From Macrostomum hystrix (Eukaryota; Animalia; Platyhelminthes): 64,000 bases of DNA. The position numbers and the translations under genes are program-made. The notes under the pieces were generated by a model that saw only the letters and a program-made list of their open reading frames with translations, made no database searches and was not told where the DNA came from. The stretch covers positions 19,468,001 through 19,532,000 of the forward strand of contig CATNEN010000039.1 in NCBI GenBank assembly GCA_950097015.1, written 5' to 3'. Positions 1 to 64,000 of this stretch are shown here, piece by piece (position 1 is the stretch's first letter; each line of letters begins with the position of its first letter).

Positions 1-821
1 CAAGTATCTGCCAAGTGTTCTCTATTTTCTTACTCCGGACCATTCGCTATGCCACTTTGACATAAGCCGACTAAAGAAGAAAAAAAGCTCTAGTTAAAAA
101 AAGTGAAATTTATTTCCCAACGCAAATCCGGAAGCGCGAAAAGAAGAAGACTAAAAGATACTGCAGAGCAGCTCTGGCGACTAATTTCAATGCGAAACAT
201 AACAGCCAGCTAGGCCAGGCAAGGTAAGCCCGGTTTCTTTATAAATCGAACTGGAAAAAAATTCTGAAGTGACGAGAGATGCAAATAACTATAGATGGAG
301 AGATTTTATAGAGGCCGGGTATATAGAAGAAAATGTACTTTTCAAACGGTGCACAGCCAGCAGCAGCATTCATTTATGCTGGACCCTGCAGCGAGGCTTC
401 CACTGCAGATGGCTGATGGCCGGGTTCCTATTGCCCAGCCCACCTATTGCACAGGTGAAAACTGAAGGTAGACATATAGTCTGCTAGTCAGCCCATGGGG
501 GCACAGAACAAAACTCGAAGTCTTGAAGAATTTGAATAAATTAAGCGCGCAGGCGAGGTGAGGTCAAGAATCACTCGGGTTGCTAATGTACAGTGCCGAA
601 TAATATATTCGACTGGTGCAGATTCATTATAATCTTAGTCCATCAGTTCTGCGTAGCTGTATTGTTTGGCCTAGCAAACAGTCGTCCAATCTATTAGTTG
701 GTTATTTGGATATTACAAGCCTTTCTGACAACTCCACTTGCCCAATCGCTTCGTCACTCAAGGCATCCCAGTCACAGCTAAATCCTGGCAGCATATCTTC
801 GTTTTTTAAGCCATTTTTGTT

Positions 822-1642
822 CACTCTCAGCCTTTTAGTCACTCTCAGTCTCTCTCAGTCACTCTCAGTCACTCTCAATCACTCTAGGGCACTCTCAATC
901 ACTCTCAGTCACTCTCAGTCACTCTCAGTCACTCTCAGTCTCTCTCAGTCACTCTCAGTCACTCTCAGTCTCTCTCAGTCACTCTCAGTCACTCTCAGTC
1001 ACTCTCAATCACTCTCAGTCACTCTCAATCACTCTCAGTCACTCTCAGTCACTCCCAGTCACTCTCAGCTTTCTAGTCACTCTCAGTCACTCTCAGTCAC
1101 TCTCAGTCACTCTCAGTCACTCTCAGTCACTCTCAGTCACTCTCAGTCACTCTCAATCACTCTCAGTCACTCTCAGTCACTCTCAGTCACTCTCAGTCAC
1201 TCTCAATCACTCTCAGTCACTCTCAGTCACCCTCAGTCACTCTCAGTCACCCTCAATCACTCTCAGTCACTCTCAGTCACTCTCAGTCACTCTCAATCAC
1301 TCTCAGTCACTCTCAATCACTCTCAGTCACTCTCAATCACTCTCAATCACTCTCAGTCACTCTCAGTCACTCTCAGTCACTCTCAGCTTTCTAGTCACTC
1401 TCAGTCACTCTCAATCACTCTCAGTCACTCTCAATCACTCCCAATCACTCTCAGTCACTCTCAGTCACTCTCAGTCACTCTCAGTCACTCTCAGTCACTC
1501 TCAGTCACTCTCAGTCACTCTCAGTCACTCTCAATCACTCTCAGTCACTCTCAGTCACCCTCAGTCACTCTCAGTCACCCTCAGTCACTCTTAGTCACTC
1601 TCAATCACTCTCAGTCACTCTCAGTCACTCTCAGTCACTCTC
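822..1642 (+). repeat. 10-bp tandem repeat (AGTCACTCTC)n
   Basis: Directly visible; explains ORF 616-1653. Confidence 0.95.
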
Positions 1643-2195
1643 AAAATTTGTAATTTGTAAATGCCAATACTTGCTGTGGTTAGATCCTAAATCATTGTTG
1701 TCTTTAGAAGCGAATAGTTTTCTAGGAAGGAAATCGTAATGGGTTTCGAGTAGACTGCGTAAATATTTAGTTTTCAAAGGCTTTTCGGCTCGTTACAGAC
1801 CTTATTCTTCGCACATCATTAATAACACCGACGCGTTGCTAACCTAGCGTCGGTGTGTTTTTGTCTATTTTTTTTCTCTGATCAGACGAACACGGTACGG
1901 TTGGGGATGGGGCCAGCTAGGCAATGCTTGCCTCCCTCCTTCCCAGAATCCAATTTGCAAGTCTTGTCGGAATCCTCATAGCCTATGCTTGTTTTGGAAG
2001 GCCTGTCAGCCAAACTGGCCTGGATTATCGCCTTGGTTCCGACCGCGTTGCTTCAGAATATAGTTTTTAAATTTTATCTTTTTAATTTAGTCAAATTTGT
2101 TTGCAATCAAAATAAAGTTTATTAGATAAAAAATTAGTTCATATTTTTAGGTGCGTTTCAAAAAGCGATTTTCCATTGCACTACAGGTCTCTATA

Positions 2196-2865
2196 TGACT
2201 CTGACCTGTTAGACACAGTGTGACTCTGACCTGTTAGACACAGTGTGACTCTGACCTGTTAGACACAGTGTGACTCTGACCTGTTAGACACAGTGTGACT
2301 CTGACCTGTTAGACACAGTGTGACTCTGACCTGTTAGACACAGTGTGACTCTGACCTGTTAGACACAGTGTGACTCTGACCTGTTAGACACAGTGTGACT
2401 CAGACCTGTTAGACACAGTGTGACTCAGACCTGTTAGACACAGTGTGACTCAGACCTGTTAGACACAGTGTGACTCTGACCTGTTAGACACAGTGTGACT
2501 CGGACCTGTTAGACACAGTGTGACTCTGACCTGTTAGACACAGTGTGACTCTGACCTGTTAGACACAGTGTGACTCAGACCTGTTAGACACAGTGTGACT
2601 CTGACCTGTTAGACACAGTGTGACTCAGACCTGTTAGACACAGTGTGACTCTGACCTGTTAGACACAGTGTGACTCTGACCTGTTAGACAGGGTGAGACT
2701 ATGACCTGTTAGACAGGGTGAGACTATGACCTGTTATAGGCAGGGTGAGACTATGACCTGTTAGACAGGGTGAGACTATGACCTGTTATAGGCAGGGTGA
2801 GACTATGACCTGTTAGACAGGGTGAGACTATGACCTGTTATAGGCAGGGTGAGACTATGACCTGT
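2196..2865 (+). repeat. 25-bp minisatellite (TGACTCTGACCTGTTAGACACAGTG)n grading into a GACAGGGTGAGACTATGACCTGTTA variant
   Basis: Directly visible. Confidence 0.95.
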
Positions 2866-3054
2866 GAATTTGGGAATTCTCATCATTGCGTAGTCGAGTT
2901 TGAGTTGCAAAAATTTACTGGTGTAATTAAATGCTCAACTATGCTCTGAATTCGCTAATTTTCAGCCATTTCGCTGGCATTGCTGGTTCAATCGTCAAGG
3001 TCAACTATTATTTAATTCGCCTTAGCACCTTAGCAACGCCTTAGCAACAGACTC

Positions 3055-20299
<17,245 letters not shown>

Positions 20300-22441
20300 C
20301 ACGCAATGCAGACATCTTCCACAAATTTGTTTCGCTCAGTACGCGTTTGTAAAATCGAAATTCAGATACTCCAGCACTGACTCCTACTTGCCCGTTCTCT
20401 AACCAAAGAATTCCACGAAATTTTCGTATTTTTCTATGAAACGTGAATTTTTTGTTATTTGAATGGTACAACTTTTAATTTCACATTAATAGCTTTTGTT
20501 CATTTCAATTGGCTCAATTTTTTCACATTAATTTGTGTATTTCTTTGCGTCTATAGCCCGATTTTGTTTAAGCTATATAACTTTTGTTAGATTGAAGGTC
20601 TGATCTACCTGTTTACACATGCATTATACCCTGCATTGTTTAGAATAGTGAAAAAGCAACATAATGCAAAGTCAACTAATAACAATAGCCATCACGTTAT
20701 AATAACTCTATATTCAGCATCTCAACATGGTATTATTATTGTACGACTTTGTCATGCCACAATAATTATTTGATTTAATTAATCAACTATTAGTTTATAA
20801 CTGTGTTATAAATTGAACTTTCTTGCAGACAAACAAGCGCACAATGTCACTGTCATTTTTTCGCTCTTTTTGTTTACTTCAGATCTTTAAGCGTCTGTTA
20901 TTGCTCAATAATGCAAATAATTAATCTACCGAATTAAACTTTTGCTGAGATTTATGGTGTAATTTTTCATTTTATTTATTGAAATATGGATAGGTATGTC
21001 CAACATACGCTAGTTTGCTCCAAATGCAACTCCATTTTGATCCAAATGTTTGAAGATTTGTTATTATCCAAATTGCATGTTAATAAATATATAATTGTGG
21101 ACGTATTTCGTGCCTTTTGTGTTCAAAATCTTCTTGCAGAATTGATATTAGCCGTCGTATTTTGTTAAATTGCTAGAAATGAATGTTTTGTTACAATAGT
21201 TTTCCACTGTCACCTGTGTGTACTTCTTTTAAAATTAAATGTTTTCGACAAAATTTTCGAACACAGAATTAGTACACCATTTGTAAGCACTAAAAAAGAA
21301 AAAAATCCTAATAAAATATAAAGCCATTCTTTCTGCGTTACTTTTTTAACGATTCGATACTTCGATGAAGTGAACAAAGAAAGCGATCTGTTAAATAAGG
21401 AAAAACTGAACTAGTAATTGTAATGAGTACGCTATCATAGAATACTGGAAAAAAACAAAAATGTGGACCAAAATCTAAAAACTTGTTTACCAAAAGATGA
21501 ATGATTATGCCATTACTAATTTGTTATTCAGTAAAGATTTAATATACAACTTACTTTTTTTATTAAATCTTAGTATATGACAGTACTTGCCAATTTATTT
21601 CAACGACTAATAACTGCACGTTGCACAGAAATTCAGCTCTTTTTAAATATTATATTAGCAGTCATAATTTAATTATTGGCACTAAATGTGATCGTTGCAA
21701 AAAAGACCACAGTTGACAGTCCTATTTCTATTATAATTTTAAAGGACCAATGGAGTGTAACTATAAAACGGTGTAGTTATACTAAAATCGTCATTGATAA
21801 ATTTTATATAATTGCTTAATGACAACGACTCAGACACCGATAAAAGTCGTAGTTACTGTTTAAGCAGCATTTGAGCCTACTTTAGTTAAGCTACAAGACA
21901 CGAGCCAATGAAATAGCTTAGTAAAGAAATGGTGACTGTTTAATGCTAAAAAATAATTTAATTTCCATTTCATATGATCTTATACATAATCAAATTCTTG
22001 GCTAATTTGACATTTTCCGGACTTTGAGTAAGCTGTCACGAACTATTTTAATTATCGTGGTAAGTGCTTAACAAATCTAAAATACACGTGAAACATAAAA
22101 GCAATTAAAATGTAAGGCGCAATCTTACTGCAATTAAAAAAGAAAATCAAGTCTCTGAAATAATTAAATTTATTATTACCTCTTTGCTTTGCTGTGCATT
22201 TTTAATTTTCTGAAACTGCATAAAATGATGTCGTCGACGATTACGACGAGAGATATTTCGTGCTTAGTCCAGGACAGTGGGCATTAAGTATTACCTATAT
22301 CTAAGACAATTTATTAGTATGTCCAGTAACAAAGAATTTAAATTCTATATGCGACTCTTTTGAATTTGTAAGCTACCATGTCTCGGCTTAGGGCGTTTAG
22401 GCTTGTGGAAATGTAGTAGGCCTAAAAAACCAAGCGCTGAG

Positions 22442-23067
22442 GTATTCCTATGTATTGGGGTCCTTGCGAAAGCCTTTAGGCTAAAGGCTATCCAATTATA
22501 AATTTTTCGTAGAAAATCTTTCTTTATTTTTTAAAATAGCAGCTATACTATGCAGTCAATAAATTATAAAAGCAGCTGTTTTGTATTTTTGAATGTTATG
22601 TAATAATTTACACAAGTTGATTTACATTTTCGCTTCTGCTTTATTGAAACTAATATCATTATGGAGTGCTTAGCCTCAACCTTAGGTCAGGAATATTGGG
22701 GAATGCAGGAACTTAGGGACATTAAAACTAAAACTGAAACTAAAAGAAAATTAAAACTACTCTTGCTTTGCATTATTTTATGAACAAAAAGAGCTTCATT
22801 ACAGGAATGTAGTTGTTGCTGTCATTTGCCATCATTGTCATGGTGACTGATTCAGAATAATTTTGATGCCCACAAAAAGTGCTTAGCAGTTAGGCTCACC
22901 CTATAATAAATAGTATTAATATTTGATGGGTTTCTATTGAATTTAAATCCTATTTATTTGTCACTCAATTTACGCAACTCAAATCAGCATGTCTTGCTTA
23001 GTGTCGTATTCCTATGTATTGGGGTCCTTGCAAAAGCCTTTAGGCTAAAGGCTATCCAATTATAAAT
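22442..23067 (+). repeat. 62-bp direct repeat pair upstream of GBF1
   Basis: 22442-22503 and 23006-23067 differ at one visible base; each contains the near-palindrome AGCCTTTAG-G-CTAAAGGCT followed by CCAATTATAAAT. Confidence 0.85.
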
Positions 23068-23732
23068 GAATTAAAGTTTAATCCTATTCATTTGCCATTT
23101 TTCCATAGATAAAACACCAACAACAAATTTCTTTAAAAATTCTTAATTATATATATGACACAAAGTGTAGTTATCCTGTGATAAAGAAGCCATTTCATAG
23201 GAAGTGGTTGTAGATGGAACAATTTGGTTTTCTTTTTTTGAACTCAGTACCCTTAAGAACATAGAGACAGAGACAGCGCCTACAAAAATAGAACAATTTC
23301 ATTGGATTAAAGTTCAAGATGCCCACTTGGCTTTTACACTGCCTATGGGCATATGGCTATCAATCCATGACAAATAATGTGCATGAGATCCATGTTTATG
23401 TTGGATTTGGGTGCTAAGGGTGCTAATTGCTATCTTTACTAAAGGAGCTAATTTACTGGTTTGGTGTTGTGGACTCACACCCCAGATATTTTAATCCCTC
23501 ATTTATATTGAGTTTGCAATCAAACTATGGAGCTTATTGGCTGAATAAATTGCATTAAATAATAGCAACTATATAATATTTTCAATACAAGAACATAAGA
23601 AACATAAGAACCTTTTAAAGACTCCAAATTTTTTAAATCTAAAATTCACACACAAATTCACTCATTTTTCCAGTGCTAAAACTTACTAATATATGCCATT
23701 AGTTGTTGTTTGCCATAACTACTAGGCAGCTA

Positions 23733-26700
23733 ATGTCTCCCATCAATGGTATTAGCATTGTGCAGGGCGAGATTGCCTACCTAGTTAGCCATCTGAGAAG
23801 GGATCTGCGTCACAGCAAGCACACTGTAAGTTTTGCTTATTTTTGCTTTACCTGCTGAGGGTTGTAGCATAGTGGTTAGGGCGTTGGACTCACACCTTGC
23901 AGGTCGGGGGTTTGGCGTCTGTGGGTGGGTGGGTGTGGCGTCTCCACAGTTCATGGAGACTGAACAGCTGTATGCAGCCTTCAGATGCGCCGCGCAATAG
24001 CTGCAGCTGTGCTCTCGGCTGCGCATCTGGCCTGAATGGGGCAGGTGTAATCAATTATTATTATATCCACCTTTCTTTCTTTTCTAATGGGTAAACATCA
24101 GGAGTAACTATTACTTTAGCTATATAGTTTAATGCCTCGTCATCTAATTAGTCTCCAAAACTTAATTTTTATTAACTAACGCAGCACGATGACCAAGTCC
24201 ACATGGAGAATCTATTCGAAGATTTCGCCGCCCTGAAGGACGCGCTCAACTCTGTCGATAGCCTGTCTGATCTAGACGCCGAGACATTCCTTTCTCCATT
24301 CCTGGAAGTTATCACAGCCAAAGCCACTATGGGCCGAGTGACCGGTTTGGCTGTCACTTCAATCAATAAATTCCTTAGTTACGAGCTCATTAACGAGTCT
24401 ACACCAAATCTGACTAGCGTCATTGAGCTGATTGGCGTAGCTGTCACTCACGCCAATTTTCATGGCACAGATCCGGGCAGCAATGAGGCTGTGCTAGCTA
24501 GAATCCTTCAGGTAACTCCATGGCCTCACGAACAGCTTTATGGCTCTACAAGCGAGTCAAATGCTCTCTCCCGTGTCTCATCTCTCCCGTGTCTCATCTC
24601 TCCCGTGTCTAGTCTCATTCCAGTGTCATCTCTCCCGTGTCTCATCTCTCCCGTGTCTCATCTCTCCCGTGTCTAGTCTCATTCCAGTGTCATCTCTCCC
24701 GTGTCTCATCTCTCCCGTGTCTCATCTCTCCCGTGTCTAGTCTCATTCCAGTGTCATCTCTCCCGTGTCTCATCTCTCCCGTGTCTAGTCTCATTCCAGT
24801 GTCATCTCTCCCGTGTCTCATCTCTCCCGTGTCTAGTCTCATTCCAGTGTCAACTCTCCCGTGTCTGGTCTCATTCCAGTCTCATCTCTCCCATGTCTCA
24901 TCTCTCCCATGTCTCATCTCTCCCGTGTCTCATATCTCCCGTGTCTCATCTCTCCCGTGTCTCATCTCTCCCGTGTCTCATCTCTCCCGTGTCTCATCTC
25001 TCTCATGTCTCATCTCTCCCGTGTCTGGTCTCATTCCAGTCTCATCTCTCCCATGTCTCATCTCTCCCGTGTCTCATCTCTCCCGTGTCTCATCTCTCCC
25101 GTGTCTCATCTCTCCCGTGTCTCATCTCTCCCGTGTCTCATCTCTCCCGTGTCTCATCTCTCCCGTGTCTCATCTGTCCCGTGTCTGGTCTATCTTTTGT
25201 CTAACCTCTGCCTCACGTGCTGCGAGTACCATATGAAAAAAATTATTAAACGCAATCATCAGCCATCTAAACTCTGACCCAATGCAGGTATTGCGCACCC
25301 TCTTAGTGATCCCAGTCGGCGCTCACCTGTCCAACGCTACCGTCTACGAAATTTTCAAATCCTGTCTTCATTTGTGCTTCGAGCGCGATGTTACAGAGTT
25401 GATGCGTAAAACTGCCGAATACCAGCTAATGGACATGGTTCAGTTGCTGTTTGCCAGGCTGCCACAGCTCAAAGATGACTTGCTGACGCAACAGAAGCTC
25501 AAGGCTGCGCGTCAAAAGCAACAGCAGCAGCAGCAACAACAACAGCAGCAGCAGCAACCCTCTGACAAATTGATGACTTTGAATTCCTGTGAAACTGCTG
25601 TCTCTGGTATTTCTGACCCTCCTGCTTACACTGAGACATCGCAGGAGTCCGAGCAGCAGCCGCAACAGCAACAGCCGCAGCAGGAGCAACAAAAGCAGCA
25701 GCAGCAGCAGCAATTATCAGAGGCTTCTAGCGCAGGTGGCGGCGGCATCGGGGGTGAATTCGACACCGGCTCGACGCCTTTCATTGCCAAAACTTTCTCC
25801 GAGCTGCACAAAGACTTTCAGGTTCGTATGCTATTCATTAGACTTAATTCTACAATGGGCATTACAAATGTCGTTGCTTCTCCGTCATCAGGACCGTCAG
25901 CAGGACTCCTGTTGCATCGACATTGAAAAATACGTGCCCGAAGTGTCGGCGGCTGAAAAAACTTCATCAGCATCCGATGCGGCTAAGGAAGCGGCAGTTT
26001 CTGAAGACGCCGCTACCAACGATGCTGTTGCCGTTGTTTCTCTAACTGACGACGGCGCTGCCGCTTCTGATGGCGCTTCTGCTGACCCCACAGCTCAGTC
26101 GGATGAGCATTCGATTTCCTTGATTGCAGCGACTAGTGCTCGAGACCGGACTGTGTCACTCTCAGAGCCGGCTGGTCTAGAAGCCGAAGCTGTTGAAACT
26201 GCAGCCGCGCCGGCCGTGGCTTCGGCTGCCACGCAAGAAGCTGCCGTTGAGGCGGAAGTCGATGATGCCGCCACCGATGCTGACGCTGTAGACTTTGTGG
26301 CGCCAGAGAGTGAGCCAGTCGAGCTGGCGCCAGCTAAGGAGTATGTCAATCCGAAAGGCATTCGATTCACTGCCGGTAAGATGTCAGAACCTGTCTCATC
26401 TCTCCCCTGTCTCATCTCTCCCCTGTCTCATCTCTCCCCTGTCTCATCTCTCCCCTGTCTCATCTCTCCGAGTCTTATCTCTCCCAGTCTTATCTCTCCC
26501 TGTCTCAACTCCTCCCTGTCTCATTTCTCCCAGTCTTATCTCTCCCTGTCTTATCTCTCCCGGTCTTATCTCTCCGAGTCTTATCTCTTTCCTGTCTCAT
26601 CTCTCCCAGTCTTATCTCTCCCTGTCTCAACTCCTCCCTGTCTCATTTCTCCCAGTCTTATCTCTCCCTGTCTTATCTCTCCCAGTCTTATCTCTCCCTG

Positions 26701-29700
26701 TCTCATCTCTCCGAGTCTTATCTCTTTCCTGTCTCATCTCTCCCAGTCATATGTCTCCATGTCTCATCCCATCGCATTGCGCATCACAGAATCATCCGAC
26801 GAAGCTACAGCTGCTTCACAATGTGAGGATGCCTCTGGCGGGGTCGTTAATGCAGCTTCCAGTGCAAATTCGACGGCTGCTGGGGCTGCGGCAAATTTAA
26901 CCGCCGGCGGCCTTTCATCAACGCTGAGCGTTGCGAACAGCAAACGCCAACTTGGACCCTACGGATTGCTAAGTGTGCGCGAAATTTTTAAACAATTAAT
27001 CGCCAACATGAATCCGCACGATCGCAGTAACACCGATGCCAAGATGGAGACCTGTTTAAATTTGTTGGCGCAAGCCTTTGAAGTGGCAGCCGACAGTTTA
27101 GAAAAGTGCGACTGCCTATTGGATCTAGTTCGCAGCGATTTGTGCAAGAATCTTGTGTCGGTGAGTGAGCCTCTTGAATGTGAAAAAATTTTGAATTTGA
27201 TAATCTACCCAAATATACTCAAACGACTCAAAAGCCTCTCTAATGACCAAAAGCCTCACCTATGACTCAAACGACTCTAACGCCTCTCCCACGACCCAAA
27301 GGCCTCCCGAATGACTCAAACGACTCAAACGTCTCTCCGACGACTCAAAAGCCACCCGAATGACTCAAACGACTCAAACGCCTCACCTATGATCAAACGA
27401 CTCTCCAACGACCTAAAAGCCTCACCCATGACTCAAACTACTCAAACGCCTCTCCAACGACCCAAAAGCCTCACCTATGACTCAAACGACTCAAACGCCT
27501 TTCCAACGACTCAAAAGCCTCACCTATGATCAAACGACTCTCCAACGACTCAAAAGCCTCACCTATGATCAAACGACTCAAATGACTCTCCAACGACCTA
27601 AAAGCCTCACCCATGACTCAAACTATTAAACGCCTCTCCAACGACCTAAAAGCCTCACCCATGACTCAAACTATTAAACGCCTCTCCAACGACCTAAAAG
27701 CCTCACCCATGACTCAAACGCCTCTCCAACGACTCAAAAGCCTCACCTATGATCAAACGACTCAAATGACTCTCCAACGACCTAAAAGCCTCACCCATGA
27801 CTCAAACTACTCAAACGCCTCTCCAACGACCCAAAAGCCTCACCTATGACTCAAACTACTCAAACGCCTTAAGTATTATAAGTATTAGTAAGTATTAAGA
27901 ATTATTTTAAGTATTGTAGTCACGCATTGATCCCCGCAGCTGCTGCACTTCACTGGCACCTCCGTATTTGCCGCTTCGCTTCGATTGGGCTACCTGATCT
28001 TCAGTTCACTTCGTTGCCACCTAAAATTTCAATTAGAGCTCTACCTGACCCGCCTAATGGAAATCGTCACCTCAGAGGGCAGTCGGGTGTCGTTTGATCA
28101 TCGCGAACTGGCTCTAGAATCCCTAGTACAGCTCTGGCGAGTGCCCGGCTTCGTTGCTGAAGTCTATCTAAACTACGACTGCGATCTGTACTGTTCTAGC
28201 CTGTTTCGCGACATCACAGAGCTGCTATCAAAGAATGCGTTCAGCACTGGCGGCGGCATATTTAGCACACATTTGTTGTCTCTTGACGCCCTATTAACTG
28301 TAATTGATTGCATTGAATCTAATTGTCATGCCCTGTCGGCATCTGGCAGTTCGTCTGGGTCAGCAACAAAAACTAACCAACAAAAGCAACAACAGAAATC
28401 GCCTCAGCAACCTCAGCAGCAGCAGCAGCCGCATCGGTTATCGCTTACGCAGGCCTCTCTTACTACTGGATATCAAGCAGCCCGTGTGCAAGCGATTGCA
28501 TCGACTGTGTCAACATTGGCAACGTCTCCTACGTCAGTGTCCGGCCCTGTTGACGGTCATGCTGACGCCTGCGATCAGCAAGAATTGGCGCGCCGACGAG
28601 AGCGCAAAAAACTTTTACTACAGGGCGCTGACCTGTTCAATAGGAACCCTACCAAGGGTTTGGCCTTCCTGGGCGAGAACAAATTGTTGTCTCCCGACTG
28701 TCCGGAAAGTGTGGCCAACTTTCTAAGGGAGAATCCAAGATTGGATAAAAAGGTGTGTTTACATTTTTAACAGTACCCGCGTATGCCATTTCAGAGTTAA
28801 AATGGGATTCAGTTTTTGTTATAAAAATGTCTATCTTCTTTATAGTTGTTTAGGGGGGTCGGTGGCAGAGCGGTTAACGCGTTTGCCTCTCACACCACTG
28901 TCCCTAAGTTCGATTCCACGGCGAGGCCACATTTATTTGGGGCGCAGCCGCGGAGAGAAGGCTTGGTCGCTTGTCGTGCAATTTACGCCCTTGAGGGCCA
29001 ACCTCCAAGGCACAGTGAGAGTGTACACTGCCTGACGATGAGAAAGTCAGGGCAGATGTACACACCTGTGTGAGTGTATGCCTGCGTACAGTATCTGTGT
29101 GCGTGTGTGCTCAGGAGTCAGCGAAATGGGCAGAATTGCCTCCTCGCTGGCTTCGGGTCTAGTGTCACCAAATGGTGTGCCACTGCCCGCAGCCCTCCTG
29201 CAATTATTATTAGTATATACTATTATTATATTGGTTTATAGTTCCGTAAATATTCATCAAGATATGAATATTTCTTACTGACGGCTCTTTGACCCTCCAT
29301 CCAAGGTTCTCGGCGAGTTCATTAGCAAAAAGAAACTGGCTCCTATACTTCGCGCCTTCTGTCGAAGCTTTACATTCGCCGGTCGTCGTGTTGACGAAGC
29401 TCTGCGCGACTATCTGGAGACATTCCGACTGCCCGGCGAGGCGCCACTTATCCAGCACGTGTTGGAGAACTTTGCCGATCATTGGCACATCGCCAACGGT
29501 CACCCATTTGCTAACGAAGACGCTGCTTACGTCTTGGCCTATTCGGTTATCATGCTCAACACTGATCAGCACAATGCCAACGCTAGGAAGCAGAATCTGC
29601 CAATGACTCTGGAAAACTTTAAACGCAATCTCAAAGGCGTCAACGGTGGTCAAGACTTTGATCAGGACATGCTCGAAGCTATCTACATGACTATCAAGAA

Positions 29701-32700
29701 TGATGAAATTGTTATGCCCAGTGAACAGACTGGCTTAGTTAAGGAGAACTACCTGTGGAAGGTAGCTAATAGCTTTTGCCTTGACTGTATTAAGTGGTCT
29801 ATCCTCCGCAGCAAGTTTTTCAAATCTTTTCAAATCCCCGCAACCTTTTTAATCCTCAGCTAATCCTACGCCGCGGTTTAACAGACCAAGCCAATTTCAT
29901 TCGCGCGCCGGCTGGCCGATTCGATCTGGACCTGTTTAACCTGATCTGGGGACCAACCGTGGCTGCTCTGTCTCACGTGTTTGACAAAACCACTGACGAG
30001 GCCATCGTTGTGCCGAAGGCCATATCGGGTTTTAGAAAGTGCGCCATGATCTCTGCTCATTACGGCTTGACTGACGTCTTCGATAACATCATTATCTCGC
30101 TGTGCAAATTCACTGGATTATTAAGCTCCGCTGAGGTTCGAAAGAATTTTTTACCTTAAATCTGCTACTTATAAAAGCTGGAAAAACTTTGCGAATTAAT
30201 TTTTTCACCCATCTTTTAGAGTCCCGACAACATAGCCGTACACTTTGGCAACAATATCAAGGCCCAATTGGCCGCAAAAACTGTCTGCGGCCTAACGCAT
30301 CGACATGGCGACATATTGCGCGAAGGTTGGAAAAATCTGCTAGACTGTATGCTGCATCTGTACAAAGCCAGGCTGCTGCCAGACTCGCTAGTTGAAGTCA
30401 AAGACTTCATTCATCCATCTGGAAAGATTCGTCTTATTAAAGAGGAGACTACACATAATAATAATAGGTTAGTATTTAAGTTAGCTTCGAAATTAGCTTG
30501 TCTTTTCTTTCATTGTACTCAAAAGCATCAGAGGCTAATATCTTAAAAAGCTTATTGTTTACTTATATAGAAAAAATTTCTTCATTTTCCAAAAAAATAC
30601 TTTGTCATTTTCTAAAAATAGCATAAGGCGTCACTTTCTAAAAATAGAATTTAACGTCAGTTTCTAAAAATAGCATCTGACGTCATTTTCCTACTATAGC
30701 ATCTAACGTCATTTTCTAAAACGCATGAGTCATTCATTAGCATGGCTTGGTTTTCTTAATTAAGTGGCTTAAAATTAAAAAAAACCTACCTGCAGGCAAG
30801 AGACCGGCGTGTTTTCCAGCTTGTACATGTCGCTATTCTCAGACACTAGCAGCTCCAGGGCTGCCCTCTCCGAGGAGCTGGCCTCGCGTCAGCGAGCCAG
30901 CGAATGCATTCGCGAGTGTCAACTAGAGCAGCTGGTTCAGGACACAAAATTTCTGCGCATGGACTCTCTTAGCGAATTAGTAAAGGATCTAATCTTCGCT
31001 GTGCAAGATAACTATCAGTCCAGGGACCTATTGTCGGACGGACACAACTACGCCGTGTTAGACGAAGACGCCTGCGTTTTCTATTTTGAATTGCTGATGC
31101 AAGTCCTGCTGCAGAATCGCGACCGATTGGGACCGCTCTGGTCTTCCGTGCGCAGCTATTTTTACAATGTGCTCATCGGCAGTACCGAGTCCTCTTTTCT
31201 GCTGGAACGTTCGATTGTTGGCCTCATTCGGCTGGGGCACCGACTGCTGCACAGAGAGGACATGTCCGCCCAGGTAGACTGACTTAGAACCTAGCTTTCA
31301 TCCGTAGTTTTTTCTCTGGTCCCCATCCAAATCTCCCTCTCTGATCCCCATCCTAATCTCCCTCTAATCCCCATCCAAATCTCCCTCTCTGATCCCCATC
31401 CAAATCTCCCTCTCATCCCCATCCAAATCTCCCTCTCTGATCCCCATCCAAATATCCCTCTCATCCCCATCCGAATCTCCCTCTCTGATCCCCATCCAAT
31501 TCTCCCTCTCATCCCATCCGAATCTCCCTCTAATCCCCATCCAAATCTCCTTCTCTGATCCCCATCCAAATCTCCCTCTCATCCCATCCAAATCTCCCTC
31601 TCATCCCATCCAAATCTCCCTCTCCGATCCCCATCCAAATATCCCTCTCATCCCATCCAAATCTCCCTCTCATCCCATCCAAATCTCCCTCTCATCCCAT
31701 CCAAATCTCCCTCTCCGATACCCATCCAAATATCCCTCTCATCCCCATCCGAATCTCTCTCTCATCCCCATCCAAATCTCTCTCTCATCCCCATCCAAAT
31801 CTCCCTCTCATCCCATCCAAATCTCCCACTCTGATCCCCATCCAAATCTCCCTCTCATCCCCATCCAAATCTCCCTCTCATCCCCATCCAAATCTCCCTC
31901 TCATCCCCATCCAAATCTCCCTCTCATCCCATCCAAATCTCCCTCTCCGATCCCCATCCAAATCTCCCTCTCCGATCCCCATCCAAATCTCCCTCTCATC
32001 CCATCCAAATCTCCCTCTCCGATACCCATCCAAATATCCCTCTCATCCCCATCCGAATCTCTCTCTCATCCCCATCCAAATCTCTCTCTCATCCCCATCC
32101 AAATCTCCCTCTCATCCCATCCAAATCTCCCACTCTGATCCCCATCCAAATCTCCCTCTCATCCCCATCCAAATCTCCCTCTCATCCCCATCCAAATCTC
32201 CCTCTCATCCCCATCCAAATCTCCCTCTCATCCCATCCAAATCTCCCACTCTGATCCCCATCCAAATCTCCCTCTCATCCCCATCCAAATCTCCCTCTCA
32301 TCCCCATCCAAATCTCCCTCTCATCCCCATCCAAATCTCCCTCTCATCCCATCCAAATCTCCCTCTCCGATCCCCATCCAAATATCCCTCTCTGATCCCC
32401 ATCCGAATCTTGCTCTCTGATCCCCATCCGAATCTCGCTCTCTGATCCCCATCCGAATATCCCTCTCTGATCCCCATCCGAATCTTGCTCTCTGATCCCC
32501 ATCCGAATCTCGCTCTCTGATCCCCATCCGAATATCCCTCTCTTTTCCCCATCCGAATCTTGCTCTCTGATCCCCATCCGAATATCCCTCTCTTTTCCCC
32601 ATCCGAATCTTGCTCTCTGATCCCCATCCGAATCTCCCTCTCTGATCCCCATCCGAATATCCCTCTCTTTTCCCCATCTGAATCTCCCTCTCTGATCCCC

Positions 32701-35700
32701 ATGCGAGTCTCCCTCTCTGATCCCCATCCGAATATCCCTCTCTTTTCCCCATCTGAATCTCCCTCTCTGATCCCCATGCGAGTCTCCCTCTCTGATCCCC
32801 ATCCGAATATCCCTCTCTTTTCCCCATCTAAATCTCTATCTCTGATCCTCATCCTAATTTATCTTTCCGATCCCATCAGAACCTCCCTCCCTGATCTGTG
32901 ACCCCAAGCTTGCCACTCCTCATCACCGCAGGTGTTCAGCTGCCTGCGCCTGTTAATCCTGGCCAAGCCGTCCATTCTGCATTCAGTCTGCCGTCAAGTT
33001 GTCTACGGCCTTCACGACCTCATTAACACCCACGCCCAGTCTGTGCACAGCGAAGCGGATTGGCGAATTTTGTTCGCCCTGCTCGAAGTTTGCGGAGCCG
33101 GCGCTCTGCCCTCCCTGGTCTATAGGGCTGAGGTGGCGTCTAGCCTACCGGAAGGCTACGGGCCTACTGCTCAGCAGCAGCAGCAGCAGCACAGCCAGGT
33201 TGCTGATCAGGCTGGTAAGAAATTATTTAACTACTCATGTATCTGAGATCCTGACCCACTTAACTAGTATCCCGACTCACCCGACTCACTTGGCTAGGAG
33301 TGGGATCATGACCCACTTAATTAGGATCTTCACACACTTGAGTAGGATCTTAACCTACTTGAAAAGGCTTTTGACCCACTTAAGTACGATCGTGACCCAT
33401 TTAAGTAGGATCTTGACCCTTTTAAATCTTGACCCACATGAGTGGGATCTTGACCCGATTGATTAGGATCTTGACCCACATGAGTGGGATCTTGACCCAC
33501 TTGATTAGGATCTTGACCCACTTAAGAATACTCTTGACCCACTCGAGTACGATCGTGACCCACTTGAGTAGGATCTTGACCCACTTGATTAAGATCTTGA
33601 CCCATTTAATTAGGATCTTGAACTATTTAAGTAGGATCTTGACCCATTTAAGTAGGATCTTGACCCATTGGATTTTGATCCACTTAAGTAGGATCTTGAC
33701 CCTCCTAAGGAGGATCTTGATCTACTTAAGTAGGATTTTGACCGACTTGATTAGGATCTTGACCCTCTTGAGTAGGATCTTGACCCATTTAAGTAGGATC
33801 TTGACTCACTTGAACTCTTTAATTAAAGTCTGAGTCGCTTTAATCAGCTACTCTGCCCCTCTCATCTCCGTCGAGACGTGGCCTCAAGCGACGGTCGAGC
33901 TTCGCCCGCATCGGCTGCCGGCGTTGGCGGCCGCGGCTACACCAGCGACTCGGAACTGTACGACGCATCCAAGAGAGGCTCGGGCGTTGGCTCCGGCTCG
34001 ACCGGTGGCGACCGGGACGTACGGATGGATCCGACCACTGGAAGCTGGGTGCTGGTTGACAAAGACATATCCGCCTCGGCCCAGGACGTCTCTGTTGCCG
34101 TTTCGTCTGCAGGCTCGTCGAGTGGTGCAGCGGCTGCTGCAGCGGCTGCCGCCGGCGGTGGCAGCGGCCGCTATGGATATGAAGGACAGCGATCGGAGAG
34201 CAGCCAGTTGGTGCATCAGGTGTGCTAGCTCTGCTTCCATGTCTTTGTTATTGCAGCCTTTTTATTATCCCATTATCACTTATCTCACTAGGCTCGAGGA
34301 AATTAACGTGCCAGGCGTGACATTTCCTAGGAGATTTAACAGGCGTGAGATTTCCTTTGAGATGTGACTGAGTGAGATTTCCTGGGGTATGAGACAGGGG
34401 TGAGATTTCCTGGAGTATGAGACGGGTGAGATTTCCTCGGGTGTGAGACAGGGTGAGATTTCCTGGGGTATGAGACAGGGGTGAGATTTCCTAGGAGATG
34501 TAACAGCGTTGAGATTTCCTTGGGTATGAGACTGAGTGAGATTTCCTGGGGTATGAGACAGGGGTGAGATTTCCTGGAGTATGAGACGGGTGAGATTTCC
34601 TGGGGTATGAGACAGGGGTGAGATTTCCTAGGAGATGTAACAGCGTTGAGATTTCCTTGGGTATGAGACTGAGTGTGATTTCCTGGGGTATGAGACAGGG
34701 GTGAGATTTCCTGGGGTATCAGACTGAGTGAGATTTCCTGGGGTATGAGACAGGGGTGAGATTTCCTCGCGTATGAGACAGGGGTGAGATTTCCTCGGGT
34801 ACGAGACTGAGTGAGATTTCCTGGGGTATGAGACAGGGGTGAGATTTCCTAGGAGATGTAACAGCGTTGAGATTTCCTTGGGTATGAGACTGAGTGAGAT
34901 TTCCTGGGGTATGAGACAGGGGTGAGATTTCCTGGAGTATGAGACGGGTGAGATTTCCTAGGGTATGAGACAGGGGTGAGATTTCCTTAGAGATGTAACT
35001 AGGAAGAGATTTCCTAGATGATGTAACTCGGATGAGATTTCCTAGATGATGTAACTCGGATGAGATTTCCTAGATGATGTAACTCGGATGAGATTTCCTA
35101 GATGATGTAACTCGGATGAGATTTCCTAGATGATGTAACTCGGATGAGATTTCCTTAGAGATTTAACAGTGGTGAGAATTCCTGGGAGATGTACAGGGGT
35201 GAGATTATCGAAATGTTGATATGTTTGGCATTTTCTGAGAGTTTTCAAACAAAACGATTTTCTGGTAGACGAAAGGCATGCGTTTTCCATAGAGATAAGA
35301 AAATAGTGAGATTTTGAGATATCGTGGCATGTCTTGCAGTTAGTGTGTGTGTGTGTGTGTGTGTGTGTACTCAAGGGTGAGTGGAATTATAAAAAGTTTT
35401 ATTATCGGCAAAGCTGAATCAGTATGTTAGCTCACTTTGCTTTCACGACGCCGACATCGCAGGTAATGCAAAACTGCCCGCCGGTCAATCAGTACAGCAT
35501 CGCCCTTCAGGAGGATATGCGGCATCACGACACTAAATCTCTGGTCCGCGCCTGCGAGACCCTCAGCTTTGTGATTCGCGACACCGCCCACGTGACGCCA
35601 GCAAATTTCGAGTCCTGCATTCACGCTCTTCGCGTATTTATTGAGGCCTCGCTTCACGGCGGTAGGAGCCGCAGGCGCAGCTTCCGTTCCCAGCTTCATC

Positions 35701-38700
35701 AGCGAATGCAGGAGCGCCGAATCGCTGCAGCGGCTGCCGCAGCCGCCACCACCGCTAACTCGGCTTCGACGTCGGCCGCTGTCGGCGGCGGCGGCGCCGC
35801 TGGAGGCCTTTCACAGTCAGCTGGCGGCCTGTCTCTGCAACAACAGCAGCAACAGCAGCAGCAGAGGAGGCATCGAGGACAACAGAGGGCGCAGCCGGCA
35901 GTCACCAGTAGTCGACAACGACATCGGGCCGCTGCCGCCGCGGCCGCCGCCGACGATTCGTCCGATCTGTCTGACCTTGGCGATGGCGGCGAAGGTGGTG
36001 GGCACAGCGCCGAGGATACTTATCACGGCGTGTCCGTTCAGGTGAGGCAACAGGTTTTTATTTTTTGTTTTTTTTGCATTTTTTGTTGTCATTAGTAACA
36101 AAAATATGATCGCATTCTAAATATTTATGAAGTACGACCAAATACTTACTATTGTTTTCCCTAGCAACTGAATTTTGGGCATGCTAATTGATAGTATTGT
36201 TTTCATACTAGCAAAAAAACTGTTTCCTGTGCCTTGGCATTTAGATTGTTGTTTTCCCTAGCAACCAAGTTCGTACGATTGCTCCTAGCAATTAAATTCG
36301 TAGAATTCTTCTTAGAAACCAAATTCATGGGTCAGTTTGCCCTAGCAACCAAATTTGTAGAATTGTTCTTCGCAACCAAATACGTGGGTCTGTTTTCCAT
36401 AGCAACCAAATTCATAGTATTGTAGTATGCTTTTACTTTTTTCAACATGTTTTTTTTTTACAAAATTGCCCCTGAACCATACCCTTAAGAGCAAACTTTT
36501 AAATTTTTTCTTTAACCTATTAATCCTAATTTGTTTAACTATCATTGTGGCCTTCTCAGCACTAACCATTCCCTGATTAATTTTCTGCGCACAATTAAAC
36601 ACTTTAATTGCCACTACTCTGCCTTTTGTTGATAACTTTTTTTTCATCAGGATAAACTAAAAAATCTAGCTTTAGAGGTATGTTCTTTTAAAACATTCGC
36701 TAGCTTAATTTTCCCATGTGCAAAACTTGCTGTTTTACTCGGCTTATCAAGCTGATGGTGATGGCATGGTTTCTGGACTTTAAACATTTTAAATCGTGAT
36801 TTTAAGTAACTTTTAAATCCTTTGATCGATTTTTGGAATCATCAGTATCAATTAAAAAAATGACAATAATTTTTAATCTCATTCAAAATAACACAACAAG
36901 GTCTTTTAATATAATGATTACATTTTGTCATTTTCTCAACAAATTTCGCTACTTCAAGTAGCTTAGTATCTAGAAATAATTACACATTGATTTCACTGTG
37001 TAGTGAATACGGGAATACCAATGCTTCTAACAAAATTTTGTCTATTACATGCTTGTTGCTTCCTTACAGATTGTTTGTGTAATGAATGTCTGTAATGAAT
37101 GTCTGTGGTTACCTAATGCATGTCTTTTGTTACCTAAAGGATGTCCGTGATTACCTTAAGTATTTCTGTGGTTACCCAATGGATGCATGTGGTTACCTAA
37201 TTGATGTCTGTGATCACCTAATGGATGTCCGTGATTACCTAATCAATGTCTGTGATTACCTAATTGATGTCTGATTACCTAATGGATGTCTGTGATTACC
37301 TAATGGGTGTCCGTGATTACCTAATCGATGTCTGTGATTACCTAATGTATGTCTGTAGTTACCAAATTAATGTATGTGATCACCTAATGCGCCTTTTTAA
37401 AAGCCTATAGACTGGTATACGAGGGAGTTGTCGTAATAACAAAGGGATAAATTAAATTCAAACAAAAGTTTCTAAGCTTTTTTCAGCAAGTCTTTTGTGT
37501 TTTTAGTCCATAATTTACCTTTTTTATTATTATAAAAGCTAATTAAGTTATTCGGCCCTATATTTTCCTAATCTTCCCAATCCACAGCTTCTGGATCTCA
37601 TGCACACGCTTCACATCCGGGTAGCAACCATCTTTAAAAGTTGGTCGCCGCACGACAAGTCTTCAGATTCCAGCGTTTCTTGCGCCTACCTGTGGGACAC
37701 TTGCTGGTGCCCTCTACTCCAGGGCATGGCTAGGCTTTGCTGCGATAATCGCAAACCTGTTCGAATGCAGGCGCTAACCTATCTGCAGCGTTCTCTGCTG
37801 TTTCATGATCTGCGCAGTCTGACACCCGGCCAGTGGGAGATGTGCTTCAACAAAGTACTGTTCCCACTGTTATCAACCTTGTTAGAGGCGCCAGTTAGCC
37901 CGTCTGATCCAGCTGGCACTGAGGAGACCCGGGTTAGAGCGTCTACTCTGCTCTGCAAAGTGTTTCTGATGCACCTGAGTCCGCTGTTGAATCTGCCTAC
38001 ATTCACTGCTCTTTGGCTGACTATTCTCGACTTTATGGAGAAATATATCAGAGCTGATAAGTCCGAACTGCTGGTGAGCGATTGAGTACTTTCCAATTCA
38101 TTGATCTCAGGTGTAGGGGGTGGGAGCAGTCTATGGCTACATAGTTTCGCCTGAACATGTCAATAGTACATGGCTACACTCTAGTTTATGGATATCATTA
38201 GTGTGCGGGTACTATCTTGTCTTAGGATGTCAGTCAGTAGTCTAAAGCTATGCTATCACCTAAGGATGTCATTGGTATACGGCTACTCCCTCGCCTAAGG
38301 ATGTCATTGGTATACGGCTACTCCCTCGCCTTAGAATATCATTAGCCTACGGCTACTCATTCGCCTTAGAATATCATTAGCCTACGGCTACTCATTCGCC
38401 TTATAAAATCATTAGCCTACGCTACTCCCTTACCTTAGAATATCATTAGCCTACGGCTACTCATTCGCCTTAGAATATCATTAGCCTACGGCTACTCATT
38501 CGCCTTATAAAATCATTAGCCTACGCTACTCCCTTACCTTAGAATATCATTAGCCTACGGCTACTCATTCGCCTTAGAATATCATTAGCCTACGGCTACT
38601 CATTCGCCTTATAAAATCATTAGCCTACGCTACTCCCTTACCTTAGAATATCATTAGCCTACGGCTACTCCCTTACCTTAGAGTATCCTTAGCCTACGGC

Positions 38701-39065
38701 TACTCCCTCGCCCAATGAGTGAGTTTGAGTCTACTGTTTATCCACGAAACCTACCGCAGATCGAAGCCATACCGGAGTCGCTGAAGAATATGCTGCTAGT
38801 GATGGACAATGCTTGCATCCTGCGCCAATCCCGTCTTTGGGATCTCACCTGGCATCGGATCGGGGCCTTCCTGCCCAGCCTAATGGAGGAGCTATTTCCG
38901 CAACCAAAAGAGGCCGCCGTTGATGTTGTTGAGAGTCAACCAAAAACTGCGCCAGACACTCCGGCTGCAACAGTGCCGGAGGCTGAGTCTGCTGTGTCAG
39001 GAAAGCAGGCGCTGACGATACCGCAGCTGGTGCCGCCTGCTGATGAGCCGCCGCAGTCTGCGCCT

Positions 39066-39100
<35 letters not shown>

Positions 39101-39137
39101 GCCAAAGTTCTCAGCTGGCCTTGTTCATCAATTGTGA
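23733..39137 (+). CDS. GBF1: Golgi-specific brefeldin A-resistance Arf guanine nucleotide exchange factor 1, ~2049 aa, 15 exons
   Basis: Exons 23733-23825, 24185-24511, 25288-25821, 25892-26375, 26790-27160, 27940-28752, 29306-29761, 29860-30135, 30220-30467, 30796-31273, 32932-33214, 33876-34219, 35463-36041, 37588-38073, 38760-39137 (6150 nt). DCB domain (IVQGEI, NKFLSY, FHGTDPGSNEAVLARILQVLRTLL), YVNPKGIRFT, HUS box YLNYDCD, Sec7 FRLPGEAPLI and YSVIMLNTDQHN, GYTSDSELY, EAIPESLKNMLLVM. Confidence 0.96.
23858..24064 (+). mobile_element. SINE family B copy with internal deletion (GBF1 intron 1)
   Basis: TAGCATAGTGGTTAGGGCG head, GGGTGTGGCGTC..CTGAACAGCTGTATGCAGCCTTCAGATGCGCCGCGCAATAGCTGC, ATT tail. 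Confidence 0.75.
24564..25190 (+). repeat. 16-bp CT-rich minisatellite (GTGTCTCATCTCTCCC)n
   Basis: GBF1 intron 2. Confidence 0.95.
26390..26770 (+). repeat. 15-16-bp CT-rich minisatellite
   Basis: GBF1 intron 4. Confidence 0.9.
27218..27870 (+). repeat. Irregular CA-rich minisatellite (ATGACTCAAACGACTC..CCAACGACC..AAAAGCCTCACC)
   Basis: GBF1 intron 5. Confidence 0.9.
28852..29230 (+). mobile_element. tRNA-derived SINE family A copy (GBF1 intron 6)
   Basis: GGTGGCAGAGCGGTTAACGCG..AAGTTCGATTCC pol III boxes, conserved body, ATT-repeat tail; four copies in the window. Confidence 0.88.
31321..32880 (+). repeat. 22-26-bp minisatellite (ATCCCCATCCAAATCTCCCTCTC)n
   Basis: GBF1 intron 10. Confidence 0.95.
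33246..33812 (+). repeat. 21-bp minisatellite (GTAGGATCTTGACCCACTTAA)n
   Basis: GBF1 intron 11. Confidence 0.92.
34315..35205 (+). repeat. 26-28-bp minisatellite (GAGATTTCCTGGGGTATGAGACAGGGGT)n, then (GATGAGATTTCCTAGATGATGTAACTCG)n
   Basis: GBF1 intron 12. Confidence 0.92.
37095..37390 (+). repeat. 21-bp degenerate minisatellite (GATTACCTAATGGATGTCTGT)n
   Basis: GBF1 intron 13. Confidence 0.85.
38255..38713 (+). repeat. 34-35-bp minisatellite (CTACGGCTACTCATTCGCCTTAGAATATCATTAGC)n
   Basis: GBF1 intron 14. Confidence 0.92.
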
Positions 39138-39424
39138 ACTATTGAAATTCATGATAAACATTTTATCTATTTGGTGAATAAGTTTGTAACTAACTTGGCC
39201 GATCGATTAACTCGTATTGTCACATTATTTTATGTACCAAATGCTGCTATTCCATTAAATTGTTAATTATTATTTGCCTTAGTCAGCAGTTTAAGAAATA
39301 TGGGTTTTGGGGTCTAACATGGTGTGCTTTTGAAAGCGCGTTTATGCGATTATGTGATTGTAAATATAAAATAACATAAATATGACTCATTTTAAACAAG
39401 TGAATTTTATTTAAAAAAACAATG

Positions 39425-40100
39425 GGTATACCCTCGCCTAAAAGGGTCTACGGCTACACCCACACCTTGGGAAGTCAATAGTCTACGGCTACACCCTCGC
39501 CTAAGGAAGTCGGTAGTCTACGGCTACACCCTCGCCTAAGGAAGTCAGTAGTCTACGGCTACACCCTCACCTAAGGAAGTCGGTAGTCTACGGCTTCACC
39601 CACACCTTGGGAAGTCAATAGTCTACGGCTACACCCTCGCCTAAGGAAGTCAGTAGTCTACGGCTACACCCTCGCCTAAGGAAGTCGGTAGTCTACGGCT
39701 ACACCCTCGCCTAAGGAAGTCAGTAGTCTACGGCTACACCCTCGCCTAAGGAAGTCAGTAGTCTACGGCTACACCCTCACCTAAGGAAGTCGGTAGTCTA
39801 CGGCTTCACCCACACCTTGGGAAGTCAATAGTCTACGGCTACACCCTCGCCTAAGGAAGTCAGTAGTCTACGGCTACACCCTCGCCTAAGGAAGTCGGTA
39901 GTCTACGGCTTCACCCACACCTTGGGAAGTCAATAGTCTATGGCTACACCCTCACCTAAGGAAGTCGGTAGTCTACGGCTTCACCCTCGCCTAAGGAAGT
40001 CGGTAGTCTACGGCTACACCCTCGCCTAAGGAAGTCAGTAGTCTACGGCTACACCCTCGCCTAAGGAAGTCAGTTGTCTACGGTTACACCCTCTCCTAAG
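39425..40100 (+). repeat. 35-bp minisatellite (GTCTACGGCTACACCCTCGCCTAAGGAAGTCAGTA)n
   Basis: Downstream of GBF1; related to the intron 14 array. Confidence 0.95.
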
Positions 40101-40880
40101 TCAGTTTTTACGTTATATAATTCTTGTCGTCTTAAAGTTATTTTTCAATGTGATAATCAGATAATTAGTTTAATGCACAGCTATAATATTACTATGAGTA
40201 GTATTGTAACAAGCGCGCCGCGGTGAAGGAATTATCCGCTTTAAAATCATTGATCATTGGATTTTTGATTGAATTTTTGTCTTCTTTTAAGTAAATAGTC
40301 TATCAAATATATCATTGTTGTAATACGGCGATTCTAAAAAGCTGATAACTATATATTATTCCTTTGTTATTGTGATTCTGTTTAACATCTCCCGTTAATA
40401 CTATTCAGTTTTTTATATTTTCGTTAATACGAATATTTCAGTGTTTCCTTGTGTACTACAATGAGTTACAGTTAGGATTTTTGTGAGTTTGCTGGTGTTA
40501 TCCCAAATTATTTTCCGTATCCAGATTTTTGTGTGTTTAGAATCCCATTTCGTAACTCCCTTAGTGAAATTTTATTCTTTTCATTTTAGTAGATTTTCTT
40601 GATGTTCTGCTTATATACCGAGTGATTTGGGACCGCTTATATAGGAGTATATATACGCATTATTGTGTTATGATCCCATTTCGTATCCCATGTGTGATAC
40701 GAAACACAAAATACTGAAATACGAAATAGAAGAACCTTTCTGTTAAAAGTTTAATTTATTGAATTTAAAGTACTGAGTGTCAATAATAATTTAGTAGTTG
40801 CTCATTCTTTAATGCACTTTCTTGTTTTTGAATCCAATAATATAATATATTGTTCAGTCATATAGGACACCCTGGACCAC

Positions 40881-42410
40881 TATATTACAGTCTCCCAGAT
40901 CCTCATATTACAGTCTCCCAGGTCCCCATATTACAGTCTCCCAGATCCTCATATTACAGATCTCCCAGGTCCCCATATTACAGTCTCCCAGATCCTCATA
41001 TTACAGTCTCCCAGATCCTCATATTACAGTCTCCCAGATCCTCATATTACAGATCTCCCAGGTCCCCATATTACAGTCTCCCAGGTCCTCATATTACAGT
41101 CTCCCAGGTCCTCATATTACAGTCTCCCAGATCCTCATATTACAGATCTCCCAGATCCTCATATTACAGTCTCCCAGATCCCCATATTACAGTCTCCCAG
41201 GTCCTCATATTACAGTCTCCCAGGTCCTCATATTACAGATCTCCCAGGTCCCCATATTACAGTCTCCCAGGTCCTCATATTACAGTCTCCCAGATCCTCA
41301 TATTACAGTCTCCCAGATCCTCATATTACAGTCCCCCAGATCCTCATATTACAGTCTCCCAGATCCTCATATTACAGTCCCCCAGATCCTCATATTACAG
41401 TCTCCAAGATCCCCATATTACAGTCTCCCAGGTTCCCATAATGCAGTCTCCCAGATCCCCATATTACAGTCTCCCAGATCCCAATATTACAGTCTCCCAG
41501 ATCCTCATATTACAGTCTCCCAGATCCTCATATTACAGTCTCCCAGATCCTCATATTACAGTCTCCCAGATCCTTATATTACAGTCTCCCAGATCCTCAT
41601 ATTACAGTCTCCCAGATCCCAATATTACAGATCTCCCAGGTTCCCATATTACAGTCTCCCAGATCCCAATATTACAGTCTCCCAGATCCTCATATTACAG
41701 TCTCCCAGATCCTTATATTACAGTCTCCCAGATCCTCATATTACAGTCTCCCAGATCCTCATATTACAGTCTCCCAGATCCTCATATTACAGTCTCCCAG
41801 ATCCTCATATTACAGTCTCCCAGATCCACATATGACAGTCTCCCAGATCCCCATATTACAGTCCCCCAGATCCTCATATTACAGTCTCCCAGATCCCCAT
41901 ATTACAGATCTTCCAGGCTCCCATATTACAGTCTCCCAGATCCCAATATTACAGTCTCCCAGATCCCAATATTACAGTCTCCCAGATCCTCATATTACAG
42001 TCTCCCAGATCCTTATATTACAGTCTCCCAGATCCTCATATTACAGTCTCCCAGATCCCAATATTACAGTCTCCCAGATCCCAATATTACAGTCTCCCAG
42101 ATCCTCATATTACAGATCTCCCAGGTCCCCATATTACAGTCTCCCAGGTCCTCATATTACAGTCTCCCAGATCCCCATATGAGTCTCTCAAATCCCCATA
42201 TTACAGTCCCCCAGATCCTCATATTACAGTCCCCCAGATCCCCATATTACAGTCTCCTTGATCATCCCCATATTACTGTCTCCTAAATCCCCACATTACA
42301 GTCTCCTAGATCCCCATATTACAGTCTCCTTGATCATCCCCATATTACTGTCTCCTAAATCCGCATATTACAGTCTCCCAGATTTCCATATTACTGTCTC
42401 CTAGATCCCT
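40881..42410 (+). repeat. 23-bp minisatellite (CCCAGATCCTCATATTACAGTCT)n
   Basis: Upstream of cystinosin; explains ORF 40850-42286. Confidence 0.95.
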
Positions 42411-42548
42411 ATAACCCTATAATACACCCTCCCTGATCCCATATTACACCCTACCATATTACACCCTACATTTTCCCGTACTTTTTCTTTCATTTCTACT
42501 CAGTAAGTAGCTAGCTGCGTGCGTTGATCGTAGAATTCGCTTTCACGC

Positions 42549-45500
42549 ATGCAGATTATAATGCCGCTGAAGCTGTTAGCTTGGCTGCTGCTGCTGTTGC
42601 ACTTCGCGTCAACCCTGTCAGCAGCAGCTTCTTTTTCGGTTGCTTCGACTTCAGTTAATGACACAGTCGGCCCCGAGTTCTTCAACAAGTCTATCAGCCT
42701 CACAGTGGGACACACTGCTCGCGTCTCCGTCCGTCTAACTAGACCCTTCCTGACTGGCGCCTTTGTCTATTTCACTTATCAGGCAGATCCCAGCGCGCCG
42801 GTACTGTCAACACAGGAGCGCCAGGTTCTGTTGCCACTGCCTGCCATCTATTTGGCATCAAATGCTACCCAATTCGATGTGAACTTCACTGCCTGGGACG
42901 CAGGACGGGTCATTGTTGGATTGAATTCATCTAGCGGCGAGTTTGTTAATAATCACAGCGAATTTATTCGAGTCACTGTAGCTAAGAGCGCTTTCATCGA
43001 CGATATCAACTTTGTCGTTGGCATTTTGTACGTCATTCTCTGGTCTGTGTCCTTCTACCCACAGACTGTGCTCAACTTTAGACGCAGGTAAGCGCTAATC
43101 CTCCTAATTCCCTATTGATTCTACTAATCCTCTACTGATTCTACTAATCCTCTACTGATTCTGCTAATCCGCTACTGATTCTGCTAATCCGCTACAGATT
43201 CTGCTAATCCGCTACTGATTCTGGCAATCCTCTATTGATTCCCCTAATCCTCTACTGATTCTGCTAATCCGCTACTGATTCTGCTAATCCGCTACAGATT
43301 CTGGTAATCCGCTACAGATTCTGCTAATCCGCTACTGATTCTGCTAATCCGCTACTGATTCTGCTAATCCGCTACTGATTCTGCTAATCCGCTACTGATT
43401 CTGCTAATCCGCTACCGATTCTCCAAATCCGCTATTGATTCTCCAAATCCGCTATTGATTCTGCTAATCCGCTACTGATTCTGCTAATCCGCTACAGATC
43501 CTCCTAATTCTCTACTGAGGATTATCTTAATCCTCTACATATTCTCCAAACCCGCTTCTGATTCTGCTAATCCTCTACTGACTCTCCTAATCCTCTACTG
43601 ACTCTCCTAATCCTCTACTGACCCTCCTAATCCTCTACTGACTCTCCTAATCCTCTACTGACTCTCCTAATCCTCCACTGACTGTTTATTTCACCCTTTA
43701 ACTCCTGTCCAGGTCTGTGGTCGGCCTGAACTTCGACTTCATCAGCCTCAACCTTCTTGGCTTCTGCGCGTACACAGCCTTCAACGTGTGCCTCTACTGG
43801 GTGCCCGCCGTTCAGTGGCTCTACGCTTTGAAGCATCCGCGTGGCGTCATTCCCGTTGAAATCTCCGATGTGATCTTCGCCATTCACGCAGTTGCTATCA
43901 CCTTTGTGCAGGTAAACTAACACATTGGACCTTCGAGCTGGTATAGTGAGCTAGATTTATGAATGAATGAGTCGTGTGAGATTTAGAGATTTCGAGATTA
44001 GAGTGAGTTCTGAGATTTATAGAAAGTTGAGGAAGATTTATTGAGAGTTGGGTGAGATTTAAAGAATGTAGGGGGGGGAGATTTATAGAAAGTAGGGTGA
44101 GATTTATGGAAAGTAGGGTGAGATTTATAGAAAGTAGGGTGAGATTTATAGAAAGTAGGGTGAGATTTATAGAAAGTTGGGTGAGATTTATGGAAAGTAG
44201 GGTGAGATTTATAGAAAGTAGGGTGAGATTTATGGAAAGTAGGGTGAGATTTATAGAAAGTTGGGTGAGATTTATAGAAAGTAGGGTGAGATTTATAGAA
44301 AGTAGGGTGAGATTTATGGAAAGTAGGGTGAGATTTATAGAAAGTAGGGTGAGATTTATGGAAAGTAGGGTGAGATTTATAGAAAGTTGGGTGAGATTTA
44401 TAGAAAGTTGGGTGAGATTTATAGAAAGTAGGGTGAGATTTATGGAAAGTAGGGTGAGATTTATAGAAAGTAGGGTGAGATTTATAGAAAGTAGGGTGAG
44501 ATTTATAGAGAGTAGGGTGAGATTTGGAAAGAGTAGAATGCGATTTATAGAATAAGTTTTACATTTATAGAAGTATTGTGGGATTTTTAGACAGTAGGGT
44601 TGGATTTATAAAATGTGGGGTGAGATTTAAAGAAAGTGCGGGAGATTTATAGAAAGTGGGTGAGATTTATAGAAAGTAGGGTGAGATTTGTAGAAAGTAG
44701 GGTGAGATTTATAGAAAGTTAGGTGAGATTTATAGAAAGTAGGGTGAGATTTATAGAAAGTAGGGTGAGATTTATAGAAAGTTGGGTGAGATTTGTAGAA
44801 AGTAGGGTGAGATTTATGGAAAGTAGGGTGAGATTTATAGAAAGTAGGGTGAGATTTGTAGAAAGTAGGGTGAGATTTATAGAAAGTTAGGTGAGATTTA
44901 TAGAAATTTAGGTGAGATTTATAGAAAGTAGGGTGAGATTTATAGAAAGTAGGGTGAGATTTGTAGAAAGTAGGGTGAGCTTTATAGAAAGTTAGGTGAG
45001 ATTTATAGAAAGTTAGGTTAGATTTATAGAAAGTTAGGTGAGATTTATAGAAAGTAGGGTGAGATTTAAAGAAAGTAGGATGAGATTTATAGAAAGTCGG
45101 GTCATATTTGGAGATGAGGGTGAGATTTGTAGAGAGTAGAGTGAGAAGAGTTATACAAGCTCTTGAAAGTAGATTGATAGCGTGATTATCATTACAGTAA
45201 GCTTGAGTACAATAATAGAGAACACTGCAGTAAGTTGTAGTCTACTTGACCTCCAAAACTTTTGTCATTCCAGGTGATTCAGTGCTGCCTGTACGAGCGA
45301 GGCGGCCAGCGAATTTCCGTCATTGGCCGAGTTCTTCTAGTCGGCATGATTCTGTTCCTCTTCATCGGCCTGCTTGTGTCGGCCTTCTGGCAGTCCGGTT
45401 TCGATTGGCTGAGCTATCTGTACTGCGTGTCCTATGTGAAACTGTCAGTTACTATTGTGAAATACTCGCCGCAGGCCTACATGAACTACAGGTGACCGGC

Positions 45501-46731
45501 TGCTGTGCCTGCTTGTCTGTCTGCTTATTTTGATGTCCACCTGACTCCTATGTGTGTGTCTGACTGTCAGTTCTAGGTGTCTGTCTGCTTATTTTGATGT
45601 CCACATGACTCCTATGTGTGTGTCTGACTGTCAGTTCTAGGTGTCTGACTGTCAGTTCTAGGTGTCTGTCAGTTCTAGGTGTCTGACTGCCAGTTCTAGG
45701 TGTCTGACTGTCAGTTCTAGGTGTCTGTAAGTTCTTGGTGTCTGTCAGTTCTAGGTGTCTGACTGTCAGTTCTAGGTGTCTGTCTGTCAGTTCTAGGTGT
45801 CTGACTGTCAGTTCTAGGTGTCTGACTGTCAGTTCTAGGTGTCTGACTGTCAGTTCTAGGTGTCTGTCTGTCAGTTCTAGGTGTCTGTCTGTCAGTTCTA
45901 GGTGTCTGACTGTCAGTTCTAGGTGTCTGTCTGTCAGTTCTAGGTGTCTGACTGTCAGTTCTAGGTGTCTGACTGTCAGTTCTAGGTGTCTGACTGTCAG
46001 TTCTAGGTGTCTGACTGTCAGTTCCAGGTGTCTGACTGTCAGTTCTAGGTGTCTGACTGTCAGTTCTAGGTGTCTGACTGTCAGTTCTTGGTGTCTGACT
46101 GTCAGTTCTTGGTGTCTGACTGTCAGTTCTAGGTGTCTGACTGTCAGTTCTAGGTGTCTGACTGTCAGTTCTAGGTGTCTGACTGTCAGTTCTAGGTGTC
46201 TGTCTGTCCGTCTGTTTTAATTGTCTCTCTATCTGTTTTGGGTGTCTGTCTGTCAGTTTTATGTGTCTGTAATTCAGTTTTGTGTCTGTAATTCAGTTTT
46301 ATGTGTCTGTAATTCAGTTTTATGTGTCTGTAATTCAGTTTTATGTGTCTGTAATTCAGTTTTGTCTGACCAACCGCAGGCGCAAGTCCACAGACGGCTG
46401 GTCAATCGGTCAGATCTTCACCGACTTCTCCGGCGGCGCCCTGAGCATCCTGCAGATGCTTCTGCTGGCCTACAACTACAACGACTGGCTGTCAATCATG
46501 GGCGACCCTACCAAGTTCGGCCTTGGCGCAGTCTCCATAATCTACGACTGTGTGTTCTTTGTCCAGCACTACGCGCTCTATGGCGAGCCAGCCAGACTTC
46601 GTCGTCAGCGACGTCAGCTGGCGAATCCCGGTACTGTCATTGTTGATGCTTCTGCTGTCAACCAGCAGGCAGTCGGCGTTGAACAGCCAGACGATGGCAG
46701 CGCTGACGATGAGAGACCGCTATTGGGATAG
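42549..46731 (+). CDS. CTNS: Cystinosin, lysosomal cystine/H+ symporter (PQ-loop family), ~435 aa, 4 exons
   Basis: Exons 42549-43087, 43713-43911, 45274-45491, 46380-46731. Signal peptide, N-glycosylated luminal domain, [59 protein letters not shown]. Start could also be ATG 42561. Confidence 0.95.
43095..43682 (+). repeat. 20-bp minisatellite (CTGCTAATCCGCTACTGATT)n
   Basis: Fills CTNS intron 1. Confidence 0.95.
44010..45135 (+). repeat. 21-bp minisatellite (AGATTTATAGAAAGTAGGGTG)n
   Basis: CTNS intron 2. Confidence 0.95.
45556..46366 (+). repeat. 21-bp minisatellites (GTCTGACTGTCAGTTCTAGGT)n and (ATGTGTCTGTAATTCAGTTTT)n
   Basis: CTNS intron 3. Confidence 0.95.
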
Positions 46732-46743
46732 TTTGTTTTCAAA

Positions 46744-47180
46744 TCTGCTTTGAGTTTGTTTATCGGTCTGCTTTGAGTTTGTTTATTGGTCTGCTTTGAG
46801 TTTGATTATCGGTCTGATTTGAGTATGTTTATCCGTCTGCTTTGAGTCTGTTTATTGGTCTGCTTTGAGTCTGTTTATTGGTCTGCTTTGAGTCTGTTTA
46901 TTGGTCTGCTTTGAGTCTGTTTATTGGTCTGCTTTGAGTCTGTTTATTGGTCTGCTTTGAGTCTGTTTATTGGTCTGCTTTGAGTCTGTTTATTGGTCTG
47001 CTTTGAGTCTGTTTATTGGTCTGCTTTGAGTCTGTTTATTGGTCTGCTTTGAGTCTGTTTATTGGTCTGCTTTGAGTCTGTTTATTGGTCTGCTTTGAGT
47101 CTGTTTATTGGTCTGCTTTGAGTCTGTTTATTGGTCTGCTTTGAGTCTGTTTATTGGTCTGCTTTGAGTCTGTTTATCGG
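46744..47180 (+). repeat. 23-bp minisatellite (GGTCTGCTTTGAGTCTGTTTATT)n in the CTNS 3'UTR
   Basis: Starts ~12 nt after the stop codon; AATAAA at 47364 and 47508 lie downstream. Confidence 0.93.
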
Positions 47181-47664
47181 TGTGTTTTTAGTATGTTTGT
47201 TAGTATCCTTTGAGTTAGTTTCGAGTCTCTTCATCCGTCTGTTTTGGGTATTTCTATCAGTCTCTTTCAGTGTTTTTCTAATTCCCAGTATTAAAGTAAT
47301 CACTTTTCTACGATTCCTACTGCTAATATGAGCCGGAGCAGTTCTGAGCAATCTCACGCGCACAATAAACTTTAAGTTAGCTTTTTATCTGACGTTTGTA
47401 TTGATTTATTAATCCAGATTTGTGTACATAAGCTACAAGCCAATTTAAATTTATATTTTATTCAATTGCTGATAATTTATATTCGCTCACTGAAAACTTT
47501 TGAAAAAAATAAATTCTAATTTGATTATTTAAGTTAAAGTTACTAAAATTAACAAACATGTCTCCGCGTTTTCATGCGACTTACTACTTCTGCTAACAAA
47601 ACATTTTCTTAGAAATTCAGTTTTAAGAATGCTTTTATTACAGTAGAAACCAAATCACTGCTAG

Positions 47665-47875
47665 ATTATCAGAATCGCAGCAGGAGCCATTATCAGAATC
47701 GCAGCTAGAATCGTTATCAGAATCGCAGCAGGAGCCATTATCAGAATCGCAGCTAGAATCGTTATCAGAATCGCAGCAGGAGCCATTATCAGAATCGCAG
47801 CAGGAGCCATTATCAGAATCGCAGCAGGAGCCATTATCAGAATCGCAGCTAGAATCGTTATCAGAATCGCAGCTA
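47665..47875 (+). repeat. 24-bp minisatellite (TTATCAGAATCGCAGCAGGAGCCA)n
   Basis: Directly visible. Confidence 0.93.
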
Positions 47876-48307
47876 AAACCATAGACTATCGGTTAGAATA
47901 CATTCAGAGAAAATGGACACAGATGCTTGTGATTTAATTTGCTGCTAATGTGTGTGTGTTGTGCACACTGCCATTAGGCCTTTGCTCTTTTCGAGTCTCT
48001 ATTTGTAAGTTAATTTCTTCAAAGCAATTTTGTCCAAAAAAGCTCTTACTTAGCGTTTGCGCTGTGGCAAGCAGTACAGTACACAAAATTAGTCTATGGC
48101 AAAGAAAACGATATCTAAATTTGCTCGGGCAGAAGCCAGCCCGCAGCTGGTTTTTTTAGCAAGTGACAAATTTCTTCACTAAGACAGTATTATGTCTATG
48201 GCACTTGGCTCCATTAGATTGCTGCTTGCCTTGTCAATTTTGCAAGCTCTGATCTCTCAATTAAGTAAGCAGAAGGAATATTAGAAGTCAGCTTCAGCCC
48301 ATTTGCA

Positions 48308-50715
48308 ATGACAACGCAGCAATGTGACGAGTTTCCCAAATGGGAGACTGCCTCGCCCGATGTGATCGAAGTCAAATTGCTGAATCCGGGGGTGCTTGAA
48401 GAAAGCAGCACCAATAGCCATGTTCGCATAATGGTTCAGCATAATATGCATTTCACTGATTCAGGTGCTAGCTTCAGTTCCTATGGCAACCATAGCGACG
48501 AACGTAGCGATGCCTCTCGTGTCTGCTCTTCTCGACCATCCGAAGAGCGTTGCTTTGGCCAGCATCTAGAAGACGATAAGAGCACATTGTACAACTTCAG
48601 ACATGATGGTGGGTACCGACAGATCGGCGGAAAAATGCACGTCATTTGGGAACAGGAACAAGTCAAATGCAACGGCAACTGCTCTGATGGATCTGTGGAG
48701 CTTCAATTTGGTTCAATAATTGCCAACTCCGTGACCGATGACAGTGTTTTGCTTAAAACCGCGGTTAGCACCGATGCCGAAGACTGGGCCAAATCGGCTA
48801 CAAATTTTGACAGCCTCCATCCTCCATCTGAACTCCCTTGTTTCAACACCGTGTCAGAGATTAATGAAAGTTTGTCTAGCCGTAAGTTTTTTGTTAAACC
48901 ACATTTTGACTGTTAAGCTGACTGATTCTATCGAACTGGTCTAATAATTTCTTCAATCTATAAATGCTAAATTGTGTTGTAGCCTAGTGGTTAGAGCGTC
49001 GGACTCACGACTTAAGAAGGTCCTGGGTTCGAATCCCGACTACATTGGAATATTGTGTATTTTTAGCAAGACACTTAACTTCAGTTCTACCATTCGCTGT
49101 GGGTAACTGCATGAGGTTGGGTGTGGCGTCCCCCCAGTCCATGGACTGAACAGCCGCACATTGCAGTCGGTTGCACATCTGGCCCAATTTGGTCATGTTG
49201 TTAACAGTAAGACTGTTTCAGAAGATGCGCAACGAAAAGTTGGCCTGCGTTCTTGAGCTTCGTGTGCTTGCGATGCTCCGTTCGGATGCAGCACAAAAAT
49301 TGTCAGCGGGAGATTTGCCCCTTGGTATAGTGTTTTACTGCTTAATATAAAAGCAAATCATGCGGCATATCCGGCACACCCCACCAGAGGACGACACAAG
49401 CCGCCCGTCATCGGCTTCAACCGAGTCCCCCCAGTCTAGGCAGTCGTTCGCCAAATTTCCCTCCATGGTCGCGGTCGGTTTTAAAGCGGAACAGCGGACA
49501 AAAACTGCCGTCGTCGTTCGCCCGGTCGTTGACTCCGGCGACGCTTACTACCGGAGTCGGGCGCGCCCTCGAGGTTTCGATAATTGGATTCAGATGACTT
49601 CGAATTACTTTCCCGCCTGGAGCGATCCCTGCGCCAGCGTCCAGCCGCTGAATTATTCCAACATCGCCAGCACCAACCCAGAGTCTGACAAGGTGCAGGC
49701 AGTCGACAAAATCGAGGAGTCGAAATTGACCGCCAAATTTCACGAGTGCTTCGGCGAGTGCTCCGCGGTTCGTTGCGCCATACTGATTTCTTACTACCTG
49801 GGCCTGTGGACTTTCACCGGGATTTTCACCTGGATCCTGCTGCGGTTGTCACTGTCAGTCACCAGTCAGGGAAAATATCCTTACTACATGGCGGCAAATT
49901 CATTCTGCATGGTCAGTCCTGGCATCAGCTTCCCCGGTGGGAACCCGGAGCCTGGAGCTGTCACCGAATTCGGCAAGCTCAACAATCTGGCTGACAGTTT
50001 GAAGGCCTCGTTGAAAAAGAGCTTCGTCAGTCAACAGACCGGTAGGCAGTCGCCGAGTTTCCGGGCTTGCGGTCCAGCGACAGCCGATTCGGTGGAAACT
50101 GAGGTCCTGATGCAGCCGTGCAATTTGAGCGCCTTCGGAAACGCCATGATTAGCCAAGTCGATACAATTCTGTCTAGCAGGCCGGCCGTGTTTATCCAGG
50201 TGAGTATTTTTTGCTCTTTTCTTTCGGTGACGACATTTAATTTAGCAAGATATAGATTTATGCATATAGGCTAGCTGAAAGAATGCATGGAACAGATGGC
50301 TCTGCCATTCGTACATCATTTGGTGACAGCCAGCGAGGAGAAAACTCCTGACCTCTACTGACCTGACCGTTTCCAAATATAGATCAGACGACAACTGGGC
50401 TACATACCGACCACGGGAAAATACGTAGAAGTGACTTGCGAAGCCATGGTTGCCGATACCAAACTGCAGTTGGTCTATTACAGTTGGTCGCCGTTCAACT
50501 CTACCCTATTTGAGACGACCAAATCTGGCCATGTGCCTACACTGTACTTTCCTATGCTGAGCGAATGGCACAATGCGCCCGGAGTTCTGGTGTCGCTGCA
50601 TTCCTCAGTGAATCAGGCTGCCTGGTCTGGCCAGAGAATTTCGATCCGCTGTCAGGCTAACGACGGCGGCAGTGTGAAGCCGCCTCACAGAGAGATCATC
50701 CTGAAAGTCGGCTGA
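48308..50715 (+). CDS. Divergent Na+/K+-ATPase beta subunit-like type II membrane protein with long N-terminal extension, ~572 aa, 3 exons
   Basis: Exons 48308-48881, 49388-50199, 50383-50715, phases consistent. Single TM (ILISYYLGLWTFTGIFTWILLRL) followed by PYY..SPGI, then PAVFIQ|IRRQLGYIP..VTC, GHVPTLYFP, PGVLV, ISIRCQA, IILKV*. The order matches beta-subunit motifs (PGL, PCIIIKLNRVLGFKP, GFPLQYYP, IRIECKA). Joining of exon 1 is the least certain part. Confidence 0.7.
48975..49190 (+). mobile_element. SINE family B copy (beta-subunit gene intron 1)
   Basis: TAGCCTAGTGGTTAGAGCG, GGTTCGAATCC, GCAAGACACTTAAC (CORE-like), CAGTCCATGGACTGAACAGC. Smaller fragments at about 3899-3975 (-), 5140-5265 (+) and 18466-18575 (+). 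Confidence 0.8.
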
Positions 50716-51867
50716 ATTTTTTTTGGCTGATTCTTAGCATTTTTTCAGCCTTTTTTGAGCAAGTGGCTGACTTTGCCGTTCAAATGATTTTATCTACACA
50801 ACGTAGACGAAGTTGAGAGAGAGTTAATGAGAATTAATAAGAGTGCGCAAAGGAACGGAAAACCCTAAAATGAAAATACTTTTTTGCATCGCATCCATTA
50901 ATTTTATAGCATCCGTGCTTTCAATGCACGAAAGCGGTGCTTGTTGCGAACTTCAAGTAAACTTGATCGTTTGAATACTATTGGATTTCTATTTTAACAA
51001 ATGTCTATTTGCTTTGGCTGAGAACATATTCTCTAAAACTGTTAAGAATTTCTATTTAATTACTTATTCGTATCAATGTGCCATTTGAAAATGAGCAATT
51101 AGCTAATAACTTATATGTTAGCCAATTAGGGCACGAACAGGGGTAGAAATCTGTCTCGTTTAGAGGCGCCCAATCAGAAGGCGTCAGCTTTCATAGCCAA
51201 TGAACACACGGGACAGGGATGAGAGTGAGCAAATATGTATGCCATTAATCAAGCAGTTGTTATAAAGTTACCATTTAAGCTAATAATGCAAAACGTATTA
51301 TCATCTTGAAATATTCTTCCGTTTCTCTCACTGAATATTTCATTTTGGTTGTAGCCATTACAGTTGTATATTGCTACAGGTATTTTACAATTTGAGGCGT
51401 ACTTGCTATTATTCCAGTAATTGACCGTATAGTTGCTGGAGCCAGAGCACAGACTATGGACCAAAATTTTAAAATGATTTAACGCTAAACTGAACTTGCT
51501 TTTGTGCCTCAGGGAGGAATCATACGGCTCCTTGCATGCAGGTTGTCGGACTATTTAAAAAAATGTTCACTTGCTTGTCCCTCATAGCTCAATCGTCCGA
51601 AATCGAGTTCGGAAGGAGGAAAAATGAAGAAGTCTTTGAAAACAGTAAGTCTAAATATGCTGGTACGGATGTGGATATGTATAGAGGGAGTTTCGTTTTA
51701 ATTAAAAAATTTAATCGATAAATGTCATTTAATGGTTGTGTGACTTAAAGTGGATAAGAAATCATATAAAATGATTTAGAAAACGCTGATTTGCCTGCGC
51801 CTTGCCAGAGTTTCTTTAGGCTTGGGTAAGTGAGAATGTACATCCGTTAGCTAGCAAAGAACTGTCG

Positions 51868-52285
51868 GGTGAGGTGGGGTAGATTGTACGCTGATTGGCT
51901 GGCGAGGAACTATGGGGTGGGGGTAGATTGTACGCTTATTGGCTGGCGAGGAACTATGGGGTGGGGGTAGATTGTACGCTTATTGGCTGGCGAGGAACTA
52001 TGGGGTGGGGGTAGATTGTATGCTTATTGGCTGGCGAAGAACTATGGGGTGGGGGTAGATTGTACGCTTATTGGCTGGCGAAGAACTATGGGGTGGGGGT
52101 AGATTGTACGCTTATTGGCTGGCGAGGAACTATGGGGTGGGGGTAGATTGTACGCTTATTGGCTGGCGAAGAACTATGGGGTGGGGGTAGATTGTACGCT
52201 TATTGGCTGGCGAAGAACTATGGGGTGGGGGTAGATTGTACGCTTATTGGCTGGCGAGGAACTGCCGGTTGTGGGGTTGATTGTA
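51868..52285 (+). repeat. 44-bp minisatellite (GGCGAGGAACTATGGGGTGGGGGTAGATTGTACGCTTATTGGCT)n
   Basis: Directly visible; 3' of SELENOW. Confidence 0.95.
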
Positions 52286-52468
52286 CTTACACACTGTCAT
52301 GAGCCCAGTTTCCAAGAAATGAAAAAAATATAAAAAACACTGACCAAGTTGCATTTAAATTTTTATATTAGAAAAAATGATACCAGAAGACACTAATTAA
52401 ATATAGTCACATAATAAACCATTCGATATTCAATTCGCACTAAGCGGGAAACACACTCAATTGATTGG

Positions 52469-52572
52469 CAGCGAAGCCATTTGAATGGCGCTTCGGGACA
52501 ACGGACCAGCCCCCAGCCTTATAAAGGTATTGGAGAGAAGCTTTACTGGTCCGGCCGTCATAAGAATCGCTG
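52469..52572 (-). promoter_or_regulatory. SECIS element in the SELENOW 3'UTR
   Basis: Minus strand: helix I CAGCGA/TCGCTG; AUGA at 52561-52558; 12 nt (GGCCGGACCAGT) between UGAC and an unpaired AAA (52544-52542); 3' arm GCTGGTCCG pairs with CGGACCAGT; CGAA with the GA at 52494-52493. Lies ~110 nt after the stop codon. Confidence 0.8.
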
Positions 52573-52681
52573 GATCTAATCAATGAGATAGTTTCCAACC
52601 TTCATGCAACTATGTACTAAATATACTAGAAGATGTAACTAATAATTGTGGAGTCACATTTTTGAGTTCTGAAGGCGGCGC

Positions 52682-55623
52682 CTAGCCTTTGGCGGCTTTC
52701 AGCACGGCGTCCGCCACCTTCTGGCAGTCAGCGGCGGCTGGAAATTTGCCAGTGCTCAGCTTGGAGAACACCTGGCTGCCGTTCACAAACACCTCGAACT
52801 TGGACGTGGCCGTAGGCGTAGCCTCAGACGTGATGTCCGTCTGGTCACCCGAGCCGCCCAGCAGGTCCAGCAGCTCCTCTTTGAAGCGCCGAAACCTGGA
52901 GGCGTATCCTCAGGCACCGCTGGCGGCAGATTTGGGAAGATGTGGATAAATGTAAAAATGGCAATTGGCAGGGCGATTTGGGTAAACAGATGGTGGGAAA
53001 GAGAGGATCTGAGAGGGTCGGGAGAATGGGAGAGAATGTGAGAGGGTGGGGAGAATCGGAGAGGATGTGGGAGGGTGGGGAGAATCTGAGAGGATGTGGG
53101 AGGGTGGGGAGAATGGGAGAGGATGTGGGAGGGTGGGGAGAATCGGAGAGGATGTGAGAGGGTGGGAAGAATCGGAGAGGATGTGAGAGGGTGGAGAGAA
53201 TCGGAGAGGATGTGAGAGTGTGGGGAGAATGGGAGAGGATCTGAGAGGGTGGGGAGAATCGGAGAGGATGTGAGAGGGTGGGGAGAATGGGATATGATCT
53301 GAGAGGGTGGGGAGAATCGGAGAGGATCTGAAAGGGGCGGGAGAATGGGAGAGGATGTGAGAGGGTGGGGAGAATGGGAGAGGATGTGGGAGGGTGGGGA
53401 GAATCGGAGAGGATGTGAGAGGGTGGGAAGAATCGGAGAGGATGTGAGAGGGTGGGGAGAATCGGAGAGGATGTGAGAGGGTGGGGAGAATGGGAGAGGA
53501 TCTGAGAGGGTGGGGAGAATCGGAGAGGATGTGAGAGGGTGGGGAGAATGGGAGATGATCTGAGAGGGTGGGGAGAATCGGAGAGGATCTGAAAGGGGCG
53601 GGAGAATGGGAGAGGATGTGAGAGGGTGGGGAGAATGGGAGAGGATGTGGGAGGGTGGGGAGAATCGGAGAGGATGTGGGAGGGTGGGGAGAATCGGAGA
53701 GGATGTGAGAGGGTGGGGAGAATCGGAGAGGATGTGAGAGGGTGGGGAGAATGGGAGAGGATGTGGGAGGGTGGGGAGAATCGGAGAGGATGTGAGAGGG
53801 TGGGGAGAATCGGAGAGGATGTGAGAGGGTGGGGAGAATGGGAGAGGATCTGAGAGGGTGGGGAAAATGGGAGAGGATCTGAGAGGGTCGGGAGAATGGG
53901 AGAGGATGTGAGAGGGTGGGGAGAATGGGAGAGGATGTGGGAGGGTGGGGAGAATCGGAGAGGATGTGAGAGGGTGGGGAGAATGGGAGAGGATCTGAGA
54001 GGGTGGGGAGAATGGGAGAGGATCTGAGAGGGTGGGGAGAATCGGAGAGGATCTGAGAGGGTCGGGAGAATGGGAGAGGATGTGAGAGGGTGGGGAGAAT
54101 GGGAGAGGATGTGGGAGGGTGGGGAGAATCGGAGAGGATGTGAGAGGGTGGGAAGAATCGGAGAGGATGTGAGAGGGTGGGGAGAATCGGAGAGGATGTG
54201 AGAGGGTGGGGAGAATCGGAGAGGATGTGAGAGGGTGGGGAGAATGGGAGAGGATCTGAGAGGGTGGGGAGAATGGGAGAGGATCTGAGAGGGTGGGGAG
54301 AATCGGAGAGGATCTGAGAGGGTCGGGAGAATGGGAGAGGATGTGAGAGGGTGGGGAGAATCGGAGAGGATGTGGGAGGGTGGGGAGAATCGGAGAGGAT
54401 GTGAGAGGGTGGGAAGAATCGGAGAGGATGTGAGAGGGTGGGGAGAATCGGAGAGGATGTGAGAGGGTGGGGAGAATCGGAGAGGATGTGAGAGGGTGGG
54501 GAGAATCGGAGAGGATCTGAGAGGGTGGGGAAAATGGGAGAGGATCTGAGAGGGTCGGGAGAATGGGAGAGGATGTGAGAGGGTGGGGAGAATGGGAGAG
54601 GATGTGGGAGGGTGGGGAGAATCGGAGAGGATGTGAGAGGGTGGGGAGAATGGGAGAGGATCTGAGAGGGTGGGGAGAATGGGAGAGGATGTGAGAGGGT
54701 GGGGAGAATCGGAGAGGATCTGAGAGGGTCGGGAGAATGGGAGAGGATGTGAGAGGGTGGGGAGAATGGGAGAGGATGTGGGAGGGTGGGGAGAATCGGA
54801 GAGGATGTGAGAGGGTGGGGAGAATCGGAGAGGATGTGGGAGGGTGGGGAGAATCGGAGAGGATGTGAGAGGGTGGGAAGAATCGGAGAGGATGTGAGAG
54901 GGTGGGGAGAATCGGAGAGGATGTGAGAGGGTGGGGAGAATCGGAGAGGATGTGAGAGGGTGGGGAGAATCGGAGAGGATCTGAGAGGGTGGGGAAAATG
55001 GGAGAGGATCTGAGAGGGTCGGGAGAATGGGAGAGGATGTGAGAGGGTGGGGAGAATGGGAGAGGATGTGGGAGGGTGGGGAGAATCGGAGAGGATGTGA
55101 GAGGGTGGGGAGAATGGGAGAGGATCTGAGAGGGTGGGGAGAATGGGAGAGGATCTGAGAGGGTGGGGAGAATCGGAGAGGATCTGAGAGGGTCGGGAGA
55201 ATGGGAGAGGATGTGAGAGGGTGGGGAGAATGGGAGAGGATGTGGGAGGGTGGGGAGAATCGGAGAGGATGTGAGAGGGTGGGGAGAATCGGAGAGGATG
55301 TGGGAGGGTGGGGAGAATCGGAGAGGATGTGAGAGGGTGGGAAGAATCGGAGAGGATGTGGGAGGGTGGGGAGAATCGGAGAGGATGTGAGAGGGTGGGG
55401 AGAATGGGAGAGGATCTGAGAGGGTGGGGAGAATGGGAGAGGATCTGTGAGGGTGGGGAGAATCGGAGAGGATTGAGAGGGTGGGGAGAATCGGAGAGGA
55501 TCTGAGAGGGTGGGGAGAATGGGAGAGGATCTGTGAGGGTGGGGAGAATCACACTAGTCATCAGATGAAACAACTATCAGAAATTGAGTCTCACCAGTAG
55601 ATAACGTGAACCTTAACAACCAT
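52682..55623 (-). CDS. SELENOW: Selenoprotein W (Rdx family), 88 aa, 2 exons, in-frame UGA = Sec13
   Basis: Exon 1 55623-55595 (ATG GTT GTT AAG GTT CAC GTT ATC TAC TG|gtgaga), exon 2 52919-52682 (ccgccag|C GGT GCC TGA GGA TAC..TAG). Protein MVVKVHVIYCGAUGYASRFRRFKEELLDLLGGSGDQTDITSEATPTATSKFEVFVNGSQVFSKLSTGKFPAAADCQKVADAVLKAAKG; YCGAUGY and FEVxVNGxxxFSK are Rdx/SelW hallmarks. UGA at 52912-52910. Confidence 0.93.
53000..55549 (+). repeat. 29-bp minisatellite (GTGAGAGGGTGGGGAGAATCGGAGAGGAT)n filling the SELENOW intron
   Basis: Directly visible; ~2.55 kb of a 2675-nt intron. Confidence 0.97.
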
Positions 55624-56054
55624 TACAGAGTTTTATGTTTTCACTTAGAGTCTGATAAGTCAGTAGAGCTTGAGCTGGAATAGCCCTTGAGCTGGAATGC
55701 AATGCATGTGTTTTGAAACAAAAACAGAATTTAAAATGAAGCATTTTAGACCTACTGAAAATAAGCAAAGAGAGCTTTAGCTAGAGCAGCACTAGCTTAG
55801 TTGGCCCCTCGCCTTCTCGCCATTAAATGTTTTATTTTGCAGTGTAACTTCAAAACAGAAATCGGAAACTGTAGCTCGGCAAATCTATATTATGTGAAAC
55901 TAAATGAATTGTGAGCAACTAGTAACATGAGCCGCTTATCAGGGTAAAAAGAGGCGTCGCGAAATGAAAATACAGACATGGATTGACAGTGCTGATGTAA
56001 ACTATGCACTTGCTATATTATTCTTAGAAAATTAGACACGAGGCGAGAATCTAC

Positions 56055-56380
56055 ACTGATTGGCTGGCGAGGAATTGACTGGGGTGGATGGGGTTTAATG
56101 ATTGCTGATTGGCTGACTGGCCAGGCATTGTCTGGGGTGGGGTTGCATAGAGTGTAAGCTGATTGGCTGGCGAGGAATGGACTGGGGTGGATGGGGTTTA
56201 ATGATTGCTGAATGGCTGACTGGCCAGGCATTGTCTGGGGTGGGGTTGCATAGAGTGTAAGCTGATTGGCTAGCGAGGAATTGACTGGGGTGGATGGGGT
56301 TTAATGATTGCTGATTGGCTGGCTGGCCAGCCATTGTCTGGGGTGGGGTTGCATAGAGTGTAAGCTGATTGGCTGGCGAG
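56055..56380 (+). repeat. 103-bp tandem repeat, ~3.2 copies, rich in CCAAT (minus strand) and GGGTGG motifs
   Basis: GATTGGCT(G/A)GCGAG recurs at 56058, 56161, 56264 and 56367. Confidence 0.9.
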
Positions 56381-56843
56381 TGATATTTGATGTGGGTGGT
56401 GTAGAATTTAAGCTCATTAGACTATTCTCGTTAGTGAATTTGTTCTATATTTTCTATATACATTTTCATATTTAGACGAACATAAGTTTAAATAAAACAG
56501 TATACAAACTAAAAAGGAATGTCACAAAACAATTTAGACGGGAAAAATGCGAAAGCAACTCTAAATAAGGGATAATTAACTTCAAGGGCTTGTTAAATAG
56601 TACCAAGCTACCGCGAGACTACACAAAGGTTCAGAAAAAGAAATTGGACAATTAATTGAGATGCTATGTTGAAGACTTGCAAAGTATGCTTTGTAACAAA
56701 ATCACAACACAGACAGTAGAGACTACAGCACTTCACAGAAATAAGGTCATAGATGGAAAATATTATAAAAACTGGGTTATTAGATGTATACTCGTGTAAG
56801 TGTAAATAAAATCGATTGTCAATTTGAATCGGACAGACAAAAT

Positions 56844-59800
56844 TCATTCTGTAGATCCCGGCTTAGCAGTAGCCCAACTGGGATGACCATCGCTCTGGGC
56901 TGTCTGCTGCTGCTGCTGCGAACTAGCAGAAGCCACTGCTCCTGAAACAGCGGCGTTGGCGCTGCGTCCGTGACTGAACGATACCAGCGAGCTGGAACGA
57001 CTAGCCGGACCGTCGGCTTGATCAGCAAGTGCCTCGACTGAACTGGCAACGTCGGCTTCGAAGGCAGCCTGGGCGACGGCGGCAGGGGCGACGGCGGCGG
57101 CAGGGGCGACGGCGGCGGCAGTGGCCGCAGTGCCAGGAGCCGATAAATTCGCTGGAGGCTGCTGCGGAGGAGGCTGCCTAGCTAAATGATCGCGCAACGC
57201 GTTGGGCTCGCACGGACACTGAAAGTGCACCACGTGGAACACCTCATTGGCAGTGTTCATTGTGCCGATGATGCGAACAAACACTATTGGCCTCGGTTGG
57301 AAAGTGATGACCTGCCAGGATCGGCATTGAGTGCGGCTTGCGTCCCAGACTCGATCCCAGTGTGTCTGATCGCAGCTAGTGTCAACCTGTGAGTATGGTG
57401 AGACAACAGTTTACTCAAAGTGTTTAGAGTTGAATTGAGTATGTACAGTGGATTGAGTATGTACAGTGGATTGAGCATGTACAGTGGATTGAGCATGTAC
57501 AGTGGATTGAGTATGTACAGTGGATTGAGCATGTACAGTGGATTGAGTATGTACAGTGGATTGAGTATGTACAGTGGATTGAGTATGTACAGTGGATTGA
57601 GCATGTACAGTGGATTGAGCATGTACAGTGGATTGAGCATGTACAGTGGATTGAGCATGTACAGTGGATTGAGTATGTACAGTGGATTGAGCATGTACAG
57701 TGGATTGAGCATGTACAGTGGATTGAGCATGTACAGTGGATTGAGTATGTACAGTGGATTGAGCATGTACAGTGGATTGAGTATGTACAGTGGATTGAGC
57801 ATGTACAGTGGATTGAGCATGTACAGTGGATTGAGCATGTACAGTGGATTGAGTATGTACAGTGGATTGAGTATGTACAGTGGATTGAGCATGTACAGTG
57901 GATTGAGCATGTACAGTGGATTGAGCATGTACAGTGGATTGAGTATGTACAGTGGATTGAGTATGTACAGTGGATTGAGCATGTACAGTGGATTGAGCAT
58001 GTACAGTGGATTGAGCATGTACAGTGGATTGAGCATGTACAGTGGATTGAGTATGTACAGTGGATTGAGCATGTACAGTGGATTGAGCATGAACAGTGGA
58101 TTGAGTATGTACAGTGGATTGAGTATGTACAGTGGATTGAGTATGTACAGTGGATTGAGTATGTACAGTGGATTGAGTATGTACAGTGGATTGAGTATGT
58201 ACAGTGGATTGAGTATGTCCAGTGAATTGAGTCTACTGAGCCACAGCAACAGATCAACAAACCGTATAAGAATAGGCGCGTGAGTCTAGATCCCAAAGCA
58301 ATAGTTGCATTGAGCCGATAAAATAAGGCTGAGACAGTTGCACAACAATGGCGCCATTGCCCAATTGGTGACAAGTGTAGCCAGAATCCCAGTCGTAGTT
58401 TTTAGTGTCGCCATTAATTAGAGCGTTGCGCAATCTGCTGACACCTTCAATAACGCAGGCAGATTTAGTAACCGTGGCAACATTCTCCTCAGGAGCGATA
58501 AGACCGTCTATTAGGACGAAGCGCCGCCTGCTATAGAATGCTTCTAAGGCTACGCAGTGAAATACCCTATTAACTGTGTTGTGCGTGCCAACAATGCGAA
58601 TGTAGCGAACTACTCGCTCGGGAAAGTAGAGCTCCTGCCAGCTGCGGCACAGGTAGGCCCGGTGATCGATCACCTGCACCCAATCAGTCTCATTGATGCT
58701 AACCTGGAGAATACAAGTTGAATAATATGTTTAAACAGCAGCACCAGATTGAAGGGAGGGGGTAGCGGCCAGTTTGATAAGATAACAGCAGCACCAGATT
58801 GAAGGGAGGGGGTAGCGGCCAGTTTGATAAGATAACAGCAGCACCAGATTGAAGGGAGGGGGGTAGCGGCCAGTTTGATAAGATAACAGCAGCACCAGAT
58901 TGAAGGGAGGGGGGTAGCGGCCAGTTTGATAAGATAACAGCAGCACCAGATTGAAGGGAGGGGGGTAGCGGCTAGTTTGATAAGATAACAGCAGCACCAG
59001 ATTGAAGGGAGGGGGTAGCGGCCAGTTTGATAAGATAACAGCAGCACCAGATTGAAGGGAGGGGGTAGCGGCCAGTTTGATAAGATAACAGCAGCACCAG
59101 ATTGAAGGGAGGGGGGTAGCGGCTAGTTTGATAAGATAACAGCAGCACCAGATTGAAGGGAGGGGGGTAGCGGCCAGTTTGATAAGATAACAGCAGCACC
59201 AGATTGAAGGGAGGGGGTAGCGGCCAGTTTGATAAGATAACAGCAGCACCAGATTGAAGAGAGGGGGTAGCGGCCAGTTTGATAAGATAACAGCAGCACC
59301 AGATTGAAGGGAGGGGGGTAGCGGCCAGTTTGATAAGATAACAGCAGCACCAGATTGAAGGGAGGGGGGTAGCGGCCAGTTTGATAAGATAACAGCAGCA
59401 CCAGATTGAAGGGAGGGGGGTAGCGGCTAGTTTGATAAGATAACAGCAGCACCAGATTGAAGGGAGGGGGGTAGCGGCCAGTTTGATAAGATAACAGCAG
59501 CACCAGATTGAAGGGAGGGGGTAGCGGCCAGTTTGATAAGATAACAGCAGCACCAGATTGAAGGGAGGGGGTAGCGGCTAGTTTGATAAGATAACAGCAG
59601 CACCAGATTGAAGGGAGGGGGGTAGCGGCCAGTTTGATAAGATAACAGCAGCACCAGATTGAAGGGAGGGGGTAGCGGCCAGTTTGATAAGATAACAGCA
59701 GCACCAGATTGAAGGGAGGGGGGTAGCGGCCAGTTTGATAAGATAACAGCAGCACCAGATTGAAGGGAGGGGGGTAGCGGCCAGTTTGATAAGATAACAG

Positions 59801-62634
59801 CAGCACCAGATTGAAGGGAGGGGGGTGGCGGCCAGTTTGATAAGATAACAGCAGCACCAGATTGAAGGGAGGGGGGTAGCGGCTAGTTTGATAAGATAAC
59901 AGCAGCACCAGATTGAAGGGAGGGGGGTAGCGGCCAGTTTGATAAGATAACAGCAGCACCAGATTGAAGGGAGGGGGTAGCGGCCAGTTTGATAAGATAA
60001 CAGCAGCACCAGATTGAAGGGAGGGGGGTGGCGGCCAGTTTGATAAGATAACAGCAGCACCAGATTGAAGGGAGGGGGTAGCGGCCAGTTTGATAAGATA
60101 ACAGCAGCACCAGATTGAAGAGAGGGGGTAGCGGCCAGTTTGATAAGATAACAGCAGCACCAGATTGAAGGGAGGGGGGTAGCGGCCAGTTTGATAAGAT
60201 AACAGCAGCACCAGATTGAAGGGAGGGGGGTAGCGGCCAGTTTGATAAGATAACAGCAGCACCAGATTGAAGGGAGGGGGTAGCGGCCAGTTTGATAAGA
60301 TAACAGCAGCACCAGATTGAAGGGAGGGGGTAGCGGCTAGTTTGATAAGATAACAGCAGCACCAGATTGAAGGGAGGGGGGTAGCAGCCAGTTTGATAAG
60401 ATAACAGCAGCACCAGATTGAAGGGAGGGGGGTAGCGGCCAGTTTGATAAGATAACAGCAGCACCAGATTGAAGGGAGGGGGGTAGCGGCCAGTTTGATA
60501 AGATAACAGCAGCACCAGATTGAAGGGAGGGGGGTAGCGGCCAGTTTGATAAGATAACAGCAGCACCAGATTGAAGGGAGGGGGTAGCAGCCAGTTTGAT
60601 AAGATAACAGCAGCACCAGATTGAAGGGAGGGGGTAGCAGCCAGTTTGATAAGATAACAGCAGCACCAGATTGAAGGGAGGGGGGTAGCAGCCAGTTTGA
60701 TAAGATAACAGCAGCACCAGATTGAAGGGAGGGGGGTAGCGGCCAGTTTGATAAGATAACAGCAGCACCAGATTGTAAGAAATCGCGCACCTCAATATAG
60801 TAGCTGTATGACCGAGTGTCCTTATCCCAGAGCAGCAGTCTGAGCAGGTTAATAATGGAAGGCTGACCAAGTTTCACCACAATGCTACCATTTTTATCGT
60901 CTATTGGATGGCGAGTAAATCCGCGATCCAAATCGTAATTCACAGTGTCACCATCGAGCAGGACAACTCGACATTCGCCTTTGGTAACCTGAGCACCGTG
61001 CCGAATGGTTGCAAGGTTCTCCTCTGGCAGAAGGATGCCCCTGTAGCGAAGCTCACAGTCAGGACGGGCGTTCTTCTCCTGCCGGGTTGAAGGGGGAATA
61101 TAGTGGGGATATCTAAGTCTGAGGATCTGACAAATCTAAAATGGGGATTCAAAGTCTGAGGATCTGACAAACCTAAAATGGGGATTCTAAGTCTGAGGAG
61201 CCGAAAACCACAAAATCAAAAACTCTAGACTATGGATCTAATAAATAAATTTTACATAGGGATTTAAAGTTTAGCGATCTAACAAACCTAAAAAATCAGA
61301 ATAGAATGTACCTGAATAGCATCCAGCAGCGCATCAGGACTAATCTGTCCGCTAGGCCGTACAGTATTGAGCAAGTCGGACAGGCTAATGAGCTCTAGTC
61401 TAAGGCAGGAGTAGATGCTGCGGGCATCTTCAGGAGTCAATTCTCCTGGCGCGCGCGCCAGACACCAAGCGCGCACAGCATTGAATATCTGGCATTCGTC
61501 AGCAAAGAAGCTGTCTCGCGAGATCAGCTGTACAAGGGCCTGACGGGATAGGCTGAGGAAACTTAAGCTGGCCTGCTGCTGCTGCTGCTGCTGCTGCGAC
61601 AATGCCGTCTGTTCAACTGAGTCCGCGATTCCAAAGCCCGTTAACTGCAGATTTATTCGAATATTCGACAACTTTTTAGACAATCTTACACCCAGATAAG
61701 ATGTCAATATGAGATTTAGATGAAACTTTAATTACGGATTAAGATTTATTTAACTCAGTTTTATCTGCCACATTCAGGGGAGTGAGTAGCAGAGCAGTTA
61801 AACGCGTTTGCCTCTTGCGATCACCATGGTACTGAGCTCGATTCCGCGCGAGGCCAGTAAATTAGGGCGCAGCCGCAGAGAGAAGGCTTGGGAGCTTGTC
61901 GTGCAATTTACGCCCTTGAGGGCCAACCTCCAAGGCACAGTGAGAGTGTACACTGCCTGACGATGAGAAAGTCAGGGCAGATGTACACACCTGTGTGAGT
62001 GCATGACTGCGTACTGTACCTGTGTGCGTGTGTGCTCAGGAGTCAGCGGAATGGGCAGAATTGCCTCCTCGCTGGCTGCGGGTCTAGTGTCACTAAATGA
62101 CGTGCCATTGCCTGCAGCCCTCCTGCAATTATTTTTTTCTGGACATTCACAAAAAATTAACTAACGCTTGAATTCGGATATTGGATATTGGATCATTCAA
62201 GTAAATCTCATTTAATGACTTGTAGTAATAACAAATTTCATTTCAAATCTCACACTGATCTCACACTATAAATATCATTATAAATAGCTAACAATGCTAC
62301 TCTTAAATGTCAATATATAATTAAAATTTCTCGTAAACAATTTTGTTAGTTAGTTTTCATGTGAATCAACACGATAAAAAAATAGTTCTACCTGTCGCAG
62401 CTGTTGGCTGTGTGAAATGCTGAGCACGGACTCGAGAATGCGGCTGGCATTGCGGTCAAGAAATTCCAGACAAGTGTCGCACAATGATTTTAAACTATAG
62501 GCTGTAGCCAAATTGTACACCAGAGCTATATTGCTAGGTGTCAAGCTGACCTTAAGAAATTCGGACAGGGCTGTCTCCAGCTGGACAAAGTTGAATTGGT
62601 GAGCTAGGCCCAGAAGGTCAAGAATGGCATCTTC
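56844..62634 (-). CDS. BTBD9: BTB/POZ domain-containing protein 9, 5' part outside window
   Basis: Exons 62634-62392 (EDAILDLLGLAHQFNFVQLE), 61644-61312 (LISRDSFFADECQIFNAVRAW, BACK), 61078-60791 (YRGILLPEENLAT..LLDGDTVNYDLDRGFTRHPI), 58703-58263 (YIRIVGTHNTVNRVFHCV..NYDWDSGYTCHQLG), 57386-56844 (FVRIIGTMNTANEVFHVVHFQCP). All GT-AG, phase 0. Confidence 0.95.
57434..58232 (+). repeat. 18-bp minisatellite (AGTGGATTGAGYATGTAC)n
   Basis: Fills the last BTBD9 intron. Confidence 0.97.
58733..60776 (+). repeat. 50/51-bp minisatellite (AACAGCAGCACCAGATTGAAGGGAGGGGG(G)TAGCGGCCAGTTTGATAAGAT)n, ~40 copies
   Basis: Fills BTBD9 intron 58704-60790 almost end to end. Confidence 0.97.
61778..62136 (+). mobile_element. 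tRNA-derived SINE family A copy (antisense in BTBD9 intron)
   Basis: Body nearly identical to 28852-29230. Confidence 0.85.
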
Positions 62635-64000
62635 CTTTATAAAATTGAATAGGTGTATTTGGTTATTATGGAGCCAATAAATTATTTTATTAGTTGCACA
62701 TACTTAACTTGGCCTAATGTGTATTATATCCATTATATGCTGCTCACCACATAAGCTAATGTGCCATTAATAACTGCAACTTAGTAATTCATCATAGTTT
62801 CTGTTTTATTATTGTATCACCATACATGCGCAACCTCCCAAATCTTAGCCGGCCGTGCGACTTAGTTTTTGCTCTCATTTGCGACTTAGTTCATTTCATT
62901 GCTCTATTTACAACTTAGTTTGCTCTCATTTGCTCTCTTTTTCTCTCCCCTTTTTCCTTTTCTTCACGCCTTCCTTTTTTGTCCCTTGGTCCCCCCTTTG
63001 ATTTTTTTGCGCTTGGTCAATTGGTTTTTGCGACTTACCTTGCTTGGCCCTCGTTTCACCCGGCCGGTTCGGCCGGGTCGGCCGGGTGTTGCGCATGTAT
63101 GTGTATCACACTTAGTAAAGTATAAAAATAGCTAGCAAATTTACAAAAACATTTGTGTTTAAAACAAATATTATAACATTTATTATACTTGAGAAACTTG
63201 ATTTTCAGGGAAGCAATTAGCATGCAGCAGGCTAAGGAAAACTTTTCTTATAAATAAGTATATACATACAAGTGCAACCTCCATAATCTCAGTTGACCAT
63301 GAGTTTTTTCAACTAAAAATGTACCATCAATTGTTGCAGATCAGTTTGATAGGTTTAAACACACTTTTTATTGCAAATGCAATGATTTGCAATACTTGGT
63401 GAAATGGTTTTGGTAGAGAATATAAATGTGAAAAACTAAAGGTAGTCACAATTGCAAATCACAATTATGACCTACTTGGGCCTGCTACATAGTTGCCACT
63501 GGCAAGCAATGAAATATTAGTGCTAGATGAAAAACTTTGCGCAGCATTAGATCAATTTGTTTAAAACTTTATAATAAACATTAAAATTCATAAGCAGTAA
63601 CCACAAGTCCACAAATCCCATAGTTATCTTTCTCTTTTAGCCAGTCTTTATCCCATTTTGTGGCTTGGCCTTGTTGGTTTGGCTTCCACTTAGGCTTTGC
63701 TTTGGAACTCATGCCTGGTGCAAGTGTCTATTCAATTAAATAGTCTCTTCTGTTGCTTATGTTACTTTGTTGAAAAACAAGTTCTCTGTATAAACGGGAT
63801 TAAATAAAGAGCTTTAGCTGGGCCATTTGGGTGGGACTGCGATTGGGCCAGGGGTGAACCAAACCCCACATCTCAGACCCTCAGAATAAAGCCAAAGGGA
63901 GACAAAAGAAAAACAGAGAGTAGAAAAAAAGAGAGAAGAATATCTCTCTGTAGAAAAACAGAGAGAGAAGAAAAGAAGAAAGTCAGAGAAAAGAAGAAAA

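Follow-up and report, generated by a model that had tools for sequence, protein, structure and literature searches.

A two-exon selenoprotein W gene with a candidate SECIS element in the flatworm Macrostomum hystrix

Selenoprotein W (SelW) is a small selenium-containing redox protein. Vertebrate SELENOW (mouse structure 2NPB) comprises about 87-88 amino acids, with an N-terminal beta-strand of the form V-x-V-x-Y followed by the motif C10-G-A-U13-G-Y, in which selenocysteine (Sec) is encoded by UGA together with a SECIS element in the 3'UTR. Among the flatworms, three SelW1 and three SelW2 genes are recorded for Schmidtea mediterranea and two SelW genes for Schistosoma japonicum (PMC3828610). 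The surveyed genes form a multi-copy family in free-living flatworms, are built of a short first coding exon, a splice site common to the family and a Sec-bearing exon, and are typically overlooked by standard gene finders (PMC3828610). Macrostomum was outside this survey, and the paper on the M. hystrix assembly makes no mention of selenoproteins (PMC10468722). The SelW family as such is already well known, as is the failure of ORF finders on genes with UGA-encoded Sec.

Here we describe a locus on the minus strand of a 64,000-nt stretch of M. hystrix DNA (the window; contig CATNEN010000039.1, positions 19,468,001 to 19,532,000, assembly GCA_950097015.1), for which a selenoprotein W gene had been predicted from the sequence alone. 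The locus is a real, expressed two-exon selenoprotein W gene, and its coordinates within the window are confirmed (Table 1); on the contig (C39) the coding region corresponds to 19520682-19523623. That it is a functional gene of the SELENOW type, with UGA13 read as Sec and a type II SECIS element in the 3'UTR, is considered very likely.

Table 1. Features of the M. hystrix SelW locus (positions within the window)
Feature	Position	Strand	Remarks
5'UTR	55624..55715	(-)	approximate, inferred; upstream limit could take in another exon or a spliced leader
Coding exon 1	55595..55623	(-)	29 nt; ATG + 8 codons (MVVKVHVIY) + TG; donor CTG|gtgaga
Intron	52920..55594	(-)	2,675 nt; GT..AG; phase 2, within the Cys10 codon; absent from the contigs of runs X1, X2 and X6
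Minisatellite	53001..55550	(.)	29-bp unit, 88 copies, 93% match; fills most of the intron
Coding part of exon 2	52682..52919	(-)	C, G11, A12, Sec13 (TGA), 75 Rdx-domain codons, TAG
In-frame TGA	52910..52912	(-)	taken as the Sec13 codon of CGAU
3'UTR, minimum extent	52234..52681	(-)	contigs cover 52290-52681, plus 50-57 letters past 52290
Candidate type II SECIS	52493..52561	(-)	AUGA 52561-58, unpaired AAA 52544-42, helix 3, C-GA-A 52495-92

The predicted joining of a very short first exon to C GGT GCC TGA GGA TAC can be read at the positions given. The Cys10 codon takes its first two bases from the TG that closes exon 1 and its third from the C that opens exon 2, behind the acceptor ..ccgccag|C at 52920/52919, giving YCGA-TGA-GY across the junction. 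The count of sense codons after the TGA (GYASRF...AAKG) agrees with the predicted 75, the TAG stop being located at 52684-52682, and the protein comprises 9 + 1 + 78 = 88 residues with AAKG at the C-terminus.

With vertebrate SELENOW the gene shares this length, the N-terminal strand, the CxxU motif C10-G-A-U13-G-Y (Sec by in-frame TGA, with the junction within the motif seen in cDNA contigs), an Rdx region alignable over residues 14-80 and the motif T-x-x-F-E-V; its SECIS is a candidate. It differs in its weak sequence similarity (phmmer E 0.052), in its two coding exons, in a C at the first KGAW position of the UGAN/KGAW SECIS core, and in the C-terminal half, which reads FSKLSTGKFPAAAD as against HSKKRGDGYVD in mouse SelW. 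The exon design of the surveyed flatworm genes, as described in the survey, recurs in M. hystrix, whereas the 2.5-kb minisatellite held by its intron sets the gene apart (PMC3828610).

Intron-less contigs from three runs of two studies (X1 and X2 of P1, X6 of P3) contain the splice junction 55595|52919, which the original prediction had named as a test; these are all the runs with coverage of the junction, and each assembled the spliced mRNA. The contigs align to 52290-52920 and continue with the reverse complement of exon 1; 111-120 letters lie beyond the junction, 28 of them coding in exon 1, and the first 30 match 55596-55625. Alignment was to 52290-53000, a stretch chosen to end before the minisatellite, so that the junction shows as a loose end with the sequence of exon 1 instead of a listed joint. 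The runs consist of assembled contigs, in part only presumed to derive from RNA, and carry no junction counts or transcript ends. No intron-less or processed copy is found in the 220-Mb assembly, in which exon 2 and the UTR are present once; a processed retrocopy therefore cannot account for the intron-less contigs and is ruled out as their source.

Searches were run separately for each exon of the spliced model and, at the protein level, for the pieces before and after the TGA; the motif itself was read from the sequence. The piece behind the Sec codon alone matches the Pfam family Rdx (PF10262) with 31 bits against a cut-off of 22.6 (E 3.1e-7, profile positions 11-67 of 74) and the NCBIfam family SelT/SelW/SelH (TIGR02174) with 40.2 bits against a curated cut-off of 34.2; both matches start at profile positions 10-11. 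GC3 in the frame behind the TGA is 0.80, as against 0.38 for the GC content of the 3'UTR; neither of the other two frames is open. With the curated cut-offs passed, this GC3 contrast and the closed alternative frames, the frame is coding beyond chance.

These observations bear on the possibility that the locus is a transcribed but decaying copy, in which UGA13 would terminate translation after 12 residues and the frame downstream would be a relic. Such decay could be suspected from the imperfect candidate SECIS, from the fact that we infer Sec insertion at UGA13, and from the three other SelW-like Sec genes of the genome, which could cover the function. The 75-codon frame is intact and recognized by two curated families, the contigs of the runs differ at just two coding positions, both synonymously, and assembly of the spliced mRNA from every run covering the junction would not be expected if it were subject to nonsense-mediated decay. 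We regard a decaying copy as extremely improbable, and the original reading as a real selenoprotein W is supported by the splice contigs, the Rdx and TIGR02174 matches and the Sec machinery described below.

Within the Rdx superfamily, a position on another branch (SelW2/MIEN1-like, SelH, SelT or SelV) was weighed against SelW proper. The lowest E-value among PDB entries belongs to human MIEN1 (2LJK; E 0.0043), ahead of SelW, and the resolution of the Pfam and NCBIfam models stops at the level of SelT/SelW/SelH. MIEN1, or SelW2-like proteins in general, shares the Rdx fold and matches well locally, the motif FE(V/I)xxNGxxVFSKLxxGxFP included, but this match is confined to residues 25-62, whereas the alignment with mouse SelW runs end to end, from query 1-69 to chain residues 14-80, and so starts directly after Sec13. 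Proteins of the MIEN1 type have a C-terminal CaaX prenylation box, as does the MIEN1-like Sec gene of M. hystrix (L008, with CALL), which is a separate locus; the protein described here ends in AAKG and carries the CGAU motif of the SelW type. It is a small single-domain protein that lacks a signal peptide, an extension at the N-terminus and a CaaX tail, and it matches SelW in its YCGAUGY motif, in having Sec as residue 13 and in its length of 88 amino acids. On sequence grounds, placement on one of the other branches appears very improbable.

The only named homologue, 'selenoprotein W' of Elysia marginata, shares 43% identity. Unnamed homologues in public collections start with MVKVHVIYCGA(TGA)GYASKF, an N-terminus resembling exon 1 that is also seen in homologue P0010 (MVKVHVIYCGA); unnamed representatives of 86-88 amino acids carry YCGA/GW-GY, where W is TGA read as Trp. 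Motif, length and the one match named 'selenoprotein W' support a probable assignment to SelW1. No protein of the SelW locus itself was found in the public protein collections searched.

Of the Sec machinery, which the prediction had named as a test, the genome contains a tRNA-Sec (78.5 bits, anticodon TCA), SepSecS in three exons, and SelD. Further genes with in-frame TGA are two GPx genes, Sep15 (L016) and the three additional SelW-like genes, the latter with the common acceptor ..cag|C GGN NNN TGA. Two of the SelW-like genes, L009 and L010, are a tandem pair on contig C34. Identity to L009 behind the Sec codon is 46%, and L009 exon 1 (MGKVKVHVVY+TG|gtaag) repeats the design and the intron position of the gene studied, but the first intron of L009 is shorter than 1 kb. 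For L010 the predicted stop codon is likewise TGA, which fits the standard code.

A SECIS-like hairpin had been announced about 110 nt behind the stop codon. It is located there, starting 120 nt past the stop, and inspection by hand finds the AUGA, a helix 2 of 12 bp, the unpaired AAA, a type II shape and the GA (52494-93), but the stem is bulged: helix 2 has bulges of 1 nt and 2 nt on its 3' strand, which amount to three extra bases near the core. At the 3' core position a C stands in place of the G or U of the published KGAW consensus. The constrained fold reaches -21.5 kcal/mol, comparable to the -23.5 and -28.4 kcal/mol of the paralogues; in the minimum-energy fold without constraints, the GA of AUGA is base-paired and not free for a kink-turn.

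Model-based searches did not pick up the hairpin. Rfam cmscan over 52000-56000 and 52440-52620 found no SECIS family at E<=10, a result that was set aside as evidence against a SECIS since the clean elements of L009 and Sep15 were missed at equal search size. A covariance model (R1) built from the SECIS elements of L008, L009 and L010 missed the candidate both in a search of the entire window and with the filters disabled, aligning to the AUGACG motif only, and it did find the Sep15 element (15.2 bits). Genome-wide it recovers its own three training elements only and is therefore too specific. A second model (R2), in which Sep15 was added to the set, likewise missed the candidate and aligned in the 3'UTR to AUGACG only (4.5 bits). 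Both are small ad hoc models, and MAFFT gave no structural alignment of the SECIS elements. In shuffled sequence, a pattern-plus-energy scan, poorly selective and used for the chance rate only, yielded between 1 and 7 comparable candidates per 128 kb; the hairpin alone is therefore worth only p ~0.01-0.03 for a UTR of 450 nt.

The locus could then be a real selenoprotein gene whose SECIS is not the hairpin 52561-52493 but lies elsewhere, for example beyond the 44-bp tandem array (51876-52286) that the 3'UTR enters. The silence of Rfam, R1 and R2, the bulges of helix 2 near the core, and the contigs that pass 52290 into the array, so that the 3'UTR may be longer, are all compatible with such an arrangement. 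The minus strand between 50000 and 52681 contains no second AUGA..AA..GA candidate with a stable stem, and the ATGA sites at +76 and +381 after the stop were rejected as they lack a complementary 3' strand. Like the L009 and L010 elements, the candidate starts with AUGACG, has its AAA at a spacing of 13 nt, takes a type II shape and carries CGA on the 3' side, and Rfam is equally blind to the clean elements. An element elsewhere is judged quite improbable, and the hairpin in the 3'UTR is retained as the candidate SECIS. Helix 2 of the L009 and L010 elements is uninterrupted, with 7-9 bp directly above the core, unlike the bulged helix of the gene studied. If the candidate is fully active, the C-GA core of this gene and of the tandem pair, together with the helix 2 that in this gene is bent by bulges, would represent a lineage-specific relaxation of what SBP2 accepts, a possibility that we regard as doubtful, and this class of SECIS would be under-called by standard models (Rfam, possibly SECISearch3).

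The intron is filled with repeats, as predicted, and 82% of its bases are pyrimidines on the transcript strand. There are 25 CTCAG sites that could act as decoy acceptors. The long ORF of 887 amino acids that had been called spurious is present (52910..55573, minus strand) and ends on the Sec TGA; it consists of minisatellite repeats that read through without a stop, and its region is bypassed in the cDNA contigs. A repeat-filled intron has here given rise to a long false ORF, and ORF finders overlook the gene because its Sec codon resembles a stop. Two annotation traps coincide at one gene: Sec is encoded by UGA, and the first coding exon, of 29 nt, sits behind a repeat-filled intron. It is plausible that automatic annotation has overlooked the gene.

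In the scheme proposed here, the 2,675-nt minisatellite intron, which is rich in pyrimidines and interrupts the Cys10 codon, is removed from the pre-mRNA, as documented by the contigs. The resulting mRNA would be translated into the 88-residue product of about 9.4 kDa, MVVKVHVIY-C-G-A-U-G-Y..., with UGA13 decoded as selenocysteine by tRNA-Sec and the eukaryotic Sec machinery, presumably under the direction of the type II SECIS about 350 nt past the UGA. By analogy with SelW and from what is known of the family, the product would be a small thioredoxin-like CxxU redox protein.

The understanding of selenoproteins is unchanged by the M. hystrix SelW gene. The genome of M. hystrix gains one delimited selenoprotein gene for which the exon coordinates, the Sec codon and a candidate SECIS are given. 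This gene and the three further SelW-like Sec genes indicate that a basal free-living flatworm retains a multi-copy SelW family, like the planarian Schmidtea.

The candidate on the minus strand is very probably a functional SelW-type selenoprotein gene. Its two coding exons, the junction between them, the in-frame TGA and the terminal TAG were re-read in the sequence and lie exactly where the original prediction had placed them. The deduced 88-residue product carries the motif C10-G-A-U13, a numbering identical to that of mouse selenoprotein W (SelW). Coordinates of the gene, its candidate SECIS and related loci are shown in the table.

Features of the SelW-type gene and related loci (positions in the window, or in the M. 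hystrix assembly G000 where a contig label C is given)
Feature	Location	Strand	Description
Coding exon 1	ATG at 55623	minus	29 nt, ATG GTT GTT AAG GTT CAC GTT ATC TAC TG, then gtgaga
Acceptor and exon 2 start	2,675 nt on	minus	...atctgccgccag, then C GGT GCC TGA GGA TAC
Post-TGA frame	TAG 52684-52682	minus	75 codons, GYASRFRRFKEELLDLLGGSGDQTDITSEATPTATSKFEVFVNGSQVFSKLSTGKFPAAADCQKVADAVLKAAKG, ending in TAG
Hairpin, 5' part	AUGA 52561-58	minus	AUGA, C, helix 2 strand GGCCGGACCAGU, unpaired AAAGCUUCU
Hairpin, 3' part	C-GA-A 52495-92	minus	helix 3 (5+4 bp, 3-nt loop), return strand GCUGGUCCG-UU-G-U-CC, C-GA-A
L008	C1:9979709-9982894, Rdx match 9981209-9981394	minus	Rdx selenoprotein gene, in-frame TGA
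L009	C34:3948081-3948275	minus	SelW-type Sec gene, tandem pair with L010, ~4 kb apart
L010	C34:3944189-3944374	minus	SelW-type Sec gene, tandem pair with L009
L012	C10:2554474-2554683	+	Rdx-like match, no TGA before match
L013	C37:4227127-4227315	minus	Rdx-like match, no TGA before match
L014	C39:2500576-2500845	+	GPx, one in-frame TGA
L015	C2:2359743-2360012	+	GPx, one in-frame TGA
L016	C34:2495815-2496039	minus	Sep15/SelM, one in-frame TGA

The GT..AG intron has a pyrimidine share of 82% on the transcript strand and contains a minisatellite (53001-55550, 29-bp unit, 88 copies, 93% match). One frame of this repeat lacks stop codons, which accounts for the 887-aa mechanical ORF call (52910..55573) that stops at the Sec TGA and was rightly regarded as spurious in the original prediction. 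Minus-strand intron 52920-55594 contains CTCAG 25 times, always after a pyrimidine tract, and these sites are potential decoy 3' splice sites; despite them the acceptor at 52920 is the sole one used in the assembled contigs. The 64-kb window is unusually minisatellite-dense, with more than 30 separate arrays (units 10-100 bp, several arrays 1-2.5 kb long), so that the intronic array is a property of the genome and not of the gene. Tandem arrays also lie on both sides of the gene, at 51876-52286 and 56056-56399, with units of 44 bp and 103 bp. Both contain the 16-mer ATTGGCTGGCGAGGAA, for which 13 of 14 matches (≤2 mismatches) fall inside the two arrays, 0.03 being expected; its form on the gene's strand, ..CCAGCCAAT.., is CCAAT-box-like.

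Assembled contigs of four public runs were aligned to 52290-53000, the minisatellite being left out of the target. One contig each from X1, X2 (both study P1) and X6 (study P3) aligns from 52290 to 52920 and continues with 111-120 letters unlike the intron. The first 30 of these, AGTAGATAACGTGAACCTTAACAACCATTA (+ strand), correspond in reverse complement to TAATGGTTGTTAAGGTTCACGTTATCTACT, i.e. exon 1 and two 5'UTR bases; positions 52920 and 55595 are both G, hence the one-base overlap at the junction. Exon 2 with the UTR has a single match in the whole assembly, its own locus, hence no processed retrocopy stands behind the intron-less contigs and they derive from spliced RNA, bearing out the predicted junction from 55595 to 52919. 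The contigs overrun 52290 by 50-57 letters, which implies a 3'UTR of some 450 nt or more that reaches into the 44-bp tandem array; this downstream array (51876-52286) is at least partly within the 3'UTR.

Exon pieces on either side of the TGA were searched separately, and family matches were obtained with the 75-residue post-TGA piece only. It matches Pfam Rdx (PF10262; E 3.1e-7, 31 bits vs a cut-off of 22.6) over profile positions 11-67 of 74 (exon 1 and CGAU would account for the first 10), and NCBIfam TIGR02174 (SelT/SelW/SelH) with 40.2 bits vs a cut-off of 34.2. In a search of solved structures, mouse SelW (2NPB) aligns end-to-end (query 1-69 to chain 14-80), starting immediately past Sec13, with an E of only 0.052, whereas MIEN1 scores better (E 0.0043) but locally, over residues 25-62 only. 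Membership of the gene in another Rdx branch is quite unlikely. A decaying copy, in which the UGA simply terminates translation, is very unlikely; the frame past the TGA is intact and conserved, GC3 is 0.80 in it vs a GC of 0.38 in the 3'UTR, and the remaining two frames of this stretch are closed. The X6 contig shows no differences from the window, and the two coding differences that X1, X2 and X5 (sediment metatranscriptome) have in common, at 52697 and 52703, are third-position and synonymous.

A word-indexed protein search delivered one named relative, 'selenoprotein W [Elysia marginata]' (43% identity), with an unrelated N-terminus where the CxxU exon belongs; this N-terminus looks mis-modelled. 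Exhaustive HMMER search added unnamed 86-88-aa proteins encoded on contigs of ENA, Logan and JGI, with the N-termini MVKVHVIYCGAWGYASKF, MTVVVKVIYCGAWGYSARY and MVKVKIHVEYCGGWGYAPKY, in which W is TGA read as Trp. The MVKVHVIYCGAWGYASKF homologue agrees almost residue for residue with exon 1 (MVVKVHVIY), with the split Cys and with GA-TGA-GYASRF, and so independently supports the 29-nt exon. The homologue entries P0001, P0005, P0007, P0010 and P0011 are mis-modelled; several of these are metagenome or transcriptome predictions with W at the Sec position, and P0005 extends ~75 residues beyond the usual C-terminus.

The M. hystrix assembly comprises 220,453,370 bases in 42 contigs (Table 1, PMC10468722). 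The check for Sec machinery was positive: tRNA-Sec is present (78.5 bits; ARAGORN call tRNA-SeC, anticodon TCA), as are a three-exon SepSecS gene and a SelD/SPS gene. In the three SelW-like paralogues L008, L009 and L010 the Rdx match starts right past the TGA, in the context ..cag/C GGN NNN TGA. In L008 (..cacagTGGCAGCGGA-TGA-GGATAC) the spacing ahead of the Sec could be CGU or C-GSG-U, according to which acceptor is used; the gene has a MIEN1/SelW2-like design with CALL, a CaaX-like tail, at the C-terminus, and its SECIS, a canonical AUGA..UGA element, lies 352 nt past the stop. L009 and L010 have the motifs CGAU-GY and CGSU-FY and a clean type II SECIS each, with a CGA core; L009 shares the first-exon design of the gene (MGKVKVHVVY+TG/gtaag, 869 nt upstream). 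The predicted stop of L010 is TGA, which fits the standard code with Sec as an exception. No SECIS was found for the two GPx genes within the retrieved loci. L012 is part of an open frame of 296 aa in which there seems to be a second Rdx-like stretch (..VWVNGQLIYSLW..), and both L012 and L013 are possible Rdx homologues of the Cys or non-redox type.

The SECIS is the weakest link of the selenoprotein case. A SECIS-like hairpin past the stop had been predicted and is present, starting 120 nt past the stop codon, with an architecture like that of L009 and L010: AUGACG at the start, a spacing of exactly 13 nt before AAA, type II shape and a 3'-side CGA. The Sep15 element (L016), 451 nt past the match, similarly has AUGAC, 13 nt and an A-run, then UGA. 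Constrained folding (core kept open, first pair above the core imposed) gives the hairpin -21.5 kcal/mol, 12 pairs and 1-nt and 2-nt bulges in its 3' strand (L009 -28.4, L010 -23.5 kcal/mol). Against it count the C at the K position of the core consensus UGAN/KGAW (PMC3753652), near-core insertions and a bent helix 2, both of which SECISearch3 penalises (PMC3753652), and the pairing of the GA of AUGA in the unconstrained minimum-energy fold. No SECIS family was reported by Rfam in the gene region, and the hairpin went unrecognised by covariance models built from other elements (R1 from L008, L009 and L010; R2 with Sep15 added). These negatives are low-powered, because Rfam on 181-nt stretches also missed the clean L009 and Sep15 SECIS and R1 recovered only its own training set genome-wide. 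In shuffled sequence a pattern-plus-energy scan gave 1-7 candidates of a comparable kind per 128 kb, so that the hairpin alone is worth roughly p 0.01-0.03 at such a UTR size. Run contigs have no variants inside the hairpin, which is not significant with only 8 UTR differences. A functional SECIS elsewhere is unlikely, and none of the remaining ATGA sites of the known UTR is matched by a 3' strand; the hairpin at 52561-52493 is probably the gene's SECIS. Judged by sequence, its C-GA core and bent helix 2 would be the only mildly unusual feature of the gene.

UGA13 would be decoded as Sec under the direction of the hairpin, and the product would function as a thioredoxin-like redox protein with a CxxU motif, the role proposed for SelW. 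SelW occurs widely. Six SelW genes are present in the free-living planarian Schmidtea mediterranea, and a splice site separating a short first coding exon from the Sec exon is a feature of the family (PMC3828610); misannotation of selenoproteins is the reason for tools such as Seblastian (PMC3753652). The M. hystrix gene adds to the known SelW family, its intron position and its likely misannotation both being of a kind already known for SelW or selenoproteins (PMC3828610, PMC3753652).
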